Part shown: piece after piece, positions 1 through 64,000 of the stretch
How the letters are laid out: each line of letters begins with the position of its first letter
Numbering within the stretch: position 1 is the first letter of the stretch
Sequence record: NC_023719.1
Direction: 5' to 3' (one strand)
DNA: 64,000 nt
The notes under the pieces: generated by a model
What the model was told of the DNA's origin: nothing
What the model saw: the letters and a program-made list of their open reading frames with translations, nothing else
Databases searched by the model: none
Made by a program: the position numbers and the translations under genes

Positions 1-18
1 AATCCTTCTGTTTCTAAG

Positions 19-819
19 ATGACTGATAAGCTGATACCAGTAGCGTACCCATGGGAGATTATTTCTTTCACTTTTACCGATACAGATAAAGAAGTGTATA
101 CTGCTGCAACTGTAACGGCAGATACTCCACTTATTAGTTTAGCAAACGAAGGTGTAGTAATGGCGGTTACTAGAGCAGTTCAAGATCCTGGCTTAATTGC
201 AAAATTCGGCGTTAGAGTAGCTCCACCCGTAACGACTCCATTAGTGGGAGGATATAAGGGCGCAGAAATATATGCTAATATGCAAATTATAAGGTCATTA
301 GCTAATAGATATACTGGAACTCTACAGATGGTAGAAGAATCTTCAATAAGGGTGGGAGATCCAATAAGATTCCATATTTATGATGAAATACCATTTGCAG
401 AACAAATGGCTAGAGATAAGAAAAATGCTAATAGTGAAAAAAATGCGCAAGCTGTATTTTATGTTGATCAAATTGATAGATCAATTTCAATTAATGGTGT
501 ATCAACAATGTCATTATCGTTAAAAGCGGGAAGAATGATGGGTATGCCATCTATATATGATAAATGTACAGAACTTTATAGACCATTCTTTGAAAAGAGT
601 GCAGATTTACCGCAAACGCCTGAAGATCCAAAAGTTTCTCAAGCTGGTGGAACTTATAAAGTTAAAAAAGGAGATTCTTTATGGAAGATAGCTGTAACTG
701 TTTATGGAAATGGCGCTAAATGGAATGTAATTTATGAAGCGAACAGGAAAGATATGAAACGAGGTCCTTTAACTCAACCCGATAGGGTTTATGAAGGTCA
801 AGTCTTAAAAATACCGTAA
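19..819 (+). CDS. Baseplate hub/tail protein with C-terminal LysM domain (5'-truncated by window edge)
   Basis: Frame is open from base 1; C-terminal TYKVKKGDSLWKIA...IYEAN...PDRVYEGQVLKIP is a LysM motif; lies upstream of baseplate genes. Confidence 0.75.
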   Translation: MTDKLIPVAYPWEIISFTFTDTDKEVYTAATVTADTPLISLANEGVVMAVTRAVQDPGLIAKFGVRVAPPVTTPLVGGYKGAEIYANMQIIRSLANRYTGTLQMVEESSIRVGDPIRFHIYDEIPFAEQMARDKKNANSEKNAQAVFYVDQIDRSISINGVSTMSLSLKAGRMMGMPSIYDKCTELYRPFFEKSADLPQTPEDPKVSQAGGTYKVKKGDSLWKIAVTVYGNGAKWNVIYEANRKDMKRGPLTQPDRVYEGQVLKIP

Positions 820-825
820 TTTATC

Positions 826-857
826 AAACAACTCTTAATTTTAAGGGTTGTTTTTTT
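826..857 (+). terminator. Rho-independent terminator
   Basis: aaacaactcttaa/ttaagggttgttt stem followed by a T-run. Confidence 0.8.
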
Positions 858-959
858 ATTTTGTAAAATAAAAAGTGATTTAATAACTATTTATTTTAGT
901 AGGAGTATGAAAATAGATAATGCAAATGTTTTTCAAATAACAATAAAAGAAAGTTAAAG

Positions 960-1973
960 GTGATTAATGTGAATGTAAATAATTCATCTAGTGAAGGCAA
1001 CCAAATAGCATCGGGACCATCTTCTGGATTCGTTAGATCAACAATGACAAGTAATTCAGCAAATAAGCCTGTTTATGATGGAAAAGTTGATGAATACGGT
1101 AGCGTTAGACTAAGAATTGGTATTGTTGATAACCCTATGATAAAAAGAAATGCTGGTTCTAAAATAGAACCAACTGACCCATACAATATTGTCAATTTAA
1201 GAACTGGACATATAACAGTTAGATGGGCAGAGCAAGATGGTGGAGTAGTTAGGTCTTCTTCGTTTGGTTCATATGGAAAAGAAGGAGAGACTTCTGATAA
1301 AGAATCATTGGCTCTTACTCACCCAATGATATGGGCTAATGATAGTAATTGGTGCGGCATGAACTACTTACCGCCTATTGGTTCAGTTGTAGTAGTAGGT
1401 TTTAGAAAACATAATCAACCAATAGTGTTAGGCTATATACAGCCACATTATGAAGTTGTTACTGATATAGAATTAGGGGAAATAATGAATAAAGGTTTTG
1501 GTAATAATACTTCTCACTGGAAAATGCATGATGAACAAGAACATAAGGCTTGGGTAATGCAAAATGAATCAAGACCTGTAAAACATTTAAAAGATCAAGA
1601 TGGTAGGAAATATGAATGGAAACCCGCTCCTTATACTGTCGGATTAAAACTTAGATTAAAAGCTTGGATTGATCCATTTAACCCAGATGATAAAAAAGAA
1701 ATGGTAGAAATATATGCATATAAAATAAAAGATGGTGTTTTGTTGCATCATAGCTCATTAGAGGTAAGACCTGAAAAAGTGCACACGTGGTCCGAAGATC
1801 CTATAAATGGAAAAGTTCGTTCAGAACAAGTCATAACTCCAAGCTATGCTAAAATCGGAACATCGAAGACAGACTCTCCATCTTCATCATCTACTACTTG
1901 GTCACCTGGTTCTATAGTATCTGATGCAACAGACTTAATAAAAATGACAGCGGGAGTAATACAATTAAATTAG
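960..1973 (+). CDS. Baseplate spike/gpV-gp5-like protein (N-terminal OB fold)
   Basis: GMNYLPPIGSVVVVGF...PIVLGYI pattern typical of spike OB-fold domains; C-terminal beta-rich repeats; synteny. Confidence 0.65.
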   Translation: MINVNVNNSSSEGNQIASGPSSGFVRSTMTSNSANKPVYDGKVDEYGSVRLRIGIVDNPMIKRNAGSKIEPTDPYNIVNLRTGHITVRWAEQDGGVVRSSSFGSYGKEGETSDKESLALTHPMIWANDSNWCGMNYLPPIGSVVVVGFRKHNQPIVLGYIQPHYEVVTDIELGEIMNKGFGNNTSHWKMHDEQEHKAWVMQNESRPVKHLKDQDGRKYEWKPAPYTVGLKLRLKAWIDPFNPDDKKEMVEIYAYKIKDGVLLHHSSLEVRPEKVHTWSEDPINGKVRSEQVITPSYAKIGTSKTDSPSSSSTTWSPGSIVSDATDLIKMTAGVIQLN

Positions 1974-1984
1974 AGGTGTAAGGG

Positions 1985-2890
1985 ATGAGTATAGATGTTC
2001 AAATGTTTGTATTATGCGATCACTTAGTTAGTGGCACAGAAATAAATGATCCTATGGAAAAGCCTAAGTTGACTGTTGAATTTAATGCGCAATCTACTTT
2101 AGAACCAGGCACGTATTATGTAGTAAATACATTTATCAATAGACATGCTGATGAAACATGTAGAGGCCCTTTTTCAAAAATATATGTTGAAGAAAAACGA
2201 AGTTTAAACATAGAGTTGGCGCAATACTTTAATGAAGATTTAATTAGTACAAAAAATGTATATGTTGGTTATACAAAGGAGAATTTAACAAATACTCACT
2301 TAACTGATATACAAATAAAAAGAGAACAAGAAGTATTGAGTAATTTGAGTTTCCAAGATAATGTTATTAGAGGTATATATAAAATGACAGAATTAAAAAG
2401 AGTTGTCAAATATCCCCCTAGTAAAAATACTACAAAAACAGCAAATTACAATGGTAGGGAAAGTACTTGTCCGAAATGTCTTGGCAAGGGTTATTATTAT
2501 GACATTTATTTCGATAAAGCAGGTAAAGCTATTACAGCTACAAAATCTCAAAAATTACTTCAAGAATGTTTGAAAGTTTTAGTTGATGAAAAATTAGGTA
2601 ACAAATTCCACCCAAATTGGGGATGCGATATCGAACAAAGAATTGGAACAAAAAACATGGGTTCGTCTATAGAGATGTTAAAAGTTGAATTATCTGTTAG
2701 AGATGCAGTAGAAAGATTAAGAAAGTTACAAATGAATAACCAAATTATGTACGGAAATATGAACGAAGAAGAAATAATAGATACTATTGAATCTATAGAT
2801 GTAACAAAGGATGGACCTACTGGTTACAATATTGATATTGAAGTTGTTTCTGTTATGGGGGAAGTAATAACTTACAATATTAGATTATAG
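1985..2890 (+). CDS. Baseplate wedge gp25/GPW-like protein with N-terminal extension and CxxC motif
   Basis: C-terminal half LLQECLKVL...FHPNWGCDIEQRIG...IDIEVVS is gp25-like; CPKCLGKG motif; lies between spike and baseplate J. Confidence 0.7.
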   Translation: MSIDVQMFVLCDHLVSGTEINDPMEKPKLTVEFNAQSTLEPGTYYVVNTFINRHADETCRGPFSKIYVEEKRSLNIELAQYFNEDLISTKNVYVGYTKENLTNTHLTDIQIKREQEVLSNLSFQDNVIRGIYKMTELKRVVKYPPSKNTTKTANYNGRESTCPKCLGKGYYYDIYFDKAGKAITATKSQKLLQECLKVLVDEKLGNKFHPNWGCDIEQRIGTKNMGSSIEMLKVELSVRDAVERLRKLQMNNQIMYGNMNEEEIIDTIESIDVTKDGPTGYNIDIEVVSVMGEVITYNIRL

Positions 2891-2905
2891 GGATGGTGAT
2901 ATAGA

Positions 2906-4765
2906 ATGGAAATGAAAACGTTGAGTGAAATTGCAATAGGGTTAATATCACATATTCATGATGCTTTACCTGAAGTTGATACTAAAGAAGGTACATTCGT
3001 TAGGGATGTTTTTGTTGACCCAGTATCTACTCATATAGCTGAATTATATCAAGAATTAAAACTATTAGAATTAAGTCAATCTATTGTTACAGCTACAGGA
3101 GCTGATTTAGACAAATTAGCAAGAAATTTCTTCATTAGAAGAAAAGAAGCTTCATATTCTACTGGTAAAATAAGATTTTACCTTGGGTTAAATGAACCTA
3201 AAGAAGATATTTTCATTCCTCAAGGAAGTGTTGTAGGTTCGCCGGGCGATGCTAATACTGAACCAACGGAATATATGACTTCTATTTCAGCGAGTGTACT
3301 TGCTGGGGATAAGTCTACTTATCATTTGGATGTAGAAAATGGATTATTTTATATTGATGTAGATGCTATTTCGTTAGAACCAGGTTCACAATACAATGTT
3401 GGTTCTCATACTATTACATTACTTGGTGACGTTGTTGAAACTGAAGTAACATCTGTTACGAACCCATTCCCTTTTACAGGCGGTACTGATGCAGAAGATG
3501 ATTTAAGTTTACAAATGAGAGTTTCGATGGCTATCACTGGTGTAAATATTGGTACTAAAGACGGTTACATGTCATTCATGATGAAACAAAGTGAAGTTCA
3601 TGACGTTGTAGTTGTAGGTGCTGGTGATCCATTAATGACACGAGATAATGGTGAAGGTGGTATGGTTGATATTTATGTTAGGGCAGAAGATGCTGAAGAA
3701 TATAAAGAAACATTCTACGTTAGTGATGAATATACAACAGGAACAATACATGTAAAACCTTATGATAATATTATCCCAAAGAAACAGCCTATTATAATGA
3801 TAGATCGGATAATAGGCAGAATTCCAAATAGTTCTTCTGAGACTGGATATGATGAAAGAGTATATATTAATGGTTCTAACTACAAAAAAGAAAAAGGTTC
3901 AAATAAGTATTATCGAGATATTCTGTGGAATTTTGCAGATGTTCCAGTTGAAGGTTTAACTGATGATGACTTATTAGAAGCAACTGCTATTAATGTTTTA
4001 AATGTCTTACTTAAAAATATAACTTATTTAAAAGATATTAAGTATGATATTGATTGGCAAATGATAGACCCTTACAATGATAATAACAACCAAGATGATC
4101 AATATTTTTATAGAGGTTATTACAACGATGGGTTAGTTTATCTAATTACTTCAAGAAATGATGAAAATAATTCATTTATAGGTGGTAGAAATTTCATATC
4201 AAGAGATAAAAAAATATATGAAAGAATATACGTTGAGCCAGACTTTGAAATTGAACGTGATACAACTGAGTATGCGAAAAGTTATCAAGCAAAAGATTCT
4301 ATTAAGTGGTTAAGTACAGAAAGACATAGTTTGCCAACTATAGATGAAACCTTGCATATAAGTTATTCTTGGAATAGTGTTATTGATTCATTACAACAAA
4401 GACTTGAAGAAAAGAAAATATTAACAGCAGATGTTTTAATAAAACAAGCAAATGAAATTCCAATTGAAATCAAAATGAAAGTTGTACCTGATAGCGGATA
4501 TAACGCTAACGTAATTAGAAACAATGTTGTTGATAATATTTCTAGTTATATTAATGAAATGAATAAAATGGGTGGAGCTATTGATAGATCTGACTTGGTT
4601 TATTTAGCAAGAGGAACTGAGGGTGTGGAAGCTGTCGATATATCAAATGTACATTTATCAATTTTTGATTCTGCTCCTGTTCAGAAAATAGAACTTAAAG
4701 ATGTTGAATATATGAAGCTAGAAAGTATTTATATTGAAGTGTTGAAAGTAGGGACTATTGTTTAA
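2906..4765 (+). CDS. Baseplate J-like protein (enlarged by a central insertion)
   Basis: ATGADLDKLA, FTGGTDAEDDLSLQMR, VVVVGAGD motifs of baseplate J. Confidence 0.85.
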   Translation: MEMKTLSEIAIGLISHIHDALPEVDTKEGTFVRDVFVDPVSTHIAELYQELKLLELSQSIVTATGADLDKLARNFFIRRKEASYSTGKIRFYLGLNEPKEDIFIPQGSVVGSPGDANTEPTEYMTSISASVLAGDKSTYHLDVENGLFYIDVDAISLEPGSQYNVGSHTITLLGDVVETEVTSVTNPFPFTGGTDAEDDLSLQMRVSMAITGVNIGTKDGYMSFMMKQSEVHDVVVVGAGDPLMTRDNGEGGMVDIYVRAEDAEEYKETFYVSDEYTTGTIHVKPYDNIIPKKQPIIMIDRIIGRIPNSSSETGYDERVYINGSNYKKEKGSNKYYRDILWNFADVPVEGLTDDDLLEATAINVLNVLLKNITYLKDIKYDIDWQMIDPYNDNNNQDDQYFYRGYYNDGLVYLITSRNDENNSFIGGRNFISRDKKIYERIYVEPDFEIERDTTEYAKSYQAKDSIKWLSTERHSLPTIDETLHISYSWNSVIDSLQQRLEEKKILTADVLIKQANEIPIEIKMKVVPDSGYNANVIRNNVVDNISSYINEMNKMGGAIDRSDLVYLARGTEGVEAVDISNVHLSIFDSAPVQKIELKDVEYMKLESIYIEVLKVGTIV

Positions 4766-4789
4766 GGAATCTAAAGGGAGGGAAGAAAA

Positions 4790-7700
4790 TTGGAGAATTA
4801 CGAAAAAAAGCAAGCACAAATTGAAAGGATTTTAAGAGAACTAATTGAACTCCTTCCTTCATCTTATAATAGAGAGTCTACCGATACAAACTATTATAAA
4901 TTGTTAAGAGCATTAGCACATGAACTAGCTGATTCTAGAGTGAAAATAGAAGAGGTAAAAGAAAATGCTTATTTAGATACTGTACATCCAAACGCAATTT
5001 ATAATAATTTTGGTACGTTAGTAAGATTGAAAAAATCTCCAGAATGGGATGATGAAAAATATAGAGGTTTAATTCAAGGGGTTATTCAATCTTTACTAAT
5101 GGGACCGACTAAAGAGTCTTTAATAAAAGCATTTAAATTATTTACTAATTTTAATGTTCAAGTATATGAATTATATAAAGACGCTGATAAACTAGACCCA
5201 TCTATTTATGAAGGATATAACCCAAAATACACTTTTCTATTAGAAATAGAAAAGCCTTTAGATACCTACTCAGATACTGCAGCACTTCAGCGAGATGCAA
5301 ATTATATCATTGGTATATTAAAACCTGCCCATACTATTGGATTACAGATTACAAACTTAACCGATAGCGAAGATTTTAGATTTTACTACGGGGTAGATAG
5401 GCAAGTTAATAATTTAGCTAAAAATCTAATAAAAGAAAATATAAGTAATAGAGTAAATGAACTTGTATTAGATAATTTAGAGGAAAGAGCTAAGAAATTT
5501 GCTGAAAGTGAAAATATAAGATTAGAAGAAGCTCTGGACACTATATATAAACGAAATTATGGTATGTCTAGAAGCGACTATCAAAGTTATATATCCTACA
5601 GAGCTAGACTATTGTATGAAAACTATTTAAACTGTTTCTCATCAGATAGCAAAAGTTTAAATATAAATGAAGGATTAATTCCTACGTTGAACTTAAATAA
5701 TTTTAGTAGATTAGTTTTTGATGTTTTAATGAAAGAACACAATAGCACGTCTAATGCTAAAATGATAAGTAAACTTGAAATAAAAGGAAATGTAAACTAC
5801 GAAGCAGATATAAGAATGTTTTCTGGAGAAAACAAAACTTTTTCTTTTATTTTTAATGCTAGCATTGATGCTAAAATCGGTTATGCTCTTGAAATAGATG
5901 ACATCGATAAAACAATTAAACTTTTAAATATAAGAGACAATAAAGTATTAAGCTTTTTAAATTTAACACAAATATTAAAAAGTGGTACTGCTTTTAACTT
6001 AAAAATAAACTATACAAGAAATGAACAAAATTCAAAAAATAAATTAGAAGTTTTCATTGACGATTTAAAGACAATTGATGTAGAAATACCTGAATTCCAA
6101 GAGTGGCATTTCGGTTTCCAAACTGGAAGAGATTTAATAAGAATTTCAAATTTTAAAATTAATGATGTAAGTATTAAAGAATTTGAAAACAAATACGACA
6201 ATACTGATTCTAGGAACTTCTGGTCAATCCCTTTACAAGATAAAACAAAGGTACAATATGGAACTTGGTTTGAACAAGGGGAGTCTAAATACTTACTTGT
6301 TCAAGGTTTAATGGATAGCGCCCACATAAATCAATATATTGAGGGTTTATACTTAGATAGTATTGGTGCATTAACTGAAGATGATTTATATGAGAGAATC
6401 CAACTTGAAAAAGAAAGATTAAAAGCTATTTACATTAAGCAGGGTAATGATCCATCGCTTATAGAAGAGTACGAATGGGATAGAAAAGCAACAGAAAGTA
6501 TTAAGGAAGAACTATTCCGCAACGACATTATAGAGTCGCTTGGCGGTCCAGACAACTTATATAACTATTGTTTAGCGGAAGCAAGTAAATTTAAAGATGA
6601 TTACGAAGCAGCATATAGAAGCAATTTTCCGTATTTGGGTATGGACAGAGTTGATGTTGAGGGGGAAAATATTAACGATGAACATCGTTATGGATGGAAA
6701 CACCTATCGCATAAAGGGCAATTAACTACATCCATTGATCTAGACGGCCCTAAAATTGGTGGTGTCAATTTAATTGGACCTAGATTTACTTTACAGGATG
6801 ACTATATTTTAAAAGTAGATAGTATTAATTCTGAGAATGTTGATGTTAAGGGCATGAGTAATAAGCCTTATATTATCAATAGAATGAAAATATTTGATAC
6901 TACGCATAGTCTTGTAGCTAGTGAAAAAGAAAATTTAGAATCATATTATGTCCGTGGCCCTGGTTACGAAGAAACATATGATGTTACAGAAAATGTAATT
7001 GAAGAAAATATAAATGAAATAGAATTTGACTTTGCTGACATTTTTGAATTCTCTATTTACAGAAATGCATTTGTGTTGAATGTAAATGTTTTAAATGGAC
7101 CTGAAACTTGGGTTGATGAAGAAGCTGTTGATAGAATTGTATTCTTAGATGTAGATTTAGAAGAAGATATTGCATTTATTAAGAGTTCTTCTAACATAGT
7201 TATCAATAAATCACTAATAAACGGGAAAATGGACGTTATAGCTCCAAAAACAAACGGAAGACTAGATGAAGCTTGTATGGAAATGGAATTTGGTAGTGAT
7301 ACTTACGAGCTTGATATAAACTCGGATTTATCAGTATTTGAAAATGAGTTTGATGAACACTACTTAATGTATCCATTTAGAGATTCATTCATGACAAATA
7401 AAGATCGTATTAATCGTAAAAAGATTTATTTGATTTCCCCTGATCACTTAGAAATGGGTACCGAATTTGCTGAAAACATTGATTTTACTTCTAATACTAA
7501 AATTATAATCAATAATAGTCTAATTGGTTCTAAAGATATGCTTGTTATAGATAAAGAACGTTATGAAACAGACTTAGACGGATATAGCGAAACTTATAAT
7601 AAAGTAAAAGATGAAAACATCATAGAATACGAAGACGAAGAAACATTCTTATTTAGCAAATATAGAAACATGTTCCAATTGAACTATGATATGTTAAATG

Positions 7701-8119
7701 ATAAAGAAGTATGGTTAGATGAAGAAGATGTTGATCAATTAAGTACTAGAACAACATTCTATTTAGAAGAAACTTTCGGAGTTATTAAAGTTGCTGAACC
7801 ATTCCATTTAAATATATCAAATACAAATGTTACTAAGATGATTACTAAGTCAAGTATAATTGATAAAGTTACAATGGGGTTGGATTATGATTTAGAAGAG
7901 AAATACGAGATTAATGAAAATTTAAATTCGCAAGAAAATGAATTTGAATTTGAAGACACCTACACATTTAACATGTCTAGTTTGTTTAGGTTAAACTTAG
8001 ATCAGTTAAATACACAAGACAAAGGTTTGATGTTAGGTGCTGGAAATACTGCTGAGTTAGTATTAAGTAGAATTGACGATGAGGGTAATGAGGTTATTTT
8101 AGAAACAAGAATTATTTAA
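4790..8119 (+). CDS. Large baseplate wedge/tail protein (gpI-like N-terminus, repetitive acidic C-terminus)
   Basis: TTG start with GGGAGG RBS; N-terminal LIELLPSSY...NNFG...KPAHT resembles baseplate I-like proteins; follows baseplate J; FxLNxxxLN repeats. Confidence 0.65.
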   Translation: MENYEKKQAQIERILRELIELLPSSYNRESTDTNYYKLLRALAHELADSRVKIEEVKENAYLDTVHPNAIYNNFGTLVRLKKSPEWDDEKYRGLIQGVIQSLLMGPTKESLIKAFKLFTNFNVQVYELYKDADKLDPSIYEGYNPKYTFLLEIEKPLDTYSDTAALQRDANYIIGILKPAHTIGLQITNLTDSEDFRFYYGVDRQVNNLAKNLIKENISNRVNELVLDNLEERAKKFAESENIRLEEALDTIYKRNYGMSRSDYQSYISYRARLLYENYLNCFSSDSKSLNINEGLIPTLNLNNFSRLVFDVLMKEHNSTSNAKMISKLEIKGNVNYEADIRMFSGENKTFSFIFNASIDAKIGYALEIDDIDKTIKLLNIRDNKVLSFLNLTQILKSGTAFNLKINYTRNEQNSKNKLEVFIDDLKTIDVEIPEFQEWHFGFQTGRDLIRISNFKINDVSIKEFENKYDNTDSRNFWSIPLQDKTKVQYGTWFEQGESKYLLVQGLMDSAHINQYIEGLYLDSIGALTEDDLYERIQLEKERLKAIYIKQGNDPSLIEEYEWDRKATESIKEELFRNDIIESLGGPDNLYNYCLAEASKFKDDYEAAYRSNFPYLGMDRVDVEGENINDEHRYGWKHLSHKGQLTTSIDLDGPKIGGVNLIGPRFTLQDDYILKVDSINSENVDVKGMSNKPYIINRMKIFDTTHSLVASEKENLESYYVRGPGYEETYDVTENVIEENINEIEFDFADIFEFSIYRNAFVLNVNVLNGPETWVDEEAVDRIVFLDVDLEEDIAFIKSSSNIVINKSLINGKMDVIAPKTNGRLDEACMEMEFGSDTYELDINSDLSVFENEFDEHYLMYPFRDSFMTNKDRINRKKIYLISPDHLEMGTEFAENIDFTSNTKIIINNSLIGSKDMLVIDKERYETDLDGYSETYNKVKDENIIEYEDEETFLFSKYRNMFQLNYDMLNDKEVWLDEEDVDQLSTRTTFYLEETFGVIKVAEPFHLNISNTNVTKMITKSSIIDKVTMGLDYDLEEKYEINENLNSQENEFEFEDTYTFNMSSLFRLNLDQLNTQDKGLMLGAGNTAELVLSRIDDEGNEVILETRII

Positions 8120-8122
8120 AGT

Positions 8123-8165
8123 AAAATTAAACGGTACTATTTTGAATGTATCGTTTAATTTTTTA
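8123..8165 (+). terminator. Rho-independent terminator
   Basis: aaattaaacggtac/gtatcgtttaattt stem plus T-run. Confidence 0.7.
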
Positions 8166-8273
8166 TTTATTAGAGAAATAATTTTTAGATTACAAGCTAT
8201 TAAAGATATAGAATCAATGAAATTATTGTGATTTTAAAAATAACTAAACTTACTATAAAGGAGTGTTTGTTGA

Positions 8274-8867
8274 ATGAATAGCTCTGAAGAATTCAAACAG
8301 CCTACTGGTCATATTGGTATTATACTTCATAGAGGTGGAGAATACGATATCGAAACAAATACAGTGCAAGGCGGAGAACTTCTTGAACAAATAGAATTTA
8401 AAAACTTAATCGTTAATACAGCATCTACGCTTATGGCGCAACGATTAGCACCTGGTTATGAACAAAATAAAAACACGGGTACATTTATTGCTGATGGACT
8501 TCAATACTTAGCTGTTGGCACTATTGTTGACCCAGATAATCCTGGGAACTTCAACTATATGAGCCCACCTCCAGCAACTGTTGAGCAAACTAAATTAGAG
8601 AAAGAGTTGTTCCGTAAAGAGTTCACAAGCTGGACGTTCTTAGATCCATCAGGTAATAGTACTGGTAACAACCCAACTAATATTTTACGTCTTGCGACAA
8701 CTTTCATGGAGAATGAAGCTGTTGGTCCTTTAGTAGAGATGGGATTATTTGGTGGTAACGCTACTGCTACTGCAGATACTGGTTATATGTTTAACTACAA
8801 AACTTTCGCAGTATGGAATAAACCAAGCGACGCGAGATTAACAGTCACGTGGAAACTTACGTTCTAA
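8274..8867 (+). CDS. Phage tail/baseplate structural protein
   Basis: AAAGGAG RBS; KNLIVN...YLAVG...LEKELFRK...EMGLFGG...TWKLTF pattern of tail-collar/baseplate proteins. Confidence 0.6.
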   Translation: MNSSEEFKQPTGHIGIILHRGGEYDIETNTVQGGELLEQIEFKNLIVNTASTLMAQRLAPGYEQNKNTGTFIADGLQYLAVGTIVDPDNPGNFNYMSPPPATVEQTKLEKELFRKEFTSWTFLDPSGNSTGNNPTNILRLATTFMENEAVGPLVEMGLFGGNATATADTGYMFNYKTFAVWNKPSDARLTVTWKLTF

Positions 8868-9005
8868 TGTTAATTTTATTTGGTTAATTTAATTATTATT
8901 TAATTAGTAGATGGGAAAGTCGGTTAAAAACAACTGACTTTCTTTTTATATATACATAGAGGTGGAAAATGAAAGAAAAATGCAAGATGAAAAGGCGGGA
9001 GTAAT

Positions 9006-9212
9006 ATGGATTTTAAAAAAGAGTTAGAGAAATTAAAAACTATAGAAGAAGTTTTTGATCTTGTGGATAGTTTTTTAGAAAACGCTAATTATCATGAACT
9101 AGTTGGATTTGGGATTAAACTTTGGAAAGATATTTCCCCTAATATATCAGAAGAATATAAGCTTAGTGCAGCTAAACTATTAGCTTTAAATATTTATAAA
9201 ATAAATGGATAA
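9006..9212 (+). CDS. Hypothetical protein
   Basis: 68-aa ORF with GGGAG RBS. Confidence 0.6.
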   Translation: MDFKKELEKLKTIEEVFDLVDSFLENANYHELVGFGIKLWKDISPNISEEYKLSAAKLLALNIYKING

Positions 9213-9432
9213 AGGAGCGAAAACAATGAAAGAGACGTTGTTTTATATAAAAGATTTAAAAACAGAAAAATATGTTAGTTTTAAGCAAGTAGTAGATGAA
9301 AATAATTTTGCTTCTTTTATCCCTTCATTAGTAAGTAGTAAAGAAAAAGCAACAAAATATAAGTATGAAAGTGGAGCAGTGGGAAATGCTTCATTGTATG
9401 TAGATTTTCCTTATAAGATTGTTGAAGAATAA
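9205..9432 (+). CDS. Hypothetical protein
   Basis: 75-aa ORF; AAAGGAG RBS suggests the real start is the second Met (MKETL). Confidence 0.6.
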   Translation: MDKGAKTMKETLFYIKDLKTEKYVSFKQVVDENNFASFIPSLVSSKEKATKYKYESGAVGNASLYVDFPYKIVEE

Positions 9433-9553
9433 AAGTTAAAGTAGTTTAATTTAATAATTATTTAGTTACACAGAGGGAAGTCAGTTAAAATAATTGACTT
9501 TCTTTTCTATTATATCATATCAATAAAAAACCAACAAGAAAGGGAAGATATAA

Positions 9554-10282
9554 ATGGAAACGATACTTATTGTTGCTACTGTTTTTTTCGCAATTATGTA
9601 TATAGTAAATATGTTTAGAATTTCATATCATAAAAGCGAAGCAGAAAAATTTACAACTTTCAATAGACAAGAAGTAGAAAGAAACGCTAAATTAGAAAAA
9701 CAAATAAAAGAACTAAAAGAGGAAAATAAACAATTACACGATCTAAGTGATGGTTTAGCGAAATTAGTAAACTTTAATACTGAAGTATCTCGAAAATATA
9801 TTGAAATATTGTCTAAGAATTTAGATGCTAAAGTTGGTAGAACTGGTCATTCTAGAGCAATATTGGATAAATTAAAGAAATACAAAGGTAAAGAATATTT
9901 TGGAGATTTTACTGTTGACTATGATGGTGCACAAGAAAAATTGATTGATGCTTCTCCAGAAAAAGTGAATTCAAAATTAAAGTCAAGTTTTTCAAAATCT
10001 AGATCAGTTTCTAGTGGTAATTCACGAAGAAACAGTGGAGATGATGGAGGATTCTTTGGGACTATTCAGAATATAGCTGCTTCTGTGATTGATTCAATTG
10101 ATTCAAGTAGTGGTTCATCTCATTCGCATTCTTCTAGTAGAAATGATGATAATTGGAGTTATCCAAGTTCTAGTTCAAGTTCTAGTTCAAGTTCTGATAG
10201 TTCAAGTTCTTCAAATTATGATAGTGGTTCATCGTCATCTAGCTACGATAGTGGTAGCAGTGGTGGCGGAGGTTTTGATTAA
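9554..10282 (+). CDS. Membrane-anchored coiled-coil protein with Ser/Gly-rich low-complexity tail
   Basis: N-terminal hydrophobic helix, coiled coil, C-terminal SSSSDSSSSSNYDSGSSSSSYDSGSSGGGGFD. Confidence 0.75.
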   Translation: METILIVATVFFAIMYIVNMFRISYHKSEAEKFTTFNRQEVERNAKLEKQIKELKEENKQLHDLSDGLAKLVNFNTEVSRKYIEILSKNLDAKVGRTGHSRAILDKLKKYKGKEYFGDFTVDYDGAQEKLIDASPEKVNSKLKSSFSKSRSVSSGNSRRNSGDDGGFFGTIQNIAASVIDSIDSSSGSSHSHSSSRNDDNWSYPSSSSSSSSSSDSSSSSNYDSGSSSSSYDSGSSGGGGFD

Positions 10283-10392
10283 GAGTGGATAATCCACTCT
10301 TTTTTTTGCTTTAAAGAATATTTTTTTACTAGCAAGAGATATATAAACTATAGGAAAAATACATAAATGTAATTAACGAGGAGTTTTTAAAA

Positions 10393-10665
10393 ATGAAAAA
10401 GATGATTAAAAAAGTAAGTTCGAGATTAAAGAAGATGTATGAAAGAATAGCAGTAACTATATTAGATGTTGCAAATGGTTTAGAGCAGGGTACTGTGATA
10501 GATATGAGAAGAGAAGTATCTCCAAATGTAATAGATATGCGTAAGCAAATTTCTCCAAATGTTATTGATATGAGAAAACAAATTTCGCCAAATGTTATTG
10601 ATATGAGGAATGCTGCAAAACCAAATGTTGTGAAGTTTGTTGATATGAGAAATCAATTGACTTAA
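10393..10665 (+). CDS. Small protein with 11-aa tandem repeats (VIDMRKQISPN)
   Basis: GAGGAG RBS; four full repeats plus one partial. Confidence 0.75.
   Translation: MKKMIKKVSSRLKKMYERIAVTILDVANGLEQGTVIDMRREVSPNVIDMRKQISPNVIDMRKQISPNVIDMRNAAKPNVVKFVDMRNQLT
10495..10653 (+). repeat. 33-bp coding tandem repeat (x4 plus partial)
   Basis: gt.at.gatatg.g....caaat.tc.ccaaat units with synonymous divergence. Confidence 0.85.
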
Positions 10666-10740
10666 AAATAATAAAAAACCATTTTTTTTGTATTTATAAA
10701 AGAAATAGTAGATATTTCAAATATAAAAAACAAATGGGAT

Positions 10741-11310
10741 GTGATATGCGTGTTACAAACAGTGAAATTTATTTTTAAAGGCCTTTATGGCGTAGAAGGT
10801 AATTATATATATAAAGTTGATAAATATGGTAGTGAATACATTACTCTTCAAACTGGAAAAGAATATCTTATGGAAGCTTCAAAATTAGCATATGTACCTA
10901 ATGAAGCAATTGAAATTATTGAACAAATTCCTCCAGTAGAAAATGGAGCTCAAGGTCCAAAAGGCGATAAAGGTGATAAGGGTGATAAGGGTACTACTGG
11001 GGCACAAGGTCCTAAGGGAGATACGGGAGCCCAAGGAATTCAAGGACCTAAAGGGGATACTGGTTCTCAAGGGCTTAAAGGCGACCCAGGGGCTCAGGGT
11101 ATTCAAGGTGTTAAGGGAGATAAAGGCGATCAAGGAACTGCTGGAGCGAAAGGAGATAAGGGTGACCCAGGTGTACCAATGCTAGCTGGTGCTACTGGTG
11201 CTAGACCATCTTCTCCAGCTAAAGGACAAATGTTTTATGATGAGACATTAGCAAAACCAATTGTCTATACTGGTAGTCAATGGGTAGATTTCTCTGGAGC
11301 AACAGTTTAA
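10741..11310 (+). CDS. Collagen-like fibre protein
   Basis: 26 consecutive Gly-X-Y triplets; C-terminal GATGARP...GQMFYDETLAKPIVYTGSQWVD motif seen at fibre termini. Confidence 0.85.
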   Translation: MICVLQTVKFIFKGLYGVEGNYIYKVDKYGSEYITLQTGKEYLMEASKLAYVPNEAIEIIEQIPPVENGAQGPKGDKGDKGDKGTTGAQGPKGDTGAQGIQGPKGDTGSQGLKGDPGAQGIQGVKGDKGDQGTAGAKGDKGDPGVPMLAGATGARPSSPAKGQMFYDETLAKPIVYTGSQWVDFSGATV

Positions 11311-11321
11311 ATATTAATCAG

Positions 11322-11350
11322 TTTACATTATTTGACTTTGTTGATATAAT
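11322..11350 (+). promoter_or_regulatory. Sigma-A-type (early) promoter
   Basis: TTTACA-N17-TATAAT with extended -10 TG. Confidence 0.8.
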
Positions 11351-11383
11351 AAACATATAATATAAACAAAGGAGAGAATATAG

Positions 11384-11554
11384 ATGACTGAAAAATCAAC
11401 TGGTAAATATAGTGATGGAACTTTTGGAGGGAAAGGTAAAACTCCACGAGTAAAAAGTGGTCCAACTTATGGGCAAGAACGAAGCCGAAATCAAGATGGA
11501 CAGTTTAGAGCAAAACGTTCTGATGCGGGTGTTAAAAGAGGACCTAAAAAATAA
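11384..11554 (+). CDS. Small basic Gly/Lys/Arg-rich protein (56 aa, not in ORF track)
   Basis: AAAGGAG RBS, own promoter, and terminator directly after; MTEKSTGKYS...RAKRSDAGVKRGPKK. Confidence 0.8.
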   Translation: MTEKSTGKYSDGTFGGKGKTPRVKSGPTYGQERSRNQDGQFRAKRSDAGVKRGPKK

Positions 11555-11565
11555 AACATAACTTT

Positions 11566-11596
11566 AAGCTGGTGGTAATTTTACCACCAGCTTTTT
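11566..11596 (+). terminator. Rho-independent terminator
   Basis: aagctggtggtaa/ttaccaccagctt perfect stem plus T-run. Confidence 0.9.
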
Positions 11597-11694
11597 ATTT
11601 TTGTCTCTAAATAACTCTAATTAATTAAATAATAATTATTTAATGTTAAATAAAATTGTTAGTTTAAATATATTTATATAAATTAGAGAATGAG

Positions 11695-11961
11695 GTGATT
11701 GAGATAATGCTAACTAAATTTGTAATTATTGGTTTGAATGATGGTTTAACTTCAGAAACTGTTGTAGATTTTTTAAATTTGACAAATGAATTTACTTCTT
11801 CAATTATTCTTAATAAAAGAGGACACGAAGCGAATGCGAAGAATATGATGGAGTTATTAGCTTTGTCGGTTAGAAAAACTGAAGAATTAACAATTCAAAT
11901 TGATGGAATTGATCAAGTTGAAGCGATTGAAGCTATTTATAAGTTTTTATCGAATGAATGA
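11695..11961 (+). CDS. HPr/Crh-like protein lacking His15 and Ser46 equivalents
   Basis: GL...F....N.FTS.I.L.K.G.E.NAK.MM.LL.L.V...EE.TI..DG.D..EA aligns with the HPr/Crh family. Confidence 0.85.
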   Translation: MIEIMLTKFVIIGLNDGLTSETVVDFLNLTNEFTSSIILNKRGHEANAKNMMELLALSVRKTEELTIQIDGIDQVEAIEAIYKFLSNE

Positions 11962-11970
11962 GGTGATAGT

Positions 11971-12138
11971 GTGAATATTCTTGTAACAATATGTATAATT
12001 TTCCCTATGTTATGTGTTGCTTTTTTACCAGTGGGGATGATGAAATTTGGAATAAAAATGACAGGTAGAGATTTATTCTTTATGCTTATAGGAATGTTTT
12101 TTATAAGCGGATTTACATTGATAGCTATACTTTATTAG
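11971..12138 (+). CDS. Small two-helix membrane protein (55 aa, not in ORF track)
   Basis: GAGGTG RBS, GTG start, two hydrophobic segments. Confidence 0.6.
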   Translation: MNILVTICIIFPMLCVAFLPVGMMKFGIKMTGRDLFFMLIGMFFISGFTLIAILY

Positions 12139-12189
12139 AGGACGTAGGCTTTCTTTTTTTATTAAAAACAAATAATAATATTAAAGGCA

Positions 12190-13092
12190 GTGATTAAAAT
12201 GATGATAAAAATACATCAAGATGTAAGGGAATTACTTAATGAATTAAACGAAATTGATGAATCGATAATTTTTGGTGGCTATTTAAGAGATATGATTTTT
12301 GATAACATCCCAAATGATGTTGATATTGCAACGAAAGTGCCAATAGATATTTTAGTAGAAAAATATGGGCATTTAGAGAAAGCGAAGAAGAGAAAAACAA
12401 CAAGCGGTCAAGATGTTTTTTCTTTTAAGATGCATAGAACAGAAAAAATATTTGTAGAGATAGTTTGTACACAAGATGATCTTTACGATAAAGCTAGAAA
12501 AGCTGATTACACACTTAATTCATTATTGTATGATGGGAAAAACCTAATAGATCTGCAGGGCGGGTTAGATGACATAAGTAATAAATTAATAAGAGAAGTA
12601 GATGCTAGAATCATCACAAAAGATCTAGAGACGAGACCATATTTGTGGTTAAAGACACTAAGATTAATTTCAGTTACAGGATTTGATTTATCCGATGAGA
12701 CCTTTAGTGTATTGAATGAAAATAAAAAATGTATTTACAATATTAGCAATGAGATTATGCAAACAGAAGGTCACAAAACTTTAAACGGACTAAATCCATT
12801 TAAAGCGATAGAGTTGTTACATAAGATGGGTTTTGTAGCGTCTTTTGATGTAAAACACTTCAAAGAAATAAAGTATTCTTTACAACCTCAACAGCAATTG
12901 TGTTTATTAGCTGTTTTATCTAACAAAGAAATAATAGATGATTTTATTAACTTTTATCATCTTCAACAAGATTTAAAAGAGAAATACGATAAACTATACT
13001 CTATGTATCATGGTGAAGACAAGGTACCGAGCCGTTTTAGACACCAAATTATTACTATTAAAAAAATAGTGAAAGAAATGGAGAGTAACTAA
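12190..13092 (+). CDS. Class II nucleotidyltransferase (CCA-adding/poly(A) polymerase family), divergent
   Basis: GGYLRD...DVDIAT catalytic motif; ADYTLNSL and DLQGGLDDI...LIR motifs. Confidence 0.85.
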   Translation: MIKMMIKIHQDVRELLNELNEIDESIIFGGYLRDMIFDNIPNDVDIATKVPIDILVEKYGHLEKAKKRKTTSGQDVFSFKMHRTEKIFVEIVCTQDDLYDKARKADYTLNSLLYDGKNLIDLQGGLDDISNKLIREVDARIITKDLETRPYLWLKTLRLISVTGFDLSDETFSVLNENKKCIYNISNEIMQTEGHKTLNGLNPFKAIELLHKMGFVASFDVKHFKEIKYSLQPQQQLCLLAVLSNKEIIDDFINFYHLQQDLKEKYDKLYSMYHGEDKVPSRFRHQIITIKKIVKEMESN

Positions 13093-13094
13093 AT

Positions 13095-13514
13095 ATGGAT
13101 AAAGTACAAAATAACTCTTTTATTCAAGAGGCTGAAGCTGTTATTGAAAATAGTTTTGTTGCATTAAGTTTAATGTGTAATTCAAAATTTAAGTTAGAAA
13201 CATCTGGTAGTGGAGAAATTTATAAAATATTTTGTATTAGAGAAAATTTTGATGGAAGTCATATATATGATGATATTTTAATAAGAGCGATAGTATTACG
13301 AAAACAAAATAGTGAGGGTGATGGAATGATAAAAATTGATTTACCAAGGAAATTTTTTAAAAGTGGAATTATTTTCCATAATAAGTTAAAAGGTATAAAA
13401 ATAAATCAAAGTTATTATAACTGGTATATAGATGCATATACGATTGACGAAGCAAATAGAGTTATAGATGTTGCAATACAGAAAATTATTAAAGAGTATA
13501 GAATGGTTCACTAA
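13095..13514 (+). CDS. Hypothetical protein
   Basis: 139-aa ORF directly downstream of the nucleotidyltransferase. Confidence 0.7.
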   Translation: MDKVQNNSFIQEAEAVIENSFVALSLMCNSKFKLETSGSGEIYKIFCIRENFDGSHIYDDILIRAIVLRKQNSEGDGMIKIDLPRKFFKSGIIFHNKLKGIKINQSYYNWYIDAYTIDEANRVIDVAIQKIIKEYRMVH

Positions 13515-13604
13515 ACTTAGTAGACTGTTTTTATTTAATTTTCAATTATTATGTGATATAATATATATATAAGGTTTAATATTTATAATTAATGAGGTGA
13601 TAAA

Positions 13605-13937
13605 ATGAATGAGTTAGCTATTTATGGTACTGATTATACTATAACACACGACTTGGGTGAAGAGTTCAATGAACAATTTGATAATCTAGTTACATTAATG
13701 CTTTTATTTGGCTATGAGGTTACTTCTTTTCGTAGAGATAGAACACGTAAAGGTTGGGATTACATCTCATCGATATATTCAGTACTTAATGGTAAGACGC
13801 ATGAATATATTATGAACATAATTTTACGAGTAGATAAGCAGGAAAAATTAATTTCATTTTATATTCACGATAATGTAAATGGTGTAGATGCAAAAGAAAA
13901 CGTATTTGAATATTGTTATTCTTTAATAATAAAATAA
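13605..13937 (+). CDS. Hypothetical protein
   Basis: GAGGTG RBS; 110 aa; paralog of the downstream pseudogene. Confidence 0.75.
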   Translation: MNELAIYGTDYTITHDLGEEFNEQFDNLVTLMLLFGYEVTSFRRDRTRKGWDYISSIYSVLNGKTHEYIMNIILRVDKQEKLISFYIHDNVNGVDAKENVFEYCYSLIIK

Positions 13938-13948
13938 GAGGTGATAAA

Positions 13949-14134
13949 ATGACTGGATTAGAAATCTATAATACTAATGAAACAATAACACATAGTTTAG
14001 GCTAAAGATTTAATGACGAAATCGATGTTTTATTAACATTTTTAATGTTATCAAATTATGAAATCACTACTTGGAAGTCTAATAAAATTGAGAAGCATGG
14101 TGGTTATTTTAAATTGGAGAGTGAAAAACAATGA
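13949..14134 (+). pseudogene. Truncated tandem paralog of 13605-13937 with in-frame TAA at 14003-14005
   Basis: Same gaggtgataaaatg RBS; MTGLEIYNTNETITHSLG*RFNDEIDVLLTFLMLSNYEIT aligns with MNELAIYGTDYTITHDLGEEFNEQFDNLVTLMLLFGYEVT. Confidence 0.75.
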
Positions 14135-14691
14135 GTTTCAAAAAAATAGGTACAATTTTTGATAAATATCTAGCTGGTTTCCCAGTTGATAAAACTGTTT
14201 CTCTTATACATGGTGAAAATGGAACAGGGAAAACTAAAGTATTAGAAAAATTAATTGAGTATTATACTAAACGTGGAGAAAATGTAATTTATTTCCCTGA
14301 TGATAGATTTTTTCAATTAACAGCTGATGAAGTAGAATCTGTATTAGTTATGTCTGCTATTGGAGAAGAAACTAATATATTCAAAAAGCTTGATATGAAA
14401 ATAAATACTTGGGATTATGAAAATAAAGAGGGTACATTCATAAATTCAGGCAATTTACAGATTGTTAATTTTGTTGGTTCTATCATGTTAGCTCCCAAGC
14501 CTTCTATAGTGATAATTGATAATATCGAGAAAAGCCTACATATTTCAAAACAAGATTTAATTGTAGGGTTATTAAAGTCACTTAAAAACACTAAAAAATT
14601 GATAGCTGTAACATATTCTCCAAGCATTATTAGTGATCATCAATTAGAAACATTGCATATTAAAAATTGTGTAAACTTAAGAGACGACTAA
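14131..14691 (+). CDS. Minimal ABC-type (AAA_21-like) ATPase
   Basis: Walker A GENGTGKT; Walker B region IVIIDNIEKSLH; TYSP H-loop equivalent. Confidence 0.8.
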   Translation: MSFKKIGTIFDKYLAGFPVDKTVSLIHGENGTGKTKVLEKLIEYYTKRGENVIYFPDDRFFQLTADEVESVLVMSAIGEETNIFKKLDMKINTWDYENKEGTFINSGNLQIVNFVGSIMLAPKPSIVIIDNIEKSLHISKQDLIVGLLKSLKNTKKLIAVTYSPSIISDHQLETLHIKNCVNLRDD

Positions 14692-15342
14692 ATGATTGAG
14701 ATAAGATTGAGAGATATAATTAAAGGGCTTATTAGTTTACCATTTGAAATGTTATTTGTTAGTTTAGATTTTTCTAGTAGAAGAAAACGTAAAAAACTAG
14801 TAAGAGAATTTACAGATTGTTTAGATAATGAAGTAAAAGAATTTGCTAAATTTTTAGATTTTGAAGATATTGAATTAATAAGATATAAAGAAAGCTTTTT
14901 TACTGACGGTACTACGTTAGAGTTGCGGTTTAGAGAATCGCACGACAATGAAACAAGTAGACTCACAGTCGTAATTACTGGTAAGTGTGAAATAAGAGTA
15001 GGGTATGGTAATGGATGGGCTTACTACAAAAACAACGATATAGATAATATCGCTTCAAATATGCTTAGATATCTAGATAGAATAAAACTATCTTTAGAGG
15101 AGGATAAGCATTGGCATCAAGAGATTTTTAATCCGCTTTTAGAAAGTTACAATGTTAAGGGATATCAAAAAGTAAGGCATGCACATATAGTGAATCTATT
15201 TGGAAATACACATGAAAAATCTATTAGAGCGAAACAAGATTTAATAGACTTCTTTGGAGATGAAGTGAAAGCAGATAGTTTCATAAAAGATATTAATAAT
15301 ATCTATTTAAACAGAATAGTATTGTACAAAATGTTAAAGTAA
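14692..15342 (+). CDS. Hypothetical protein
   Basis: 216-aa ORF abutting the previous stop codon. Confidence 0.7.
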   Translation: MIEIRLRDIIKGLISLPFEMLFVSLDFSSRRKRKKLVREFTDCLDNEVKEFAKFLDFEDIELIRYKESFFTDGTTLELRFRESHDNETSRLTVVITGKCEIRVGYGNGWAYYKNNDIDNIASNMLRYLDRIKLSLEEDKHWHQEIFNPLLESYNVKGYQKVRHAHIVNLFGNTHEKSIRAKQDLIDFFGDEVKADSFIKDINNIYLNRIVLYKMLK

Positions 15343-15429
15343 TTTAGAGATGATTTAAAAATTGTCTCTATTTTAATTAGAATTCTATGTAATAATTATT
15401 TAATAACAAAAATAGAAATCAAAGGGGCT

Positions 15430-15789
15430 ATGAAAATGGAAAGTAAGATGAAAGAATTAATCGAACGTTTGGAGAAACTTGAGGAGTATTGTGAACAAAA
15501 TAGTCATTTGACTTTTTACTCTTTGTACAATAAAATTATGAATCAAGTGAGAGAGTTAAATGATTTTGCAATGCTACATGAGTTACCATTAAAGATTGAT
15601 GCTCACGATTTAGTAAACAAACATATTAGAAAATACGGCGCAAAAAATGAAGTAATTGATGAAGGTGAAGATACTTCTGTTAAGGTTGAAGTAGAAATAG
15701 ATGAAAGCTACCAAGAAAATAAAGACTCTTATGAAGATTATGAAGATGAAAGTTCTTATGAAGAAGAAGAAACAAGTTCATCTTGGTAA
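15430..15789 (+). CDS. Hypothetical protein with acidic C-terminus
   Basis: 119 aa; tail rich in E/D/S/Y. Confidence 0.7.
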   Translation: MKMESKMKELIERLEKLEEYCEQNSHLTFYSLYNKIMNQVRELNDFAMLHELPLKIDAHDLVNKHIRKYGAKNEVIDEGEDTSVKVEVEIDESYQENKDSYEDYEDESSYEEEETSSSW

Positions 15790-15823
15790 ATAAAAACAAT
15801 AACAGAAAGGTGATGGAATATAC

Positions 15824-16828
15824 ATGTTAGTAATTGGTTCACAAGCTCTATTAAGTAAAGTAGATCCTACTCCGTTTGGAAATAGAAAGTTGAAAGCAGA
15901 TTTTGACGTTATTATGTCATTTGAAGATTTTTTAAGTTGGACTAAACAATATGATAGTGATATAAAATCTCTTATCCCAAAGACTCCGAATAAATATAAA
16001 GCTATTGTATTAAAAGATGGCAAAAGAAAGCAATATGAAATTGAAATAGCTGCTGAGGGATCATCTTCAAAGTTCCTGTTAGATAATATTGAAGATGTAA
16101 GTGATGGTGTTGTAGAAGGCTTCCTTGGGGAAGAATATAGAGCTCTAAACTTACATTACCAAGCTTTGACAAAAAGATCACATTTGATTTATCCAATTCA
16201 TTTTGAAAAAAATATTGAAGATTATCATTTAATTAAAGACTTAATTGGTAATTTTGAAAAAAATAAAGTAATGAGTGAGTATTATCAGTTAAGATTTGAT
16301 GAAACAAGAAATAGAATAAAACAAAGAACTCCTAAACTTAATGTTTCAACGGAAGATTTCTTTAGTTCCAAGTTACCAGTACCTAACTATTTCGTACATG
16401 ATCATATTCATGAAATGATGGCGCATTTTGATAGACCAATTTTTACAATGATGCAAAAAGATGCTAGTAAAGCTTGGTGTGAAAAAGATATGTTTTTTGC
16501 ACTACCATATGATTATCAAATTAAAAGCGTACAAGAAGAAGCTTATGTGATTGCATTAGAACGGTATGTGATTCCGCAATATGGTGACAATTGTAATGAT
16601 TACTTTGAAAGCTATAAAAAAGCGGTAAAAAGGATTTGCACTACATTAACATCTGGTTGGTTTAGAGATTTTGCTATTGAAAATTACGATAAAGTAATTG
16701 AGCAATATAATCCAAGATATGTTAATGATTTTGTAGAATGTGTATTAAGAAAGAAAATTGTGCCATTAAATAATGCAGCAGTTTCAAGTGTACCTTTAAT
16801 TCAATATCAATTTAAAATTTCTCAATAA
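15824..16828 (+). CDS. Putative Pol-beta-like nucleotidyltransferase-fold protein
   Basis: N-terminal VIGS...ADFDV (GS + DxD); C-terminal HDHIHE motif. Confidence 0.55.
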   Translation: MLVIGSQALLSKVDPTPFGNRKLKADFDVIMSFEDFLSWTKQYDSDIKSLIPKTPNKYKAIVLKDGKRKQYEIEIAAEGSSSKFLLDNIEDVSDGVVEGFLGEEYRALNLHYQALTKRSHLIYPIHFEKNIEDYHLIKDLIGNFEKNKVMSEYYQLRFDETRNRIKQRTPKLNVSTEDFFSSKLPVPNYFVHDHIHEMMAHFDRPIFTMMQKDASKAWCEKDMFFALPYDYQIKSVQEEAYVIALERYVIPQYGDNCNDYFESYKKAVKRICTTLTSGWFRDFAIENYDKVIEQYNPRYVNDFVECVLRKKIVPLNNAAVSSVPLIQYQFKISQ

Positions 16829-16832
16829 TGAG

Positions 16833-17453
16833 GTGCTAGTTTTGGGTAAGTATAGAAAGAATGTTTTAAGACCTACAAGGAAAAAAATACCAAACTTATT
16901 AGATCGAGTAAGAGAACATATAGTCCATTTAAGAGATTACGGTGATGAAATAGCTAAAAAAGAAAGAAGATATTTTAGAGGTTTTGTTACTAAGGAATCT
17001 CTCGCTAAGCAATTTGGAGTTCTAGAAGGAGAAATTCAACACTGTTTACAAAAACTAAATTTAGAAGGTTTAGTATCGCAAGCTATAAAGATGCGAGGTG
17101 ATGATAGATGGACACCAGATTTTTACTATATCAATAATTGCGTGTATGTAAAAGAGGAAGAAAAAGCTCATCCATTATTTAATTTAGATATTTGTCCTAT
17201 ATGCGAAACAGAATTAGAGGCAAAATCACACCGTCCCCATATTACTCCATTTAATAAGCATTGTCCAAATAAGTGTTTTTCTCATACAATGGAAGACGAC
17301 GGAAATATTGTAACTATTTTTGGGAAAGACATCTATTTCAAGGAAATGTTAAGCAAAGGTTTAAAGCACCAAGCAAGAAACACTATGGACAAAGAAATAG
17401 CTTATTGGAGAAAAGATTATCGTTATGTCTTAAAACTATTAGAGGGTAAATAA
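16833..17453 (+). CDS. Winged-helix protein with Cys cluster
   Basis: TKESLAKQFGV...IQHCLQKLNLEGLV HTH pattern; CPIC...HCPNKC. Confidence 0.55.
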   Translation: MLVLGKYRKNVLRPTRKKIPNLLDRVREHIVHLRDYGDEIAKKERRYFRGFVTKESLAKQFGVLEGEIQHCLQKLNLEGLVSQAIKMRGDDRWTPDFYYINNCVYVKEEEKAHPLFNLDICPICETELEAKSHRPHITPFNKHCPNKCFSHTMEDDGNIVTIFGKDIYFKEMLSKGLKHQARNTMDKEIAYWRKDYRYVLKLLEGK

Positions 17454-17692
17454 TGAGAAATGTAAAAATAGAAACTCGAGGCAACCATATGAGTGGCTGC
17501 AATTTTTGTGACAAGAGCGAAACAAGAGGAAATTACTTACTGCATTTATATGAAGAAATGTTTATTGCAACTGGTAATTATGTCAAAATTTCAATTTGCT
17601 CAGAATGTATAGAAGAACTAGCTAGAGTAAAAGATCAATACCATGCAGAAAAAATCGCTAATATTTTAGCAAGTAAAGAGGGGAAAGTATGA
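17453..17692 (+). CDS. Small zinc-finger protein
   Basis: CNFC...CSEC; stop/start overlap with upstream gene. Confidence 0.65.
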   Translation: MRNVKIETRGNHMSGCNFCDKSETRGNYLLHLYEEMFIATGNYVKISICSECIEELARVKDQYHAEKIANILASKEGKV

Positions 17693-18399
17693 TAAAATAC
17701 GTACATGGATCTGAAGATTCTTTAGATGTCGATGTATTGTATGTTTTTGATAAAATGCCATTTTCAGCAGCTTGTAAAGAGTTTTGTTCTGATACTAACG
17801 AAAACAGAAACATTATAGTTGTGGAAAGTGGCATTGTTATTGATTGTTTTAAAGGTACTATTGATGAAATTAATAACGGTTTATTAGAGACATACAACTT
17901 ACATGAACAAAGTTTTGAAAACATAGTAACAAAAAAGGTAGAACGCGATCTATTAATTAAAGCGATCCGCGTAATGAGATGTTTATTGTCTCATTGTTCT
18001 AGAACGCAATATAGGAATGCTGTGAAAAAAGCTGTAAAAAGTAATAGTTGGAAAGAGAGAATAGAAATTTTATCTACTATCGATTTTACAAATATTAACG
18101 ATTTTAATAAAATAGGATCGAAAAAAGATGTTTATAAGGTTTTTGCGTTTCAATTAGGTCAAGTCCTTGCTCTATTTAATCATAAAGAACTTTATACTAA
18201 GTCTTCTATAGCAAAAGAGTTTCCTCTGTTAAAAGAATTTTTGTATAGACACGATAATGTTAATGTAAAAAACTTAAACCTTTTTGTTAGCGAATTTTTA
18301 AGTATAGTTAGTGGTTTTGATATTGAAGAAAGTGAAGAATTTGTTTATTTTAAAGATTTTGAAAAGAAAATAAACTTAAGAAATGAACAATATCTATAA
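17689..18399 (+). CDS. Putative Pol-beta-like nucleotidyltransferase
   Basis: YVHGSEDSLDVDV (GS + DxD) at N-terminus, helical C-terminus. Confidence 0.6.
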   Translation: MIKYVHGSEDSLDVDVLYVFDKMPFSAACKEFCSDTNENRNIIVVESGIVIDCFKGTIDEINNGLLETYNLHEQSFENIVTKKVERDLLIKAIRVMRCLLSHCSRTQYRNAVKKAVKSNSWKERIEILSTIDFTNINDFNKIGSKKDVYKVFAFQLGQVLALFNHKELYTKSSIAKEFPLLKEFLYRHDNVNVKNLNLFVSEFLSIVSGFDIEESEEFVYFKDFEKKINLRNEQYL

Positions 18400-18412
18400 G
18401 GGGATGAGCTAA

Positions 18413-18835
18413 ATGGATAAAAAATTAATCTTTTCTTTAACGGACGAAAAAGGAAGAGAATTTAAATTAATTGGTGATTTAGAAAATATTCAGAAAGAAA
18501 TTATAAAATTACAAACTGAAACAGATGAGGAAGGATATCACTATTGGGATGGTGGAGATGAAAGACCAAGTAACGCAGATGATCGCTTTAAAGAAATGGT
18601 AGAGGTTTCTGCATATTTTGATGAAGATTTTGACTGGACTGAAATTATCAACACTTTACCTAAAAAGAAAAATGGTACTTTTTCTAAAGGGAGAGTTCAT
18701 AGATTGCATAGAGCTCGTTCATTTTCTAGTTTGTGGGAAGATAGTTATGGATATGGCGCTCCAGAAGTTAGAATTAAAGTACTTAGTGATTTAGAGGCCC
18801 ATGTAGAATTTGGTTGGTATGTAGAAAAATATTAA
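18413..18835 (+). CDS. Hypothetical protein
   Basis: 140-aa ORF with GGGA RBS. Confidence 0.7.
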   Translation: MDKKLIFSLTDEKGREFKLIGDLENIQKEIIKLQTETDEEGYHYWDGGDERPSNADDRFKEMVEVSAYFDEDFDWTEIINTLPKKKNGTFSKGRVHRLHRARSFSSLWEDSYGYGAPEVRIKVLSDLEAHVEFGWYVEKY

Positions 18836-18839
18836 AAAA

Positions 18840-18866
18840 TAAAAAACCGCTATAAGCGGTTTTTTA
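18840..18866. terminator. Bidirectional terminator
   Basis: aaaaaaccgc-tataa-gcggtttttt between convergent genes. Confidence 0.85.
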
Positions 18867-19250
18867 TTTTGCTATTAAATTGTGTTTTTGAACAATGTCA
18901 TTATAAGCAGTACCATTTAGAATATTTGTTAAAAGAGAATAGGATATATTGAACTGTTCGATAATGTCTTTTTTACTAACATTATTATTAAGTAATTCGA
19001 AAATTTCTATAATATCTTTTTCTTTTAGTTTTCTATTGTTAAGTTTTATTTGACTTCTATCTTTAATAGGTTCATGTTCTTTACCTAATTTTTTCAAAAC
19101 ATCTTTATACAACTTGCCTTTTTCTATTAAATACAATGTTCCTTCAGCAACATTATACATTTTTGAAACCTGTCTTCTAGAAATACCTTCATCTCTTAAC
19201 TGTAATATTTCTTTTACATCATTCTCAGAAAGCATTCTTTTTCTACTCAA
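18864..19250 (-). CDS. Tandem HTH DNA-binding protein
   Basis: Two repeats of L.E.D..EI..L...G.S...I...YN.S...L..I..G..Y.D; GAGGTG RBS and own promoter. Confidence 0.75.
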   Translation of the reverse strand: MSRKRMLSENDVKEILQLRDEGISRRQVSKMYNVAEGTLYLIEKGKLYKDVLKKLGKEHEPIKDRSQIKLNNRKLKEKDIIEIFELLNNNVSKKDIIEQFNISYSLLTNILNGTAYNDIVQKHNLIAK

Positions 19251-19285
19251 TTTATTTCACCTCTCATATATCTTCTTGTAAATTT

Positions 19286-19314
19286 ATTATATCATCATTT
19301 TCCGAATCTGTAAA
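19286..19314 (-). promoter_or_regulatory. Sigma-A-type (early) promoter
   Basis: TTTACA-N17-TATAAT on the minus strand. Confidence 0.8.
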
Positions 19315-19574
19315 CTATATGTTATTAGGAAATTATATAGCTAAATATATATTATTTAATTACAGATAATTAACTCAGCGATAAAATTAGGTGATTTATG
19401 ATTGAATATAAAAAATTAAGAATATTTCAAAATAAGTACAAAAAGAAGAGATAATTTGTGTTATTTTTTGTATTTAATTATAGTTAAGCGTGATAAACAT
19501 ATATTATAAGATAGAAAAGCATTGTTATTAAGAAATATGGCAATCGATTGTTTGAGACGAGGAGGTTTACTTGA

Positions 19575-22500
19575 ATGTCAGAAAGAGGCTATTTTGATAG
19601 AGATACGAACTATACATCTGAATCTGGTTTTTCAAGAGTTAAATTTGGTATAGATAAACCTATTTTAGAAGTAGAATTAAATGAGATGCAAAAAATCCAA
19701 GAGGAAAAAAGAACTTCTATTGTAAAACAGACTGTGCCATCTGGATTTTCAGAAATAGTTAAAAGAGATTTTGATGGTAAAAGCATTATATATAATCCTA
19801 CTATTACAGTAAGAAGCGAAGATGAAGTTAGACAATTCAAAAAATTAAATTCAATAGCAATTCCACCTTCAAAGTTAGTTATTAATGGTTTTGAAGTTGA
19901 TATAGAGGGAAATGTTGAAATAGATGGTATCAAGGGATATACCTTGATTGAATTAGAAGATAAAAAAATAGCAACTAATAATTCTGAACTTTACGATTTT
20001 GTATTTTTAGAGTTATGGTTTCAAGAAATTAACTCACTTACTAATTTATACAAAAATGGCTTTTTACAAGGAGAAATATTAAAGAATAATATCATTGACG
20101 ATAGAGTTGGTGGTGAAACTTCTAGAAGAGTAGCTATTAGAAGTAGAATAAGAGTGGAAAAAGACATCAATCTTAAGAAATGGCCTAATGGTTTTGGATA
20201 TAATTCACAAACAGGTGAAATGTCTAACATTTATGCAAGAGGGCCATTAAGTGATATTATAAGAGAAAAAGAGCATATATTTTTACCAGCAACTGCTTCA
20301 TTTTTCAAAGGAACAAATTTCTATAATGATTTTGGTTTGTTTGTTGCGGGAAGAAAAAATTATGTAAATGAAAAAGATGAAAGCATAATAAATAAAAGAT
20401 TTGGAGTTTTAGAAAATTATATATTTGCTGTACCAATGTTTGGAATTAAAAGAAGGAACCAAGTAGAGTATTCGAGTTCTAATCCTAATGGTGGAATTCC
20501 TTACGAAAATGAAAATACTATTAGCGATAGACCAGATGGACTATTTAATAATTTAGTTGATAAAAAAGACTTAATAGATTTAAGAAAATCAATTTCTTTT
20601 AATCAATTAAATACAGTTAAGCTATTAGACGAAAACTTAAAGAAATTAATGTCTGGTAATCTAGCTACAAGTTCTAATGATAAAATGACAAGAGTACAAT
20701 TTGGTTTACCACAAATTGATGCTATTAATGGAGATTATTTATCTAACGCTTTATTACATCTAGATTTTACAAATAGAAATTTAACTCCAATATTGGGCGA
20801 CCCTCCAATGACAAGTGGTAAAAATGCAAAATACCATTTATCTGCTTTAGGCTATGGTTTATCTTTAGATGGGGAAATTGTTGTAAAATATCCAATAAGT
20901 ACTTTTAATAAATCTCAAGGTACAATAGAATTCTTATTGAAACCATATTGGGATGGTGGGGATAGAAACATAAAGCAAACATTGTTTTCAATTACTAATG
21001 AATTAGATTTGCCTTTAATGAGATTGAGTAAAGATAATGGCAAGTTAATTCTAAAACAGTTCTATAATGGAAGTACGACATCATTAAGCGCTGAAACTTC
21101 AGTTGATTTAAATAATGAAACTATCTATAATAACGAGATTTATCATATAAGATTTAGTTGGTTTGCTAATAACTCAGAAAGTAAGACAACAATATTTATA
21201 AATGGTAAAAAAGTAGCTTCTGGAAATTATCTTTTATCAGAACTATCTCCTAAGTTCTTAAGATTAGGGGAAATTGAAACTATCAACACTTATTCATCTT
21301 ACTTCAAAGGTTGTCTTATTGATGAATTGGTTTTATATAACAAGGTTTTAAATGAAAATAAATTCAGCCAAATTTCTCCAGATATTACATTGGGTGAGGC
21401 AAAGATATATAATTCTTTTAACAGTATATTACGAGGTTTCCAAGATAATGAATATAAACAATCAATTATAAGTGTAATTGTGACATCAAATGATACAAAC
21501 ACATTTAATTTAGAATCCCCGTACGGGACATCAATTAATTCAGAAAACTCAAAAGTATATAATTCTTTAACTGGAAAACTTTACACTGGTACTTGGTCTC
21601 CTTTAGAAGGTGGAAATGCTAGATTTGATTTAACATCTACACCTGATGGTACTGATAAGTTTATGGGAGAAACTTTATGGGTAACGCATGAAATAGTCGT
21701 TCCGGGTGGATACGGAGTAAAAGATGTTCCAACTAGAATATTAAAGGCTCAATTAAATGATGTTGATATTTCTTTTGCTGATTATTCTAATCAAATAAGA
21801 GAAGTAAAAGAACTAAAGAATATTGAATCCCAACTTAATTTTATTCAAATTAAAGAACAAAAAGCATATGATTATAGTTCAGTAGTTAGAAATGATGGCA
21901 CAGCTTTCGCGAGATTGCTAAAATGCACAGTTCACAGTAATGGTACAAATGTATATAGAATACCAAAAGAATTATATGGTAGAGAAGTATTAGGCATTTG
22001 CAATGTAAACAAAAAGTTGAGTACGACTTATAAAGAACCAGATGGAAACTTTGTTGTTAGATTGGTAGATAAGCTTTCATTCCAAGATCAATTTGAAGTT
22101 GATATTGCATTAGGTGGATTTGTATTTGATTATGAAACCCACACTAAAACTTTAGTATCAAATATGATGAAATCTAAAACTATAAGAATTCCCACTACTG
22201 GTGATACAGATGAATATGTTATACCGGCAAGTTTAGCTATTAATAAGAATGCAGTTGTAGCGCCTAATGGCGGTATAGTAGTATCATTCTTGGATTTAAA
22301 ACAAAATAACACAACGGATTTAGGTAAGACAGTTTTTGTAACTGGTCCTGTTTCAAATTATTTAGCTAAAGCAACAGTTGAAGGTGTAGGGACTCCGTTT
22401 ATTAAAATAAAGTTTGAAGAAACGCCTATGACAGATCATTTTATTGAAATACCAGTTTTAATTACTTACCAACCTAAATCAACAGAATTGCTTTCTATTT

Positions 22501-23111
22501 GGTTTGATTATTCCCCATATCAAGGTATTTTAACAGATACTACTGAAAAGAAACTCAAGCGTCTTACAGATTGGAAATGTTTTGCTACTACGTTTGGTTC
22601 TGGAGAAATTGTAGTTAATAATCTTAAAGAAAAGAGTATTAATAATGCATCTAATAGATTGCCGGGAGGGAAAAACTTCTCTTATTTATTAGATGGTAAA
22701 GATATTAATTTTGTTGGCGACCAAATGACTATTAATGGAGAATATTCTACTAATAAGAAATTGATATTTAGAAGTCAATTTACTGAATTGATAAAGAATG
22801 ATGAATTTGATAATTATTCTAATTCACTAACTTCAGAGTTTACAGTTAAGAAAAAATATGGTAAGAATTACCAAGATGCATTTATTGAGTCATCAATAAG
22901 CAATATTGGTTTTGCTATACAAGATACAAATGAATCAATTAGTAAGTATTTAGGCGCTGCTTGTTTAGTTGTTGATGAAGAAGGTAGTATTTTACTATTT
23001 ATAATGGGTGAGATCGTGAAAGATCCAACTATTGCATCAATTGTAAAAGCGACGCATGGAGATTTATTTAAGCTAGAGAAAAACCCTATTATTATTCCAA
23101 GGAATGATTAG
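19575..23111 (+). CDS. Large tail/baseplate-associated fibre protein with LamG/concanavalin-like domain
   Basis: GGAGG RBS; N-terminal F...KPILEVELNEMQ structural motif; central QGTIEFLLKP...YHIRFSW...IFINGKKV...IDELVLYNKVL LamG pattern. Confidence 0.7.
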   Translation: MSERGYFDRDTNYTSESGFSRVKFGIDKPILEVELNEMQKIQEEKRTSIVKQTVPSGFSEIVKRDFDGKSIIYNPTITVRSEDEVRQFKKLNSIAIPPSKLVINGFEVDIEGNVEIDGIKGYTLIELEDKKIATNNSELYDFVFLELWFQEINSLTNLYKNGFLQGEILKNNIIDDRVGGETSRRVAIRSRIRVEKDINLKKWPNGFGYNSQTGEMSNIYARGPLSDIIREKEHIFLPATASFFKGTNFYNDFGLFVAGRKNYVNEKDESIINKRFGVLENYIFAVPMFGIKRRNQVEYSSSNPNGGIPYENENTISDRPDGLFNNLVDKKDLIDLRKSISFNQLNTVKLLDENLKKLMSGNLATSSNDKMTRVQFGLPQIDAINGDYLSNALLHLDFTNRNLTPILGDPPMTSGKNAKYHLSALGYGLSLDGEIVVKYPISTFNKSQGTIEFLLKPYWDGGDRNIKQTLFSITNELDLPLMRLSKDNGKLILKQFYNGSTTSLSAETSVDLNNETIYNNEIYHIRFSWFANNSESKTTIFINGKKVASGNYLLSELSPKFLRLGEIETINTYSSYFKGCLIDELVLYNKVLNENKFSQISPDITLGEAKIYNSFNSILRGFQDNEYKQSIISVIVTSNDTNTFNLESPYGTSINSENSKVYNSLTGKLYTGTWSPLEGGNARFDLTSTPDGTDKFMGETLWVTHEIVVPGGYGVKDVPTRILKAQLNDVDISFADYSNQIREVKELKNIESQLNFIQIKEQKAYDYSSVVRNDGTAFARLLKCTVHSNGTNVYRIPKELYGREVLGICNVNKKLSTTYKEPDGNFVVRLVDKLSFQDQFEVDIALGGFVFDYETHTKTLVSNMMKSKTIRIPTTGDTDEYVIPASLAINKNAVVAPNGGIVVSFLDLKQNNTTDLGKTVFVTGPVSNYLAKATVEGVGTPFIKIKFEETPMTDHFIEIPVLITYQPKSTELLSIWFDYSPYQGILTDTTEKKLKRLTDWKCFATTFGSGEIVVNNLKEKSINNASNRLPGGKNFSYLLDGKDINFVGDQMTINGEYSTNKKLIFRSQFTELIKNDEFDNYSNSLTSEFTVKKKYGKNYQDAFIESSISNIGFAIQDTNESISKYLGAACLVVDEEGSILLFIMGEIVKDPTIASIVKATHGDLFKLEKNPIIIPRND

Positions 23112-23640
23112 TAAAAACAATCTAGGGTTTTTCCTAGATTGTTTTTTATGCTTGGAGGGAAAGGTAATGAAATTGCAACCAGGTGATATAGTTCTTATTA
23201 GAGGGAAAAGTTTTATTTCGAAATTTGTACGTTTCTTTACAAAATCAGAATATACTCATGCTGCAATGATGATTTCGGAAAGACATATGATTGAAGCTAA
23301 TTTCAATAAGAAAGTTAATATTGTTAACTTTAAATACAATCCAGAAACAATGGAGATTTATAGATATAAAGAAGATTTAACAAAAGAACAACAAATAGTT
23401 ATTGTTCAATCTTCTTATGAAATGTTAAACAAATACTATGATTATTTGCAAGTTATTTTTTATATGATAGAGTATTTTATTGGTAAACGTTATGATAGAA
23501 TGTTTAACTTACAAAGTTTTATTATTTGTTCTGAAATTATAGATAGAGCTTATTCTGAAATTGAGATTAATCTTGTGGAAAAAAGCAATATGACTCCTGG
23601 AGATTTAGTGATGTCAAAAGAAATAAAGAGAATATATTAA
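23104..23640 (+). CDS. Permuted papain-like amidase (YiiX/YebB, NlpC/P60 superfamily)
   Basis: LQPGDIVL..G.S.IS..VR.FT.S.YTHAAM ... FIICSEII (His before Cys); likely start is MKLQPGD after a GGAGG RBS. Confidence 0.85.
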   Translation: MISKNNLGFFLDCFLCLEGKVMKLQPGDIVLIRGKSFISKFVRFFTKSEYTHAAMMISERHMIEANFNKKVNIVNFKYNPETMEIYRYKEDLTKEQQIVIVQSSYEMLNKYYDYLQVIFYMIEYFIGKRYDRMFNLQSFIICSEIIDRAYSEIEINLVEKSNMTPGDLVMSKEIKRIY

Positions 23641-23650
23641 AGGGGCGTTT

Positions 23651-23848
23651 GTGTTGAAAAGATTGATAAAAAAATCAGAACAATTATTCGATGTAGGAAA
23701 TGTAGTGTTATTTAAAACACATCCATATGATAACATCACTCCTTACACTATTAAAGAGGTACTTGAAGACAATAGATATTTTATAGAAAATGATGATAAT
23801 GCATATACAGGTATTGACGGAAAGAATTTAGAATTATTACAACAATAA
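23651..23848 (+). CDS. Small SH3/KOW-like hypothetical protein
   Basis: FDVGNVVLFK beta-rich 65-aa ORF. Confidence 0.55.
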   Translation: MLKRLIKKSEQLFDVGNVVLFKTHPYDNITPYTIKEVLEDNRYFIENDDNAYTGIDGKNLELLQQ

Positions 23849-23883
23849 AAAACTACCTATTTATTAACAGGTAGTTTTTTTAT

Positions 23884-24924
23884 TTATTTCAATTTATTGT
23901 TTTTTAAATCAAGCAAGTCTTTCTTTAGCTCATTAAGTTCATTGATCGAGTCTTTAATAATATTTTCATTAATGATTTTAATTGGAATAGTGAATCTGTA
24001 ATAAAGTAATAAACATAGAGTGAATGAGAATATAGCGTAGAAGAATGTCCAGATAATAGCGTTAACGAAAGCATCTTGTACACTATCTAATGTTGAATCA
24101 AAACGAGAAACAACTTTAGCTTGAACAGTTGCATTATCTAACCCCTTTATATTTATTTTAGTAGTTATACTTCCATCTTTGTTTTTAATTTGTTCTTCTT
24201 TGTAGTTTTTTGTTAATTTTGTAGGAGGTAAGTTGATAAAATCTAATGAAACAATATTTTTGTTTATGTTTTTTAGTTCAACAACTTGATTAACTAAAGG
24301 TGTAATGCTATCGTCTTTAATGTCTAAAACTTGTAATCCAACCTCTAATACAACTAATCCTACATTGTCAATATATCCAATTCCTTTGTACCCCCACTTA
24401 TGATATCTATGAGGGTAGATTTCTGATCTATAGAATTTATCTTCAATATAAACTTCTTTTGTCTCAACTATTTTCTTAAAGGCGGTTTCCCATCTCTGTT
24501 TGTCTTCTTTTTTGTAGAATTCCCTAGCTAATTTGCCGATTTCTTTTTCGTCAGTTGAATATTGAACGATACCATTTTTGTCTAAAACGTAAATATTAGT
24601 AAGATTATACTCTTTCTTTAGAGATTTTAAAACATTATTGTCTAATTGCATGTTGTTAGCGTTGATTTCTCTTTCTATTGAGTACAATGATTTTTCAACT
24701 GTTTCGGAAATGTAAGGTTCCATAGTTTCTATGAAAGAGGAGATACTCTCATATCTGTTTTTAATATCAGAAGCAATTAAATAAGACATTTCTTCTTGAT
24801 GTTTATCGGAGTTAGATTTAAATTGATAAAAATTGATCCACGTAAAAGTTGTACTGAAGAAAAACAAAATAATGAATGACCAAATAAATAGACTCAGCGT
24901 TTTTTTAAACTTTAAATTTCTCAT
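23884..24924 (-). CDS. Two-TM protein with extracellular Cache-like sensor domain and no kinase domain
   Basis: Minus strand (cat at 24922-24924; track label is wrong); TM at both ends; NIYVLDKNGIVQYSTD..EIG Cache-type motif; GGGAGG RBS. Confidence 0.65.
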   Translation of the reverse strand: MRNLKFKKTLSLFIWSFIILFFFSTTFTWINFYQFKSNSDKHQEEMSYLIASDIKNRYESISSFIETMEPYISETVEKSLYSIEREINANNMQLDNNVLKSLKKEYNLTNIYVLDKNGIVQYSTDEKEIGKLAREFYKKEDKQRWETAFKKIVETKEVYIEDKFYRSEIYPHRYHKWGYKGIGYIDNVGLVVLEVGLQVLDIKDDSITPLVNQVVELKNINKNIVSLDFINLPPTKLTKNYKEEQIKNKDGSITTKINIKGLDNATVQAKVVSRFDSTLDSVQDAFVNAIIWTFFYAIFSFTLCLLLYYRFTIPIKIINENIIKDSINELNELKKDLLDLKNNKLK

Positions 24925-24938
24925 TTTATTTTCCTCCC

Positions 24939-25265
24939 TTACTTATTTATTAAGTTCTCAAAGATAAAAATCAAAAGACTTAATCCAGCCGTCGCAGCAG
25001 TTCCTAACAACCACATTTGTAGCTTATTAAATCTTTCATCTATTTTATCATCAAGTACTGATCCAGAATCATTAATGTTTTCTAAAAGTTTCTTTTCGTT
25101 TTCAATAATTTTATCAATTTTATTTTCTAATTTCTCTGTTTTCACTTCAATTTGATCTTCGATTTTGTTCATTCTTTCGTTTTGGTGATGATTCCATTCT
25201 TTAACGTTTTCCATGCTTGATTCAAGAGTTGCAATACGCTCAACTATTTCTCTTTCATTACTCAT
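24939..25265 (-). CDS. XhlA/holin-like coiled-coil protein with C-terminal TM
   Basis: Minus strand (cat at 25263-25265); ERIATLES coiled coil, then WLLGTAATAGLSLLIFIF. Confidence 0.6.
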   Translation of the reverse strand: MSNEREIVERIATLESSMENVKEWNHHQNERMNKIEDQIEVKTEKLENKIDKIIENEKKLLENINDSGSVLDDKIDERFNKLQMWLLGTAATAGLSLLIFIFENLINK

Positions 25266-25445
25266 TCAAACCCCCTCCATTATTTTATTAATTTGACCAA
25301 ACAATAGCAGAATAAGAGTATCTCCGTTATATAAATACATAATACTATTTAAAATATATTCTTGTTTGTTATACAATAAAGAAGCTTAGTAATAGTTAAA
25401 AAAAATCAATTAAAAGCTAATAATAGATTAGGAGGTGCTTAAGCT

Positions 25446-25703
25446 ATGGCATGGGAAGATAACTTTAACAAACTTGTTGAATTAACGCAACCAATTGATG
25501 ATAGAAAAGAATGGCGATTTGTACTAGAAGAACACAAAACAAAGGGTACTCTACATGTTAACGTGCGAGTATTTAACATTGCGGGTAATTACATTGGACC
25601 AACTAAAAATGGGATCAACTTTACAGTGAATTCTACTCAAGAATTAGAAAATTTCCAAGTAACATTAAATCAATTTTTGAGTAAAGCAAAAGAAATGTTA
25701 TAA
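25446..25703 (+). CDS. PC4/YdbC-like ssDNA-binding protein
   Basis: GGAGG RBS; VNVRVF...YIGPTKNGINF motif of the PC4 fold. Confidence 0.65.
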   Translation: MAWEDNFNKLVELTQPIDDRKEWRFVLEEHKTKGTLHVNVRVFNIAGNYIGPTKNGINFTVNSTQELENFQVTLNQFLSKAKEML

Positions 25704-25793
25704 AAGACTGGCGATAGCTGGTCTTTTTTTATTTAAAAAAGACAACAATTATTTATATATTAAATAATAAAATTTTTTAAAGGAGGTGAAAGT

Positions 25794-26183
25794 ATGATAT
25801 CTAATATTAATACGGTATGGACAAAAATAAGTAGAGCTCAATACGAAGAATTAATAGATGTAAATATTTTTTCTTTAATGAAAGAAAAATTAGATAATTT
25901 ATTAGTTGTTTCGTCTCTATTAGATTATGAAATAAATTTCATAAGTCAAGGGTCTATATTAGGTGATTTTTTTACAATAGAATTCATTAATCATAATGCG
26001 TGTTTAAGGTTTTGTATTATAAATCATATATCATCAAATGATTTTAGAGAAGCTAATATATTCATTAAGACAAGATACATTAATTATTTTGAAAAAGTAG
26101 AAGAAACAAACGATAAAAATTCAATTCCAATGTTGTTGAGTTATTTATTAGGAATTATTAATGCTTTTTCTAAAGTAAACTAG
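25794..26183 (+). CDS. Hypothetical protein
   Basis: AAGGAGGTG RBS; 129 aa. Confidence 0.7.
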   Translation: MISNINTVWTKISRAQYEELIDVNIFSLMKEKLDNLLVVSSLLDYEINFISQGSILGDFFTIEFINHNACLRFCIINHISSNDFREANIFIKTRYINYFEKVEETNDKNSIPMLLSYLLGIINAFSKVN

Positions 26184-26214
26184 TGTTATACATCAATTAT
26201 ATAGAGGTGATTTT

Positions 26215-27774
26215 TTGGAAAAGACAATAGAAGATTTTGGGCTCTTAATAAGAGAAGGATTTGGCGGTTCTATTGGTTATGGAACTAATCATGCTAAATC
26301 AGATGTTGATTTACGAGGATTATTTATACCAAAGAGACATTTCTTATTAGGCATAAATAACGTAGATCAATTTAATTGTAAGACTGTAAAAGATACTAAA
26401 TATGGTAAGTCTGATGATATTGAATACTTTTCGTTACAGAAATTTATAAATCTAGCTTTAGAGGGTAACCCAAATGTTGTAGAACAATTATTCATTAATA
26501 GAGAACACGTAACTTTTGAAAATGAATTTGGTAAAGAATTGTATGAATTAAGATACGAATTCCTTACTAAAAATGCATATGGCAGGTTCGGCGGATATGC
26601 CCACGCACAAATGAAACGTATGGATTCAAAAGGCAATCACAATGGCCATAGCTCTCATAGAGATATTATAGAAGAATTTGGTTATGACACCAAACATGCT
26701 ATGCATTTAGTTAGATTATATCAAATGGGTATCCAGATCTTAAGAGATGGAGAATTATATACTTATAGGCCAAACCGACAAGAATTACTTGATATCCGTT
26801 ACGGGAAATATACTTTAAGTCAAATAAAAAATTATGCTGAAGAGTTAAATAAAGAGTTAGAAGATGCTATGATGAAATCTAAGATTCCTGACTATCCTGA
26901 TTTTGATAAAATCAATAGATGGGTAATAGATGTAACAGATAGAGCTCATGGTTTAAATACGAAAAAAGGCGTATTTAAAGGTGTAACTTTCAATGTTTTA
27001 CCATTAGAGTATGAAATGGTAGACAAATGTTCTATTTTAACTGTTGCAAATAGACTTTTACGTAAAAAAGACAAAGCTCAAGCGGTTGGAGTAGCAGTAC
27101 CTTATAAAGATTGGTTTACTGGTTTAAGAAAGTTTGAAGAATTTAAATTTGAAAAAACTAGAATAGACAATATCCATAAAGTAATAAACAAAGTTAGATC
27201 TTGCGACCCTAAATTGGTAGATATGTTATATGCTTCAGAGAAACATATCATCTTCGAACATCCAATGGCGAAAGAATTTAAAGACAAAATGAAAACAATG
27301 TTATCAACAAAATACGCTTACAATAAAGCATATAGCTACGTTACTGGTAATTTAAAGGCTATGCAAAACTGGGAAAACCTAAAAGATAGATGGGAAAAAG
27401 AGAGAGCTACAACAAATAAGAAAATGACAGACTATCCACCAGTACCTAAGAAAACTTTATCTGAAAACGCTGCTAGAATGACTAAGTATGGTTATGATAC
27501 ACTATCCGCTTTTGATATTGTACATGTGTTAAAATTGTTTATTGAACTAATGAATACTGGTACTATTGTCGATAGTAGAGCTTATGAACCAGAATTATAT
27601 GCTATCAAACAAGGTCATTATAAGACGTTTGAAGAATTTAATGATTACGTTCAAGAGTTATTAGCGGAATTAGAAAAAGCAAAAGATAATTCAGTTTTGA
27701 CTAATCATAATTTTAACGAAATCGAAGATTGGTTGATTGACTTTATTGATCGTTTCCATCAACAATTAGATTAA
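26215..27774 (+). CDS. RlaP/YcgL-like (DNA Pol-beta superfamily) nucleotidyltransferase, tandem duplicated
   Basis: GGSIGYGT...SDVDLRG, GNPNVVE.LF, YDTKHAMHLVRL; second degenerate copy in the C-terminal half. Confidence 0.85.
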   Translation: MEKTIEDFGLLIREGFGGSIGYGTNHAKSDVDLRGLFIPKRHFLLGINNVDQFNCKTVKDTKYGKSDDIEYFSLQKFINLALEGNPNVVEQLFINREHVTFENEFGKELYELRYEFLTKNAYGRFGGYAHAQMKRMDSKGNHNGHSSHRDIIEEFGYDTKHAMHLVRLYQMGIQILRDGELYTYRPNRQELLDIRYGKYTLSQIKNYAEELNKELEDAMMKSKIPDYPDFDKINRWVIDVTDRAHGLNTKKGVFKGVTFNVLPLEYEMVDKCSILTVANRLLRKKDKAQAVGVAVPYKDWFTGLRKFEEFKFEKTRIDNIHKVINKVRSCDPKLVDMLYASEKHIIFEHPMAKEFKDKMKTMLSTKYAYNKAYSYVTGNLKAMQNWENLKDRWEKERATTNKKMTDYPPVPKKTLSENAARMTKYGYDTLSAFDIVHVLKLFIELMNTGTIVDSRAYEPELYAIKQGHYKTFEEFNDYVQELLAELEKAKDNSVLTNHNFNEIEDWLIDFIDRFHQQLD

Positions 27775-27815
27775 TAGGAAAATAGAGAATCTCGTTAATA
27801 ACGGGATTCTTTTTA

Positions 27816-27844
27816 TTTACAATTCTATTCAATTTTGATATAAT
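27816..27844 (+). promoter_or_regulatory. Sigma-A-type (early) promoter
   Basis: TTTACA-N17-TATAAT with extended TG. Confidence 0.8.
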
Positions 27845-27890
27845 TAATATATAACATAAACAAATAAGGAAAATATCAGGGGGAATAGCG

Positions 27891-28457
27891 ATGGGAGAAA
27901 AGGTTTATAAAAACTTAAGATGTAATATTGAGGTGGCTAAACGATTAGATGAATTAATACCATCAAATATTATGATTGACGATATTATATTTATTTGTAT
28001 TGGTACAGATAGGAACACGGGAGATTCACTAGGTCCTTTTGTTGGAACATATTTAAACGCAATTGGATACACTAACGTAATTGGAACTATAGATGAACCT
28101 TTGCACGCTTTAAATTTAGAAGAAATAGTACAAAAAATACCAAAAGATAAATATATAATTGCAATAGATTCATGTGTTTCTCAGATAGAGGAATTATTGC
28201 ATAGTGTAACAGTTAAAAATACCCCTGTACGTCCCGGATCTGCAGTGAATAAAAAATTACCTAGTGTAGGTGATGTATCAATCCTAGTGAATGTTTGTTA
28301 TTGTCCAAAAGAATTAAGAGAATTAGCTTCTTCGGTTTTAGCATCCGTTAGATTGTCACATATAATACAATTATCAAAGTCAGTTGTTAAGTCTATTAGT
28401 AAAGTGTTTCCTTTAGAAGGACATTCATATGGTGAAGTAGCATCTTCTGAAAAATAA
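27891..28457 (+). CDS. yyaC: Spore protease YyaC-like (GPR-type aspartic protease family)
   Basis: CIGTDRNTGDSLGP.VG, GT...P.HA.NL, IIAIDSC, PGSAV.K.LP.VGD signature. Confidence 0.9.
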   Translation: MGEKVYKNLRCNIEVAKRLDELIPSNIMIDDIIFICIGTDRNTGDSLGPFVGTYLNAIGYTNVIGTIDEPLHALNLEEIVQKIPKDKYIIAIDSCVSQIEELLHSVTVKNTPVRPGSAVNKKLPSVGDVSILVNVCYCPKELRELASSVLASVRLSHIIQLSKSVVKSISKVFPLEGHSYGEVASSEK

Positions 28458-28525
28458 AATAGTAATTATTTATATAAAAGTGGATTCTATAGTCCACTTT
28501 TTTCTGTCACTAAATGATAATTATT

Positions 28526-28558
28526 TGTTAAAATAAGTATTAGAAGTTCATATTATAT
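28526..28558 (+). promoter_or_regulatory. Putative phage middle promoter
   Basis: TGTTAAA-N18-TATTATAT, recurrent motif. Confidence 0.65.
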
Positions 28559-28614
28559 TTTTATAGATAATATCTAACCAGATATTAAAACATACAAACT
28601 AAGGTGGTTATGAA

Positions 28615-28911
28615 ATGACAACATTGGAGAAAATTTTATCAAAAGAAGCTTTTAACATTCAAGATTTAGCAGAGGTAACTAAACGAAAAACACAAACTAT
28701 TCGTTCTTGGGAGAAAAAAGGGATTATTAAAGATGCTGATATGCGTAATTCAAACAACTGGCGACAATATTCTAAAGAGCGATTTGTAGAAATCTTAAAT
28801 CAAATTTTGAGTCATCCATGGGAACGCCAAGTAATTAAAAATGTGGCCGAAGTAGAATACGTTATTAATGAATTAACTAACAAACAGGAAAAAGCAGCAT
28901 CTGATGAGTAA
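28615..28911 (+). CDS. MerR-family HTH protein
   Basis: IQDLAEVT....QTIRSWEKKGII...RNSNNWRQYS. Confidence 0.85.
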   Translation: MTTLEKILSKEAFNIQDLAEVTKRKTQTIRSWEKKGIIKDADMRNSNNWRQYSKERFVEILNQILSHPWERQVIKNVAEVEYVINELTNKQEKAASDE

Positions 28912-29875
28912 TAAAGTTCACATTATATTAGATAATGTTTACGCAAAAATTATAGGTGCAACTAAAGATATTGAACATGCTATTTGGAATGAGCTATCAT
29001 TTTTAGTTGAAGAATTCGGCCAAGAGCACCCTAGAAGAAGACATTTATTTAATAGAAAAACCAAAAAAACATATACAGGCTTAGTACCTTATGTAGAAAG
29101 AATTCTCAAAGAAATGCACGTTGACTATGATATTGTTGATAGTCGTGATATACCAGAAAAGAATGCTGATTTTAAATTAGCAGAATTCGTAGATGATGCA
29201 AAAACAATTCCATTGACTTTTAGACCATATCAAAAAGAAATTGTTGACCGATGCGAACCGCGCGAATGTTTACAAGCAGCGACTGGAGCGGGTAAAACAT
29301 TTATGATGGCAGCGATTATTGAAAAATTTAATGTTAAACCAGTATTAGTATTTGCTGATAAAATGTCTTTAGTTACTCAAATTAAAGAAGAGTTTGAAAA
29401 ATTCTTAGGTATTGAAATTGGAATAATTGGTGGCGGAGTAAAGGAAGTAAGAGATATTACAATTTGTTCAGTGCAATCTATGCTTAAAGAAGACGAAATG
29501 CTTAAAGAAGCAAAAATGATTATGTTTGATGAGTGTCTTTCGTATGATTCAAAAGTTTTAATGCCTAATGGTTCTTATGAAGAAATTGGAAAATTAGTTG
29601 AACAAAAATACGAAGGTTTAGTAATGTCTTATAATCATAAAGCTGGTAAAATGGAACCTAAAAAAGTAGTTAGTCATTCGAAAACTCTATTAAGCCAAAA
29701 TAACAAAAAATTTATGAAGCTAACTGTTAAAAAAGCCAATGGTGAAAAAGAAGTTATTGAATGTACAGATAACCATCGAATTTGGTCGGAAGATTCGAAG
29801 AAATATATTCATGCAAGAGATTTAGTAAAAGGACAACAAGTAGTAACAACGAAAGGAAGTTCTGAAAATGGATAA
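28904..29875 (+). CDS. SF2 (UvsW-like) helicase N-terminal half fused to split-intein N fragment
   Basis: Q-motif RPYQ, motif I ATGAGKT, motif II MFDE immediately followed by intein CLSYD. Confidence 0.9.
   Translation: MSNKVHIILDNVYAKIIGATKDIEHAIWNELSFLVEEFGQEHPRRRHLFNRKTKKTYTGLVPYVERILKEMHVDYDIVDSRDIPEKNADFKLAEFVDDAKTIPLTFRPYQKEIVDRCEPRECLQAATGAGKTFMMAAIIEKFNVKPVLVFADKMSLVTQIKEEFEKFLGIEIGIIGGGVKEVRDITICSVQSMLKEDEMLKEAKMIMFDECLSYDSKVLMPNGSYEEIGKLVEQKYEGLVMSYNHKAGKMEPKKVVSHSKTLLSQNNKKFMKLTVKKANGEKEVIECTDNHRIWSEDSKKYIHARDLVKGQQVVTTKGSSENG
29534..29875 (+). mobile_element. Split intein, N fragment (113 aa)
   Basis: Block A CLSYDSKVLM and block B IECTDNHRIW (TxxH), then a stop codon. Confidence 0.92.
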
Positions 29876-30089
29876 TGTAACGCCTATAAAACTAAATGAG
29901 AAAAAACGAACATATAAATATGTTCGAGATGGAAAAATTGTTGAAGTAATTTTAGAAAACGTTATTGAATTAATTGTACGAGAATCTGGTTCACATAAGA
30001 TTAAAACATCTGACGGAAAGCTACATTATTTACCATCTGATTATATTCATATTGAAATAGAAGATGATAAAAAAGAGTGGACAAATTAA
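29868..30089 (+). CDS. Small beta-rich hypothetical protein between the split helicase halves
   Basis: AAAGGA RBS; start overlaps the helicase-N stop; terminator follows. Confidence 0.8.
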   Translation: MDNVTPIKLNEKKRTYKYVRDGKIVEVILENVIELIVRESGSHKIKTSDGKLHYLPSDYIHIEIEDDKKEWTN

Positions 30090-30100
30090 TATTATGCAGC

Positions 30101-30130
30101 AAAGAGAAGGTTTAAACCTTCTCTTTTTTT
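30101..30130 (+). terminator. Rho-independent terminator separating the two helicase halves
   Basis: aaagagaagg-tttaaa-ccttctcttt plus T-run. Confidence 0.9.
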
Positions 30131-30160
30131 ATTGCCCTAATTAAGTATATACAATTATAA

Positions 30161-30193
30161 TGTTAATGATTTTTAAAGAAATACTTATAATAT
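30161..30193 (+). promoter_or_regulatory. Putative phage middle promoter for the helicase C half
   Basis: TGTTAAT-N18-TATAATAT. Confidence 0.55.
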
Positions 30194-30267
30194 ACATATC
30201 TCCATAGAGAGCGAAATATATTTAAATACACGTAGAAAACATATGAGATTCTAAAGGGAGGATTTAC

Positions 30268-30684
30268 ATGTTCAAAAATGTTGCAGAGTTGTTTTCTAAG
30301 AATCTAGAATCAATTCTAAATAAATATCATTTAGACCCTAATATTGATAATTTTAGCTATTGTATGTCAGTTATGCAAAATAACGAACATAGCGAAAAAA
30401 GTTTACAGAATTTAAAAACTGCATTAAATAGTAATGTTCTTTCTAATTTAATAGAAGACTTAGATAATTTGTCTATTATGCTAAATACTTCTAATTTTTT
30501 AATGGATAATGAAATAGATGAAACATATGAATTAGAACAAGATAATAGCGATATTGAAATTGGTACTATTGAAGAAATTGAATATGTTGAAATGTCAGAT
30601 TGTGAATATGAAGAAACATATGTTTATGATATTGGAGTAGAAGACAATCATAACTTCTTTGCTGAAAACACGTTAGTACACAAT
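30268..30684 (+). mobile_element. Split intein, C fragment with about 95-aa N-terminal extension
   Basis: Block F VYDIGVEDNHNFFA and block G LVHN with +1 Cys at 30685. Confidence 0.9.
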
Positions 30685-31536
30685 TGTCACCATTTACCGT
30701 CAAATACAATGAATGAAATAGCTAGAAAAGCTGAAAATGCTTACTATCGTATTGGCGTATCAGCTACTCCTTGGCGGGATGCTGGAGATGATATTTTAAT
30801 TGAGGCTATTCTTTCTAAACGAAAAACTGAAAATTCTATAAATGCTTCTAAATTAATTGATCTAGGATTCTTAGTACCTTGTTCGATTTACTTTGTACCA
30901 ATGAAACAAGTTTTCCCAGGAAAAAGCTATCATAGCGTTTATAAAAAGGCAGTTGTAGAAAATGATAGTCGTAACAAAGCTGCTGTTAAAATAGCACATA
31001 AAATGTTAACAACAAAACAAATGACTACTCTTATTTTGATCCAACAAGTAAAGCATGGGGAAATTTTACAAAAAATGTTATTTGATTTAATACCTGAAGA
31101 GTCGTTTACTGTTACTGTTAAAAATCCAAAAAATGGTAAAGAACAGTTGGTAAGAGTTAGAAATATTGAATTCTTATCGGGTCAAGATGATGCCATTAGA
31201 CGAAAAGCTGTTATTCAAGCAGCTAAAGAAAAGAAAGTAAAAGTCCTTATTGGATCAACTATTGCAGATGAAGGATTAGATATTCCTTCGTTAGACTGTT
31301 TAATATTACTTGGTGGGGGCAAAAGTTCTACAAGAGCCTTCCAACGAATTGGGAGGGTATTACGATTATACACTGATCCAGTAACGAAAGAACCAAAGAA
31401 GAGAGCTATTTGTTTTGATTTTGTCGATTACACGCCTATGCTAAGACGACATTCGAGGGTTCGAGAGAAGTTGTATTTAACTGAAGAGAAATGGGAAATT
31501 AAATTCTTTAATCCAAATTTATTGAACGACGATTAA
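30268..31536 (+). CDS. Split-intein C fragment fused to SF2 helicase C-terminal half
   Basis: GGGAGG RBS; VYDIGVEDNHNFFAENTLVHN|CHH, then SAT (III), STIADEGLDIP (V) and QRIGRVLR (VI). Confidence 0.9.
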   Translation: MFKNVAELFSKNLESILNKYHLDPNIDNFSYCMSVMQNNEHSEKSLQNLKTALNSNVLSNLIEDLDNLSIMLNTSNFLMDNEIDETYELEQDNSDIEIGTIEEIEYVEMSDCEYEETYVYDIGVEDNHNFFAENTLVHNCHHLPSNTMNEIARKAENAYYRIGVSATPWRDAGDDILIEAILSKRKTENSINASKLIDLGFLVPCSIYFVPMKQVFPGKSYHSVYKKAVVENDSRNKAAVKIAHKMLTTKQMTTLILIQQVKHGEILQKMLFDLIPEESFTVTVKNPKNGKEQLVRVRNIEFLSGQDDAIRRKAVIQAAKEKKVKVLIGSTIADEGLDIPSLDCLILLGGGKSSTRAFQRIGRVLRLYTDPVTKEPKKRAICFDFVDYTPMLRRHSRVREKLYLTEEKWEIKFFNPNLLNDD

Positions 31537-31560
31537 GAGAGGTGATATGCCTCTCTTTTT
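31536..31560 (+). terminator. Rho-independent terminator
   Basis: agagagg-tgatatg-cctctct plus T-run. Confidence 0.8.
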
Positions 31561-32280
31561 CTTCTTTTGAGAAGAAATCAGTATTCAAAGTGATTAATAT
31601 TTAGTGACATGATTTCTTTAAAACTGAAGAATATTTGATTTTTATATCTTTACCTACATTATGATAAAAGTCATATTGAAAATTCATTTTTGAGATTCTT
31701 TGAAAGAATAAAATCAACTTCTTTTGATTCATAGAATGCAGTGTGTGATTCACAGAGTGCAGCTATAAATATAATTAATTATTTAGATAATAAATAAAAG
31801 AAATATATAAGATAAGAAAAATAAAAAGAAATAAAAGAACAGATTAGTGCTGCGCACGCCTTTATATTTGTTTCTCTTTACATACTATATTTAAATCAGT
31901 TTTCAGTACTGAAAACAATCTGAAAAGATTATCTTTTAGTGATTTGATTTTAATTAAAAGATATTTTATTTGTATTTTTATGTTTATTACTATATTGGTA
32001 AAAAAGTCACATCAGATTTGAATTATCTTTAATTTGAAAAGAAATAAAAAGTATCATTATCTAGTTTTATTTGTTTGTTTTAATTTCCGTTTTTATAATA
32101 AGTTAGAGTTACTGTTTGTTTCTTGAAAGATGTAATTTCAAAATGCTTATTTGGTATTTCTAAAATACAGTACTTGTAATAAGTTTTATTCACTACCGTT
32201 AAAACAATTCTAACTTTTTATTAAAATAACAAACATCGCAAGATATCAATAAGACTAATTTTATTGAGAGGAAGATTTAT
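31561..32280. other. Long AT-rich non-coding region, candidate replication origin
   Basis: About 720 bp with no ORF in the track; 17-bp direct repeat with 21-bp period (31725, 31746); directly upstream of the initiator-loader-helicase operon. Confidence 0.4.
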
Positions 32281-34311
32281 TTGTATAAGAAGTTAGAGAT
32301 CGAAAATAAGCAACTTGCTTCCTTTTCTGTATCAAACTATATTTTAAATGTTGTTTTACCAAAGTGTACTATTGTTCATGGTGAAGTAGTTACATCTACA
32401 TATTTCCAAATAGCCTTAACTATTAATAATAGCAAAGAGGTAGTAAATTGGAAAAAGAGTAAAAGTTGGATTGGTTTGAGAACAATAGCTAAGACAACAG
32501 GGTTTAGTTTGAGAGCTATTGGTATAGCGGTTAATTTTTTGAAAGAATTAAATTTAATAGAACAAACATATCATGGAAAGTTGAAAATGTTTGAACTAAA
32601 AAACAATAACATAGTAAATGTTGAAGAAATGATTGAGTTCAATAATTACATTGAACATAAGTTACTTTTAAAAGCTAAATCTAAAGGTCCAATAAAGGAG
32701 AAATTTAAGTTATTAAACGAAAAGTTTGAAATCTACTCTCATCCTCAAAATCTTTTTTTGTTAAAGAAAACATGGATGCAGGATATCAATCAGATAAGAT
32801 CAACTTTAAGCACAGCAGAATCTATTTATAGAGGTTCAACGTTATTTGTAGTAAACTTATTAAATAATCAGCAAATTGAATTTAAAAATGATAAGGAAGT
32901 TTCAGATAATAATATTACAATATCTGAAAGAGACCGAAGTCTTATGATAGGTTGTAGTCAATCAACTTTAAACAGATATATTTTAGCTTTCGAAAACGCA
33001 AATATTATTACAAGGAAAAAGAAAAGTGGTGGAGCACATCAAATTGAATTAAACTTTGATTTAATAAGAAAAGAAAATAGTAAAGGTATGGTGAACGACA
33101 AAATGGAAAATGAAAAAATTATTTGCCCTATTTGCGAAAGAGAAATTAAAACTGAAGAGTCTTTCAACCGTCATTTATCTATGATGAAAGATGCTCAACA
33201 TTATGAATTAAGTGAAATAAGAAAAAAGAATGGTACTACTGATTACAAAACGACAATTAATTATTTATATCCAGAAAATAAAGAAAAAATTGATGCTTTA
33301 AAGGGTAGAACTAAAAAAGAAATTAGGGAAGAAAGAGAAGAAGAAATGGCTAATCAAAAGCAATTAAATGGTTTTGAAGATATCCCTTCAACAAGTAAAA
33401 AATCATTTGAAGATACTGCTCCCGGTTTATTAACTTATTTCTATGATTTAAATGGTCAGAAAAGTCCAAATTGGGCAAAGGAATGTTTCCAAGTTAAAAA
33501 CTTATTGGTTCGTAAAAACCAACCTTTAACCTCTGAAGAAGTTAGAATCGTTTTAACATTCATGAATAGAAAAGGGTACATGGATATTAGATTCTTAACT
33601 ACAAGCGTAACTGAAGCTTTGCATGAGTACCAACTATTACAAGAAGTAGATAAAGATGGTACAGTACCATTCTTAGTAAAAAGATTTTACAATGGTTTCA
33701 ATATGGATATTAATCTTCAAACATTTGTAAGAGATGTTCGAAAAGTTAAAGAAACGATGAATAGTGGTTTAACTTTTGAACAAACTAAAATTGTTATTGA
33801 TTACATGATTTCTACTAAGTGTAATAATATTAACTTTATTGGTACAAGCCGAAACGATGCACTAATGAAACATCAAGGTAAAGGAGTTAATATGTCAAAT
33901 GACAATATTAATAAATTTAATAACAATCCATCTTTCTTTGACCAAGACTTCTTAAATATACTAAAAGACGAATTAGCCAGTGGTAGAACTAGATTAAATA
34001 AAGTCGAAGATAAACATAAAGAAGGAGCAATTAAAGTAGCGCAAGAGTTATTTTTACGACGCAAGTTTTCAACTAAGTTCACAGGTTTTGAATGGGCTTG
34101 GAGAGTAGGTTTGTCTTTAGATAAAAGAATGTATGATTTGGCTTGTAGAGAACTTCATAAGAAGACTTATATAGAAGGACTTATTGAGTCGGGTACATTA
34201 AAGCCAGAACAAGAAAAATCTTATATTCAACTAAAACAAAAATATGAAACATGGTTGCAAGAACAGCATGACTTTTTTCGTTCGTCCCAAATGATGTTTA
34301 ATCAAAAATAA
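32281..34311 (+). CDS. Putative replication initiator (winged-HTH domains plus C2H2 zinc finger)
   Basis: GLRTIAKTTGFSLRAIGIAVNFLKELNLI and GCSQSTLNRYILAFENANII HTHs; CPIC...FNRHL...H; precedes DnaC and DnaB. Confidence 0.6.
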   Translation: MYKKLEIENKQLASFSVSNYILNVVLPKCTIVHGEVVTSTYFQIALTINNSKEVVNWKKSKSWIGLRTIAKTTGFSLRAIGIAVNFLKELNLIEQTYHGKLKMFELKNNNIVNVEEMIEFNNYIEHKLLLKAKSKGPIKEKFKLLNEKFEIYSHPQNLFLLKKTWMQDINQIRSTLSTAESIYRGSTLFVVNLLNNQQIEFKNDKEVSDNNITISERDRSLMIGCSQSTLNRYILAFENANIITRKKKSGGAHQIELNFDLIRKENSKGMVNDKMENEKIICPICEREIKTEESFNRHLSMMKDAQHYELSEIRKKNGTTDYKTTINYLYPENKEKIDALKGRTKKEIREEREEEMANQKQLNGFEDIPSTSKKSFEDTAPGLLTYFYDLNGQKSPNWAKECFQVKNLLVRKNQPLTSEEVRIVLTFMNRKGYMDIRFLTTSVTEALHEYQLLQEVDKDGTVPFLVKRFYNGFNMDINLQTFVRDVRKVKETMNSGLTFEQTKIVIDYMISTKCNNINFIGTSRNDALMKHQGKGVNMSNDNINKFNNNPSFFDQDFLNILKDELASGRTRLNKVEDKHKEGAIKVAQELFLRRKFSTKFTGFEWAWRVGLSLDKRMYDLACRELHKKTYIEGLIESGTLKPEQEKSYIQLKQKYETWLQEQHDFFRSSQMMFNQK

Positions 34312-34319
34312 TAAGGAAT

Positions 34320-35114
34320 GTGATAATAATGATTTTTACAAGAGAAGAACAACAAGCAGAAGTAAAAAAATGGCAAAATAGATTAGTTAGAAATTGTCCA
34401 AAATGTAAGGGATTAGGTTCTATTGACATCCCTGGTTCGAATAAAGCCACTATGTGTTCTTGTCAAAAACAAGCATTATTAAATGCTGACTTAGCATCTT
34501 CTGGCGTTCCAAGGAAATATTTAGATAGCAATTGGAATTGGGAAGGATTAAACAATAATAAAGAGTCAACTGAAAAAATGAAAGAGTATGCTAATAACTT
34601 TGATGAACATTACTACTCGGGTCAAGGTATTTATTTATATGGACAACAAGGCAGAGGTAAATCTCTATTAGAATCTTTAGTTGCTAGAGAAGTTGCCGCT
34701 AAGATAAATAGAGATACAAGTAAAAATTATAAGATAGCATTTATTATTTTTGAAGAATTAGTACAATTAACGCATCAATCTAGAAGTGATTTAAAAGCAA
34801 GAAATTTATATCATTCTCTTATTTCAAAACCAGATTTATTGATTGTAGATAATATTGGATCTGAAACTGGTAGTAAAGAGTATAACACTAAAGTATTAGA
34901 GTTTCTTTTAAGAAAAAGAGACAATGACGGTGTACCAACTGTTATTTCTTCCAACTATACTCCAGAACAATTACTTGCGGCTTATAGTGATACAGTTCAT
35001 GATTTCATTGTTCAAAATAGTATTCAAGTTTTAGTTCAAGGTGAAAATCACAGAAAGAAAAATGCTATGGGGGATATCGATGATGATATTCTACTAATGG
35101 AGGATGAACTTTAA
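34320..35114 (+). CDS. dnaC: DnaC/IstB-like helicase loader
   Basis: N-terminal Cys cluster, Walker A GQQGRGKS, LLIVDNIGSE, SSNY, GENHRK. Confidence 0.85.
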   Translation: MIIMIFTREEQQAEVKKWQNRLVRNCPKCKGLGSIDIPGSNKATMCSCQKQALLNADLASSGVPRKYLDSNWNWEGLNNNKESTEKMKEYANNFDEHYYSGQGIYLYGQQGRGKSLLESLVAREVAAKINRDTSKNYKIAFIIFEELVQLTHQSRSDLKARNLYHSLISKPDLLIVDNIGSETGSKEYNTKVLEFLLRKRDNDGVPTVISSNYTPEQLLAAYSDTVHDFIVQNSIQVLVQGENHRKKNAMGDIDDDILLMEDEL

Positions 35115-36526
35115 TGAGTAGTTCTTTAAATAAAATAGAAAAAATACAAAAGAAGTTTTTAGCGTACTTATTTTCAGATAAAAAATTTATAGCGGCTTCT
35201 TTTGGTAGAATTAAACCGCATCACTTACCAGATTGCCATTTTATTTATTCGCTTCTAACTGGTTATTATACTCGCCATAAAAACATTATCACTGACGACG
35301 TAGTGGATATTATGTTTAATAAGAAGAATTTAGATGCTAACGCAGTAGTTAGTTATAAATCTCTCATTGGAGAGTTAAGAACTTTACTGATAGATAATGG
35401 AAAATTCATTGGTGATGATGCAGAATTTAATGCTCTCATTGAAGAATTAGAAGAAATTCAAAAACGAAAAGACTATGTTAAAATAGCAGAGCAAATAATT
35501 GAGACAAATCCTTTAGATTGCTCAACTGATAAACTTGTAGAAATGGAGAAAAAAGTAAAAGAAGGCGTTACTAATATTACTGCTCGCACTGGAGAAACAA
35601 GAAAAGAAGGTACTATTAGAGATTCAGTAAATGATCGTCGAGAAGCATATAGACAAGTAAAAGAAAATCCCGAATCTATTAAAGCAATACCTACTGGTTT
35701 TAGTCAAATAGATGATACTAATGGAGGATTTAGAGCTGGTGAATTAATTTACATTATTGGTCGTAAAGGTGATGGTAAATCAGTAGCATTATTAAACTTC
35801 GGTCATAACGCTTGGGCGGCTGGATATAATGTAATTATTTTCACATTAGAGATTAGTAAAGAAGACTATGAGAGACGTTTTGATGCAAGAGCGGCAGGGA
35901 TATCTTCTAATGGCTTAAAGATGGGTAAACTTGATAATGCAGAAGAAATTATTTATGACAAATATCTGGATAATTTATCTAAAGGTAAAGTTGAAGTATT
36001 AGATAAAGAAAGTGGACAACAAAAATTAACTAGCTGTGGAACTATGTATATTGTTGATTGTCCTTCAGGAGCAACTCCAGCTTTTGTAGAAAGTAAAATC
36101 GATACAGTTGAACAATTATTAGGTATTAAATTCCATGTAGTTATTACTGACTATAGTGGTATCATGAAACCAAATGTAAATGTTGGAGAAAAACGACATG
36201 AGCAAGGTGCAATTGCGTTGGATCAAAAACGAATCGCAAGGGAAAGAGATTGTGTGGTACTTAGCGCAGCTCAAATGACTCGTGGTGGAGCAAAAGAAAA
36301 AGAGGCTACAACTGAACACGTTGCGGAATCAGATCAAATTTCTGACCACTTAGACTGGGGTATTTATGTAAGAAGTATTTCAGAAACAACTGGAGTAATG
36401 GGTTCATTTAAGACAAGGGATGCTGCTCCGTTTAAATTCCACTTTGCTAAAAAATATTCAATGATGAAAATGGTAGAGTTAGAAGATCAACTTGCTAACT
36501 GGGATAACTTGGAAGGTATAGAATAA
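35114..36526 (+). CDS. dnaB: DnaB-like replicative helicase
   Basis: IPTGFSQIDDTNGGFRAGELIYIIGRKGDGKS, FTLE, ITDY, LSAAQ motifs. Confidence 0.9.
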   Translation: MSSSLNKIEKIQKKFLAYLFSDKKFIAASFGRIKPHHLPDCHFIYSLLTGYYTRHKNIITDDVVDIMFNKKNLDANAVVSYKSLIGELRTLLIDNGKFIGDDAEFNALIEELEEIQKRKDYVKIAEQIIETNPLDCSTDKLVEMEKKVKEGVTNITARTGETRKEGTIRDSVNDRREAYRQVKENPESIKAIPTGFSQIDDTNGGFRAGELIYIIGRKGDGKSVALLNFGHNAWAAGYNVIIFTLEISKEDYERRFDARAAGISSNGLKMGKLDNAEEIIYDKYLDNLSKGKVEVLDKESGQQKLTSCGTMYIVDCPSGATPAFVESKIDTVEQLLGIKFHVVITDYSGIMKPNVNVGEKRHEQGAIALDQKRIARERDCVVLSAAQMTRGGAKEKEATTEHVAESDQISDHLDWGIYVRSISETTGVMGSFKTRDAAPFKFHFAKKYSMMKMVELEDQLANWDNLEGIE

Positions 36527-36630
36527 TTGAGGAGAGAACAAATAGTTCTCTCTTTTTATTTTTATATTTAAAAAATCCAACTATAATTTATAATATATAT
36601 AGATATTATGGAGGAAGGATTTGATTATTT

Positions 36631-37131
36631 ATGGGTTACTGGGGACACCATCCACTATCAGGAGATGCACCATTAGATGCTCTTTATGATTTAGATGAAC
36701 TTTTATTTACGCCTAAAGAATTATTAAATTATGAGTTACGATATAATGCAGAGGAGTATTCTAAGCGATTAAAAGAGAAACTAAGTCAAGCCATTATGAT
36801 TGAATACTATGATGACCATGAGTTTGTATTGCCATTTAAAATAGTAGAATTAAAGATACGAATAGAAGATGAAATTTTATCAAGAAAAGTCAAGAACATG
36901 ATAAAAGACGGTGGCGCTGCTTATCGTGGCTACAATGTTAATAAAATGAAATCTACTAAAGAAAATAATTACAATAATTTAAAAACGCCATATGATTTTG
37001 CGTGTCAATTGTATGATTTATGGGATAGTTTGATGAGTGGAGAAATTAGTTTTGACACATTAACAAATTCAAAAGGATTATTTGAAACATTAAACGAATC
37101 AAAAGGGATGGGTCTTATCAATACTGATTAA
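36631..37131 (+). CDS. Hypothetical protein
   Basis: 166 aa; MGYWG...SGDAPLD N-terminus. Confidence 0.7.
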   Translation: MGYWGHHPLSGDAPLDALYDLDELLFTPKELLNYELRYNAEEYSKRLKEKLSQAIMIEYYDDHEFVLPFKIVELKIRIEDEILSRKVKNMIKDGGAAYRGYNVNKMKSTKENNYNNLKTPYDFACQLYDLWDSLMSGEISFDTLTNSKGLFETLNESKGMGLINTD

Positions 37132-37153
37132 TATAAGGTAGGGGTGTATTTAT

Positions 37154-37468
37154 ATGGAACATAAAAATAAAAAGTGGGACAAAAGCGAAAAAGAATTCAG
37201 AACAAGAATGAATCAACTGGAAATTAGAGATGCTAGAAAATTAGTTTCTAACATAGATAATGATCCTGAAAACGAAAAACGTTTAGAAAGACAAGAATGT
37301 AAAGTTTGTTTTTATAAAACTAAAATTGGTATGTCAGCTATGACATACGCTAATTGCGGGTTCTGTGATACAAAAACGTTATATGGTAGTTCAAATGTTG
37401 ATTTATTATGTAAAAGATGCGCAATAATGAATGAAGTATGTAAGCATTGCGGTGGAGAAATGGATTAA
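37154..37468 (+). CDS. Multi-CxxC zinc-binding protein
   Basis: Four CxxC pairs. Confidence 0.7.
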   Translation: MEHKNKKWDKSEKEFRTRMNQLEIRDARKLVSNIDNDPENEKRLERQECKVCFYKTKIGMSAMTYANCGFCDTKTLYGSSNVDLLCKRCAIMNEVCKHCGGEMD

Positions 37469-37480
37469 GGAAGTGAAATA

Positions 37481-38113
37481 ATGGCTGGTAGTTATCGATA
37501 TGATTATGTTAAATCGCATATAGATACACAAGAATATATTTCAAGATATGTAAGTTTAAAAAAGGTTGGTATGATTTTTAGATGTAATTGCCCAATACAT
37601 GGAGAAAAAACGCCTTCATTCACAGTTTATCCAGCTGGTTACAATGATCCAAAAAGTGGTATACAAGAACATGCATCATTTTTCTGCTTTGGTTGTAAAA
37701 AAGGTGGAGACATTTTCGATTTTAAAAAGGCAATTGACAATTTAGATACTAAATATGAAGCGTTAAAATTGTTAGAAGAAGAACTTGGAATTGATATGAA
37801 TGATGATGAAGTTCAAACTAACTATTTAAAAGAACAATTAGCTAGAATCAAACATGTAGATAAAGTTTTAGAAACCCCTGAAATTAATATGATTTGTTCT
37901 AGTATATGTAGAAACTATCTAAATTGGGTAAAAGAAGAATATCCACAATTTTTAGAAGATGAAATAAAAGCTATAGATAAATTTTACATTTATTTTGATA
38001 TTTCATTTGATGAAAAATCAGCTATTGAGTGTATGAAACTAATTGACGATGTACAAGAAAAAATTGAAAAAAGGCGAAAAGCAATAAAAGAGAAATTAAT
38101 AGTAGAAGAGTAA
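37481..38113 (+). CDS. Stand-alone DnaG-type primase zinc-binding (CHC2) domain protein
   Basis: CNCPIHGEKTPSF...FFCFGCKKGGDIFDF; no TOPRIM domain follows. Confidence 0.85.
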   Translation: MAGSYRYDYVKSHIDTQEYISRYVSLKKVGMIFRCNCPIHGEKTPSFTVYPAGYNDPKSGIQEHASFFCFGCKKGGDIFDFKKAIDNLDTKYEALKLLEEELGIDMNDDEVQTNYLKEQLARIKHVDKVLETPEINMICSSICRNYLNWVKEEYPQFLEDEIKAIDKFYIYFDISFDEKSAIECMKLIDDVQEKIEKRRKAIKEKLIVEE

Positions 38114-38269
38114 ATAAATTGAACATTTTATTTTCTGGATTATAAGTCTATCTAAAAAGATAGACTTATTTTTTTTGTAAAAATAGTTATATTTCAACTC
38201 TAGAGAAATATATATCTATGTACAATTAAAAACACTAAAATCCAATCGAACAAAGAAGGAGAAATTTAA

Positions 38270-38572
38270 ATGAAAATGAAACGCTCAAATGTCCACTATA
38301 TTGACCAAAAGCTGAGAAGAAAGAAGCAAAGTAGGAATAGAAAATTTAAAAACAATGATTCAATAAGTATAATGACTTATTGTCAATGTTGTAAAAAGCA
38401 AACAACTAAGAAGAATAAAATTAATAATTTCTATTTATGTGATAAATGTTTTAGTTTAAATTATTTGAATATAAATGAAGAAAATCTAAATAGTAATATG
38501 CCGAAGTATATAAATTGGGAAGATGATTTAGACTATCTCTATCAAAACTTCTGGTTAAATGGAGATATATAG
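38270..38572 (+). CDS. Basic zinc-ribbon hypothetical protein
   Basis: AAGGAG RBS; CQCC...CDKC. Confidence 0.65.
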   Translation: MKMKRSNVHYIDQKLRRKKQSRNRKFKNNDSISIMTYCQCCKKQTTKKNKINNFYLCDKCFSLNYLNINEENLNSNMPKYINWEDDLDYLYQNFWLNGDI

Positions 38573-38584
38573 GAGGTAAGAGAA

Positions 38585-38992
38585 ATGGCACTTCACAATG
38601 GTGATGAATGGCAAGAAATAGCTGATGCGTTAATAAATAAATTCAGTGTAGCGTTTTCCCATATAGAAATAGATAAAGTATTGTTTTTATCAGAAACTGA
38701 AAAGACTCCAAAAGATAAGTATGCTGATACTAAGTTTGTTTCGTATCCATACAACTTCTTAACGGACTATAAGTTCTTTATTATTTTTTATGAAAACAAT
38801 ATACAAGCTATGACAGATGAACAAAAGAAAGTATTATGTTTTGAACAATTGCTTCATATTGATGAATCATTTACAAAGATTAGAAAATATGACGTAAAAT
38901 CATTTAGAGAGTTTATTTCAAAAATGGGAATGAACTGGGATATAGACCCAAATTTACCCGATATTTTATCAGATGAAGTAGAGGGAGATTAA
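38585..38992 (+). CDS. Phage metallopeptidase-like protein, probably inactive
   Basis: F.IIFY...W/M..M.D.QK..L..E.LLHI...IR.YDV..FRE...K.G pattern; HExxH is degenerate. Confidence 0.6.
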   Translation: MALHNGDEWQEIADALINKFSVAFSHIEIDKVLFLSETEKTPKDKYADTKFVSYPYNFLTDYKFFIIFYENNIQAMTDEQKKVLCFEQLLHIDESFTKIRKYDVKSFREFISKMGMNWDIDPNLPDILSDEVEGD

Positions 38993-39160
38993 ATGATAAG
39001 AAGAATGCTAAATTATGATAAGAAAGACTGGAATCATGTTAGATTTTTATTCTTTAATATGATAAAACAATTTTTTCTTTTAGATTTTAAAGAATCAAAA
39101 GAAGCATGGTATTTTTTAAAATTGCATTTGACGCATGATTCCAATAGAGTAGATAAATAA
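38993..39160 (+). CDS. Small hypothetical protein (55 aa, not in ORF track)
   Basis: GAGGGAG RBS; coupled to the previous stop codon. Confidence 0.55.
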   Translation: MIRRMLNYDKKDWNHVRFLFFNMIKQFFLLDFKESKEAWYFLKLHLTHDSNRVDK

Positions 39161-39171
39161 AAAGAGAGGTT

Positions 39172-39849
39172 TTATCCTCTCTTTACTCTTCTAAGTCTAG
39201 AACTTGCAACATGGAGTTCTAGATTTTTTACTTTATCTTCTAATTCACTCAATTGGCTAGTAGCTTGATCAAAACTTAACCAAGTGTTGAAGTTTAAAGT
39301 TTCTCTAATAAGATTGTATGATTCATCGTCAGCCACAACATATTCATCCATAAACCTTACTCCAGTTATGTCTGATACTGGTATTGGTCCTTCGTGAACT
39401 ACTTGTTCGATTTCATCAATAGATGTTTGCCAGCGTGGTGTATTGTCATCAAATAAAGACTCCAATTCTTCTTCATCATCTGGGTCATTTAGGAGTACGA
39501 CCATATCGTCATAATCCGGAACTAGATTACTTGTATCCGTTTCAATTTTTAAATCAACCGGCACATTTGGCATATTTTTATCAAACTGTGTTGCATCAAC
39601 GACTTTTTCTCTGTAGTAGTTTAAAACATCTTCATTACTGCCTAGATATATACCATTTAGATTGCCTGACGGTGTTCTTTCTTCAACGGGTATATTTTCA
39701 CTTTCTAAACCGTTACTGACAACTCCAGTTTCTCCACTTGGTAGTAATGAACCAGATTCTTTTATTTTTTGTAATACTTGACTTGAAGTAGTATGGAAAA
39801 GTTCAATCTTTCCACTAGCTAATTTTTTTAATTTCAATAATCTTGTCAT
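39172..39849 (-). CDS. ADP-ribosyltransferase-fold protein (paralog 1)
   Basis: LFHTTS...I..SG.L.P, GIYLG, PV.LKI...NLVPD; AAGGAG RBS favours start 39849 (MTRLL) over 39870. Confidence 0.6.
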   Translation of the reverse strand: MTRLLKLKKLASGKIELFHTTSSQVLQKIKESGSLLPSGETGVVSNGLESENIPVEERTPSGNLNGIYLGSNEDVLNYYREKVVDATQFDKNMPNVPVDLKIETDTSNLVPDYDDMVVLLNDPDDEEELESLFDDNTPRWQTSIDEIEQVVHEGPIPVSDITGVRFMDEYVVADDESYNLIRETLNFNTWLSFDQATSQLSELEDKVKNLELHVASSRLRRVKRG

Positions 39850-39875
39850 CGAATTTACTCCTTGTAACATATTTG

Positions 39876-39904
39876 TTTACAAATAAACACAAAAATTATA
39901 TAAT
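39876..39904 (+). promoter_or_regulatory. Sigma-A-type (early) promoter of the ADP-ribosylglycohydrolase
   Basis: TTTACA-N17-TATAAT. Confidence 0.8.
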
Positions 39905-39950
39905 TAAATTATAAGATATTTATTATCATAAATTATAAGGCGGCGAAAAA

Positions 39951-40823
39951 ATGTTAAATAAATTTAAAGGTGCTCTTTTAGGTTTAGCAGTTGGAGACGC
40001 TTTAGGTGCAACAACAGAATTTATGTCAAAAGAAGAAGTTAAAGTGATGTATAATTATTTAAATCAAATTGTTGGTGGTGGCTGGTTAAGTTTAAAAGCT
40101 GGTGATATTACTGACGATACTGAAATGACTATTTGTGTAGCAGAAGGAATTTTAAATAATTACAATAATCCTATAGAATCTATTGGAAAAGAGTTTATTA
40201 AATGGTACGAATCTGATCCAAAAGATGTGGGTTTATCTACTTCTTGTTCTATAAAAAACTATTTTTCTTATGGAGACTGGTTTAAAGCATCTAAGAAATC
40301 TCATGAAGAATTAGGAAAAAGTGCAGGTAATGGTAGTTTAATGCGTTGTTTACCAGTTGCATTAGCTTATTCAAATAAAGATAAAATGATCGAAATTACA
40401 ACTAAGCAATCAAAAATGACTCATTATGATGATTTAGCTTCAGAAGCGTGTGTAATCTACAGTAAAATTGCAAGTAACATTATTGATGGAATAGTTCTTA
40501 AAGAAGCTATAAGAAAAGAAGTAAAGAATACTAAATATCAAATGGTATTAACTAACAACTTAAATACCGTTCCGGATGGTTTTGTAGTTAATACTTTTAG
40601 TTGGGTTTTAAAGGTATTGATTAATACTAATAATTTTAATGATGTTGTGGAACAATTAGCTAATTTAGGTGAAGACTCTGATACAACTGCTGCAATCGCT
40701 GGTGGATTAGCTGGTTTACACTATGGTTATGATAGTATCGATGAAAAATATAAGAATAAAATCATAGTAAGAAATCAAATAGAAGAAATTGCAGAAAAGT
40801 TATACAATGTACGGAATCAATAG
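39951..40823 (+). CDS. draG: ADP-ribosylglycohydrolase (DraG/ARH family)
   Basis: GLAVGDALG, TDDTEM, SAGNGSLMR, GEDSDTTAAIAGGLAG. Confidence 0.95.
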   Translation: MLNKFKGALLGLAVGDALGATTEFMSKEEVKVMYNYLNQIVGGGWLSLKAGDITDDTEMTICVAEGILNNYNNPIESIGKEFIKWYESDPKDVGLSTSCSIKNYFSYGDWFKASKKSHEELGKSAGNGSLMRCLPVALAYSNKDKMIEITTKQSKMTHYDDLASEACVIYSKIASNIIDGIVLKEAIRKEVKNTKYQMVLTNNLNTVPDGFVVNTFSWVLKVLINTNNFNDVVEQLANLGEDSDTTAAIAGGLAGLHYGYDSIDEKYKNKIIVRNQIEEIAEKLYNVRNQ

Positions 40824-40852
40824 AAAAAGCTAAAATTTATGATCCATAACTA

Positions 40853-40881
40853 TTTACAATATACCGTTTATATGATATAAT
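40853..40881 (+). promoter_or_regulatory. Sigma-A-type promoter overlapped by a 17-bp inverted repeat
   Basis: TTTACA-N17-TATAAT; accgtttatatgatata/tatatcatataaacggt. Confidence 0.7.
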
Positions 40882-40975
40882 AAATATATATCATATAAAC
40901 GGTTTTAATTTTTTCAAATGATGTTGAATATAATGTTATTAAATAATAATCACATTGTGAACAAGGAGGAATATT

Positions 40976-41410
40976 ATGATACATTTAGTGATTTTAATGT
41001 TATCTATCATTTTGATAGTTGTTGGCTTTATAATGACAATTACGGGCATAGCATTAAAGATTTTGGATGCTATATTTGATCTATTTAAAGCGATAATTTA
41101 CTTTACTATAGGTTCATATCATAAGAAAAATGTTGTTTCAAAATTAGGTAGTGCTCAATGGTCTCCAGAAGAATTAGCTATGATAGATCAAATTGAGTAT
41201 AGCAAGAGAAATAAATACGAAACTAGAGCAAGACAAGAGGTGTATGAAGGGATTTTATTATTCTCATCAAGAATGAAAGCAAAATATCCAAAAGCCGACC
41301 AAAGCTTATTTGACAAAGTAGAAAATGAATTCTTGCAAGCTTCAGATTTAAATATCTTTAAAGAGTATGAAGCAAAGATACGAGATAGTCATGTTAGGAA
41401 TAGTATCTAA
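40976..41410 (+). CDS. Membrane-anchored hypothetical protein
   Basis: AAGGAGG RBS; long hydrophobic N-terminus. Confidence 0.7.
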   Translation: MIHLVILMLSIILIVVGFIMTITGIALKILDAIFDLFKAIIYFTIGSYHKKNVVSKLGSAQWSPEELAMIDQIEYSKRNKYETRARQEVYEGILLFSSRMKAKYPKADQSLFDKVENEFLQASDLNIFKEYEAKIRDSHVRNSI

Positions 41411-41492
41411 GATGTCATTTAAACTTAAAATGCTAATTAAATATAATTATTAAAAATAGACAACTATAAAAACTAGTAGTTGTCTATTTTTA

Positions 41493-41521
41493 TTTACAAT
41501 GTAATGAAAATATTATATAAT
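41493..41521 (+). promoter_or_regulatory. Sigma-A-type (early) promoter of the ligase
   Basis: TTTACA-N17-TATAAT. Confidence 0.8.
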
Positions 41522-41554
41522 AAATATATAAGGATTATGCTAGGAGGAAGATAG

Positions 41555-43597
41555 ATGAGTAAAGCAATTCTTACAAAGATGGAAAAACTATCAGAATTAA
41601 TTGAGTATCACAACACACAATACTTTACTAATAAGAAACCAGAAATTGAGGATGCAGTATTTGACCAGCTAGTACGTCAATTAGAATTTTTAGAAAAGAA
41701 GTATCCTCAATACGCAAAATCAAATAGCCCAACTAAACAAGTGGGAGAAAAAATTGAAATCAATACCTTTGAAACTACAAAACATAGAAAGAGAATGCCG
41801 TCACTAGGCAAATCAATGAGTACCGATGAATTGTATGAATTCGCAGTTAAAATGTATTTGGGTGGAGCTCGTGATTTCGTTCTTGAACCAAAAATTGATG
41901 GGTTAGCTTTATCTTTATGGTATAAAGAAGGGAATTTCGTTAAAGGTGTTACTCGTGGAGATGGAGAGTATGGTGACGATGTAACGCAAACAGTTTTATC
42001 TATTAAAGATATACCAAAAACTCTACCTAATAATTTTACTGGTGAAGTTCGTGGCGAAGCTTATATGAAAAAATCAGACTTCATTGCATACAACGAAACA
42101 AGAGTGTTAATGGGATTAAAAAAATATGCTAATACTAGAAATTTGGCTTCTGGTATTTTAAAAAGAAAAGAAGTTACTGAAGAAAATAGTTTAATCAGTT
42201 TCTTAGCTTATAGCATTATTGATGAAGATCATGATTTTGATTTATATTCTGATGGCATTCAGAAATTAGATGAGTATGGGTTTAATACATCTTTATTAAT
42301 TGTTTCTAAAACTGACAAATCTCAAGCGCCTCAATATCGATTACACTTTATTGATAGAAATTTCCCACATACATCTTTAAAAGATATTCTTGAAGACTTG
42401 GTTAATATTTGGACTGAATTGAGACCAAAATTAGATTTTGACATTGATGGGTTAGTTTTGAAAGCTAACAAAGTCTCTATTCAAGAAACTTTTGGTGAAA
42501 GCAAACATTCTCCGAATTGGGCTACTGCATTTAAATTCCCAGCTGAAGAGGGAGTTACGACACTGTTAGATGTAGTTTGGACAATGGGTAATAAAGGGAA
42601 TATCACTCCAAATGCTAGAATAGAACCTATCGAGTTAATGGGTGTTACTGTCTCTGGAACCACTCTTCATAATTTAGATGAATTAGAAAGATTAGATCTT
42701 ATGATTGGTGATACAATTATTGTGTCTAGGCGTGGCGATGTTATTCCTAAAGTAGAAAGTGTAATTAAAGAATTACGAACAGGAGAAGAAATTCCTATTA
42801 AGATTCCAATGGTTTGCCCTACTGATGGGGTACCTACTGTAATAGATGGATCGTTTTTACGTTGCTCTAATGGAGATAATTGTGAATATATGAAATTCGC
42901 AAAAGTACAAAACTTTATTCATTCAATGGAAATTGATGAATTGGGGCCAATTGTGATAGAGAAAATGTTAGAAGCTAATATCATTTCAAACTTAACAGAT
43001 TTGTATGATGTAAAACCAGAACAAATTGAACCATTAGAGAGAATGGGGAAAAAATCTGCTAACAAAATCGTTAAGAATATTCAAAAATCAAAAGACAACC
43101 AATTGCATAAAGTTATTGCGGGATTAACAATTAAAAACGTATCAATTTCAACTGCAGAAAACTTAGTTGCAAAATATAAGAACTTAGAATCACTATTGTA
43201 TTGTACTGTTGATGAGTTACAAACAATACCAGATGTTGGGCCGAAAACTGCATTAAATGTTTATCAATGGTTCCAAAAAGAAGAAAATAGAGAAATAATT
43301 TACAAACTTATAGATAAAGAGGTTGGTTTCTATAAAGAGCAAGTTTTAGAATCTGATAAACTAAGTAATGTGATATTCTGTTTCACAGGTAAGATGGTTA
43401 ATTTTAAACGAAAAGAATTAGAAAAAATGGTAAAAGATAATGGTGGCTCATTGGGTGGAGTAAATAAGAAGTTGAATTATTTAGTGACTGGTGAAGATGC
43501 AGGTAGTAAACTGTCAGACGCTGAAGAATTAAATGCTAATAAAGGTACAAGTATTTCGATTATCACAGAAACTGAATTTTTAGATATGCTGAAGTAG
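41555..43597 (+). CDS. ligA: NAD-dependent DNA ligase
   Basis: EPKIDG adenylation motif, TRGDG.YG.DVT, DIDGLVLK, HhH repeats, C-terminal BRCT. Confidence 0.97.
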   Translation: MSKAILTKMEKLSELIEYHNTQYFTNKKPEIEDAVFDQLVRQLEFLEKKYPQYAKSNSPTKQVGEKIEINTFETTKHRKRMPSLGKSMSTDELYEFAVKMYLGGARDFVLEPKIDGLALSLWYKEGNFVKGVTRGDGEYGDDVTQTVLSIKDIPKTLPNNFTGEVRGEAYMKKSDFIAYNETRVLMGLKKYANTRNLASGILKRKEVTEENSLISFLAYSIIDEDHDFDLYSDGIQKLDEYGFNTSLLIVSKTDKSQAPQYRLHFIDRNFPHTSLKDILEDLVNIWTELRPKLDFDIDGLVLKANKVSIQETFGESKHSPNWATAFKFPAEEGVTTLLDVVWTMGNKGNITPNARIEPIELMGVTVSGTTLHNLDELERLDLMIGDTIIVSRRGDVIPKVESVIKELRTGEEIPIKIPMVCPTDGVPTVIDGSFLRCSNGDNCEYMKFAKVQNFIHSMEIDELGPIVIEKMLEANIISNLTDLYDVKPEQIEPLERMGKKSANKIVKNIQKSKDNQLHKVIAGLTIKNVSISTAENLVAKYKNLESLLYCTVDELQTIPDVGPKTALNVYQWFQKEENREIIYKLIDKEVGFYKEQVLESDKLSNVIFCFTGKMVNFKRKELEKMVKDNGGSLGGVNKKLNYLVTGEDAGSKLSDAEELNANKGTSISIITETEFLDMLK

Positions 43598-43606
43598 ATT
43601 CTATTT

Positions 43607-43879
43607 ATGTTACAATGGGAAAGGGAGAATAGAATGGAAAACAAACAGCTTACTGCAAAAGAATTGATAGAAATTTTGAAAGATGTTCCACCAAATGCTG
43701 TTATAGCTACATCTGACTATTTTGGTAGTAATCATCAGTTATATAAGCCAACTGTGAAATTTATAAAAAGTGGACAATCATTTAACCTCGAACCGCACGT
43801 CGATAACGGTACATCCTTTGTAAATGGCAAACAAAAATTTAAAAAAGACACTGTCTATATAGGACATCAAATCTTATAG
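43607..43879 (+). CDS. Hypothetical protein
   Basis: LTAKELIEILKDVPPNA pattern; GGGAG RBS suggests start at MENK. Confidence 0.65.
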   Translation: MLQWERENRMENKQLTAKELIEILKDVPPNAVIATSDYFGSNHQLYKPTVKFIKSGQSFNLEPHVDNGTSFVNGKQKFKKDTVYIGHQIL

Positions 43880-43992
43880 ATTAATATTTTTGTTAAATTC
43901 TTATCCACTATGAAAATAGTGGATATTTTTTTTGTGTTCTTTTATATAAGAAATGTATAAGAAGAAATTTAAAGAAAGAGGAGAGACTTTAA

Positions 43993-44730
43993 TTGAGTTA
44001 TTTAAGAAAGATAGCTAATGTTGATGAGTTGGGCGAAATCAATATGCCTCAAGATATTCTCAATCAAATCTTGTATAATATTGGAGAAGATATCTCCGTT
44101 GGTAGTATAGTATATAGAAGATTAATGAATTCAAATACTAGATTTACTGTAGAAGTATGGGTTATGAGCGATAATACTTTCTGTGTATTTTCTGGAGAGT
44201 TTGATGGAATGTGGACTGTAAGCAATATTGAGTATAATGGCAATTTTTCTAGCGAAGCAGAAGCTGAATCGTTTGTACAAGCAAATTTACAGTCTAAGGC
44301 AGATTTTAATGAGGTGGTAATGGTGCAAAGTCGTTTAAAGAAAAATGATTTTATGAGAAAACATGCAGCGGGTAAAGAACCTGACTATGAAGAAATAGCA
44401 AAAGGTTTTGCGAGTACAATTGATGTTAGTGTTCCTGATATTGAAAAAGGACATGCAAGTTCTTTAAATAAATATTATGATGATTTTGAAAGTTACATGA
44501 AAAAATACTATCCTGAATGGGCAAAATACCCTGCATTTATTTGGGGTGGATGGGGTTATTTTGTTGATAGTTACAATAACCAAGAGAATAAAGAAGAAAA
44601 ACCAGAAGAAGATACACAAGTTGAAAATCAACAAGAAGAACAAAATGAGCAAGTTGAACAAATACAACAAACTGATGTTACTCCAACAGTAGACGTTTCA
44701 ATGGATATGGGTTCTGATTCAAGTAACTAA
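43993..44730 (+). CDS. Hypothetical protein, possibly virion-internal, with acidic/Gln-rich tail
   Basis: GAGGAG RBS, TTG start; MSYLRKIA leader. Confidence 0.65.
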   Translation: MSYLRKIANVDELGEINMPQDILNQILYNIGEDISVGSIVYRRLMNSNTRFTVEVWVMSDNTFCVFSGEFDGMWTVSNIEYNGNFSSEAEAESFVQANLQSKADFNEVVMVQSRLKKNDFMRKHAAGKEPDYEEIAKGFASTIDVSVPDIEKGHASSLNKYYDDFESYMKKYYPEWAKYPAFIWGGWGYFVDSYNNQENKEEKPEEDTQVENQQEEQNEQVEQIQQTDVTPTVDVSMDMGSDSSN

Positions 44731-44757
44731 AATAAAGTAAAGTTTTTTCTCTTTTCT

Positions 44758-44790
44758 TGTTAAAAAACTTATGGATTATGAATATTATAT
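44758..44790 (+). promoter_or_regulatory. Putative phage middle promoter
   Basis: TGTTAAA-N18-TATTATAT. Confidence 0.65.
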
Positions 44791-44979
44791 AACCATAAAA
44801 TCAAACAATTGCAACGACTCTACAGCTAAATGTTAGAGACTAAAAAAAGTTAATCTAACTTTACACAAGCTGTTATAAATCACACCAGATTGTATATATA
44901 ATAATGGGAAGAGTCTTAAAGCAAATGATTTCCTACATTTTATAACAAAACTTTAACAAAAGAGAGGATTATTTTAGAT

Positions 44980-45267
44980 ATGAGAAAAGCAGAATTAGTT
45001 TCAAAATTAGTAGACCGCGTAGAAGGTTTAAGCGCAGAAAAAGCTTCAAAAGCTATTAACGGAGTGTTTGATATCATTGCAGAAGCACTAGAAAAAGGTG
45101 ATTCTTATAGTCATGATAAATTTGGTACTTTTAAAGTAGTAACTCGCGCTCCACGTAAAGGCCGTAATCCAAAAACTGGTGAAACGATCGAAATCGATGC
45201 AAAAAATGCTGTAAAATTAATCGTTTCTTCTCATTTAAAAGACGTAGTAAACGAATCAAATAAGTAA
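44980..45267 (+). CDS. hup: HU-family DNA-binding protein
   Basis: M.KAELV...FGTFKV..RAPRKGRNPKTGETIEI.AK. Confidence 0.95.
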   Translation: MRKAELVSKLVDRVEGLSAEKASKAINGVFDIIAEALEKGDSYSHDKFGTFKVVTRAPRKGRNPKTGETIEIDAKNAVKLIVSSHLKDVVNESNK

Positions 45268-45387
45268 TTATCTCAGTGAGATTAAGAAAAGAGATACCAT
45301 TGAGGTATCTCTTTTTTTAGCATAAGGAGATACGATATACAAGATATACAAAGTATATTGAAAAAATAATTAGAAAGGAGAAATAAA

Positions 45388-45957
45388 ATGTCAATTTATT
45401 TTGCAGTTGAGTTTGATGAAAAAACAAATGCTCGTTTAAAACAAAAACAATTGTTAGTAAAACAGAATAGTACGCAAGGCGATTTTGTTCAACCAGAAAC
45501 TTTTCACATTACAGTTCTATTTTGTGTTGGCGGTGATGGTGGATATTCTAGAAGTGAATACGTAGAGTTATTAGATGAATTTGGTAGAAGATATAAAGAT
45601 CAATTAAAGCCATTTGATTTAAAGCTTCAAAATTTCTGTCAGTTCCCTGGGAGAAATGATAATGGCAATGTGGTTTGGGTAGGAGTAAGAGATTCATTTC
45701 CATTATACGAAATAAAAGACAATTTAGAAAAAACAATACAAAGTATGAATATAAAGAAAGAAAAAAGTCAACACAACTCTTATACACCTCATATAACAAT
45801 GGCATATGATTGTATTTTAAAAGATGGTTTCAATACTTTGTTTGAAGAAGATGAACCAGTAACTATTAAGTCGTTAGTTTTGTGGGATTCTTTTAAAGCT
45901 GGTAAGAATGGTAATGATGCCCATGTGTACAATAAAGTTCATGAATTATTTTTTTAA
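45388..45957 (+). CDS. 2H phosphoesterase (RNA 2',3'-cyclic phosphodiesterase/LigT-like)
   Basis: Two HxT motifs (FHITV, YTPHITM); VVWVGV. Confidence 0.9.
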   Translation: MSIYFAVEFDEKTNARLKQKQLLVKQNSTQGDFVQPETFHITVLFCVGGDGGYSRSEYVELLDEFGRRYKDQLKPFDLKLQNFCQFPGRNDNGNVVWVGVRDSFPLYEIKDNLEKTIQSMNIKKEKSQHNSYTPHITMAYDCILKDGFNTLFEEDEPVTIKSLVLWDSFKAGKNGNDAHVYNKVHELFF

Positions 45958-45971
45958 AAGGAGAGAGTTAA

Positions 45972-46418
45972 GTGGAATTAAACCCGTTTGAATTAATAGA
46001 GTGTAATGAGTTACCCAATAAGGAAGATGTATATGATTTTAACTATATAGATCTAGTGAGAAGTGTTACAGATAAAGTAGATTGGATTATAGAAGCCGGC
46101 TTTAGGGATTATCAAGGAGATTTTTTCTTCTTAGGTAAAGACAAAGATAACAATATTTATTATATCGTTAGTGGCTATGGATCTTGTAGTGGTTGTGACG
46201 CTTTACAGGCTTGCGATAATTTTGAAGATGTAAAAACATTACGAGATGATTTAAAACGTAGTATTCGCAAATTCAATTCTTTAAATGAGTTTGAATCTTT
46301 GTTTAATAAAGAGGCGCAAACTGAATGGTATTCTACGGATGATGTTAAAGAATTCGTTAAAGAAGTGAATTCTAATTTATCTATTAATCTAAGCTGGCGA
46401 GAAGAAGATGAGTTTTAA
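45972..46418 (+). CDS. Hypothetical protein (YGSCSGCD motif)
   Basis: AAGGAG RBS; DYQGD...SGYGSCSGCD. Confidence 0.7.
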   Translation: MELNPFELIECNELPNKEDVYDFNYIDLVRSVTDKVDWIIEAGFRDYQGDFFFLGKDKDNNIYYIVSGYGSCSGCDALQACDNFEDVKTLRDDLKRSIRKFNSLNEFESLFNKEAQTEWYSTDDVKEFVKEVNSNLSINLSWREEDEF

Positions 46419-46423
46419 CTTAA

Positions 46424-46456
46424 AGTTAAATACAAGATATGCATATCATATTATAA
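46424..46456 (+). promoter_or_regulatory. Putative phage middle promoter (variant)
   Basis: AGTTAAA-N18-TATTATAA. Confidence 0.5.
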
Positions 46457-46509
46457 CTACATCAAGATGATTGGTGTAGTTTTTTATATGCTAATAGAAA
46501 GAAGGTAGA

Positions 46510-47370
46510 GTGAACTTGACAAATAAAAAAATAATAAGAGTGATGGCAGGCCTTCCGGGTTCAGGCAAAACGACACTTGCTAACAAGTTTAAAGCAGAAC
46601 AACGAAGAAATTTATTTATTTGGAATATCGATAAATACTCAAGAAGAAATGAATTAAGTGGTTTTTTTAGAGAAATACATTACGATTTTGATAGATATAA
46701 ATATCATGTTTTAGATGGATTATTTTTAAGTAATGATGATTACGCTAAATTAATAGATCATTTAATGCGGTGGGATTCTATTGGCAAAAATGGAAATGTT
46801 GAATTTGAATTTTATTATTTTGAACCCGACATTGAAGCTTGTGTATGGAATGATAGAGCGAGAGGCAGATCAGAAAATGCATTTGTTACTATTAAAAATG
46901 CATTAGTGGAAAAACCAGATTTAGAACAATTAGTTAAACTAACAAATTATCCAATTAGAGTAATAGATTGTACTGTTCAAAGAGCAGATGAATTTGAAGT
47001 CTATTATAATTCATTTAAAGAACATTTTAATTTTTATAATGATTATTTATTAAGTGAATCTTGGTCTAAAGGCGGGAATTGGTGCGATTGCTGGGGTTCT
47101 GATGTTGAATGTGATTATGAGGAAGATCCTGATTTATTACCCGAAAATTTCGATGGGTTTATAGAATTGATGAATAATATCTTACCAGAAATGGACGAAA
47201 AACTCAAGAAAGAATTATTTGATTTTACTGTAGATTACTATGAGGATAGTGAAAGCGATTACTACGGTGGAACGCAACATCATAAATATTTTAGATGTGA
47301 TTTAAAAGAATTATATAGATTATTAGAGGAAAAAGAGTTGTTAATATTATCAATGTTATTAGATCAATAG
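46510..47370 (+). CDS. P-loop kinase (AAA_33/polynucleotide-kinase-like) with acidic C-terminal domain
   Basis: VMAGLPGSGKTTLA; VLDG; C.W.DR.R lid motif. Confidence 0.7.
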   Translation: MNLTNKKIIRVMAGLPGSGKTTLANKFKAEQRRNLFIWNIDKYSRRNELSGFFREIHYDFDRYKYHVLDGLFLSNDDYAKLIDHLMRWDSIGKNGNVEFEFYYFEPDIEACVWNDRARGRSENAFVTIKNALVEKPDLEQLVKLTNYPIRVIDCTVQRADEFEVYYNSFKEHFNFYNDYLLSESWSKGGNWCDCWGSDVECDYEEDPDLLPENFDGFIELMNNILPEMDEKLKKELFDFTVDYYEDSESDYYGGTQHHKYFRCDLKELYRLLEEKELLILSMLLDQ

Positions 47371-47381
47371 TTGAAACTTAA

Positions 47382-47414
47382 TGTTAAATACACTAAATAT
47401 ATATCATATAATAT
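47382..47414 (+). promoter_or_regulatory. Putative phage middle promoter
   Basis: TGTTAAA-N18-TATAATAT. Confidence 0.6.
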
Positions 47415-47532
47415 CTACATCAAAAATATTTGATGTAGATTTTTTTTACATAGCAAACAAGGAAGGAGAAAATAGAGGTAAAGTATTTACCTAGTAAAAT
47501 TCATATCATATAAAAAGAATGGAGAGAGAAAA

Positions 47533-48282
47533 ATGAATATTTTAAAGAGAATTATACCTATCGCAGTGTTGTTAGTTATTTGGGGAGTAGGTAGTAATTT
47601 CACAAACCCTTTGTTTTTACCACAACCATCTAAAGTATGGGACAGCTTCTTATCGTTAGCATCAAATGGCATGATATTTGAAGACCTATGGTACTCATTC
47701 AAACGAATCACAATGGCAACTTTATTATCTGCTTCAGTCAGTATTCCATTAGGATTATTAGTAGCTAATTATAAGTCTGTTGATAATATTGTTACACCAG
47801 TAACAGGAGTTATGCGATATCTACCAGTAACAGCCTTTTATCCTTTATTAATTATGTGGGTTGGAATTGAGGAGTCAATGAAAATTACTTTCTTATTCTT
47901 CGCAACTATTTTCTTCTTCTTACCAACTGTAATTTTAGCTATTAAAGAAGTTAATGTAGATTTAATTGATACTGCGAGAACGATGGGTATGTCTAAATTT
48001 AAAGTAATGTTAAAAGTTTTATTACCAGCTTCTTTACCTTCTATTGCACAATCATTCTTAATGATGTATGGTATTGGGTGGACTTATGTTATCATTGCTG
48101 AAATGGTAAATACAACTAAAGGTTTAGGTCACTTAATGAATATTGGATCTGCTCGCGGAAGAACTGACTTAGTGTTCTTAGCTCTTATCATTATTTTAGT
48201 ATTTAGTTACTTATTCGATACAGTTGGAAATTGGGCAATTCGAAAGGTATTTAAATGGAAATTCATTAAAAATAAAAATTAA
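47533..48282 (+). CDS. ABC transporter permease (SsuC/TauC/NitT family)
   Basis: LPQPSKVW, RYLPVTAFYPLLIMWVGI.E, EAA loop LIDTARTMG...VLLPASLP, IIAEM. Confidence 0.92.
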   Translation: MNILKRIIPIAVLLVIWGVGSNFTNPLFLPQPSKVWDSFLSLASNGMIFEDLWYSFKRITMATLLSASVSIPLGLLVANYKSVDNIVTPVTGVMRYLPVTAFYPLLIMWVGIEESMKITFLFFATIFFFLPTVILAIKEVNVDLIDTARTMGMSKFKVMLKVLLPASLPSIAQSFLMMYGIGWTYVIIAEMVNTTKGLGHLMNIGSARGRTDLVFLALIIILVFSYLFDTVGNWAIRKVFKWKFIKNKN

Positions 48283-48288
48283 ACTTTT

Positions 48289-48321
48289 TGTTAAATTCTA
48301 TTGACAATATGATTATTATAT
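48289..48321 (+). promoter_or_regulatory. Putative phage middle promoter
   Basis: TGTTAAA-N18-TATTATAT. Confidence 0.65.
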
Positions 48322-48335
48322 AACCAAGAAAAGGA

Positions 48336-48536
48336 ATGAATGCGATGCTAAAGGATGAAAAAGATTTAAAACGGTACAAAATAAAAGAACCATTTAAGAA
48401 GTTTCTTATTAAACTCATACCTTGTGGAATTGGTTCATTTGGTGCTCATTTTTTCTTAGCAGAAAGTGGTTCCTCTATTTTAATACCAATCTTCGTTACA
48501 TTAGTAATGGCACACATTACTAGTAAAATTAATTAG
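48336..48536 (+). CDS. Small two-TM membrane protein
   Basis: 66 aa with two hydrophobic segments, inside the ABC cassette. Confidence 0.6.
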   Translation: MNAMLKDEKDLKRYKIKEPFKKFLIKLIPCGIGSFGAHFFLAESGSSILIPIFVTLVMAHITSKIN

Positions 48537-48554
48537 TAGAAAGGGGTTTAGGAA

Positions 48555-49184
48555 ATGTTAAGTTTAAAAAATATTTCACATTCATTCAAAGGTAAAACCA
48601 TTTTCAATAACTTCAATTATGATTTTGAAGTTGGTAAAGTACACGCAATCTTGGGTAAGAGTGGTTGTGGAAAGAGTACTATGTTAAGAATCATTTCTGG
48701 TTTATTAGAGCCAGAAAGTGGTACAGTTGAATACAATGGTACTGTTATAACGAAACCAAGCGCAGACATTTTCATGATGCATCAAAATTATGTTAATTTC
48801 CCATGGAAAAATTGCTTACAAAACATAATGTTCCCTATTGAGTTACAACGCAAAACAACTGAAGAAGATGTTAAGCAAGCAAAAACCTTATTAAAACGAG
48901 TTGGCTTGGAAGGCGCTGAATCTAAATACCCAGATGAGTTATCTGGTGGGATGAAACAAAGATTAGCATTGGCTAGGATTTTAATGAGTAAACCAAAAGT
49001 TATCTTAATGGATGAACCATTAAGCGCTTTGGATGAAAAAACCAGAAATGAAATGCAAGATTTGATCTTAGAAGTACAGAAAGAAACAAATAGCACAGTC
49101 TTAATGATTACCCATAGTAAGGAAGAAGCCGATAAAATGGCTACTAATATATTAACTTTAAAACCACACAAAGGGGAGAATTAA
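48555..49184 (+). CDS. ABC transporter ATP-binding protein (SsuB/TauB family)
   Basis: [30 protein letters not shown]. Confidence 0.95.
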
Positions 49185-49186
49185 TT

Positions 49187-49762
49187 ATGGCAAAGAAGAG
49201 CTTTTTTGAAAGAATTGGAGTAGTAAAAACTGAGGAAAGTGTAGATCATATTGCTGCGCGTTTAGAAGATATTGACTTAAGTGAATATGAAGGTGCTACT
49301 TCTTTTGAAGAAGAATTTGTACCAACTGTTGAGTTGCATGGGGAAGATTTCTTAACTATCGAACAGGTCTATGAAAAAGCAAATCTTACTGACACCGAAA
49401 AATCTATTTTTAAAGTCGATGAATATAGTAAAGTGTTACCAGATGGTATGACTACTGATATGAAACGTGCATCAGTTATTGGTATCTTAGCTGCTTCTAA
49501 ATTATCAATAGATGACTTAATTGAAGATGCTAATGAACGAATGGCTGCTTTGCAATCTATTAAAGTTTTAACATCTGAAAATACTTCTAATATTGTATCA
49601 AAAAATGAAGAACGTATTGTTGAGTTATTACAAGAAGTTGATAACTTGAAGCAAGAAAACAATGATAGAAAAAGTTCGCAAGAAAAACAAGATGCTTTGC
49701 TGGATGAAGAAATTACCATTGTTAATGGCATTAAGAAATTCATCGCGCCAGAATCTGTTTAA
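49187..49762 (+). CDS. Hypothetical protein with C-terminal coiled coil
   Basis: 191 aa; MAKKSFFERIG amphipathic N-terminus; operon position. Confidence 0.75.
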   Translation: MAKKSFFERIGVVKTEESVDHIAARLEDIDLSEYEGATSFEEEFVPTVELHGEDFLTIEQVYEKANLTDTEKSIFKVDEYSKVLPDGMTTDMKRASVIGILAASKLSIDDLIEDANERMAALQSIKVLTSENTSNIVSKNEERIVELLQEVDNLKQENNDRKSSQEKQDALLDEEITIVNGIKKFIAPESV

Positions 49763-49795
49763 TTAAAAATAATAAAATAATCGGAGGTAGTCGAC

Positions 49796-50536
49796 ATGGG
49801 AATTTTAATTGGAGGAGTACTAGTAGTTGGCTTAGCAGCATTGTTTATCTTTGGTGGTGGTAAATTAACTACTTTATTAAAAGGATTTGTAGGCGTATTT
49901 ATAGAAGATTTAACAAAAACACCCGAAGGTGCAGCGGCGGTCTACAATCAAGCTATTGAAAAATCTCAAGAACAATATAATATTGCTAATGACACTTTAC
50001 AAAAAGTTGCCGGTGAATTAGATACTGCTTTACGAGCTTTAAAAGATTTTGAAAAACGCCTTACTGATTGTGAAACTAGTTGTGAAAACTTTGCCAAAGC
50101 TGGTCAATTTGATAAAGTTGAATTGTTTGCACAAGAACGCGAAGTTATTATTGACGATATTGAAAATCAAAAAGCAATTATCGCAGAGTTAAAGCCACTA
50201 TATGAAGAAGCAAAAGTTATCAATAATCACTTAGAGGATAAATTAGTTAAACTTAAGAAAGAGAAAAATCGTGTTATCACTGACATGAAACGAAATAGTC
50301 AACTTAAGAGTATGTATGATGACATGGATGAGTTGAAAAATACTACAAATGTAGATAAGCTCCTTGATACTGTTAAAACTGGCGTTCAACAATCTCGTGA
50401 AAAAGCTGTTGGTGCTCGCACTGTTCATAATAATAAAACTTCTACTAAGGTTTCTGCTGCAAAAGAAGAAGCTAAGAAATTACAAAGTAATGATTATATT
50501 GAGCAACTTAAAAAGAAACACAATTATACAAAGTAA
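49796..50536 (+). CDS. PspA/IM30 (ESCRT-III-like) coiled-coil protein with N-terminal TM
   Basis: TPE...YNQAIE, long helical hairpin, LKKEK, ...EKAVGA pattern; GGAGG RBS. Confidence 0.65.
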   Translation: MGILIGGVLVVGLAALFIFGGGKLTTLLKGFVGVFIEDLTKTPEGAAAVYNQAIEKSQEQYNIANDTLQKVAGELDTALRALKDFEKRLTDCETSCENFAKAGQFDKVELFAQEREVIIDDIENQKAIIAELKPLYEEAKVINNHLEDKLVKLKKEKNRVITDMKRNSQLKSMYDDMDELKNTTNVDKLLDTVKTGVQQSREKAVGARTVHNNKTSTKVSAAKEEAKKLQSNDYIEQLKKKHNYTK

Positions 50537-50599
50537 TAAGTTTAGTTTTAAAATAGAGTTACCTCTTATTAATTAAGGGGTAACTTTTTAAATAATACA

Positions 50600-51028
50600 A
50601 TGAGGTGGAAAACAATGGAACAATTTAAAATTATTGATAAGCAAGATAAAATTTTAGCGTTTGGTTGTATTCTTGAATCGAAAAATGTAATATTAGAATG
50701 GACTAGTTCAATTAAGAATTTTTCTCTTTATGATAATGTTGAACAAGTAAAAGAATTCGTATGTAATGATCAAAAAGATGCAAAATTTGTAAGCCTTAAA
50801 AAAACAAGTAAAGAAAAATTAAGCGAGTATTTCTTACAAAGAAATGAAGACTTTAGTGGTGTTAGCGGAACTGGTGTGGTTGCAAAAGGAGTAATTTTAC
50901 CTTCAGGAAAATGCGTTCATGAGTGGTCTAATTCTTATGTGCAATCTCTTAATATGTATCCTAATATTAAAGCAGTAGAACATATTCATGGTCATGAAGG
51001 TAGAACTATTGTTAAGTTTGTAGAGTAA
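50600..51028 (+). CDS. Hypothetical protein with internal duplication
   Basis: DFSGVSGTGVVAKGVILPSGKCVHEW, with a degenerate first copy (LAFGCILESKNVILEW). Confidence 0.65.
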   Translation: MRWKTMEQFKIIDKQDKILAFGCILESKNVILEWTSSIKNFSLYDNVEQVKEFVCNDQKDAKFVSLKKTSKEKLSEYFLQRNEDFSGVSGTGVVAKGVILPSGKCVHEWSNSYVQSLNMYPNIKAVEHIHGHEGRTIVKFVE

Positions 51029-51029
51029 T

Positions 51030-51215
51030 ATGAAATATTATTGTGTTAGATATTTAATGTCATATACGTCACATCGTGAAAGTTTACGTTTTTGTTGGCA
51101 TTTCACAACAGTAAAGGCAATTAATAAACGAGAAGCTAAAAAACAAATAAGATCATTTTCTCGCACCGTATTTGTATTAAGTGCGAAAGAGGTATTGCAA
51201 AAATATCGTAAATAA
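51030..51215 (+). CDS. Small basic hypothetical protein
   Basis: 61-aa ORF directly after the previous gene. Confidence 0.5.
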   Translation: MKYYCVRYLMSYTSHRESLRFCWHFTTVKAINKREAKKQIRSFSRTVFVLSAKEVLQKYRK

Positions 51216-51412
51216 ACTTTACGATATTTTTTTGCTAAAAACAGTTTACATTAATCGAGATTGTGATATTATAAATATATAAGGTATTACCTTAAAGGAA
51301 GGAAGGAGATTATAAAGGAAGGAAACAATAATTAAATATTGAAAAATCTGTTAAAACTATTCCACTATTTGATTATTATTTATTTGTAAAACACAAAAGG
51401 AGGAATTTAGAA

Positions 51413-52990
51413 ATGAAGAAAACTAAATTAACGACAGCAGGAAAGGCGTTAATCTTTGGTCTAGTATTATTAATAGTGGCAGGTGTTACTTACTTTGCAG
51501 GTGGATTTAATGCAGTAAGCAATTTATTCTCTGGTTCCGATGATTCAGGTTCTACCCAAAGTGAAAAAGTTGATATCGTAGGTTCTGGTTCAACTAAAGA
51601 TGATGGAGTGATTAATGTTTCACTTGATGAGTGGATTGGTTGGAAATCGGTAATTGATGCTAACGGTGGTCTTGAAACAGCAAAAGGTTCTATTTATGAT
51701 AAACTTGGTATTAAAGTAAAAATTCACGTTATTAACGATGCAAATCAATCTTCAAATGCTTTAATTAAAGGTGACCTTGATGGTGCAGGTTATACAGTTA
51801 ATCGATATGCGTTCTTATATCCAAAGTTTAAAGAAAATGGTGTAAATGTAGTAATGCCATATGTAACAAATTTCTCTTCTGGTGGAGATGGTATCATTTC
51901 AAAATCTGATATAAATTCGGTTGAAGATTTAGTTGGTAAGAAAATTGCAGTTCCACGTTTCTCCGAAGCTCAAACTCTAGTTGAATGGTTATTAGCAAAA
52001 TCTGATTTATCTGATAAAGATGTAAAAGAAATTCGCAAAAACATGGTAATGTTTGATACTCCTGATGATGCAGCTAAAGCATTCTTCGCAGGTCAAGTTG
52101 ACGCAGCAGCTACATGGCAGCCATATTTAAGTCAAGCTCAAGAAACAACAGGTGCAAAACTTCTTTTCTCTACAAAAGTTGCTGAAAATATTATTTTAGA
52201 TGGTATCGTATTCCGACAAGATTTCATTGATAAAAACAAAGAAGCAGTTGTTAAATTCACTGAAGGTGCACTTGAAGCAATGGATTTATACACAAAAGAA
52301 TTTAGTCCTATTAAAGATACAATGCCTTTATTCGCAACTGAAAGTAATGAAAATATCGTTGCAATGGCTGGTGATGCTAAATTAGCTTCTTACAATGAAA
52401 ACAAATCATTATTAACAAATGAAGCAGTAACGTTATTCACTGATATGAGTAATATCTGGAAAACTTTAGGTGAAACTTCTTTCCCCGATGAAGCTAAAAA
52501 AGCATTTACAACATCAATTATTGATTCAGTTGATAGCAAGTTTGCTTCATCAGTAACTGCTGATACAAATAAACCAAAGTTCACTGAAGAAAAACGTCAA
52601 GAAGCAAAACAGGTTGATAATGTTAACTCTCTATTAAAACAATCAGCTACAATTGAATTCCAACCTAACTCTGCTGCATTTGCTAACGCCGCTGAAGCTA
52701 GTAAAGTTCTTGAAGAATTTGTAAAAACTGCTCAAATCTTAAATGGTTCAATCATTCAAATTGAAGGTAACGTTAATAATACAGGTGCCGGCAATGATGA
52801 AGCAATTAGTAAAAAATTATCTGAACAACGTGCTAAAGCTGTAGCGATGTACTTACAACAACAAGGTGTTGATGCTACACGATTCGTAGTAGTTGGTAAT
52901 GGTACAACAAAACAAATTGGTGATAACAACACTGAAGCTGGTAAGGCTCAAAACCGTCGTACAGATGTATTCTTCAAAATCGTCGAATAA
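51413..52990 (+). CDS. ABC substrate-binding protein (NMT1/SsuA-like) fused to OmpA-like domain, paralog 1
   Basis: N-terminal TM; S.GGDGII, DLVGKKIAVP, AAATWQPY, ILDG; C-terminal LSEQRAKAVA.YL...GVD..R...NRRTD. Confidence 0.9.
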   Translation: MKKTKLTTAGKALIFGLVLLIVAGVTYFAGGFNAVSNLFSGSDDSGSTQSEKVDIVGSGSTKDDGVINVSLDEWIGWKSVIDANGGLETAKGSIYDKLGIKVKIHVINDANQSSNALIKGDLDGAGYTVNRYAFLYPKFKENGVNVVMPYVTNFSSGGDGIISKSDINSVEDLVGKKIAVPRFSEAQTLVEWLLAKSDLSDKDVKEIRKNMVMFDTPDDAAKAFFAGQVDAAATWQPYLSQAQETTGAKLLFSTKVAENIILDGIVFRQDFIDKNKEAVVKFTEGALEAMDLYTKEFSPIKDTMPLFATESNENIVAMAGDAKLASYNENKSLLTNEAVTLFTDMSNIWKTLGETSFPDEAKKAFTTSIIDSVDSKFASSVTADTNKPKFTEEKRQEAKQVDNVNSLLKQSATIEFQPNSAAFANAAEASKVLEEFVKTAQILNGSIIQIEGNVNNTGAGNDEAISKKLSEQRAKAVAMYLQQQGVDATRFVVVGNGTTKQIGDNNTEAGKAQNRRTDVFFKIVE

Positions 52991-53061
52991 AAAGTAAAAA
53001 AATAAATAAAATATACTCCCCCTTTCATGGGGGAGTTTTTTAACAGAAAGGAGAATTAAAA

Positions 53062-54618
53062 ATGAAAAAAACCAAATTAACATTAGTTGGTAAAATCGTA
53101 ATCTTTGTATTCGTCTTAGCTTTAGTACTAGGTGGAGTATTCTTAATTGGTGGTTTTAATTTTTCAAAAGATGATAATGATACACCATCAAAAGATACAA
53201 AAACTACACAAAACAGTAATGTTAGTAATGAGCTTCCAAAAAATGAAAATAGTAACAATGAAATTAATTTGTCTCTTACCGAGAAGATTAGCTGGAAGCC
53301 AATTTTAGATGCCAATGGAGGGTTAACAACTCAACCGGGCTCAGTATACGATAAACTTGGTATTAAAGTGAACATTAAGATTGATGGAGATGCTGTAAGT
53401 ATCAGTAATGATTTTATTGAAAATAATGTAAACGCATTAGCATACACTATCAATAGATATGCAGGAACATATAAGAAGTTTAAGGATAATAACGCTGAAC
53501 CTATAATGCCTTACATTGTTGATTCTTCAGATGGTAGTGATGGAATTGTAGTGAAAGAAGGAATTAACAGCGTTAATGATTTCATTGGTAAAAAAATCGC
53601 TGTCCCTAATCTTACTGCAGCACAAACTATGATTTGGTGGTTAATGTTGAAATCCGATTTAAATGAAGATCAAATCGAAAAAATTAAAAGTAATATGACT
53701 CTTTATAAATCAACTGTTGCAGCTTCAGAAGCATTCTTTAAAGGTGAAGCAGATGTTGTTGTAACAAGACAACCATATTTAACTAACGCGAAAAATACTC
53801 CCGGAATGAAAGTTTTATTTACCACTAAATCAGCTAACAACCTTATCTTAGATGGGATTTTATTTAGAAAAGATTTTGCTGATCAAAATCCAGAAGTTGT
53901 ATCTAAGTTCATTGATGGAGCTTTACAATCCATTAACATAAATACATTTGATAACATCAAGACTATAGATATTTTTAAAGACAAAACTGATGAAGAATTA
54001 AATCAAATGTTAACTGAATTAAAGTTTAGTGACTATAGCGCAAATCATAATTTATTAAATGGAGTATCACAAGATCTATTTAATGATATGAATAAAGTAT
54101 GGAATAAAATTGGTGAATCAGTTGATAACGATGCAGCTAGTAAGGCGTTCTCCACTAAATTCATTGATGGTCTAAGCTCAAAATACACTTTAGAAAAAGT
54201 AGAGACTAAAACTGTCGATGAGGAAACTAGACAAAAAGCTTTATCTCAAGATAATGATGAAGCGTTATTGAAAAAATCAACAACAATTAATTTTAAATCT
54301 AATAGTGCAAAATTCGTTAATGAAGATGAAGCTAAAAAAGCTCTTAATGAATTTATAAATATTGCCCAATTCTTGGATGGCGCAATTATCCAAATTGAAG
54401 GTAATATTGCTGGAAAAGATAATTCAGAAGTTGGAAAACAATTATCGCTTCAAAGAGCGAAAACAGTAGCAGAGTATTTAAAACAACAAGGTGTTGATCC
54501 TTCTAGATTTGTAGTTGTTGGTAATGGTACTTCAAAACAAATTGCAAGTAATGACACTGAAGAAGGTATGAAGAAAAATAGACGTACTGATATAGTATTT
54601 AAAATTGTTGAAGAATAA
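53062..54618 (+). CDS. ABC substrate-binding protein fused to OmpA-like domain, paralog 2
   Basis: Same architecture and MKKTKLT start; LSLQRAKTVAEYL...NRRTD. Confidence 0.9.
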   Translation: MKKTKLTLVGKIVIFVFVLALVLGGVFLIGGFNFSKDDNDTPSKDTKTTQNSNVSNELPKNENSNNEINLSLTEKISWKPILDANGGLTTQPGSVYDKLGIKVNIKIDGDAVSISNDFIENNVNALAYTINRYAGTYKKFKDNNAEPIMPYIVDSSDGSDGIVVKEGINSVNDFIGKKIAVPNLTAAQTMIWWLMLKSDLNEDQIEKIKSNMTLYKSTVAASEAFFKGEADVVVTRQPYLTNAKNTPGMKVLFTTKSANNLILDGILFRKDFADQNPEVVSKFIDGALQSININTFDNIKTIDIFKDKTDEELNQMLTELKFSDYSANHNLLNGVSQDLFNDMNKVWNKIGESVDNDAASKAFSTKFIDGLSSKYTLEKVETKTVDEETRQKALSQDNDEALLKKSTTINFKSNSAKFVNEDEAKKALNEFINIAQFLDGAIIQIEGNIAGKDNSEVGKQLSLQRAKTVAEYLKQQGVDPSRFVVVGNGTSKQIASNDTEEGMKKNRRTDIVFKIVEE

Positions 54619-54633
54619 AAGCAGAATAATTTA

Positions 54634-54665
54634 AAAAACCCCTACTATTTATAGTAGGGGTTTTT
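54634..54665. terminator. Bidirectional terminator
   Basis: aaaaaacccctactat/atagtaggggtttttt. Confidence 0.9.
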
Positions 54666-54670
54666 AATTT

Positions 54671-55204
54671 TTAAAATTCTTCTATTTTAGTAATCTCATT
54701 TGTTGTAATAGCTTGAGGATACTTAGCTAAATCTAAATTCAATATATCGAAAATGCCCCCACCTTTAAATGGGTCTTCATCGGGAGTATATAGAATTGGG
54801 TCGTCTCCATAATGACCTTCAAAAGGTAAATAGTATTTTGAATTTTCTTCTCTACTACCACCAGCCCACTGCTTTAATTCTTCCTCAGTATATTCTGTTA
54901 ATTCTAGCGTTTTGTCATAATCAAATATATCATAATTAAGAACGTTGTCATCTGGTAGTAATAAATTTTCATCAATGTTTAAGTGTAGAACTACAGGGTT
55001 TCCTCCTTTTTGTTCAACAGTGTAGTCAGCAAAATCCTTAGCTTCTTTAAATTGATTTGTAACATAAACAAAGCTTGAATTGGAATCTTTAGAATTAGAA
55101 TTACCACTATTTGGTATAATGCCATTTTCTTTTATAGAATCTAAGTATATACTACTTGTACCGTGATAAAGAATTCTACTAGCTTTTCTAATTAGTCTTT
55201 TCAT
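54671..55204 (-). CDS. ADP-ribosyltransferase-fold protein (paralog 2)
   Basis: Minus strand (track label is wrong); LYHGTS...IKENGI.P, FVYVT...A..FA, PVVL.L...LLPD; GAGG RBS favours start 55204 (MKRLIRKA) over 55219. Confidence 0.7.
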   Translation of the reverse strand: MKRLIRKASRILYHGTSSIYLDSIKENGIIPNSGNSNSKDSNSSFVYVTNQFKEAKDFADYTVEQKGGNPVVLHLNIDENLLLPDDNVLNYDIFDYDKTLELTEYTEEELKQWAGGSREENSKYYLPFEGHYGDDPILYTPDEDPFKGGGIFDILNLDLAKYPQAITTNEITKIEEF

Positions 55205-55282
55205 TTTGAATAACCTCATTCTTATAATTTTTATATAAGAAGAAAATAAAATCCTCTCTAATTAAAATAACATTAAAATCAG

Positions 55283-55311
55283 TTTACTTAAGTCTCAATT
55301 TATGTTATAAT
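55283..55311 (+). promoter_or_regulatory. Sigma-A-type promoter upstream of the topoisomerase B subunit
   Basis: TTTACT-N17-TATAAT with extended TG. Confidence 0.7.
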
Positions 55312-55504
55312 AAAATTATAAGGTATCTATTTCAAAAAAAGATTCAAAAGTATAAATCGAGAAGGGTGGCTTTTGAATATAATTTAGTGCCATAATTTCA
55401 TTTAAAATTGATGTTTGAATCATTTTTGAAATTATATATTAAAATGTTTATTTTTATGACAGAAATGAATAGAATAAATATATCTTTCTATAAGAGGTGG
55501 AAAA

Positions 55505-57475
55505 ATGTCAAGCGAAAAAGATAACTTAACTGTAAATACTGATTATGGCGTCGAGCAAATTGACGCATTAGAAGGTTTAGAAGCCGTACGAAAAAGACCA
55601 GGTATGTACATTGGTACCACAACACAGAAGGGTGTAACTCATCTTGTTTGGGAAGCAGCAGACAATTCTATTGATGAATCAGTTGCTGGTTTCGGTAGTG
55701 AAGTATGGATCAGTGTAGAAACTGATGGTACTACAACTATTAAAGATAAAGGGCGTGGTATTCCAGTTGGGCCACATCCTAAGTTTAAAAATGCTGATGG
55801 AACTCAAAAAGATACATTAACAGTTGTTTGTACTCAACTACATGCTGGTGGTAAATTTAACCAAGCAGGAAGCGCATATAAGAGTAGTGCTGGTCTCCAT
55901 GGCGTAGGTATTAAAACAATTACCGCGCTTTCTGATCATATGGTTGTAGAAGTAAGACGTAATGGGAAAATCCATAGACAAGAATTTTCAAGATGTTACC
56001 CAGTAACTGAAGTAGAAGTTATTGGTGAATGTGACATTAACGATACTGGTACAACAGTTCAGTATCATCCAGATGCTGAAATTTTTAAACAAACTTTATT
56101 ACCTGATTGTAAGTCACTACAAGCTAGAATGGCAGAATTAGCATCATTAAATGCTGGTTTACGTATCTACTATACTAACGAATCTACTGGGCATATCGAG
56201 GATTACTATTATGAGGACGGTTTGATTGGATATGTTAATCGTATGGTTGGAGAAAAACCTTCATTATATGATAAAGTTCTTTACTTTAAAGATACTTATG
56301 ATGTAGATGAAAATCGTCAAATCATTGTAGAGATTGCATTTAGACATGATGATGATGATAAAGCTGGCGAAACAATTAAATCATTTGCTAACAACATTAA
56401 TACTCATGAAGGTGGATTCCACTATGATGGTTTCCGAAAAGCATATCGTAAATTCCTTAATAAATATGGCGAAGATAAAGGATTGTTAAAAGCAGCTTTA
56501 CCGATGGGATATTTATTGGAAGGAATTAACGCAGTAGTATCAGTTAAAGTACCAGAAGCGGAATTTGAAGGTCAAACAAAAACAAAACTAGGAAATGCTG
56601 AAGCAGAAGACGCTGTAATTGCGGTATTTGAAAAAGGTATTAGTGAATTTTCTAAAGACCCAGAAGCAGATGAGATTTTAGAAACAATTATTTTAAAATC
56701 AATTAGAGCCAAAGAAGCAGATGAAGCAGCAAGAAAAGCTAGACAATTAGTGAAACAAGGTAAGAAAGCTAAAAAACTAGCTTTACCAGGGAAATTAGCT
56801 GATTGTACTTCTAAAACTTATTCTGAACTATATATTGTAGAAGGTGATTCTGCTGGTGGTTCTGCTAAGTCCGGAAGAAATCGTTACTACCAAGCAATAT
56901 TATCATTACGTGGCAAAATCTTAAACGTGGAGAAAAGTAGTTTAGAAAGAATGCTTAACTCTGAAATGATTAAGAATATCATAGGTGCAGTTGGTACTGG
57001 CATTGATTCGCCAGGACAAAAGTTCGAATATGAAAAATTGCGATATGATAAAATTATTTTCATGTGTGATGCTGATGTCGATGGTTCTCATATTGAAGCA
57101 CTACTACTAACGTTATTCTATAATTATATGAGACCATTAATTGAAAAAGGGCATGTATATGCGGCTCAGCCACCATTATATCGAGTAGTTAAAAAGAACG
57201 AATCAATTTACCTTAAAGATGATCATGAGTTAAAAGAGTATACTAAGAAACATCCAAACGCTGAAGTTCAACGCTTCAAAGGTCTTGGTGAAATGAACGC
57301 AGATCAACTTTGGGAAACAACAATGGATCCAAAAGAAAGAACATTGTTGCAAATTACGTTAGAAGACGCAGAAAGAGCATCTACAGTATTTTCTGAATTA
57401 ATGGGTGGAGACGCAAAACCACGTCGCGATTTTATAGAAGCAAATGCGCATAAAGTAGATTTAAGTTTTACTTAA
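55505..57475 (+). CDS. gyrB: Type IIA topoisomerase B subunit (GyrB/ParE)
   Basis: LEAVRKRPGMYIG, DNSIDE, LHAGGKF, EGDSAGGSAK, PLRGK-like LSLRGKILN, DADVDG, RFKGLGEM. Confidence 0.95.
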   Translation: MSSEKDNLTVNTDYGVEQIDALEGLEAVRKRPGMYIGTTTQKGVTHLVWEAADNSIDESVAGFGSEVWISVETDGTTTIKDKGRGIPVGPHPKFKNADGTQKDTLTVVCTQLHAGGKFNQAGSAYKSSAGLHGVGIKTITALSDHMVVEVRRNGKIHRQEFSRCYPVTEVEVIGECDINDTGTTVQYHPDAEIFKQTLLPDCKSLQARMAELASLNAGLRIYYTNESTGHIEDYYYEDGLIGYVNRMVGEKPSLYDKVLYFKDTYDVDENRQIIVEIAFRHDDDDKAGETIKSFANNINTHEGGFHYDGFRKAYRKFLNKYGEDKGLLKAALPMGYLLEGINAVVSVKVPEAEFEGQTKTKLGNAEAEDAVIAVFEKGISEFSKDPEADEILETIILKSIRAKEADEAARKARQLVKQGKKAKKLALPGKLADCTSKTYSELYIVEGDSAGGSAKSGRNRYYQAILSLRGKILNVEKSSLERMLNSEMIKNIIGAVGTGIDSPGQKFEYEKLRYDKIIFMCDADVDGSHIEALLLTLFYNYMRPLIEKGHVYAAQPPLYRVVKKNESIYLKDDHELKEYTKKHPNAEVQRFKGLGEMNADQLWETTMDPKERTLLQITLEDAERASTVFSELMGGDAKPRRDFIEANAHKVDLSFT

Positions 57476-57684
57476 AACAGGATTTTCAATCCTGTTTTTT
57501 GTTTTTTTATTTATAAGGATTAATATGGTCTAATTAAACAAATCAAATCTGGGTTATCTCAGTGATTATTTGTTTAATTAGATGACATTAATTTGATTAT
57601 TATATTAAACACAGATTAAAATTATTGTTAAAAAACATTGACTTTATGTAAATAATATAAAGAACAAGTTATTTAAAGAATGAG

Positions 57685-58050
57685 GTGAATCAAATGTCGC
57701 TTGGAAAAATAGACTATACAAACTTAGACTTCGAAGAAATTCCATACACAATTCACGTAGCGGGTGTTAGTTGGGAAGATAGACAAGATCACATTCCAAA
57801 CCTAGAAATTGACTCAGAGGTTTACTTAATAAGAGACCCAAATAATCAATATGATAAAAATGCTATTTCAGTAAAGGCTATTGATAATATTCAAATTGGA
57901 TGGATTCCAAAAAAGATAGCTGAAGTTTTAGCTCCAGAAATTGATGCTGGTATCCAATGGCAAGCGAGAGTTGAAAAAATTATTGGGAACGAACAACAAT
58001 TAAAAGGAGTGTTAATAAAACTGTTTCTTTCAAAGGATTATATGATATAA
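57685..58050 (+). CDS. HIRAN domain protein
   Basis: VAGVS, L.RDPNNQYDKNAI.V, QIGWIPK..A..LA. Confidence 0.9.
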   Translation: MNQMSLGKIDYTNLDFEEIPYTIHVAGVSWEDRQDHIPNLEIDSEVYLIRDPNNQYDKNAISVKAIDNIQIGWIPKKIAEVLAPEIDAGIQWQARVEKIIGNEQQLKGVLIKLFLSKDYMI

Positions 58051-58103
58051 TAAAATTATAAATAAAATTAACAACATTATGGTAAATTATTAGAGGTGAT
58101 ACG

Positions 58104-60575
58104 ATGGCACGCAGTAATAAGAAAAATGAAAAAATAGATTTTGAAGAGTTGTTAGCTAATGAAAATATCAAAAAACGTAATGTAGTAGATCAAATGGAAA
58201 ATGCTACTCTAAATTACGCAGTAAAAACAATTATTGATCGAGCTTTACCTGATGCAAGAGACGGATTAAAACCATCACAACGTCGAATTTTATATGCTTT
58301 ATGGGATTTAGGAATGCTACCTCATAAACCATATCGAAAATCAGCAACAGTGAATGGCCACGTAATGGGTAATTTCCATCCACATGGTGATACTTATGGT
58401 GTAATGGTAAATATGACAAATGAATTAAGTATTCGATATCCAGTAGTTGATGGTCAGGGTAACTTTGGTAACCCATTAGATGGTGATGGTGCAGCAGCGA
58501 TGCGTTATACTGAAGCACGTTTAGATAATCTTGGAATGTTAATGCTACAAGATGTTGACAAAAAAGTTGTTGACTTCCAACCTAACTATTCTGAAGAAAC
58601 AGAAGAACCAGTGATTTTACCAGCAGGGATTCCATACTTACTTATAAATGGAGCAACTGGTATTGCAACTGGTTATACTACTGACATACCTTCCCATAAT
58701 TTAAGCGAAGTAATTGATGGTATCTTAAATTTAATTCAAAATCCTGAAATTGATATTCATGGGTTAATGAAACACATTAAAGGTCCTGATTTACCTACTG
58801 GCGGGATTGTAGTAAAAAATGAAGATTTAATTAAATTGTACGAAACTGGTAGAGCTTCTCTTAGATATAGAGCGAAAATGACAACTGAAATTAATGAAGA
58901 GGGTAATACTCAAATTGTTGTTACAGAGTTACCGCCTGATGTAAGAAAAGCCTCACTTGAAAAATCTCCAGGCATTGTTGAGAAGTTGTATCAATTATGT
59001 GTTGTTGATAAAAAAATTCCACGTATTGTTGATGTAAGAGATGAATCTGAGGGTAAGAAGGATAAGAAAACTGGGATAGCTTCGGACCAAGTGCGTATTG
59101 TAATTGAACTTCATAAAACAGCAATTCCGGAAGTTATCATTTCTGAATTGTATAAGAAAACAGCGTTAGAAAAAACGAATGGTTATCTACTACGCGCATT
59201 AGTAAATCAAGCTCCAGTAATTTTAAATTTAAAAGAAATGCTGGAAATCTTCTTGAATCACAGACGTGATGTTATTACTAGAAGAGTTAAGTTTGATTTA
59301 GAGAAAACAAAACGCAAACTACATTTACTTGAAGGTTTCATAATTGTATTTAATAATATGGATGACATTATTCATATTATTAGAAATTCAAGTGATGTGG
59401 AACAAGATTTAGTTGCTAAGTATGGTTTCTCTAAAGAACAAGTTAAAGCTATCTTAGCTATGCCATTACGTAATTTATCTAAAATGGAAGAAACAAAAAT
59501 CCTTGATGAAATTCAACAACGGAAAGATGAAATTGAAATGTATGAATTCATCTTATCAGATCAAAATGAAATTGATGCAATTGTTAAATCTGAACTCGTA
59601 GAAATTAAAGAAAAGTATAAAAAAGATAAACGTAAAACAACAGTTCTTTGCGAAAATGAGTTAAATAATTCGTTAAACATGATGTCAGATGAATCGATGG
59701 TTTCAATTTTAACTTCTAAAAATGCTATTAAACAAATTTCTGAAGAATCTTTAGATGATATGTTAAAAGCTGGGGCATTTAGAGAAAGAACAGAAGTTTA
59801 TATTCAGGGAGTTAAATGCAAAATAGATGATGAGTTTGTTTTAATACTTGAAACAGGTGAATATGTACGAGCTACATTTAATGATTTAGCTCTAATGGAT
59901 TTTGTTGAGAGTAAGAAAGTTGTAGCATTCTTTGTATTAGACCTACAAGATAGTCAGAAAAACGTTGTTGTAATGACTAAGAGTGGTTTAATTAAAAAAT
60001 CGAAAATGAGTTCTTTCAAAGCTAGAAGTCGAAGAATTGCTCCATATATAGCTTTAGCTAATGAAAATGATACTATTGTTGGAGTTAAGATTAGTGATGG
60101 CGATGAACTAAATAATACTGTTGTTGTAGCTACGAAAAACGGTATTGTTCATAGATTTAGCGAGAATGCATTTACCCCTAGCAATCCTGGTGGCAAAGGA
60201 GTCCCTGGAATTTCTGCTTCTGTTATTGAAGAAGGAGATGAGATAGCCGACTTTGATGTTGTATCGAAAAATGATGATTCAACAAACCTATTAGTAATGT
60301 ACTCAAGGGATAAAGAAGGAAATATTAGTATGAAGAGTATGAGTATGTCTGAATTTATCACTAAAGGTCGAGTATCTAGAGGTATCGTTGGAGCAGCAAA
60401 AGATTTCAGTGATGAAGTCTATAAAATTAAAGTTACAAATGAAGACTTGGTTATCATTGATAAAAAAGGTGTTATTCATAAACAGAAATTTGTATCATTA
60501 CCAATCCAAAGTAGATACAATAAACCAGAAAGAATTGATTTCGAACCACTAGTTACTGATTTTTATTTAGAATAA
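58104..60575 (+). CDS. gyrA: Type IIA topoisomerase A subunit (GyrA/ParC)
   Basis: RALPDARDGLKPSQRRIL, HPHGD, AAAMRYTE active-site Tyr, beta-pinwheel CTD. Confidence 0.95.
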   Translation: MARSNKKNEKIDFEELLANENIKKRNVVDQMENATLNYAVKTIIDRALPDARDGLKPSQRRILYALWDLGMLPHKPYRKSATVNGHVMGNFHPHGDTYGVMVNMTNELSIRYPVVDGQGNFGNPLDGDGAAAMRYTEARLDNLGMLMLQDVDKKVVDFQPNYSEETEEPVILPAGIPYLLINGATGIATGYTTDIPSHNLSEVIDGILNLIQNPEIDIHGLMKHIKGPDLPTGGIVVKNEDLIKLYETGRASLRYRAKMTTEINEEGNTQIVVTELPPDVRKASLEKSPGIVEKLYQLCVVDKKIPRIVDVRDESEGKKDKKTGIASDQVRIVIELHKTAIPEVIISELYKKTALEKTNGYLLRALVNQAPVILNLKEMLEIFLNHRRDVITRRVKFDLEKTKRKLHLLEGFIIVFNNMDDIIHIIRNSSDVEQDLVAKYGFSKEQVKAILAMPLRNLSKMEETKILDEIQQRKDEIEMYEFILSDQNEIDAIVKSELVEIKEKYKKDKRKTTVLCENELNNSLNMMSDESMVSILTSKNAIKQISEESLDDMLKAGAFRERTEVYIQGVKCKIDDEFVLILETGEYVRATFNDLALMDFVESKKVVAFFVLDLQDSQKNVVVMTKSGLIKKSKMSSFKARSRRIAPYIALANENDTIVGVKISDGDELNNTVVVATKNGIVHRFSENAFTPSNPGGKGVPGISASVIEEGDEIADFDVVSKNDDSTNLLVMYSRDKEGNISMKSMSMSEFITKGRVSRGIVGAAKDFSDEVYKIKVTNEDLVIIDKKGVIHKQKFVSLPIQSRYNKPERIDFEPLVTDFYLE

Positions 60576-60582
60576 TATGTGT

Positions 60583-60620
60583 AAAAAAAAACCTACTAGT
60601 AAATTACTAGTAGGTTTTTT
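60583..60620. terminator. Bidirectional terminator
   Basis: aaaaaacctactagt/actagtaggtttttt. Confidence 0.9.
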
Positions 60621-60630
60621 GCTGTTTAGA

Positions 60631-62466
60631 TTAAGGAGTAACTTCTGTAGCAGTAAGCTCACCAGTATCAGAAACAGTTAATCTGTAACGAGTACCGTTT
60701 GGAGATGCAAGAATAAAACCTTTACCAACAGTTGTAACTTCAATATCATCAGCAGAAACTTTATCAGCTTTAGCAGTTAAAGCAGTTTTGTCTGCTTTGT
60801 CTCCTAAAGTAGTATTTAAAGCTCCCATTTCAGATTCATAAGTAGTAGAATCTACTTTGCCAGCTAAGTCAGTAGCGTAAGTAGTTTTGTCTACTTTTTT
60901 GTCTAATTCTGAAGTTAGAGTTGTTTTATCAGCTTTAGCGTCAATTGCAGTGTTTAAAGTAGCTAAATCTGCAGTGTGAGTCGCTTTGTCTAATTTTGCA
61001 GCTAAATCAGAAGTATGAGCAGTTTTATCAACTTTACCATCTAATTTAGTGTTGAAATCAGATACACTAGCAGTATGAGTCGCAGTATCTAATTTGCCGT
61101 TTACTTTGTTGTTTAGAGTAGTGCTATCAGCAGAGTAAACAGATAAATCTAATTTGTTATCTAGAGAGTTTTCGATGTCACTAATTTTAGTGTTGTAAAC
61201 TGTTGTATCAACTTTATTTAAAAGTGTATTATCAACTTGACCAAGCTTAGTGTTGTAGATTGTAGCATCAATCTTGTTGTCTAAAGAATTTTCGATATCT
61301 CCTACTCGTGCATTGAAAGTAGCAGAATCAACTTTAGCATCGATAGCAAGATTAATTCCAGCAATAGCAGATGAGTTTACTTTATCATTCAATTTAGCAT
61401 TTACATCATCTTTGAAAGTGTTGTGAGTTGCTACATCTAATTTGGAAGCCATACCAGTGTTGTAAGTTGTTGTATCAACTTTATCACCAATTTCTGTTTT
61501 GTCTGCTTTAGCATCGATTAAGCTTTGTAAAGCAGCTGAAACTGTTAATTTATTGTCAACAATTTCAAACTTCTCAGTATCGATTTTGTCTTCTAGATAA
61601 CCAGAAGTATCAGTAGCGCTAACTTTCATATATTGGTCTTGAGCAAAAGAGATTGAAGAATCTTTAGTGTCTTGTAAACCAATGTTACCGTTGCTTGCAA
61701 CGATACGGAAAGTCTTTTTAACGCCATCTGCTTCATCTAGTACTGAATCAGCTACAACAAAACCTTTGTTAGGAGTTGCAACTTGAACATCTCCATCAAA
61801 CAACCATCTGCGTTTGTTTTCATCCCAAGTAATCTTAACGTGATCTTCAGTACCTCTATCAACTACGATAGAAACTTGTCTACTTGGAACTTCAGTTTCA
61901 TTGTTGTTTAATGTGAATGTGTCAGATGGAGTACCAGCAGCGTCGGCTTTTAGAGCTAAGTGACCAGTTAATAATTCAATATCTAATTTTTTATCTAATT
62001 CTTCTTGCAAATTAGTAATTGCACTGATAGGGTGAGCACAAGACTCATCTCTACCACTAATTTGATCGTGAGAAGTGATAAAGTTAGGAGATTGAATGAT
62101 TGGTCTCATGTCAAAAATGTTTTCTTCAGTGATAATTTCCGTATTGTTTTTAACGAAAATAGCTGCAAGAGGTACAACATTTTTTTCAAGTTTTGGGAGT
62201 TCAGGATTAGCCTTCGCTTCGCTTTCGATGAATTTGATTACACCAGTTTTAGTAATGCACACAATAACAAACTTAGCTTGAGCATTTGGCTTTGTAATCT
62301 CAGGTGTACTTCCGCCTGGGAAATTCACATAAGTAGAACTATCGAACCAAAAACCACCCGCAGTAACCTTCACAGTCATGTTAGGTACCATTTGCGCAGT
62401 AACTTTTAACGCTGATAAATAAGAATTAAGCTTTTTGTATTGATCTCCATATGGTGGTATATTCAT
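60631..62466 (-). CDS. Fibre-like virion protein with K[VLA]D coiled-coil repeats
   Basis: Minus strand (cat at 62464-62466; track label is wrong); GGGAGG RBS; 11/18-aa repeats; C-terminal GFILASPNGTRYRLTVSDTGEL. Confidence 0.75.
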   Translation of the reverse strand: MNIPPYGDQYKKLNSYLSALKVTAQMVPNMTVKVTAGGFWFDSSTYVNFPGGSTPEITKPNAQAKFVIVCITKTGVIKFIESEAKANPELPKLEKNVVPLAAIFVKNNTEIITEENIFDMRPIIQSPNFITSHDQISGRDESCAHPISAITNLQEELDKKLDIELLTGHLALKADAAGTPSDTFTLNNNETEVPSRQVSIVVDRGTEDHVKITWDENKRRWLFDGDVQVATPNKGFVVADSVLDEADGVKKTFRIVASNGNIGLQDTKDSSISFAQDQYMKVSATDTSGYLEDKIDTEKFEIVDNKLTVSAALQSLIDAKADKTEIGDKVDTTTYNTGMASKLDVATHNTFKDDVNAKLNDKVNSSAIAGINLAIDAKVDSATFNARVGDIENSLDNKIDATIYNTKLGQVDNTLLNKVDTTVYNTKISDIENSLDNKLDLSVYSADSTTLNNKVNGKLDTATHTASVSDFNTKLDGKVDKTAHTSDLAAKLDKATHTADLATLNTAIDAKADKTTLTSELDKKVDKTTYATDLAGKVDSTTYESEMGALNTTLGDKADKTALTAKADKVSADDIEVTTVGKGFILASPNGTRYRLTVSDTGELTATEVTP

Positions 62467-62751
62467 TATAAAACCCCTCCCTTACTATTTGTTTTTTAGT
62501 GGTAATAAAAAAATATATCAATATCGCTCTACTACCACCAAATAGATAATAAGTAATCAAACGCTTTTTATTTCCTCCTAACCCTGTTAATAACTCCATG
62601 TAAAAATCAATACTCAGAGTCACCAGAATTCAATCTAATGATTTTTAATAAAATTCATTAGGATAATATAATCAAAAATTATATTCACAGAATGGTGATT
62701 TTAGAGAGAAGTAGAATAGTAAGCACTACTTCTCTTATTTACTATTAAAGT

Positions 62752-62784
62752 TGATAAAAATTATCACATTTTTAATTATTATGT
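62752..62784 (+). promoter_or_regulatory. Putative phage middle promoter (variant)
   Basis: TGATAAA-N18-TATTATGT. Confidence 0.5.
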
Positions 62785-62848
62785 ATACAAGACAAAATAA
62801 AAAATTATGGCATACACAATGTTCTTATAATTAAGGAGTTAGATAAAT

Positions 62849-63661
62849 ATGAGCAATGAAAAACAACTATGGTTATCGCACTCAAGAATGAGTGCTTATT
62901 ACAACTGCCCCCTTTACTACAAGTTAACTTATATTGATAAAGTTCAATTAGATACTAAAGGGAATTATCATACTGCATTAGGGAATGGAATCCACAAAGT
63001 ATTAGAAGACATGTATAGTACTAATAATTACTCTCTAAAATTTATGGAAAATTTATGGGAAGTAGTTTGTCACAAAGGCTACACTGAAAAAAATGGTCAA
63101 CATGTTAAAGCTATTTTGCATGATGAGCAATATGATTTCCCTAATGGAGAAGAAGAAAAAAATATGTTTTTTTATCATGGTAGAAAGTTGATACGAGAAT
63201 ATTATCACAAAAACAAACATGAATTTGGGGTAGGAGAAATAGTAGCTACGGAGTTAAACTTTAAGGTCCCAGTTGGTGGTGGAAAAGTTGTACTTAATGG
63301 ATATATAGATAAGATTCTAAGGTTACCTAATGGTAAATTAGTAGTTTGCGACTATAAGACTGGGAAAGAAAATACTCAAGAAGAAGTAGATGATAACTAC
63401 CAATTAACACTATATGCTTTCGCTGTAAGAAAACTATTTGAAGAAGTTGAAGGAGAACTTTATTTACATTTCATAAAGAGTGGTAATAAAGTTAAAACAA
63501 CTAGGGGTAAAGAAGATTTTGACAAATTATTAGATAGAGTTAAGTTTGTTAAAAATGGTATTGAAACTGAACAATTTGAACCGAAGATTGGTGAGCAATG
63601 TCGATATTGTTTACATGATTGTCCTTTAAATGGAAATGGATTGCAAAAAGACTCTGAGTAA
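62849..63661 (+). CDS. PD-(D/E)xK RecB/AddB/Cas4-like exonuclease with Fe-S ligands
   Basis: LSHSRM..Y..CP, GYIDKI, VCDYKTG, QLTLYA, CRYC...CP. Confidence 0.9.
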
Positions 63662-63707
63662 TTCAGGGTCTTTATTTTTTGAATAAATATTACTTTTATT
63701 ATCATTT

Positions 63708-63740
63708 TGTTAAAAATCAGCTGCTATTTTATTATTATAT
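63708..63740 (+). promoter_or_regulatory. Putative phage middle promoter
   Basis: TGTTAAA-N18-TATTATAT. Confidence 0.65.
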
Positions 63741-63783
63741 ATCAAAATCAATACAAATCAAAATCAGCAGGGAGAATGGATAT

Positions 63784-64000
63784 ATGAACAATTTTATACC
63801 TACAGTAATTGAAAATGATGGTCGTGGAGAGAAGGCATATGATGTATATTCACGCATGTTAAAAGATAGAATCATTTGGGTTCGGGGAGTAGATGAAGAT
63901 TCTGTTAATGCAATTAACTCTCAACTGCTATTTTTATTAGGTGACGATGATCAAAAACCAATTAAAATGTACATAAACTCTCCAGGAGGATCAATTCTTG
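63784..64000 (+). CDS. clpP: ATP-dependent Clp protease proteolytic subunit (3'-truncated; not in ORF track)
   Basis: [26 protein letters not shown]...SQLLFL...[10 protein letters not shown]. Confidence 0.95.

Follow-up and report, generated by a model that had tools for sequence, protein, structure and literature searches.

HPr (PtsH) and Crh are central to carbon regulation in Firmicutes. HPrK/P binds both HPr and P-Ser-HPr, and helix 1 of HPr contributes to the interface (1KKL complex). Arg17 of HPr contacts CcpA in addition to Enzyme I (EI), an S46D substitution in HPr mimics P-Ser, and Crh uses strand 1 in domain-swapped dimerization. In HPr, His15 sits immediately before helix 1, and the residues with the most EI contacts are Arg17, T16, and A20 (PMC8509676). 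CcpA binding requires the Ser46 phosphate (PMC9631020), and the methylglyoxal synthase MgsA is inhibited by nonphosphorylated Crh, not by Crh-Ser-P (Landmann 2011, as summarized in PMC9631020).

The protein gp197 of phage G belongs beside these two. Crh of Bacillaceae (B. subtilis; PDB 1ZVV, 1MO1, and 1K1C) resembles it in length (84 to 85 residues), in fold (TM 0.97), in lacking His15, and in the F-T-S motif at residues 29 through 31. The two are only about 33% identical, however; Crh has Gln15, Arg17, Pro18, Ser46, and Gly49, whereas gp197 has Thr15 and none of the other four. The crh gene sits in the yvcI-yvcL-crh operon, while gp197 is phage-encoded in a different context. HPr shares with gp197 the PF00381 domain and the open-faced β-sandwich but bears the phosphocarrier signature G-[LI]-H-[AT]-R-P; gp197 lacks His15 and Arg17 and, in phage G, Ser46. 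HPr of the host, B. megaterium (1RZR), is less similar to gp197 than Crh is (27.8 bits, E = 2.5e-5, 23% identity). Because it has no His15, gp197 is not expected to carry out phosphotransfer from EI to EIIA.

Locus and fold of gp197

The window analyzed here is a 64,000-nucleotide stretch of the giant Bacillus phage G (NC_023719 / JN638751), to which a 2.9-kb query centered on this locus aligned with 100% identity; its coordinates, used throughout, become record coordinates on addition of 124000. GenBank places the gp197 coding sequence (84 residues plus stop codon) at 11707 through 11961 on the + strand (record 135707 through 135961) with the note "PtsH-like", so the HPr resemblance is already on record and is not new. 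A sequence-only reading of this DNA had instead taken the enclosing open reading frame, 11695 through 11961 (+), which opens with GTG at 11695. That frame is present, but translation starts at the conserved ATG at 11707: the GTG falls inside the ribosome-binding site GAGGTGA (11693 through 11699, +), 7 nt before the ATG, and is not conserved, whereas the N terminus read from the ATG is MLTKF in all four orthologs.

A strong intrinsic terminator, in which a T-run comes after a stem of 12 bp (11566 through 11593, +), lies 3′ of gp196 and separates gp197 from the upstream tail-fiber module. It is kept in orthologous loci, where the stem shows compensatory changes (CTGGTGGTA/TACCACCAG in phage G versus CTGAGAAT/ATTCTCAG in other related phages). 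Between terminator and gene is a conserved AT-rich intergenic stretch of ∼100 nt (11600 through 11692, +), the presumed promoter region; it has no match to a sigma-70-type consensus on the + strand and may be a phage-specific promoter. Two wastewater metatranscriptomes (X8 and X12) each contain one ∼200-nt contig corresponding to 11436 through 11647, with 0 and 2 differences, respectively; these cover the 3′ end of gp196 plus the terminator but include no part of gp197, for which no run provided RNA coverage. A soil metagenome (X1) contains a near-identical phage G with an identical gp197. The annotation of the 64-kb window includes no PTS, HPrK/P, or CcpA-like gene.

The proposal that gp197 is a genuine member of the HPr/Crh family is borne out. 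It matches Pfam PF00381 (PTS-HPr) at 53.5 bits (cut-off 23; E = 2.5e-14) and marginally passes TIGR01003 (48.4 versus a cut-off of 47.9), which the ortholog P0003 just fails (47.3). The best NCBIfam model for every family member is NF010354 (PRK13782 "Crh"), which we take to be the Crh-type equivalog model; gp197 remains below its cut-off (51.8 versus 123 bits), which the Gln15 Crh-like protein P0154 passes at 145.8 bits. When solved structures are searched by sequence, five B. subtilis Crh entries come first (E = 1.8e-9 to 3.5e-9), ahead of all HPr; the top match, 1zvv_W (1.8e-9), aligns without gaps over residues 5 through 82.

An AlphaFold2 model built on 130 homologs (pLDDT 96.6, pTM 0.85) has the β-α-β-β-α-β-α topology of the canonical HPr open-faced β-sandwich. 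Foldseek superposes this model on Crh from the CcpA-Crh-DNA complex (1ZVV, chain 1zvv_J) with a TM score of 0.97 and an rmsd of 0.7 Å, and on many HPr structures with TM scores of 0.87 to 0.96 (0.93 for B. anthracis HPr). The HPr fold is thus retained; the sequence-only reading had likewise seen that fold-defining residues are kept.

A small family in G-like phages

We searched 1.84 billion representatives exhaustively with phmmer, and 5.8 billion clusters twice by word index. Only four proteins were nearer to gp197 than ordinary HPr and Crh are, giving a family of five, all on contigs of G-like phages. Their identities to gp197 are 85% (P0002), 81% (P0003), 71% (P0004), and 48% (P0005). No further member came from searching 5.8 billion proteins with a profile; in IMG/VR, phage G itself is the only family match, and there is none among JGI metagenome contigs. 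The next-best profile matches outside the family are bona fide Gln15 Crh proteins.

The contigs of P0002, P0003, and P0004 share neighbors with the phage G stretch around gp197. The full order, collagen-like protein, small open reading frame, HPr-like protein, 55-residue membrane protein, and CCA-type nucleotidyltransferase, is seen on contig L002, and parts of it on L004 and L005. Two of these contigs carry an additional open reading frame of 133 to 134 residues (L002, 10447 through 10851; L005, 643 through 1044) between the gp198 homolog and the nucleotidyltransferase, which has no assigned family and is absent from phage G.

P0005 lies elsewhere. Its gene, on a 2-kb contig (L006, Logan SRR13933255), stands between homologs of gp583 and gp587 and beside a NusG-like antiterminator. 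For each of the other three genes of this contig, the top or sole match among phages is a gene of phage G (gp582, NusG-like, 35%; gp583, 47%; gp587, 37%), which assigns P0005 to a distant G-like phage. Since it occupies a different gene block from gp197, the HPr-like gene has moved within the G-like phage lineage. In phage G the corresponding slot holds gp586, which we considered as a diverged second copy and rejected, as it is not HPr-like.

Phylogenetically, the five phage proteins group in a single clade (SH-aLRT 95), within which P0005 branches off as sister to the remaining four (98). The tree, built on 88 columns, does not put this family inside the Gln15 Crh clade and supports no particular position for it among HPr and Crh. 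His15-less HPr paralogs also occur in bacteria: 56 of the 125 nearest nonfamily homologs lack His15, and 2 of the 125 (P0047, with Q15/D46/E49, and P0145) lack Ser46 as well. Such degenerate paralogs are ordinary in bacteria, where they are cellular, small stand-alone genes in varied contexts; the phage family, in contrast, is a separate clade with its own invariant residues. Among metagenomic proteins, P0006 (2,555 residues) has an unusual poly-HPr architecture of 15 HPr-like stretches and matches gp197 with E = 7e-14.

HPr-like genes are rare in phages. INPHARED was searched with tblastn for other examples, and two non-G records were opened, the remaining matches being unannotated. Both proved to be bacterial DNA: "Acinetobacter phage MD-2021a" (L011, CAKLQH020000014.1) carries yhbJ-ptsO, thrS, and infC, and MT835581.1 (L010) is a bacterial chromosome fragment with ffh, rpsP, rimM, and trmD. 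Their HPr and NPr genes are normal and cellular rather than viral. BFVD holds only three weak metagenomic phage models with an HPr domain (TM 0.63 to 0.67). In the literature we found no report of a phage HPr-like protein or of a viral protein that targets the HPr/Crh node, and gp197 is not mentioned in the main text of the 2025 phage G multi-omics paper (PMC12484599).

The former phosphorylation sites

In the gapless alignment, residues 13 through 18 of gp197 read G-L-T-S-E-T against G-L-Q-A-R-P in Crh, and residues 43 through 49 read N-A-K-N-M-M-E against N-A-K-S-I-M-G. Both replacements named in the sequence-only reading are confirmed: codon 15 (11749 through 11751, +) is ACT (Thr), so no PTS phosphate can be accepted on His15, and codon 46 (11842 through 11844, +) is AAT (Asn) in phage G. 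The model places the former His15 site right before helix 1 (residues 16 through 26) and the former Ser46 site right before helix 2 (residues 47 through 53). That reading had not listed Glu17 (codon GAA, 11755 through 11757, +), where 68% of homologs have Arg, Glu49 in place of Gly49, or the replacement of Ala16, Pro18, and Ala19. The signature H15-A-R-P-A has become T-S-E-T-V, and comparison with the 125 homologs shows that the G clade has other residues in place of H15, A16, R17, P18, A19, V23, A26, G58, and E70. Changes in the helix 2 region comprise G49 to Glu, G54 to Ser, and I47 to M, T, or S; the N43-A44-K45 loop and the helix 2 hydrophobic residues M48, L51, and L53 are kept.

Across the family (phage G, then P0002 through P0005), position 15 is T/S/N/N/N and in no member His. 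The codon is ACT in phage G, AGT (Ser) on L002, and AAT (Asn) in the other three, AAT being the likely ancestral state. Position 46, in the same order, is N/S/D/N/S (AAT, AGT, GAT, AAT, and AGC), and all the residue changes at both positions are reachable by single-nucleotide steps. The Ser46 context is K-S-M-M-E in P0002 and the canonical K-S-I-M-G in P0005, against K-N-M-M-E in phage G. Homologs that restore His or Ser had been named as what would refute the mimic; they are found for one of the two sites only. His never returns at position 15, whereas position 46 is Ser in P0002 and P0005 and Asp in P0003. The absence of Ser46 is therefore recent and lineage-specific, and does not define the family.

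In HPr/Crh, a Ser, an Asn, and an Asp at position 46 signal opposite regulatory states, and not all of them would be tolerable if the function hung on one phospho-state there. All ten residues found at positions 15 and 46 in the five members fall within S/T/N/D, the classical helix N-cap set. Given that both sites directly precede helices in the model, this pattern suggests that the two positions may now be under structural (helix N-cap) constraint only.

These observations bear on one possible use of gp197 in the host, as a constitutive "unphosphorylated Crh" that would inhibit MgsA whatever the activity of host HPrK/P; the toxic methylglyoxal bypass would then be blocked and carbon kept in glycolysis during infection. 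We regard this as quite improbable. The Asp46 of P0003, phosphomimetic in HPr, should abolish such binding, phosphorylatable Ser46 is kept in P0002 and P0005, and gp197 scores far under the cut-off of the Crh-type model. On the other side, gp197 is most like Crh by sequence, NCBIfam model, and structure, has no switching-off at position 46 in phage G, and would correspond to the MgsA-inhibiting form of Crh, the nonphosphorylated one, as that form is summarized in PMC9631020.

Selection, surface change, and candidate partners

Pairwise dN/dS among the four close orthologs is 0.11 to 0.25 at dS 0.5 to 1.1. This purifying selection supports the view of gp197 as a maintained gene, and gp197 is therefore not decaying. 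A functionless passenger, i.e., a captured host gene decaying after loss of its active site, would account for the disappearance of both the catalytic and regulatory residues and of the active-site signature, and for the near-neutral helix 1 described below. It is nevertheless scarcely credible: the frame has stayed open in all five phages despite divergence to dS of about 0.5 to 1.4, the low overall dN/dS falls to 0.10 outside helices 1 and 2, the ribosome-binding site, upstream terminator, and intergenic region are conserved, and the confidence of the gp197 model is very high (pLDDT 96.6).

Constraint is uneven along the protein. In helix 1 (codons 15 through 28) the pooled dN/dS reaches 0.92, compared with 0.20 in helix 2 (codons 46 through 56) and 0.10 in the rest; the values for the two helices rest on 14 and 11 codons, respectively, in four sequences compared as nonindependent pairs. 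The exposed helix 1 positions 17, 20, 21, 24, 27, and 28 are all variable, with charge reversals at 17, 21, and 28, while the buried residues F22 and L25 are invariant. The canonical contact face, for which we assume a list of positions based on HPr structures in general, is variable at 10 of 16 positions versus 21 of 68 elsewhere (Fisher p = 0.024); among exposed residues only, the proportions are 9 of 13 versus 13 of 41 (p = 0.024), with exposure classes, including those of positions 5 and 7, that we presume from HPr structures in general and background residue polarity rather than coordinates. The pattern in helix 1 fits relaxed constraint on an old interface or, equally, host-specific or diversifying adaptation of that interface.

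Helix 1 is the main partner-binding helix, and its nearly neutral rate argues against faithful mimicry toward the conserved EI or CcpA. A decoy of this kind would sequester CcpA, the master regulator, or stop the PTS at its first step, and the fold does superpose on CcpA-bound Crh (TM 0.97 to 1zvv_J) with the general shape of the binding face kept. However, CcpA binding needs a Ser46 phosphate (PMC9631020), where phage G has Asn46; Arg17, among the top EI-contact residues (PMC8509676), is Glu in gp197; A16, P18, and A19/A20 are replaced too; and the helix 1 surface is unconserved. We consider such a decoy highly improbable. With position 17 being Glu, Lys, or Thr and never Arg in the family, and with the exposed helix 1 face free to change (dN/dS 0.92), the suggestion of a mimic aimed at EI or CcpA is not supported.

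HPrK/P is a less improbable target, though still an unlikely one. As a canonical-face decoy or pseudosubstrate, gp197 would occupy the host enzyme and lower Ser46 phosphorylation of host HPr and Crh, relieving CcpA-dependent catabolite repression and keeping PTS uptake running in infection. Binding could be compatible with any of the three residues at position 46, Ser as substrate, Asn as dead-end analog, and Asp as product mimic; the N43-A44-K45 loop and M48, L51, and L53 of helix 2 are retained; Crh proteins, the nearest relatives by profile, are substrates of HPrK/P; and a fast helix 1 could mean adaptation to different hosts. Against this, helix 2 has G49 replaced by Glu, G54 by Ser, and I47 by M, T, or S, and helix 1, which contributes to the HPrK/P interface, has exposed residues that are not conserved.

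The phospho-dead decoy that the sequence-only reading had put forward, a candidate titrant of HPrK/P, EI, CcpA, or RapZ/YvcJ-type partners, therefore stands in part. The HPr/Crh family membership, the loss of His15, the loss of Ser46 in phage G, and the maintenance of the gene are upheld, whereas the Ser46 loss is not conserved and the helix 1 face and Arg17 have changed. The broader proposal that a giant phage uses a phosphorylation-proof HPr/Crh look-alike against the host HPr/Crh signaling node, for example by blocking HPrK/P or MgsA, is in our view doubtful. If it is true, then during infection carbon catabolite control, and possibly also the repression of sporulation by glucose, would no longer follow the metabolic state of the cell; no viral antagonist of the Gram-positive catabolite-repression switch would precede gp197, and the fast helix 1 would be an arms-race interface.

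We tentatively prefer, at a little short of an even chance, another reading: that gp197 is a phosphorylation-dead HPr-fold binding module whose functional surface has shifted from the classical face. It would be a phage-borne "pseudo-HPr" in which the HPr fold is complete, the phosphotransfer signature is gone, and, in phage G, Ser46 is gone as well. Such a protein would be neither a phosphocarrier nor a Ser46-P-dependent corepressor; with both phospho-sites lost, it would act, if at all, only by stoichiometric protein binding. From the near-neutral helix 1, the conservation of the rest, and the residues Phe5 and Ile7, we infer that the function no longer runs through faithful mimicry toward EI or CcpA. 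The selected surface would instead have moved off the classical HPr/Crh face to a lineage-specific interface, which might serve self-association or a new partner, either a host protein or the putatively cotranscribed membrane protein gp198. The binding-only action, the surface shift, and any link to gp198 are all steps that we infer.

Phe5 is invariant in the family and found in 0 of 125 homologs, which have T, K, or E there; Ile7 is likewise invariant, with Ile in 11% of homologs. Strand 1 positions 3, 5, and 7 are polar in homologs, and the alternation of the HPr sheet turns them to the solvent-facing open side. An exposed strip of hydrophobic residues, Phe5 and Ile7, would therefore lie on the open sheet face, at the strand through which Crh dimerizes. 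Other family-invariant residues that are rare in homologs are L10, T30, S32, E41, Q70, and E84.

Several points weigh against the shifted-surface module. A decoy interface adapting to particular hosts would explain the rate in helix 1 equally well, the coupling to gp198 is missing on the contig of the most distant member, and the retained M48, L51, L53, and N43-A44-K45 loop would allow HPrK/P binding. Were gp197 to bind a host HPr/Crh partner, it would represent a new route of phage metabolic take-over, perhaps extending to the decision to sporulate, in which interference by phage G is already suspected. Were it repurposed through a new surface, it would be a natural example of a signaling fold stripped of its chemistry, with phospho-sites turned into helix caps. 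The claim is at present modest, because the homology is noted in GenBank, His15-less paralogs are common in bacteria, and even the closest phage relatives do not all share the Ser46 loss.

Neighboring genes

The candidate partner gp198 (11971 through 12138, +) is an open reading frame 3′ of gp197 encoding a 55-residue orphan protein, predicted to be a membrane protein. By eye it has two hydrophobic segments and a short basic loop that bears a conserved T-G-R-D-L-F-F motif. Its start ranges from overlapping the stop codon of the HPr-like gene to 10 nt past it in phage G, L002, L004, and L005, a tight or translational coupling; small genes often lie this close together in phages. The gene is absent beside P0005 on L006, and outside the four close phages no relative was found in 5.8 billion protein clusters. 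Neither gp198 nor the other neighbors matched a Pfam, PHROG, or PADLOC family.

Further genes of the window have features of their own. Downstream, gp202 (14131 through 14691, +) encodes a small ATPase of 186 residues with matches to AAA_21 and, in PADLOC, to C-terminal portions of two defense-system ATPases, AriA and PtuA (E down to 1.5e-13); this truncated ABC-type ATPase might act in counter-defense. Upstream lie gp193 through gp195 (9554 through 11310, +): gp193 has a long Ser-rich low-complexity C terminus, gp194 repeats a motif resembling V-I-D-M-R-K-Q-I-S-P-N about four times in tandem, and gp195 ("tail fiber protein") has collagen-like G-x-y repeats.

What the first reader, a model, noticed from the sequence alone, without database searches (positions are those of the whole stretch)
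28904..31536. SF2 helicase split into two separately transcribed genes joined by a naturally split intein
Seen: gene 1 ends its helicase part at MFDE and continues CLSYD...CTDNH (intein blocks A and B) to a stop. Gene 2 has its own RBS and reads VYDIGVEDNHNFFAENTLVHN|CHH (blocks F and G). Splicing would rebuild motif II as DECHH in a 210+283 = 493-aa UvsW-like helicase. The halves are separated by another ORF, a strong terminator and a new promoter, so this is not a frameshift. Known: split inteins trans-splice (DnaE; 'fractured' phage genes). Inference: helicase activity depends on co-expression of two transcription units, which could act as a post-translational AND gate on replication/recombination.
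Basis: partly seen in the sequence, partly recalled or inferred. Interest (0 to 1): 0.9.

Follow-up and report, generated by a model that had tools for sequence, protein, structure and literature searches.

The report
Split-intein helicase gene in phage G
Bacillus phage G encodes one of its DNA helicases as two separate genes whose products carry the two halves of a self-removing protein element (a split intein) that should stitch them into one 493-residue enzyme. This is a real but already known kind of arrangement, here in a culturable phage and never annotated.

Summary
The window is Bacillus phage G. gp221 (28904-29875) is the first helicase lobe up to motif II ...MFDE, followed by a 113-aa N-intein (Cys1, TDNH). 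gp223 (30268-31536) ends its intein part ...VYDIGVEDNHNFFAENTLVHN and continues CHH... into the second lobe. A natural intein-free ortholog of exactly 493 aa reads MIMFDECHHLPSNTM across the junction. A close relative has a contiguous 155-aa mini-intein at the same site. About 50 N-halves and 47 C-halves in metagenomic jumbo phages keep every splicing residue. In at least three contigs the halves lie on opposite strands. This is therefore a genuine naturally split intein of the 'fractured gene' type (Dassa 2009), and its closest solved relative is the NrdJ-1 split intein. Phage G has lost the Vsr-like zinc-finger homing endonuclease gene that relatives carry between the halves. Its C-intein carries a 98-aa helical N-terminal leader that is a free-standing ORF in the nearest relative. 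Phage G also has an intact paralog elsewhere in its genome. The terminator between the halves is strong, the promoter is unproven, and the 'AND gate' idea has no support. Trans-splicing itself has not been tested. Verdict: new member of a known kind, moderate interest.

The parts
28615..28911 (+). gp220, a MerR-type HTH protein whose 3' end overlaps the helicase start. It is a conserved upstream partner and the probable first gene of the N-half transcription unit.
   Evidence: Pfam MerR_1 E 3.8e-6. The same gene precedes the helicase in L005, L006, L008, L011, L014 and L096.
28904..29533 (+). N-extein (gp221 residues 1-210): N-terminal domain plus RecA-like lobe 1 with Walker A (ATGAGKT), ending with the first half of motif II (MFDE).
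   Evidence: ResIII E 5.8e-19 and DEAD E 4.6e-7. 79% identity to the intein-free ortholog P0016. dN/dS 0.07-0.20 against relatives.
29534..29875 (+). N-intein (gp221 residues 211-323, 113 aa, net charge +6, pI 9.3) plus stop codon. Block A is Cys1 (CLSYD) and block B is CTDNH.
   Evidence: TIGR01445 37.7 bits, above the cut-off. It aligns with the first ~105 residues of the contiguous mini-intein of P0123 at 71/113 identity, and all invariant family columns are kept. dN/dS 0.21-0.48.
29842..30560 (+). Hypervariable cassette between the conserved intein halves. DNA homology to relatives stops at 29841 and resumes at 30561-30567.
   Evidence: blastn against L005, L006 and L008. The corresponding cassettes in those relatives are 1.4-2.3 kb and differ in content.
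29868..30089 (+). gp222, a 73-aa orphan ORF overlapping the gp221 stop. It is a small all-beta protein of unknown function and is not an endonuclease by any test run.
   Evidence: No Pfam, NCBIfam or PHROG family. Its only homolog, P0218 (53% identity), sits in an unrelated locus. AF2 pLDDT 62 and Foldseek best E 0.18. hhalign against the intein profile gives probability 0.2%.
30101..30134 (+). Intrinsic-terminator-like hairpin (11-bp stem, 4-nt loop) followed by a T-run. This is the probable end of the gp220-gp221-gp222 unit.
   Evidence: dG -15 kcal/mol; 0 of 200 shuffles fold as well.
30132..30161 (+). Sigma-A-like promoter candidate TTGCCC-18-TATAAT. A second perfect TATAAT lies at 30186-30191. 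Weak evidence only.
   Evidence: 10/12 match, but the count of such sites is not above the shuffles. Searches show the motif does not recur in the window.
30255..30263 (+). Ribosome-binding site AAAGGGAGG, 4 nt upstream of the gp223 ATG (6 nt after its GGAGG core).
   Evidence: Read directly from the sequence.
30268..30561 (+). 98-aa acidic (net -13) N-terminal leader of gp223, predicted helical and fused in frame to the C-intein. It is homologous to a free-standing 94-aa cassette ORF in the closest split relative.
   Evidence: 51% identity over residues 1-75 to L005 ORF94. Only 2 hits in 1.84 billion representatives: itself and that ORF. DNA 30289-30500 is 70% identical to L005 5995-6211. dN/dS 0.44. 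AF2 gives four helices over residues 2-80 at pLDDT 60-80.
30562..30684 (+). C-intein proper (gp223 residues ~99-139, net charge -12). Block F is VYDIGVEDNHNF and block G is TLVHN.
   Evidence: TIGR01443 28.3 bits, above the cut-off. 85% identity to the L005 and L006 C-inteins. dN/dS 0.06-0.18. It aligns with the last ~45 residues of the contiguous mini-intein.
30685..31536 (+). C-extein (gp223 residues 140-422): +1 Cys completing motif II (DE|CHH), motif III (SATPWR) and RecA-like lobe 2, plus stop codon.
   Evidence: Helicase_C E 2.5e-11. 92% identity to intein-free P0016. AF2 pLDDT above 90 for residues 190-420.
31535..31567 (+). Terminator-like hairpin after gp223.

Best explanation
gp221 and gp223 are the two halves of one XPB/UvsW-type SF2 DNA helicase that was broken inside motif II (DE|CHH) by a class-1 HINT intein. 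That intein has itself been split at the canonical endonuclease-insertion loop.

Proposed mechanism:
1. After translation, the basic N-intein (113 aa) and the acidic C-intein (last ~41 aa of the 139-aa leader of gp223) associate and fold into one HINT domain.
2. They splice in trans. The steps are an N-S acyl shift at Cys211, trans-thioesterification to the +1 Cys140 of gp223, cyclisation of Asn139 and an S-N shift.
3. This releases a 493-aa (~56.5 kDa) helicase with a native MFDECHH junction, plus two excised fragments of 12.8 and 16.2 kDa.

Historically the locus is a 'fractured gene': a mobile intein and free-standing homing-endonuclease cassette that invades this helicase in phage-G-like jumbo phages. 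In phage G the Vsr-like zinc-finger endonuclease gene has been lost. An unrelated small gene (gp222) with a terminator has been inserted. A formerly free-standing cassette ORF has been fused in frame to the C-intein.

Shown: the anatomy, the homology, the allelic states, conservation of the catalytic residues and purifying selection. Inferred: that trans-splicing occurs, that it is needed for activity, and the order of the rearrangements.
For: 1. Intein signatures score above curated cut-offs on both genes.
2. The intein-free ortholog P0016 is 493 aa with junction MIMFDECHHLPSNTM and is 79% / 92% identical to the two exteins. The joined extein DNA flanks of phage G align colinearly with its gene at 81.4% over 1481 nt, with no gap at the junction.
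3. Contiguous 138-158-aa mini-inteins occupy the same site in 43 listed clusters. One is P0123, a close relative in a syntenic locus. Phage G's halves align to its two ends, with the break in the loop between block B and block F.
4. All 52 N-inteins start with Cys after DE, and 48 of them match the strict block-B pattern C-T-x-x-H-K/R-I. All 48 C-inteins end with Asn followed by Cys. All invariant columns of the family alignment are kept in phage G.
5. dN/dS is 0.06-0.48 in both intein halves against three relatives.
6. In L014, L021 and L013 the C-half is on the opposite strand, 2-6 kb away. Only trans-splicing can join those products.
7. The three states (free, contiguous, split) interleave on the extein tree. 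At least 41 changes are needed, and at least 14 for 'split' are forced by well-supported branches. This is typical of a homing element.
8. Cassettes of L005, L006 and L015 carry a conserved 294-297-aa protein with three C2H2 fingers and a Vsr-like D...YWH...WE(D/Y)E motif (weak DUF559 hit). In P0032 it is fused in frame to the N-intein. The same endonuclease type is described for fractured genes in PMC2677866.
9. The family profile matches the solved NrdJ-1 split intein best (E 6e-21).
10. Charge complementarity is +6 / -12, the same polarity as gp41-1 and gp41-8 in PMC2677866.
Against: - No experiment or proteomic evidence for the spliced product in phage G was found.
- The 98-aa leader on the C-intein is unusual. 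Only 5 of 47 C-halves have long leaders, and this one could slow or block association.
- Phage G has an intact 456-aa paralog elsewhere, so loss of function of this copy might be tolerated.
- dS values are near saturation (0.7-2.3), so the dN/dS figures are rough. They average over both lineages and cannot exclude recent inactivation in phage G.
- The endonuclease assignment of the relatives' cassette protein rests on a motif and a sub-threshold Pfam hit (E 0.033).
Confidence: 0.85

Rival explanations
1. Regulatory AND gate. The two halves sit in differently timed transcription units, so active helicase appears only when both programmes overlap. The 98-aa leader may add a further conditional layer to trans-splicing.
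For: There is a strong terminator between the halves and a strong RBS, with a possible promoter, for gp223. Terminator-like hairpins also follow the N-half in L006 and L008. Opposite-strand halves in L013, L014 and L021 prove that separate transcription is compatible with the system. The leader is under weak purifying selection (dN/dS 0.44) and is predicted to fold.
Against: Promoter-like matches are not above chance and the motif does not recur. L005 has no terminator between the halves. Cassette content is hypervariable and is dominated by a selfish endonuclease gene. Intein-free and contiguous alleles are interleaved with split ones among near-identical exteins, so the split state is not required for the helicase's role. 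There are no transcript data.
Confidence: 0.1
2. Decaying pseudogene pair. The helicase was inactivated by the fracture, the halves no longer splice, and the intact 456-aa paralog supplies the function.
For: An intact paralog exists in phage G (L023 9998-11368). The homing endonuclease gene has been lost and the cassette rearranged. The C-intein carries an unusual leader.
Against: Both ORFs are intact with good RBSs. Every catalytic and invariant intein residue is kept. dN/dS is well below 1 for exteins and intein halves. The same paralog pair (one fractured, one intact) recurs in another jumbo-phage contig (L019/L026), so co-existence is ancestral rather than a sign of decay.
Confidence: 0.06
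3. Non-covalent two-subunit helicase. The intein halves act only as a dimerisation module and the enzyme works without peptide-bond formation.
For: Split-intein halves bind tightly (general knowledge). There is charge complementarity of +6 / -12.
Against: A ~150-aa HINT domain would sit between D-E and C-H-H of motif II, in the ATPase site. Strict conservation of Cys1, TxxH, the terminal Asn and the +1 Cys in about 100 halves is explained by splicing chemistry, not by binding alone.
Confidence: 0.04
4. Sequencing or assembly artefact, or a simple frameshift in one contiguous intein-containing gene.
For: None beyond the general possibility.
Against: About 690 bp separate the intein halves. This stretch holds a different ORF, a terminator and a new RBS. 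The same break is present in relatives at 60-80% identity from independent samples.
Confidence: 0.01

Closest known systems
'Fractured genes' with split inteins in marine phage metagenomes: gp41-1, gp41-8, NrdJ-1, IMPDH-1, NrdA-2 (Dassa et al. 2009, PMC2677866)
   Same: - Both halves lie on the same strand.
- The break is at the canonical endonuclease-insertion loop, in a DNA-metabolism enzyme of a phage.
- The cassette between the halves brings its own control elements.
- Relatives carry a Vsr-like free-standing endonuclease gene.
- The polarity (N-intein positive, C-intein negative) matches gp41-1 and gp41-8.
- The family profile hits the solved NrdJ-1 intein best (E 6e-21).
   Different: - The host protein is new for this arrangement: an XPB/UvsW-type SF2 helicase broken at motif II. 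Dassa lists the gp41 DnaB-type helicase, NrdA/J, IMPDH, DnaE, ligase and terminase.
- Phage G itself has no endonuclease gene, like Dassa's gp41-7 locus.
- It has instead an orphan gene and a terminator.
- Its C-intein gene carries a 98-aa captured leader. Dassa's C-parts are 33-54 aa, apart from an atypically split terminase.
- It is in a cultured phage, not a metagenome read.
Contiguous inteins in the A511 gp111-like helicase of Herelleviridae: phiNIT1 orf959b, BSP10 'intein-containing DNA helicase' (PMC5977233), Lb338-1 gp136
   Same: The insertion point in motif II is identical...ADE|CL... and ...HN|CHH.... Block F/G sequences are similar.
   Different: Those inteins are one polypeptide, about 230-470 aa by subtraction of flank positions. 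The larger presumably holds an endonuclease domain. Their exteins are only about 25-30% identical to phage G's. They splice in cis.
Cyanobacterial DnaE split intein (Ssp/Npu)
   Same: It is a naturally split class-1 intein with Cys1 and +1 Cys that trans-splices an essential replication enzyme. In relatives L013, L014 and L021 the halves are also on opposite strands, as with dnaE-n and dnaE-c.
   Different: The charge polarity is opposite (DnaE N-intein negative, C-intein positive; PMC2677866). The DnaE halves are hundreds of kb apart and fixed in a whole clade. Here the split, contiguous and empty alleles still interconvert among close relatives.
Archaeal XPB/Rad25 (PDB 6p4f, 2fwr) and T4 UvsW (PDB 2oca) helicases
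   Same: The reconstituted exteins match them across both RecA lobes, via P0016: E 5e-29 for XPBII and E 3e-10 for UvsW.
   Different: Neither is known to be split, from my own knowledge. Family assignment between XPB-like and UvsW-like is not settled here.

Membership tests
Class-1 intein (HINT domain) | Block A with N-terminal Cys/Ser directly after the N-extein | tested here: met
   Cys211 follows MFDE. All 52 N-halves of the family have Cys at this position.
Class-1 intein (HINT domain) | Block B TxxH | tested here: met
   CTDNH at gp221 287-291. The strict pattern C-T-x-x-H-K/R-I is found in 48 of 52 N-halves, and C, T and H are invariant columns in the alignment of 18 contiguous family inteins.
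Class-1 intein (HINT domain) | Blocks F and G ending in (His)-Asn, followed by a +1 Cys/Ser/Thr | tested here: met
   VYDIGVEDNHNF...TLVHN|C. All 48 C-halves end xN + C.
Class-1 intein (HINT domain) | Significant match to curated intein profiles or solved inteins | tested here: met
   TIGR01445 37.7 bits against a 24.5 cut-off and TIGR01443 28.3 bits against a 15.6 cut-off. The family profile matches NrdJ-1 at 6e-21, DnaX at 7e-20, and also DnaB, DnaE and gp41-1.
Class-1 intein (HINT domain) | Protein-splicing activity | not testable with these tools
   Needs expression and western blot or mass spectrometry.
Naturally split intein | The two intein parts are encoded by separate ORFs, each fused to one extein | tested here: met
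   gp221 stops at 29875. gp223 starts at 30268 with its own RBS.
Naturally split intein | Break at the loop between block B and block F (the endonuclease-insertion site), leaving a complete HINT fold when the parts are combined | tested here: met
   Piecewise alignment to the contiguous mini-inteins P0123 and P0129. N-intein lengths are 101-114 aa and C-intein lengths 37-53 aa across the family.
Naturally split intein | Halves conserved as halves in relatives, including arrangements that exclude cis expression | tested here: met
   About 53 N-halves and about 47 C-halves. Opposite-strand halves occur in L013, L014 and L021.
Naturally split intein | Trans-splicing demonstrated | not testable with these tools
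   No experiment was found in the literature searched.
Fractured gene sensu Dassa 2009 | N-half and C-half on the same strand and adjacent, in a DNA-metabolism gene of a phage | tested here: met
Fractured gene sensu Dassa 2009 | Free-standing homing-endonuclease gene between the halves | tested here: not met
   Phage G has only gp222, which has no family, no fold match and no nuclease motif. Relatives L005, L006 and L015 do carry a zf-C2H2 + Vsr-like gene. Phage G is therefore an endonuclease-less derivative, like Dassa's gp41-7 locus.
SF2 helicase, XPB/Rad25-UvsW group | Walker A, motif II DExH, motif III SAT and a C-terminal RecA lobe with motif VI, in order across the joined exteins | tested here: met
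   ATGAGKT, DE|CHH, SATPWR and QRIGRVLR read. ResIII and Helicase_C hits. PDB hits to XPBII, Rad25 and UvsW via P0016.
T4 UvsW orthologue | Closest relationship to UvsW rather than to other SF2 groups | tested here: inconclusive
   UvsW 2oca scores E 3e-10, against XPBII at 5e-29. KVP40 uvsW matches gp223 at 24% identity.

The most novel reading that the evidence does not exclude
The 98-aa acidic helical leader that phage G (and, with unrelated sequences, four other lineages) has fused to the N-terminus of the C-intein is not inert baggage. It would be a natural 'cage' or timing module that makes trans-splicing conditional, for example by masking the acidic C-intein until a partner or condition appears. 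Combined with a separate promoter for gp223, this would give the phage post-translational control over when this helicase becomes active. It would be a natural conditional split intein.
Probability: 0.08. Interest if true: 0.75.

Novelty: new member of a known kind. Interest (0 to 1): 0.45.

Why it matters
Natural split inteins are few, and they are heavily used as protein-ligation tools. Most phage examples are known only from metagenomic reads.

- This one sits in a cultured, sequenced phage of a laboratory host (B. megaterium), so trans-splicing and its biological role can be tested by genetics.
- Its family offers, within closely related helicases, all three states (empty site, contiguous mini-intein, split intein) plus halves inverted onto opposite strands. 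It also shows endonuclease genes free-standing, fused to the N-intein, or lost. This is an unusually complete series for the 'gene-breaking' model of how split inteins arise.
- Practically, it corrects the GenBank annotation, which lists two separate 'DNA helicase' genes with no intein.
- It adds about 50 natural N/C pairs with a DE/CHH junction as candidate orthogonal ligation tools.

Tried and rejected
- **gp222 as a homing endonuclease or intein remnant: rejected.** It has no Pfam, NCBIfam or PHROG family. Its only homolog lies in an unrelated locus. hhalign against the intein profile gives probability 0.2%. The AF2 model is low-confidence and Foldseek's best E is 0.18.
- **A later start codon giving a canonical short C-intein: rejected.** No RBS precedes the internal ATGs (read). 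The leader is homologous to a real ORF with dN/dS 0.44.
- **A second intein in the window: none** (tblastn).
- **Structured RNA or a group I intron in the cassette: none** (Rfam).
- **A recurrent phage promoter motif upstream of gp223: not found**.
- **Stronger charge complementarity in split than in contiguous family members: not seen.** Means are +4.0 / -5.6 for split and +3.8 / -5.75 for contiguous.
- **Helicases 'split without an intein' (P0054, P0071, P0145, P0177):** P0177 starts 25 bp from a contig end and P0145 starts at the same position; P0054 and P0071 look like frameshifted calls, though their contigs were not checked.
- **Single-protein scan of IMG/VR:** it found only phage G itself. 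The alignment-based scan was needed.
- **Literature searches for a prior description of the phage G split intein:** nothing found. Subscription journals are not covered.
- **PDB profile search for the nuclease domain of the relatives' cassette protein:** it returned only zinc-finger hits.


Full report
**What the window is.** Positions 28600-31700 are 100% identical to Bacillus phage G (JN638751 / NC_023719, 497.5 kb, host B. megaterium), record positions 152600-155700. The record calls gp221 'DNA helicase' and gp223 'gp223 / DNA helicase'. It mentions no intein.

**The observation.**
- gp221 (28904-29875, 323 aa) runs through Walker A (ATGAGKT) to ...AKMIMFDE. It then continues CLSYDSKVLM...ECTDNHRIW... 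to a stop.
- gp222 (29868-30089, 73 aa) overlaps that stop.
- An 11-bp hairpin plus T-run follows at 30101-30134 (dG -15 kcal/mol; none of 200 shuffles folds as well).
- gp223 (30268-31536, 422 aa) starts after AAAGGGAGG. It reads ...TYVYDIGVEDNHNFFAENTLVHN|CHHLPSNTM... and carries Helicase_C.
- Curated profiles agree: ResIII/DEAD on gp221 and Helicase_C on gp223. TIGR01445 (intein N-terminal) and TIGR01443 (intein C-terminal) both score above their cut-offs.
- The 'new promoter' is weaker evidence. TTGCCC-18-TATAAT is a 10/12 match, but such matches are no more frequent here than in shuffled sequence, and the motif does not recur in the window.

**Is the junction real?** A search of 5.8 billion proteins with gp221 returned natural intein-free orthologs. 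One is P0016, which is exactly 493 aa and reads ...SSKMIMFDECHHLPSNTMAEIARKAENAYYRIGVSATPWRD. It is 79% identical to the N-extein and 92% identical to the C-extein. It lies in a syntenic locus behind the same MerR-like gene. Joining the two extein DNA flanks of phage G in a script gives a sequence that aligns colinearly with the P0016 gene. Identity is 81.4% over 1481 nt, with no gap at the junction. The predicted ligation product therefore exists in nature as an uninterrupted gene.

**Is it one intein cut in two?** A close relative, P0123 (650 aa; syntenic locus L011), has a contiguous 155-aa mini-intein at the same DE|CHH site.
- Phage G's N-intein aligns with its first ~105 residues (71/113 identical).
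- The last ~45 residues before Cys140 of gp223 align with its C-terminal part.
- The break falls in the loop ...LVKGQ-x-V / ...IEDIEY. This is the position where endonuclease domains sit in large inteins and where all canonical split inteins are broken (PMC2677866).
- A profile of 18 contiguous family members hits solved inteins over its full length. The best hit is the NrdJ-1 split intein (8ubs, E 6e-21), followed by DnaX, DnaB, DnaE and gp41-1.

More distant phages have contiguous inteins at the identical point in their A511-gp111-like helicases: phiNIT1 and BSP10 (Herelleviridae) and Lactobacillus phage Lb338-1 (PMC5977233). An intein-free cousin reads DEVH (vB_BpsS-140).

**How common and how conserved is the split state?** The 215 clusters listed by the two searches were classified by alignment to the two exteins.

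| State | Clusters | Notes |
|---|---|---|
| Intein-free | 60 | |
| Contiguous mini-intein | 43 | intein 138-158 aa |
| N-halves | ~53 | N-intein tails 101-114 aa |
| C-halves | ~47 | heads mostly 37-53 aa |

- All 52 analysable N-inteins begin with Cys after D-E, and 48 of them match the strict block-B pattern C-T-x-x-H-K/R-I.
- All 48 C-inteins end in Asn followed by Cys, with block F VYD...NHNF.
- Phage G keeps all invariant family columns.
- Pairwise dN/dS of phage G against three split relatives is 0.21-0.48 for the N-intein, 0.06-0.18 for the C-intein and 0.07-0.20 for the exteins. dS is near saturation, so these are rough values.
- Phage G's N-intein is basic (+6, pI 9.3) and its C-intein is acidic (-12). 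This is the polarity Dassa et al. report for gp41-1 and gp41-8.

**Proof that the family works in trans.** In three large contigs the C-half gene lies on the opposite strand, 2-6 kb from the N-half.
- L014 is from a 301-kb contig.
- L021 is from a 181-kb contig.
- L013 is from a 322-kb contig, and the same protein also occurs on a 390-kb contig.

No read-through, frameshift or bypass could join those products. Only trans-splicing, or non-covalent assembly, can.

**What lies between the halves.** DNA homology between phage G and its split relatives stops at window 29841, about 30 nt before the gp221 stop. It resumes at 30561-30567, the start of the canonical C-intein. The ~720 bp in between is a hypervariable cassette.

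| Locus | Cassette content |
|---|---|
| L005 (closest split relative, 80% / 90% identity) | 94-aa ORF overlapping the N-half stop; 294-aa protein; 172-aa ORF; then a C-half with a 45-aa C-intein |
| L006 | Related 297-aa protein plus other ORFs |
| L015 | 106-aa ORF overlapping the N-half stop, then a related 297-aa protein |
| L008 | Unrelated ORFs |

The 294-297-aa protein has three C2H2 zinc fingers (E 6.6e-11). It also has an invariant D...YWH...WE(D/Y)E C-terminal motif with a weak DUF559 hit (E 0.033). This corresponds to the Vsr-like D / F-W-H / D motif that defines the homing endonucleases of 'fractured genes' (PMC2677866). In P0032 the protein is fused in frame to the N-intein.

On a maximum-likelihood tree of the C-exteins, the free, contiguous and split states are thoroughly interleaved. 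At least 41 changes are needed, and at least 14 for 'split' are forced by well-supported branches. Several pairs of near-identical exteins differ only in state. That is the signature of an actively homing element, not of a single ancient break.

**What is special about phage G.**
- It has no endonuclease gene. gp222 has no family or fold match. Its one homolog sits between NfeD and flotillin genes in another phage, and it is unrelated to inteins.
- A terminator follows gp222. L006 and L008 also have terminator-like hairpins after the N-half, while L005 has none.
- The first 98 residues of gp223 are not intein. Residues 1-75 are 51% identical to the free-standing ORF94 of L005. Window DNA 30289-30500 is 70% identical to that ORF. 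In 1.84 billion representative proteins, only these two sequences match.
- Relative to an L005-like ancestor, phage G has therefore lost the endonuclease gene and ORF172, fusing ORF94 in frame to the C-intein. It has also gained gp222, a terminator and a possible promoter upstream.
- AlphaFold models the leader as four helices (pLDDT 60-80). It models the C-intein and the motif II-III region as disordered in isolation, as expected for a split-intein half. The second RecA lobe is modelled confidently.
- Four other C-halves carry long, unrelated leaders. The N-terminus of the C-intein is where endonuclease domains attach in large inteins, so an appendage there should be tolerated.

**Mechanism proposed.**
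1. gp220-gp221-gp222 and gp223 are expressed, possibly as two units.
2. The basic N-intein and the acidic C-intein associate.
3. Cys211 forms the thioester, which is transferred to Cys140 of gp223.
4. Asn139 cyclises.
5. A 493-aa, ~56.5-kDa helicase with native motif II DECH is released. The 12.8-kDa N-intein and the 16.2-kDa leader plus C-intein are excised.

The chemistry is inferred from the conserved residues and from established intein chemistry. It was not observed.

**Helicase type.** The helicase is an SF2 enzyme nearest to archaeal XPB/Rad25 (E 5e-29). It is more distantly related to T4 UvsW (E 3e-10). It sits next to DnaC-like, DnaB-like and primase genes.

**Rivals.**
- A regulatory AND gate is not excluded, but it has no positive evidence beyond the terminator.
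- A decaying pseudogene pair is made conceivable by an intact 456-aa paralog elsewhere in phage G (L023 9998-11368). It is contradicted by intact ORFs, intact catalytic residues and purifying selection. The same paralog pair also recurs in another jumbo contig (L019/L026).
- Non-covalent assembly does not explain conservation of the splicing residues.
- An artefact is excluded by the cassette and by the independent relatives.

**Comparison and novelty.** The arrangement is that of Dassa et al.'s fractured genes. The site is that of known contiguous Herelleviridae helicase inteins. What appears new:
- the host enzyme for a split intein (an XPB/UvsW-type SF2 helicase at motif II);
- its presence in a cultured phage, where it is unannotated;
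- the captured leader on the C-intein;
- the breadth of the family, with all allelic states and inverted halves.

No paper describing it was found in the searchable library. That library omits most subscription journals, so prior mention cannot be excluded.

I rate it a new member of a known kind, interest 0.45. 

Noticed in passing
L023 9998-11368 (phage G record ~304-305 kb, outside the window): Phage G encodes a second, intein-free paralog of this helicase (456 aa, motif II YYDECHNLP, 46% identity to the N-extein). The same pairing of one intein-bearing (contiguous there) and one intein-free copy occurs on a 416-kb IMG/VR contig (L019 and L026).
   Followed up: partly
L014 6001-6930 (+) and 9109-10083 (-); L021 10001-10915 (+) and 14243-15181 (-); L013 6001-6948 (+) and a C-half on the - strand beyond 12890: In three jumbo-phage contigs the two helicase halves lie on opposite strands, several kb apart, with unrelated genes between them. 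This is a DnaE-like fully dispersed split gene.
   Followed up: partly
L005 6314-7198; L006 6899-7792; L015 7321-8214; P0032 residues ~310-565: A conserved 294-297-aa protein with three C2H2 zinc fingers and a Vsr-like D...YWH...WE(D/Y)E C-terminal domain sits between the halves in relatives. It is the probable homing endonuclease. In P0032 it is fused in frame to the N-intein. C2H2 fingers are unusual in phage nucleases.
   Followed up: partly
P0081 (residues ~130-340) and L024 8959-10001: Some relatives carry a second intein inside the Walker A motif (AATGAGK|C...HN|TFMMAG) of the same helicase, in addition to the motif II intein.
   Followed up: no
window 28615-28911 with 28904: The MerR-type HTH gene gp220 overlaps the helicase start codon by 8 nt. 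It precedes the helicase in six of the nine related loci whose gene tables were read (L005, L006, L008, L011, L014, L096); in L013 and L015 the upstream gene has no Pfam hit. This suggests a conserved regulator-helicase pair.
   Followed up: no
window 26215-27774 and 27891-28457: Upstream genes are an RlaP-family nucleotidyltransferase (the record's note says 'NrdC') and a DUF1256/YyaC-like 'spore protease'. Both are syntenic in relatives L005 and L006. The record's note for gp218 looks doubtful.
   Followed up: no
window 29868-30089; L010 5001-5255: gp222's only detectable homolog (P0218, 84 aa, 53% identity) lies between NfeD-TM and Band_7/flotillin genes on a 119-kb phage contig. gp222 therefore behaves as a small mobile 'moron'-like gene.
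   Followed up: partly
P0125, P0127 (L008 6992-8275), P0154, P0124 (L006 7794-9236): Four other C-halves carry N-terminal leaders of roughly 100-150 aa in front of the C-intein, of at least two unrelated sequence types. In-frame capture of cassette sequence by the C-intein gene is recurrent.
   Followed up: partly

Follow-up and report, generated by a model that had tools for sequence, protein, structure and literature searches.

In fractured genes of the gp41-1 type, a phage gene for replication or repair is broken at the endonuclease-insertion site, the two halves lie next to each other on one strand, and a basic N-terminal intein fragment (IntN) is paired with an acidic C-terminal one (IntC) (Dassa et al. 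2009, PMC2677866; Beyer et al., bioRxiv 10.1101/546465). In the gene-breaking model, the downstream half owes its start to the element that invades the gene (Dassa et al. 2009, PMC2677866). The PolB split intein of the Aeromonas phages Aes123/Aes516 is cysteine-less (Ser1) and has a minimal IntC (39 aa) without a leader, and the Npu/Ssp DnaE inteins are encoded as halves at distant loci, carry no appended domain and consist of an anionic IntN and a cationic IntC that associate by electrostatic "capture and collapse". Work on engineered IntC N-terminal fusions and caged split inteins has established that extra polypeptide at this end is tolerated, is removed on splicing and can gate assembly (review PMC11766414).

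The helicase locus of the giant Bacillus phage G analyzed here lies in a window of 64,000 nucleotides (the whole stretch of record NC_023719.1 that was studied), whose sequence is 100% identical to that of the phage G record. It shares with the gp41-1-type genes the position of the break, the adjacent halves on one strand and the basic IntN with an acidic IntC, and it is also like them in that the relatives of phage G carry a free-standing gene for a zinc-finger candidate nuclease between the halves, abutting the IntC gene. It differs from them in that the host protein is a predicted XPB/UvsW-like SF2 helicase split in motif II rather than the DnaB-like gp41, in that the cassette between the phage G halves has no endonuclease gene, and in that the phage G IntC bears a 95-aa leader, predicted to be folded. 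With the Aeromonas PolB intein it has in common the charge polarity and an IntC core that is 54% identical over 39 aa, but the extein differs and phage G uses Cys1 and Cys+1. The canonical split site and the class-1 chemistry are those of the DnaE inteins, and a capture-and-collapse association is also proposed for phage G, although with the opposite polarity of the fragments. Solved phage split inteins resemble the phage G intein only weakly in sequence (NrdJ-1, E 3.4e-5, detected through a cis allele). The phage G intein is a further member of the phage split-intein and fractured-gene group; no split intein is annotated in the GenBank record of phage G, and a literature search retrieved no paper linking this phage to a split intein, which does not prove that there is none.

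The divided helicase gene of phage G and its intein

The features of the locus, in window coordinates, are the following.

28904-29875, plus strand: gp221, annotated as DNA helicase (window position 28904 is NC_023719 position 152904)
28904-29533, plus strand: N-extein of gp221, predicted N half of an SF2 (XPB/Rad25/UvsW-like) helicase, 210 aa, its C-terminal end being motif II (..MFDE)
29534-29872, plus strand: IntN, 113 aa, with Cys1 and block B TxxH at intein residues 78-81, net basic
29868-30089, plus strand: gp222, 73-aa ORF overlapping the gp221 stop (ATGGATAA), without annotated function and not nuclease-like
30101-30126, plus strand: terminator-like hairpin, 11 bp stem followed by a T run, at the end of the gp220-221-222 unit
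30132-30161, plus strand: sigma-70-like promoter match (TTGCCC, 18 nt, TATAAT; 10/12), a consensus match only
30253-30261, plus strand: Shine-Dalgarno sequence AAAGGGAGG, 6 nt upstream of the first gp223 ATG (30268)
30268-31536, plus strand: gp223, with the annotation note "DNA helicase"
30268-30552, plus strand: leader of gp223, 95 aa, acidic, predicted four-helix bundle plus disordered acidic tail, homologous to P0032
30553-30684, plus strand: IntC core, 44 aa, blocks F and G, C-terminal ..VHN directly before the +1 Cys
30685-31536, plus strand: C-extein of gp223, starting with the +1 Cys (CHHLPS..), predicted helicase C half, 283 aa
31535-31557, plus strand: terminator-like hairpin 3' of gp223, from a sequence scan

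The interval 29534-30684, which the first-pass annotation had singled out as a split intein, runs exactly from the start of IntN to the end of IntC. The N-extein of gp221 matched Pfam ResIII (5.8e-19) and also DEAD and is followed by a C-terminal HINT-like stretch, and the C-extein of gp223 matched Pfam Helicase_C (2.5e-11) and follows a segment that matches the C-terminal blocks of the Pfam domain for intein splicing. On the PHROG_16 (DNA helicase) profile the N-extein covers positions 226-385 and the C-extein positions 385-613, and since both exteins meet at position 385 the insertion is exact. The junction reads ..MFDE/C....VHN/CHH, with the break inside helicase motif II (DE/CH), and by sequence the ligated product would have 493 aa and a restored DECH motif. 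Solved XPB and UvsW helicases align on either side of the junction, and the phage G protein can be assigned, from its sequence, to the XPB/Rad25/UvsW kind of helicases.

All the residues expected of a class-1 intein were located. The nucleophile is a Cys at gp221 residue 211, immediately after MFDE, so that IntN begins with CLSYDS; block B is represented by TDNH at IntN residues 78-81, which is kept in the relatives; and blocks F and G end in His-Asn (..VHN), followed by the +1 nucleophile, Cys140 of gp223. The Pfam Intein_splicing model scored 28 bits against the C-terminal blocks when the protein was searched alone and 35.5-35.9 bits in a genome scan (cut-off, 35.8), and PHROG_16259 spans gp221 including IntN. 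About 30 relatives of the phage G intein were found, to which IntN is 55-66% and the IntC core 81-86% identical. Four of them (P0002, P0003, P0009, and P0011) are contiguous 640-650-aa helicases that contain at the same site a cis mini-intein of 153-158 aa, collinear with IntN plus the IntC core and with a linker of 10-15 aa joining the two parts; the intein of one cis allele matches the solved inteins Spl DnaX (1.8e-5) and NrdJ-1 (3.4e-5). These data argue that gp221 and gp223 encode a true split intein of natural origin, divided at the loop where endonucleases are inserted, and we infer that the two proteins undergo protein trans-splicing.

Near-identical variants of the locus are present in contigs from other public runs and studies. 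Among the substitutions listed for these environmental variants, 13/14 are synonymous in the C-extein (13 synonymous, 1 non-synonymous), and the IntC core shows 3 synonymous and 3 non-synonymous changes, gp222 0 and 2, and the leader 0 and 2 as well, a tiny count. The C-extein thus appears to be under purifying selection in these variants, and the pattern, on small numbers, would fit a selected, splicing-dependent helicase with looser constraint on the intein and the cassette.

The two genes lie in different frames with gp222, a terminator-like hairpin and a promoter-like site between them, and the halves of the phage G helicase look like two separate transcription units, judging by consensus scans only. 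The hairpin that follows gp222 (30101-30126) has copies 84-88% identical at positions 221560-221595, 297904-297939, and 405355-405384 of the phage G record, which suggests a terminator type shared across the genome. Neither Pfam nor PHROGs gave a nuclease match for gp222, whose sole relative, P0034 (53% identity; L021:6001-6255), lies in an unrelated context; this suggests that gp222 is a small wandering gene and no component of the intein. The neighbors of P0034, on another large phage-like contig, are NfeD-like and flotillin-like genes.

Two further observations concern inteins beyond this helicase site. Outside the window, at positions 240745-241380 of the phage G record (L006), a second intein splicing domain (Pfam PF14890, 42 bits) was detected within an apparently contiguous open frame of 769 aa. 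Furthermore, a very similar acidic IntC-type block occurs with a different extein in P0024, P0025, P0027, P0028, P0029, and P0031 (582-583 aa), for which PF14890 is the only domain on record; in most of the metagenomic proteins P0024-P0031 (554-583 aa) the block reads ..DNHNFF..LVHN and is followed by Ser. Within this range of numbers, P0026 represents the C half of a split helicase from the same family, and P0030 (554 aa) also contains ResIII. The similar block in another extein suggests, at the sequence level, that the same intein lineage may have moved between host genes.

Charge polarity of the intein fragments

The first-pass annotation had counted about 20 basic against about 14 acidic residues in IntN, and no basic and about 13 acidic residues in an IntC core of about 44 residues, and had proposed that this reversed polarity could render the pair orthogonal to the inteins used in protein engineering. 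The counts were exact: the 113-aa IntN contains 18 K plus 2 R versus 4 D plus 10 E (pI 9.3), and the IntC core contains 0 K/R and 13 D/E (pI 4.05). The polarity itself, however, is no novelty. Negative charges prevail in the IntC region of gp41-1, the reverse of the situation in Npu DnaE (Beyer et al., bioRxiv 10.1101/546465), and in the annotated PolB split intein of Aeromonas phage Aes516 we computed 0 K/R and 11 D/E for the C-intein and 26 K/R and 22 D/E for the N-intein. The same holds for all of the approximately 30 relatives, the cis alleles included, so that the polarity proved to be common in close homologues: the last 40 intein residues contain 0-3 K/R and 9-14 D/E, the IntN of the split relatives contains 20-24 K/R versus 12-16 D/E, and the first 100 intein residues of the cis alleles contain 15-23 K/R versus 12-14 D/E.

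The proposed orthogonality did not hold up as an argument from charge either. A charge-swapped NpuN still splices with wild-type NpuC (Beyer et al., bioRxiv 10.1101/546465), and therefore polarity alone does not confer orthogonality. The polarity of the phage G fragments may aid orthogonality to DnaE inteins, but it makes no distinction from the phage inteins already in use. The charge argument offers nothing new for protein engineering, where inteins of the gp41-1 type with the same polarity are already available.

The leader of gp223 and its relative in a sister lineage

The segment that precedes the IntC core had been described at first as an acidic, helical extension of about 95 aa not recognizable as LAGLIDADG, and this description was borne out. 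The leader has 95 aa with 5 K/R versus 17 D/E (pI 4.2), and an AF2 model built from a two-sequence alignment (pLDDT 74) contains helices at residues 2-19, 27-35, 39-52, and 59-85 and a disordered acidic tail at residues 86-95; a single-sequence AF2 model of gp223 residues 1-146 was poor (pLDDT 47). The leader is very likely translated, because the first ATG of gp223 has a strong Shine-Dalgarno sequence, no such sequence precedes the internal start codons of the gene, and the nearest in-frame stop lies 8 codons upstream of the ATG, the chance of 95 open codons at the local base composition being about 1e-4. An internal start at Met71 or Met79 that would yield a short IntC was considered and rejected, as both codons lack a Shine-Dalgarno sequence and the frame upstream of them runs on without a stop. 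Contigs from other studies carry the leader-IntC fusion with no indels; one of these records spans positions 30313-30898.

Searches for the origin of the leader were negative in most collections. No similarity to LAGLIDADG, HNH or other nucleases was detected in Pfam or PHROGs, and no leader relatives or nuclease links were found in the ESM Atlas. Structure searches with Foldseek and VIA-align recovered nothing but generic bundles of helices, all with Z below 9, a level that the calibration of the search places at background for helical proteins. A tblastn search of 50,697 phage records gave nothing beyond a chance-level match (E 0.09), and no relatives were retrieved by a word search with the leader alone, by an IMG/VR scan or by a JGI metagenome scan. 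The phage G genome contains no further copy of the leader at the protein or DNA level, and only terminator-like hairpins recur there.

Nevertheless, a phmmer search of 1.84 billion representative proteins revealed one relative of the leader besides gp223 itself. This protein, P0032, is a free-standing ORF of 94 aa (pI 4.3; the single member of its 90% cluster) that is 51% identical over leader residues 3-83 (E 1.2e-14) and starts within four residues of the leader N terminus. It is encoded on a metagenomic contig of 23.6 kb that is syntenic with phage G and on which the order of genes is an RlaP-like gene, a 98-aa ORF in the place of gp220, which has the same length, the helicase N half (323 aa), P0032 overlapping the end of the N half, a 294-aa zinc-finger protein, a 172-aa ORF, and the 328-aa C half P0012, which has a short IntC. 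In the maximum-likelihood tree of the C-extein (24 relatives) P0012 groups with phage G as its sister (support, 98/95), and the two C halves are 90% identical.

Because P0032 stands free between the helicase halves of the sister, the leader is best read from these sequences as one of the genes that make up the variable cassette between the halves, in phage G joined in frame to IntC. Two histories are possible: a deletion in the phage G lineage that removed the zinc-finger gene and its neighbor, fusing the small ORF to IntC, or an ancestral leader-IntC gene that was broken again by insertion of the cassette in the sister lineage. In either case, the covalent attachment of the leader to IntC would not be required, since the sister phage has a short IntC and a separate leader homologue with the same intein.

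Allele states and the possible role of the leader

The relatives show how variable this position is. In 15 of the 20 split C halves there is no leader, and the protein starts 3-12 residues before the conserved 40-residue core; the other five have leaders of three mutually unrelated kinds, including that of phage G gp223 (95 aa), that of P0004 (about 155 aa) and that of P0014, P0021, and P0022 (about 105-116 aa, 38% identical among themselves). By BLAST and hhalign, the phage G leader has no similarity to the other leader types or to the cassette proteins of the relatives. Each of the extended C-half genes for which DNA was at hand is preceded by a strong GGAGG and has no internal Shine-Dalgarno sequence, and two lie directly next to the stop codon of a gene for a C2H2 zinc-finger protein, an arrangement that fits the gene-breaking model of Dassa et al. 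The survey shows, too, that the IntC N terminus, the endonuclease site in full inteins, tolerates cargo.

The C2H2 zinc-finger protein of the relatives (282-297 aa; Pfam zf-C2H2, 38 bits) is encoded between the helicase halves, at L004:4106-4999, at L003:33-905 and, on the minus strand, at L009:3010-3858, two of these genes abutting the IntC gene. Its C-terminal part matches I-Bth0305I (3r3p) weakly (E 0.22), which only hints at a candidate free-standing homing endonuclease with eukaryote-style fingers. Pfam and PHROGs identified no free-standing endonuclease gene between the phage G halves, where only gp222 and the leader are found. The three states (cis, minimal split, and split with a leader) are intermingled across near-identical helicases in the C-extein tree; for instance, the cis allele P0011 is sister to the extended P0014, and the cis allele P0002 to the split P0015. 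The cis alleles require at least three changes of state on the extein tree, and therefore switches between the states, or an exchange of intein alleles, have occurred frequently.

Taken together, these results lead us to favor, as the probable account, a helicase divided by a split intein of ordinary polarity, whose leader is a passenger dispensable for splicing. According to this proposal, the basic IntN and the acidic IntC would find each other through their opposite charges and together fold as a HINT domain, and class-1 trans-splicing would proceed through Cys1, TxxH, the terminal His-Asn and Cys+1, as deduced from the class-1 mechanism. The product would be the 493-aa helicase with its motif II restored, and IntN and leader-IntC would be released as by-products, the leader never forming part of the helicase. 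The leader would lie outside the splicing fold, at the IntC N terminus that serves as a permissive endonuclease site, and it would most likely be a tolerated passenger left by a cassette deletion or a fission; the phage G cassette would have lost the gene for the zinc-finger candidate endonuclease that is present in the relatives. The leader is probably dispensable for splicing.

The alternative that survives best, although we regard it as rather unlikely, is that the family formed by residues 1-95 of gp223 and P0032 is a dedicated split-intein accessory that binds or steers the basic, aggregation-prone IntN or times assembly, acting in trans beside IntN in the sister phage and in cis on IntC in phage G. 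Both known members are located inside the helicase fracture locus, which by Rosetta-stone logic could be read as functional linkage, P0032 overlapping the stop of the IntN gene, to which it would be translationally coupled, and the phage G leader being joined to IntC. With a pI of 4.2 and 4.3, the two are acidic versus the pI of 9.3 of IntN; the leader has been retained at 51% identity, and its frame is intact in the environmental variants. However, 15 of the 20 split alleles manage without a leader, some others carry unrelated leaders, and the cis alleles need none. Moreover, the leader has diverged far faster (51% identity) than the extein (90%) or the IntC core, and its structural matches are generic four-helix bundles, with no structural or family link to chaperones. 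The broader proposal, that this family is an unrecognized accessory escorting or timing IntN and that the unrelated IntC leaders are analogous, natural "conditional" split inteins, we consider more doubtful still. Engineered cages mimic the partner fragment, whereas the phage G leader is acidic like IntC and has no similarity to IntN, and a caging role is therefore not indicated.

The leader occupies the position at which endonucleases are inserted, and it could in principle descend from a homing endonuclease or DNA-binding domain once carried by the intein, as what remains of its decayed C-terminal part after an internal stop split a full intein; such a route to split inteins is discussed in 10.1101/2025.01.02.630785. 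This origin is improbable, because the leader matches no nuclease family in Pfam or PHROGs, its predicted fold is all-helical, unlike the LAGLIDADG, HNH or Vsr cores, its homologue P0032 is an independent ORF with nearly the same N terminus, and the search of the 1.84 billion representatives found no contiguous intein with a leader-like insert. Least probable of all is that the halves do not splice and form a non-covalent two-subunit helicase or a decaying locus, a reading that the absence of a homing endonuclease gene from the phage G cassette would favor but against which speak the intactness of every splicing residue, the conservation of the intein core (81-86%) with many relatives, the strong purifying selection on the exteins and the position of the break within catalytic motif II, which must be contiguous.

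The novelty of the locus is modest and lies in the cassette ORF fused to IntC and the recurrence of unrelated leaders, the reversed polarity being already known. If the leader did influence assembly, it would, to our knowledge, be the first case in nature of an accessory or regulatory module serving a split intein. The phage G locus and its metagenomic relatives constitute a natural series on almost identical exteins, which comprises the cis mini-intein, the minimal split pair, the split intein with a gene for a zinc-finger candidate endonuclease, and the split intein with three unrelated IntC leaders, and which is useful for studying the origin of split inteins, the gain and loss of cassette genes and the tolerance of the IntC N terminus to cargo in nature.

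Follow-up and report, generated by a model that had tools for sequence, protein, structure and literature searches.

A divergent gene pair of Bacillus phage G encoding a predicted ADP-ribosyltransferase and an ADP-ribosylhydrolase: a candidate writer/eraser module

The window analysed here, a stretch of 64,000 nucleotides, is identical to positions 124001-188000 of the Bacillus phage G record. It contains the neighbouring genes gp233 and gp234, which are located in the replication module between the primase and ligase genes and are predicted to encode an ADP-ribosyltransferase (ART) and an ADP-ribosylhydrolase (ARH), respectively. They are arranged divergently, head to head and 101 bp apart, much as the initial annotation had described (about 100 bp). 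The gene order runs from the ART gene gp233 and the ARH gene gp234 via gp235 to the gene of an NAD-dependent DNA ligase. An Rfam search of the gp233/gp234 locus gave no match. The features referred to below are the following (window coordinates):

39161-39184, minus strand: terminator-like hairpin directly past the gp233 stop codon, common to the convergent gene gp232
39172-39849, minus strand: gp233, 225 aa, predicted mono-ADP-ribosyltransferase (open reading frame and annotation)
39850-39950: divergent spacer of gp233/gp234, 101 bp, with both ribosome-binding sites and the gp234 promoter
39876-39904, plus strand: sigma-A-type promoter of gp234, TTTACA-N17-TATAAT, 11 of 12 positions
39951-40823, plus strand: gp234, 290 aa, predicted DraG/Tri1-type binuclear-metal ADP-ribosylhydrolase (PF03747 match)
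40863-40903, plus strand: terminator-like 17 bp hairpin past gp234, overlapping the gp235 promoter (40853-40881)
54671-55204, minus strand: gp251, 177 aa, paralogue of gp233 with the leader MKRLIRKA and the motifs LYHGTS and FVYV

The longest open reading frame of gp233 extends over 39172-39870 on the minus strand and comprises 232 aa. The second ATG, at 39849, is almost certainly the true start (225 aa), since it is preceded by AAGGAG, corresponds to the annotated start and is the position at which all orthologues begin; the intergenic gap of 101 bp follows from this start.

The protein encoded by gp234 matched the Pfam family PF03747 (ADP_ribosyl_GH; 2.9e-61, 208.1 bits against a cut-off of 26.2) over profile positions 1-286 of 287, and among the PDB structures it matched DraG (2woc, 5e-43) and Tri1 (6dre, 5e-34). 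Its metal-ligand motifs E23, T54-D55-D56-T57, D92 and D242-x-D244-T245 align with E28, D60, D97 and the C-terminal DxDT motif of RruDraG, D92 being the DraG-specific Asp aligned to D97, and the ligands are invariant in five orthologues. The initial claim of an intact hydrolase holds at the sequence level: gp234 is an ADP-ribosylhydrolase of the DraG/Tri1 type and lacks none of the metal ligands. Its scores are below the NCBIfam equivalog cut-offs (212.6 versus 337 for TIGR02662; 169.1 versus 490 for NF041672). Since the NF041672 match starts at profile position 67, the N-terminal toxin-binding extension of Tri1 is absent in gp234, and lacking such an occluding extension gp234 would be a purely enzymatic hydrolase.

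The sequence of gp233 had no match in Pfam, NCBIfam (E up to 1), PADLOC or the PDB sequences, and in PHROGs it matched only a family of unknown function. Among its relatives gp53 showed a sub-threshold match to PARP (2.5e-4), and two further family members did so to PARP (0.0055) and Tox-ART-HYD1 (0.0077). A first AlphaFold model, based on 6 sequences, had a pLDDT of 63 and no significant fold match and was replaced by an AF2 model based on 46 sequences (pLDDT 90.3, pTM 0.85). The best 50 Foldseek matches of the latter in the PDB were all ART folds (best E 5.6e-4, probability 1.0), with TM-scores of just 0.3-0.45; they include the cholera/LT A chains, DarT, pertussis S1, Rhs ART toxins, PltA, Scabin, CC0527 and Arr. 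Of the solved structures, Tpt1 (9e-4) and DarT1 (3e-3) matched the gp233 family profile best at the sequence level, the alignments spanning the beta1-alpha1 NAD-binding motif L-Y-H-x-T...G-x-I-x-P; the N-terminal RNA-binding lobe of Tpt1 is lacking in gp233. Phage G has a separate KptA (gp280), to which the gp233 family aligned in hhalign over the 18-residue NAD-binding motif only (probability 20%).

The motifs by which gp233 had originally been assigned to the ART fold (FHTTS, G.L.P and GIYLG) are present as LFHTTS with H19, G-x-L-x-P at positions 33-37 and GIYLG with Y68, and they rank among the most conserved columns in alignments of 46-55 relatives; the fold obtained with AF2 and Foldseek bears out this assignment. 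H19, which belongs to the H-x-[ST] NAD-binding motif in strand beta1 and aligns with HGT of Tpt1 and HFT of DarT1, is invariant in the 46-sequence alignment and in all ten phage G paralogues. Y68 lies within G-[IV]-Y-L in the predicted strand 66-70 (beta2) and is replaced by Phe in a minority of the family members. Q149 is the first residue of the predicted strand 149-153 (beta5); this position is Gln in most relatives as well as in 8/10 phage G paralogues, and Glu in several relatives. The definition of the H-Y-[EDQ] clade of ARTs admits Gln as third residue (PMC9503650), and the conservation of H19, Y68 and Q149 therefore places gp233 in this clade. On the basis of the model gp233 is a predicted ART with a plausible H19/Y68/Q149 triad.

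The basic N-terminal leader noticed earlier (MTRLLKLKKLASGK) proved to be conserved, in the form MKRLxKKA, both across the family and in eight of the ten phage G paralogues, and the C-terminus forms a long helix ending in a basic tail. No sign was seen of the virion delivery or late expression of the transferase proposed in the initial annotation: a fusion to a head protein was not detected, and gp233 is not mentioned in the text of the 2025 phage G particle-proteome paper (PMC12484599). In Pfam gp233 had no match to Alt/VIP2 (PF03496), a family with the R-S-E triad. The analogy to T4 Alt drawn in the initial annotation holds for function and not for homology, as Alt belongs to the R-S-E clade and gp233 to the H-Y-Q enzymes.

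Both genes differ in their transcription signals. The consensus promoter proposed for the hydrolase gene belongs to a class with six copies in the window versus 0.1 expected and 106 copies in the genome, all in gene-sense orientation, and is not a chance feature. This promoter type is lacking for gp233, and no sigma-70-type promoter facing gp233 was detected in the spacer 39850-39950. Since gp234 is followed by the terminator-like hairpin overlapping the gp235 promoter, it forms its own transcription unit. Four ART paralogues have the same strong sigma-A-type promoter as gp234, which argues against the ART family being generally late. The idea that location on the minus strand marks late genes was rejected, since the plus strand holds structural as well as replication genes and further lone genes of the minus strand have a sigma-A-type promoter on their own strand. 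The sequence CCTTATAATTT is found upstream of both gp233 and gp251 and occurs three times in the window versus 0.25 expected. It was dropped as a candidate promoter of these genes, given that it is not enriched genome-wide (4 versus about 2) and that its copy in the gp233/gp234 spacer overlaps the gp234 ribosome-binding region. No motif common to the upstream regions of structural genes and gp233 was visible.

The initial annotation had named a lack of conserved adjacency in relatives as evidence against a functional pair. Counting gp233 orthologues with at least 40% identity, the head-to-head ART/ARH arrangement was found in 6/6 distinct loci, namely phage G, L002, L005, L006, L009 and L017 (the ART protein of L002 is also that of L003 and L004). 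The spacing between the two genes in the orthologous loci is 98-141 bp, and the pair is intact in related loci with gene insertion or loss on the other side of the ART gene. In L017 it is found in a rearranged context, its neighbours being homologues of gp210 and gp399, genes that in phage G are about 20 kb and about 140 kb away. Identity to the orthologues is 40-57% for the ART and 59-74% for the ARH; the faster divergence of the ART fits the expectation for an effector and its eraser. For the most part these loci do not provide independent evidence of adjacency, because the paired loci all belong to phage G relatives and the region is syntenic except in L017. No ARH gene was detected near more distant members of the gp233 family or near the other phage G paralogues in the loci examined, and an IMG/VR search for related loci returned phage G itself only.

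The gene gp233 is one of ten paralogous ART genes in phage G, which agrees with the "at least 10 ARTs" reported by Iyer et al. 2022 (PMC9503650). Like gp233, the paralogue gp251 is a lone minus-strand gene without a sigma-A-type promoter; it is divergent from gyrB and has no adjoining eraser gene. By comparison, the Macro-domain gene gp122 is followed 100 bp downstream by gp123, whose closest relative on a long contig, the gp141 locus, has two tandem ART genes and no Macro gene. The paralogue gp336 is located two genes past gp334, which has a deoxyribosyltransferase-like domain. In L014 a gp233-family member lies 3.5 kb from a bacterial-type PARG gene. Family members also adjoin the terminase gene (L016) and a virion structural protein gene (gp141/gp142). 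Phage G furthermore encodes a cluster for NAD+ salvage and synthesis (gp273-gp283).

Phage ARTs, ARHs and ART-ARH pairs have been surveyed previously, among them a predicted pair of adjoining writer and eraser genes in Aeromonas phages (PMC9503650). Writer/eraser gene pairs are thus already known as a kind, and the phage G pair is unusual among them. Like gp233/gp234, the DraT/DraG and Tre1/Tri1 systems combine an ART gene with an adjoining gene of a DraG-type binuclear-metal hydrolase. However, gp233 has the H-Y-Q triad in place of the R-S-E triad of the Arg-specific enzymes DraT and Tre1, both systems are co-directional operons whereas gp233 and gp234 are divergent with separate promoters and terminators, and the N-terminal occluding extension of Tri1 has no counterpart in gp234. 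Closer in arrangement are the Cronobacter phages S13 and LPCS28, T4-like phages unrelated to phage G, in which a homologue of T4 Alt lies head to head with an ARH gene across a gap of 42 bp. Their writer is an Alt/VIP2-type R-S-E protein of about 690 aa, homologous to the virion-packaged T4 Alt, whereas the phage G writer is a 225 aa H-Y-Q protein outside any curated family and part of a ten-member paralogous expansion. In T4 the ART gene alt, the DNA ligase gene 30 and the eraser gene 30.3 are located within about 5 kb. None of the components is homologous to those of phage G (R-S-E versus H-Y-Q ART, NADAR versus ARH, ATP- versus NAD-dependent ligase), and the parallel in gene order may be a coincidence. 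The product of 30.3 is the NADAR protein AdfN, an ADP-ribose eraser that removes host DarT1 adducts on DNA and not the products of Alt (PMC11825919).

Since related phages keep both genes together, gp233 and gp234 probably form a real module for modifying and unmodifying a target. The explanation we favour, with about an even chance of being correct, is that they encode a cognate writer and eraser of ADP-ribosylation. It is based on the observed folds, catalytic motifs, conserved adjacency and promoter asymmetry. Independent parallels in its favour are the genes for a Macro domain, a deoxyribosyltransferase-like domain and a PARG near other members of the ART family, and the Alt/ARH pair of the Cronobacter phages. 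Both enzymes would be catalytically active and share a substrate: gp233 probably uses NAD+ to attach one ADP-ribose to a macromolecular target, candidates being a host or phage protein and possibly a nucleic acid, and gp234 would limit this modification in time or shield phage or essential targets. The hydrolase gene would be transcribed by the host RNA polymerase from its strong sigma-A-type promoter, probably as soon as infection begins. In the absence of such a promoter, transcription of gp233 probably requires a different sigma factor, likely encoded by the phage. The eraser would consequently precede the writer or be made independently of it. Several points count against such a module: the relatedness and synteny of most paired loci, the lack of ARH genes near the other paralogues and the more distant family members, and the Gln at the third catalytic position of gp233. 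Moreover, DraG-type hydrolases are known to be paired with Arg-specific R-S-E enzymes (DraT, Tre1), so that the chemistries of an H-Y-Q writer and a DraG-type eraser have no obvious match, and toxin-antitoxin or immunity pairs are not usually divergent, separately terminated units.

Alternatively, both genes may act independently, gp234 as an orphan counter-defence eraser of host-ART marks on phage components and gp233 as a host-takeover effector, their adjacency reflecting shared ancestry or convenience and no common substrate. Phage orphan erasers neutralising host ARTs are experimentally established, e.g. the NADAR protein AdfN (PMC11825919), and DarG2-like macrodomains are a further known example. 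Such a role of gp234 would fit its early-type promoter and own transcription unit, the ARH genes of Serratia phage BF and Streptomyces phage LazerLemon, which have no recognisable ART neighbour, the mismatch between DraG-type chemistry and an H-Y-Q writer, and the presence of only one ARH versus ten ARTs in phage G. Nevertheless, this account seems unlikely, if still worth serious consideration: the pair persists through indels and one rearrangement, an unrelated eraser fold (Macro) adjoins another paralogue, and an Alt homologue and an ARH lie head to head in an unrelated lineage. If there were no functional coupling, it would be difficult to account for three independent juxtapositions of writer and eraser.

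The third catalytic residue of gp233, which in most members is Gln and not Glu, may confer low activity or none. This raises the question of whether gp233 is a NADase, a producer of soluble ADP-ribose derivatives or a dead NAD/ADP-ribose binder, gp234 then acting on small derivatives or being unrelated. Some viral ARTs have been predicted to be NADases or NAD phosphorylases (PMC9503650), and the NAD+ cluster of phage G would fit a heavy NAD+ turnover. Taking into account, however, that H, Y and Q are strongly conserved across about 50 diverged relatives, that the H-Y-[EDQ] clade explicitly includes Q and that Iyer et al. argue for macromolecular conjugates as the favoured substrates of phage ARG domains (PMC9503650), we regard this as improbable. 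The pair could also be a toxin-antitoxin module of the classical kind or serve superinfection exclusion, the ART being the toxin and the ARH a type IV antitoxin that works enzymatically; it would then act against competing phages or stabilise a pseudolysogenic state. This would correspond to the interpretation given to phage ART-ARG pairs such as that of the Aeromonas phages (PMC9503650), and the constitutive-looking host promoter of the eraser gene would suit an antitoxin-first logic. Yet the genes do not form an operon and differ in promoter type and terminator, gp234 has no toxin-binding extension, the pair is located in the replication module and phage G is a virulent megaphage, all of which makes this the most doubtful of the explanations considered.

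A more far-reaching and rather speculative proposal, to which we attach a low probability, is that the gp233 family is nucleic-acid-directed and related to DarT/Tpt1, and that gp234 would be the first ARH-fold eraser of ADP-ribose on DNA or RNA. The known erasers of DarT modifications are macrodomain or NADAR proteins and not ARHs. Ten writers, three erasers or processors (ARH, Macro and DrHyd-like) and the phage's own NAD+ supply would then serve a reversible marking of host or phage nucleic acids during replication. If true, this would explain the place of the pair among primase, ligase and gyrase genes.

Reversible ADP-ribosylation plays a central part in the conflict between phages and their hosts, as illustrated by Alt and Mod of T4, by DarTG and by the NADAR and macrodomain counter-defences of phages. 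In the literature searched we found no experimentally characterised phage-encoded eraser of the ARH fold, and to our knowledge there is no phage system in which both a writer and its own eraser are phage-encoded. Phage G can be cultivated and combines ten paralogous writers with adjacent erasers of at least two types and with genes for its own NAD+ synthesis. If the pairing of gp233 and gp234 is functional, a DraG-type hydrolase acting together with an H-Y-Q writer would widen the chemistry known for one of the two enzyme classes, and the question of why a virus undoes its own modification could be addressed in a simple system of two genes. Should the two genes prove independent, gp234 would remain a candidate member of a new class of erasers directed against host defences.

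The window is 100% identical to positions 124001-188000 of the Bacillus phage G record (NC_023719, 497,513 bp). Within the plus-strand replication block of the phage it contains the head-to-head pair of an ART-like and a hydrolase gene, about 100 bp apart, that the initial annotation had described:

39172-39849, minus strand: gp233 (open reading frame, annotation), predicted ADP-ribosyltransferase (ART), the putative writer; an upstream in-frame ATG at 39870 extends the reading frame
39951-40823, plus strand: gp234 (open reading frame), predicted ADP-ribosylhydrolase (ARH), the putative eraser
Before gp233: helicase loader, DnaB-type helicase, primase, phage metallopeptidase-like protein
After gp234: gp235 (small membrane protein), gp236 (NAD-dependent DNA ligase), HU-like protein, 2H/LigT-type phosphoesterase

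Since the second ATG of gp233 is preceded by AAGGAG and coincides with the annotated start and the start of all orthologues, the protein comprises 225 aa and the divergent spacer 101 bp. Elsewhere in the window, gp228 (37154-37468) and gp230 (38270-38572) encode small Cys-rich (CxxC) proteins, which may be part of the zinc-ribbon expansion of phage G with its approximately 35 copies (PMC7824862). Furthermore, gp249 and gp250 (51413-54618), located downstream of ABC-transporter-like genes, are adjacent paralogues of about 520 aa with an N-terminal membrane anchor and a C-terminal OmpA/MotB-like domain, a cargo unusual in a phage.

An ADP_ribosyl_GH gene was detected head-to-head, 98-141 bp away, at every retrieved locus carrying a gp233 orthologue of at least 40% identity (phage G and loci L002, L005, L006, L009 and L017 of its relatives; L003 and L004 share the ART protein of L002). 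The adjacency, whose loss in relatives had been set beforehand as a refutation test, is therefore kept at six distinct loci, which with the exception of L017 represent syntenic relatives. The flank of the ART gene away from the ARH gene is variable: gp232 is absent in the relatives examined, and L005 and L006 carry a YitT-type membrane gene and small ORFs as insertions between the ART gene and that of the metallopeptidase. The L017 ART is tandemly duplicated, its two domains being fused in one protein of 445 aa (L017:1959-3296), and here the neighbours of the pair on either side are homologues of gp210 and gp399, located in phage G at distances of about 20 kb and 140 kb from gp234. The variable flank and the rearranged context in L017 show that the pair was moved or retained as a unit. 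The ART diverges faster, sharing 40-57% identity with the phage G protein, whereas the ARH shares 59-74%. As evidence against a meaningful pairing, no ARH gene was found near the more distant family members or the other phage G paralogues.

For gp233 no match was found in Pfam, NCBIfam, PADLOC or the PDB sequences. Searching 1.84 billion representative proteins with a profile recovered 50 relatives, which share the motifs L-Y-H19-x-T-S, P-S-G-N..G-[IV]-Y68-L, an acidic loop (L-x-P-D-x-D-D) and W-K-Q-S-L-D..G-Q149-V-V-H-x-G-P-I, together with the basic N-terminal leader (MKRLxKKA) noted in the initial annotation. The ART fold claimed there is supported by modelling: the AlphaFold model based on 46 sequences is confident (pLDDT 90.3, pTM 0.85), and the best 50 matches of a fold search against the PDB were all ADP-ribosyltransferases (top E-value 5.6e-4, probability 1.0), with modest TM-scores of 0.3-0.45 because the core alone aligns. 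In the model, H19 (strand 14-22), Y68 (strand 66-70) and Q149 (first residue of strand 149-153) are predicted to adopt the canonical ART layout. Against sequences of solved structures the family profile matched best to tRNA 2'-phosphotransferase (9e-4) and DarT1 (3e-3), both at the beta1-alpha1 NAD-binding motif, and three family members showed sub-threshold Pfam matches to PARP or Tox-ART-HYD1. It is thus very likely that gp233 has an ART fold. Its catalytic competence is somewhat favoured, with less assurance because Gln occupies the position at which classical ART enzymes carry the Glu that stabilises the transition state. Judged by its motifs, the putative H-Y-Q triad falls within the H-Y-[EDQ] clade of the ART classification cited by Iyer et al. 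(PMC9503650).

Residues 211-225 of gp233 and its orthologues form a conserved basic tail (A-S-S-R-L-[KR]-[KR]-[IV]-K-R-G), also present in gp141 and several distant family members and similar to the N-terminal leader (M-K-R-L-x-K-K). In P0007, a relative with a tandem duplication, the leader of repeat 2 begins inside the final residues of the family-profile match of repeat 1. The tail may thus be left over from tandem arrays, or represent a common motif for targeting or nucleic-acid binding.

The eraser gp234 covers the whole Pfam model ADP_ribosyl_GH (208 bits) and matches the structures of DraG (5e-43) and Tri1 (5e-34). In the alignment to RruDraG, E23, D55/D56 and D92 fall on E28, D60 and D97, for which catalytic and metal-binding roles are published; the aspartate D97 is found specifically in the DraG subclass. 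The counterpart of the adenine-stacking Tyr212 is F211, and that of the C-terminal DxDT motif is D242-S-D244-T245. All these residues are invariant in five orthologues, and the description of an intact hydrolase with all metal-ligand motifs proved correct. The sequence unambiguously predicts a DraG/Tri1-type ADP-ribosylhydrolase, scoring under the NCBIfam equivalog cut-offs of both DraG and Tri1. Its match to the Tri1 profile does not begin until position 67, so the N-terminal extension that serves Tri1 to plug its toxin is missing from gp234. Thus, gp234 should work solely as an enzyme.

A TTTACA-N17-TATAAT promoter precedes gp234 (39876). The window contains six exact copies versus 0.1 expected (39876, 40853, 41493 and three more), and the phage G genome 106, each in sense orientation of the downstream gene. 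About 80 of them lie at 368-477 kb, an arm of small genes, often one per gene; those before gp234, gp235 and gp236 form an isolated cluster of three. Most copies carry an extended -10 element (TGATATAAT or TTATATAAT). The promoter assigned to the hydrolase in the initial annotation is thus present and belongs to a genome-wide class, which supports a host sigma-A type; it is probably early, a timing that we infer. Furthermore, gp234 has its own terminator-like hairpin of 17 bp (40863-40903); its stem-loop encloses the -10 box from which gp235 would be transcribed, so that terminator and next promoter overlap (40853-40903).

No such promoter was found in the 101 bp upstream of gp233, nor for gp251, while the paralogues gp531, gp532, gp568 and gp610 possess one. 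At least two sigma factors (gp3, gp69) are annotated in phage G, and the 2025 phage G paper (PMC12484599) names gp300 as a third, making a phage-specific promoter of gp233 plausible. Based on the promoter sequences, writer and eraser are predicted to be differently regulated.

A family-profile scan of the whole phage G genome revealed exactly ten paralogues (gp53, gp123, gp141, gp233, gp251, gp336, gp531, gp532, gp568, gp610); of the nine besides gp233, seven also appeared independently among its structural neighbours. The His is conserved in all ten, beta2 carries Tyr or Phe, and Gln occurs in eight. One further member lies in the window:

54671-55204, minus strand: gp251, paralogue of gp233 with MKRLIRKA leader and H and Y motifs

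Standing alone on the minus strand, this gene diverges from gyrB (gp252), and its C-terminal half differs from gp233, with no alignable Q motif. The family duplicates readily; in one relative the gp141 locus (L028:8165-9834) holds two ART genes in tandem, beside tubulin-like and PPDK-like genes. Since Iyer et al. report "at least 10 ARTs" in phage G (PMC9503650), the same count, their survey very probably already identified the family as ARTs; its main text names neither gp233 nor its pair with gp234. The 2025 multi-omics paper, which is dedicated to phage G, mentions no ART, macrodomain or ARH. Some members lie directly beside a large terminase (L016:3168-5366) or a virion structural protein (gp141/gp142, record 81748-83236), a neighbourhood read by Iyer et al. 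as a sign of head packaging; gp233 itself has no terminase or virion-structural neighbour. In addition, phage G encodes an annotated NAD+ salvage/synthesis cluster (record 200123-207372; L021:13123-20372) comprising NUDIX, isochorismatase-like, nicotinate phosphoribosyltransferase, KptA-like RNA 2'-phosphotransferase (gp280), NaMN adenylyltransferase and NAD synthetase genes, which would fit a large NAD+ consumption.

Three independent parallels to gp233/gp234 were identified. In the first, the paralogue gp123 follows gp122 after 100 bp on the same strand (record 70350-71849; L019:21350-22849); gp122 contains a Macro domain (7e-25), so that phage G has a second putative writer/eraser juxtaposition with an eraser fold unrelated to ARH. 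The paralogue gp336 lies two genes past gp334, which carries a deoxyribosyltransferase-like (DrHyd-type) domain. The third comes from two unrelated T4-like phages of Cronobacter, S13 and LPCS28, in which a T4 Alt homologue (693 aa, ADPrib_exo_Tox 1e-14) is head-to-head with a DraG/Tri1-like ARH across 42 bp (L030:230-3259 in LPCS28); this arrangement is annotated, but apparently has not been discussed as a writer/eraser pair. Near distant-family ARTs, a bacterial-type PARG (1.8e-48; L014:4458-5291) was detected at 3.5 kb and a WHH/colicin-DNase-type nuclease (L012:8503-9129) at 2.7 kb.

The best-supported reading, with about an even chance of being correct, is a cognate module in which gp233 would mono-ADP-ribosylate a macromolecular target and gp234, expressed from a strong host-type promoter, would enzymatically hydrolyse the adduct, either limiting the modification in time or sparing phage or essential components. 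The reversible modification initially proposed is partly supported; nothing in the analysis pointed to the late expression or virion delivery of gp233 that was suggested with it. The main difficulty is the chemistry of writer versus eraser. DraG-type hydrolases are known for cleaving arginine-linked ADP-ribose from R-S-E enzymes, whereas the targets of characterised members of the H-Y-[EDQ] clade are acidic or serine residues, diphthamide, small molecules or nucleic acids. Due to this mismatch, either the acceptor of gp233 or the substrate of gp234 would be unexpected.

Alternatively, both proteins could be independent, with gp234 serving against host defence as an orphan eraser, a role demonstrated for NADAR proteins of phages (PMC11825919). 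In favour of this, no ART could be recognised next to the ARH genes of Serratia phage BF and Streptomyces phage LazerLemon; against it, the phage G pair persists across its relatives. We regard this explanation as rather unlikely. That gp233 is a NADase or a non-catalytic NAD binder seems improbable, and a toxin-antitoxin or exclusion module slightly more so.

The cognate module would work like DraT/DraG, Tre1/Tri1 and the ART-ARG pairs that Iyer et al. (PMC9503650) predicted in phages, but stands outside these families in writer clade, gene orientation and the missing Tri1 extension. Nor is gp233 Alt-like in sequence. In T4, the ART gene alt, the DNA ligase gene 30 and 30.3, which encodes the ADP-ribose eraser NADAR AdfN, lie within about 5 kb; phage G has ART, ARH, gp235 and an NAD-dependent ligase. 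Since no component is homologous between the two phages, the likeness may be coincidence. The ARTs and the ARH of phage G have been counted before, but the gp233/gp234 module itself is not previously described. Writer/eraser pairing as a concept is already known; the phage G module of predicted enzymes would provide a clean, cultivable two-gene experimental system with mismatched chemistries.
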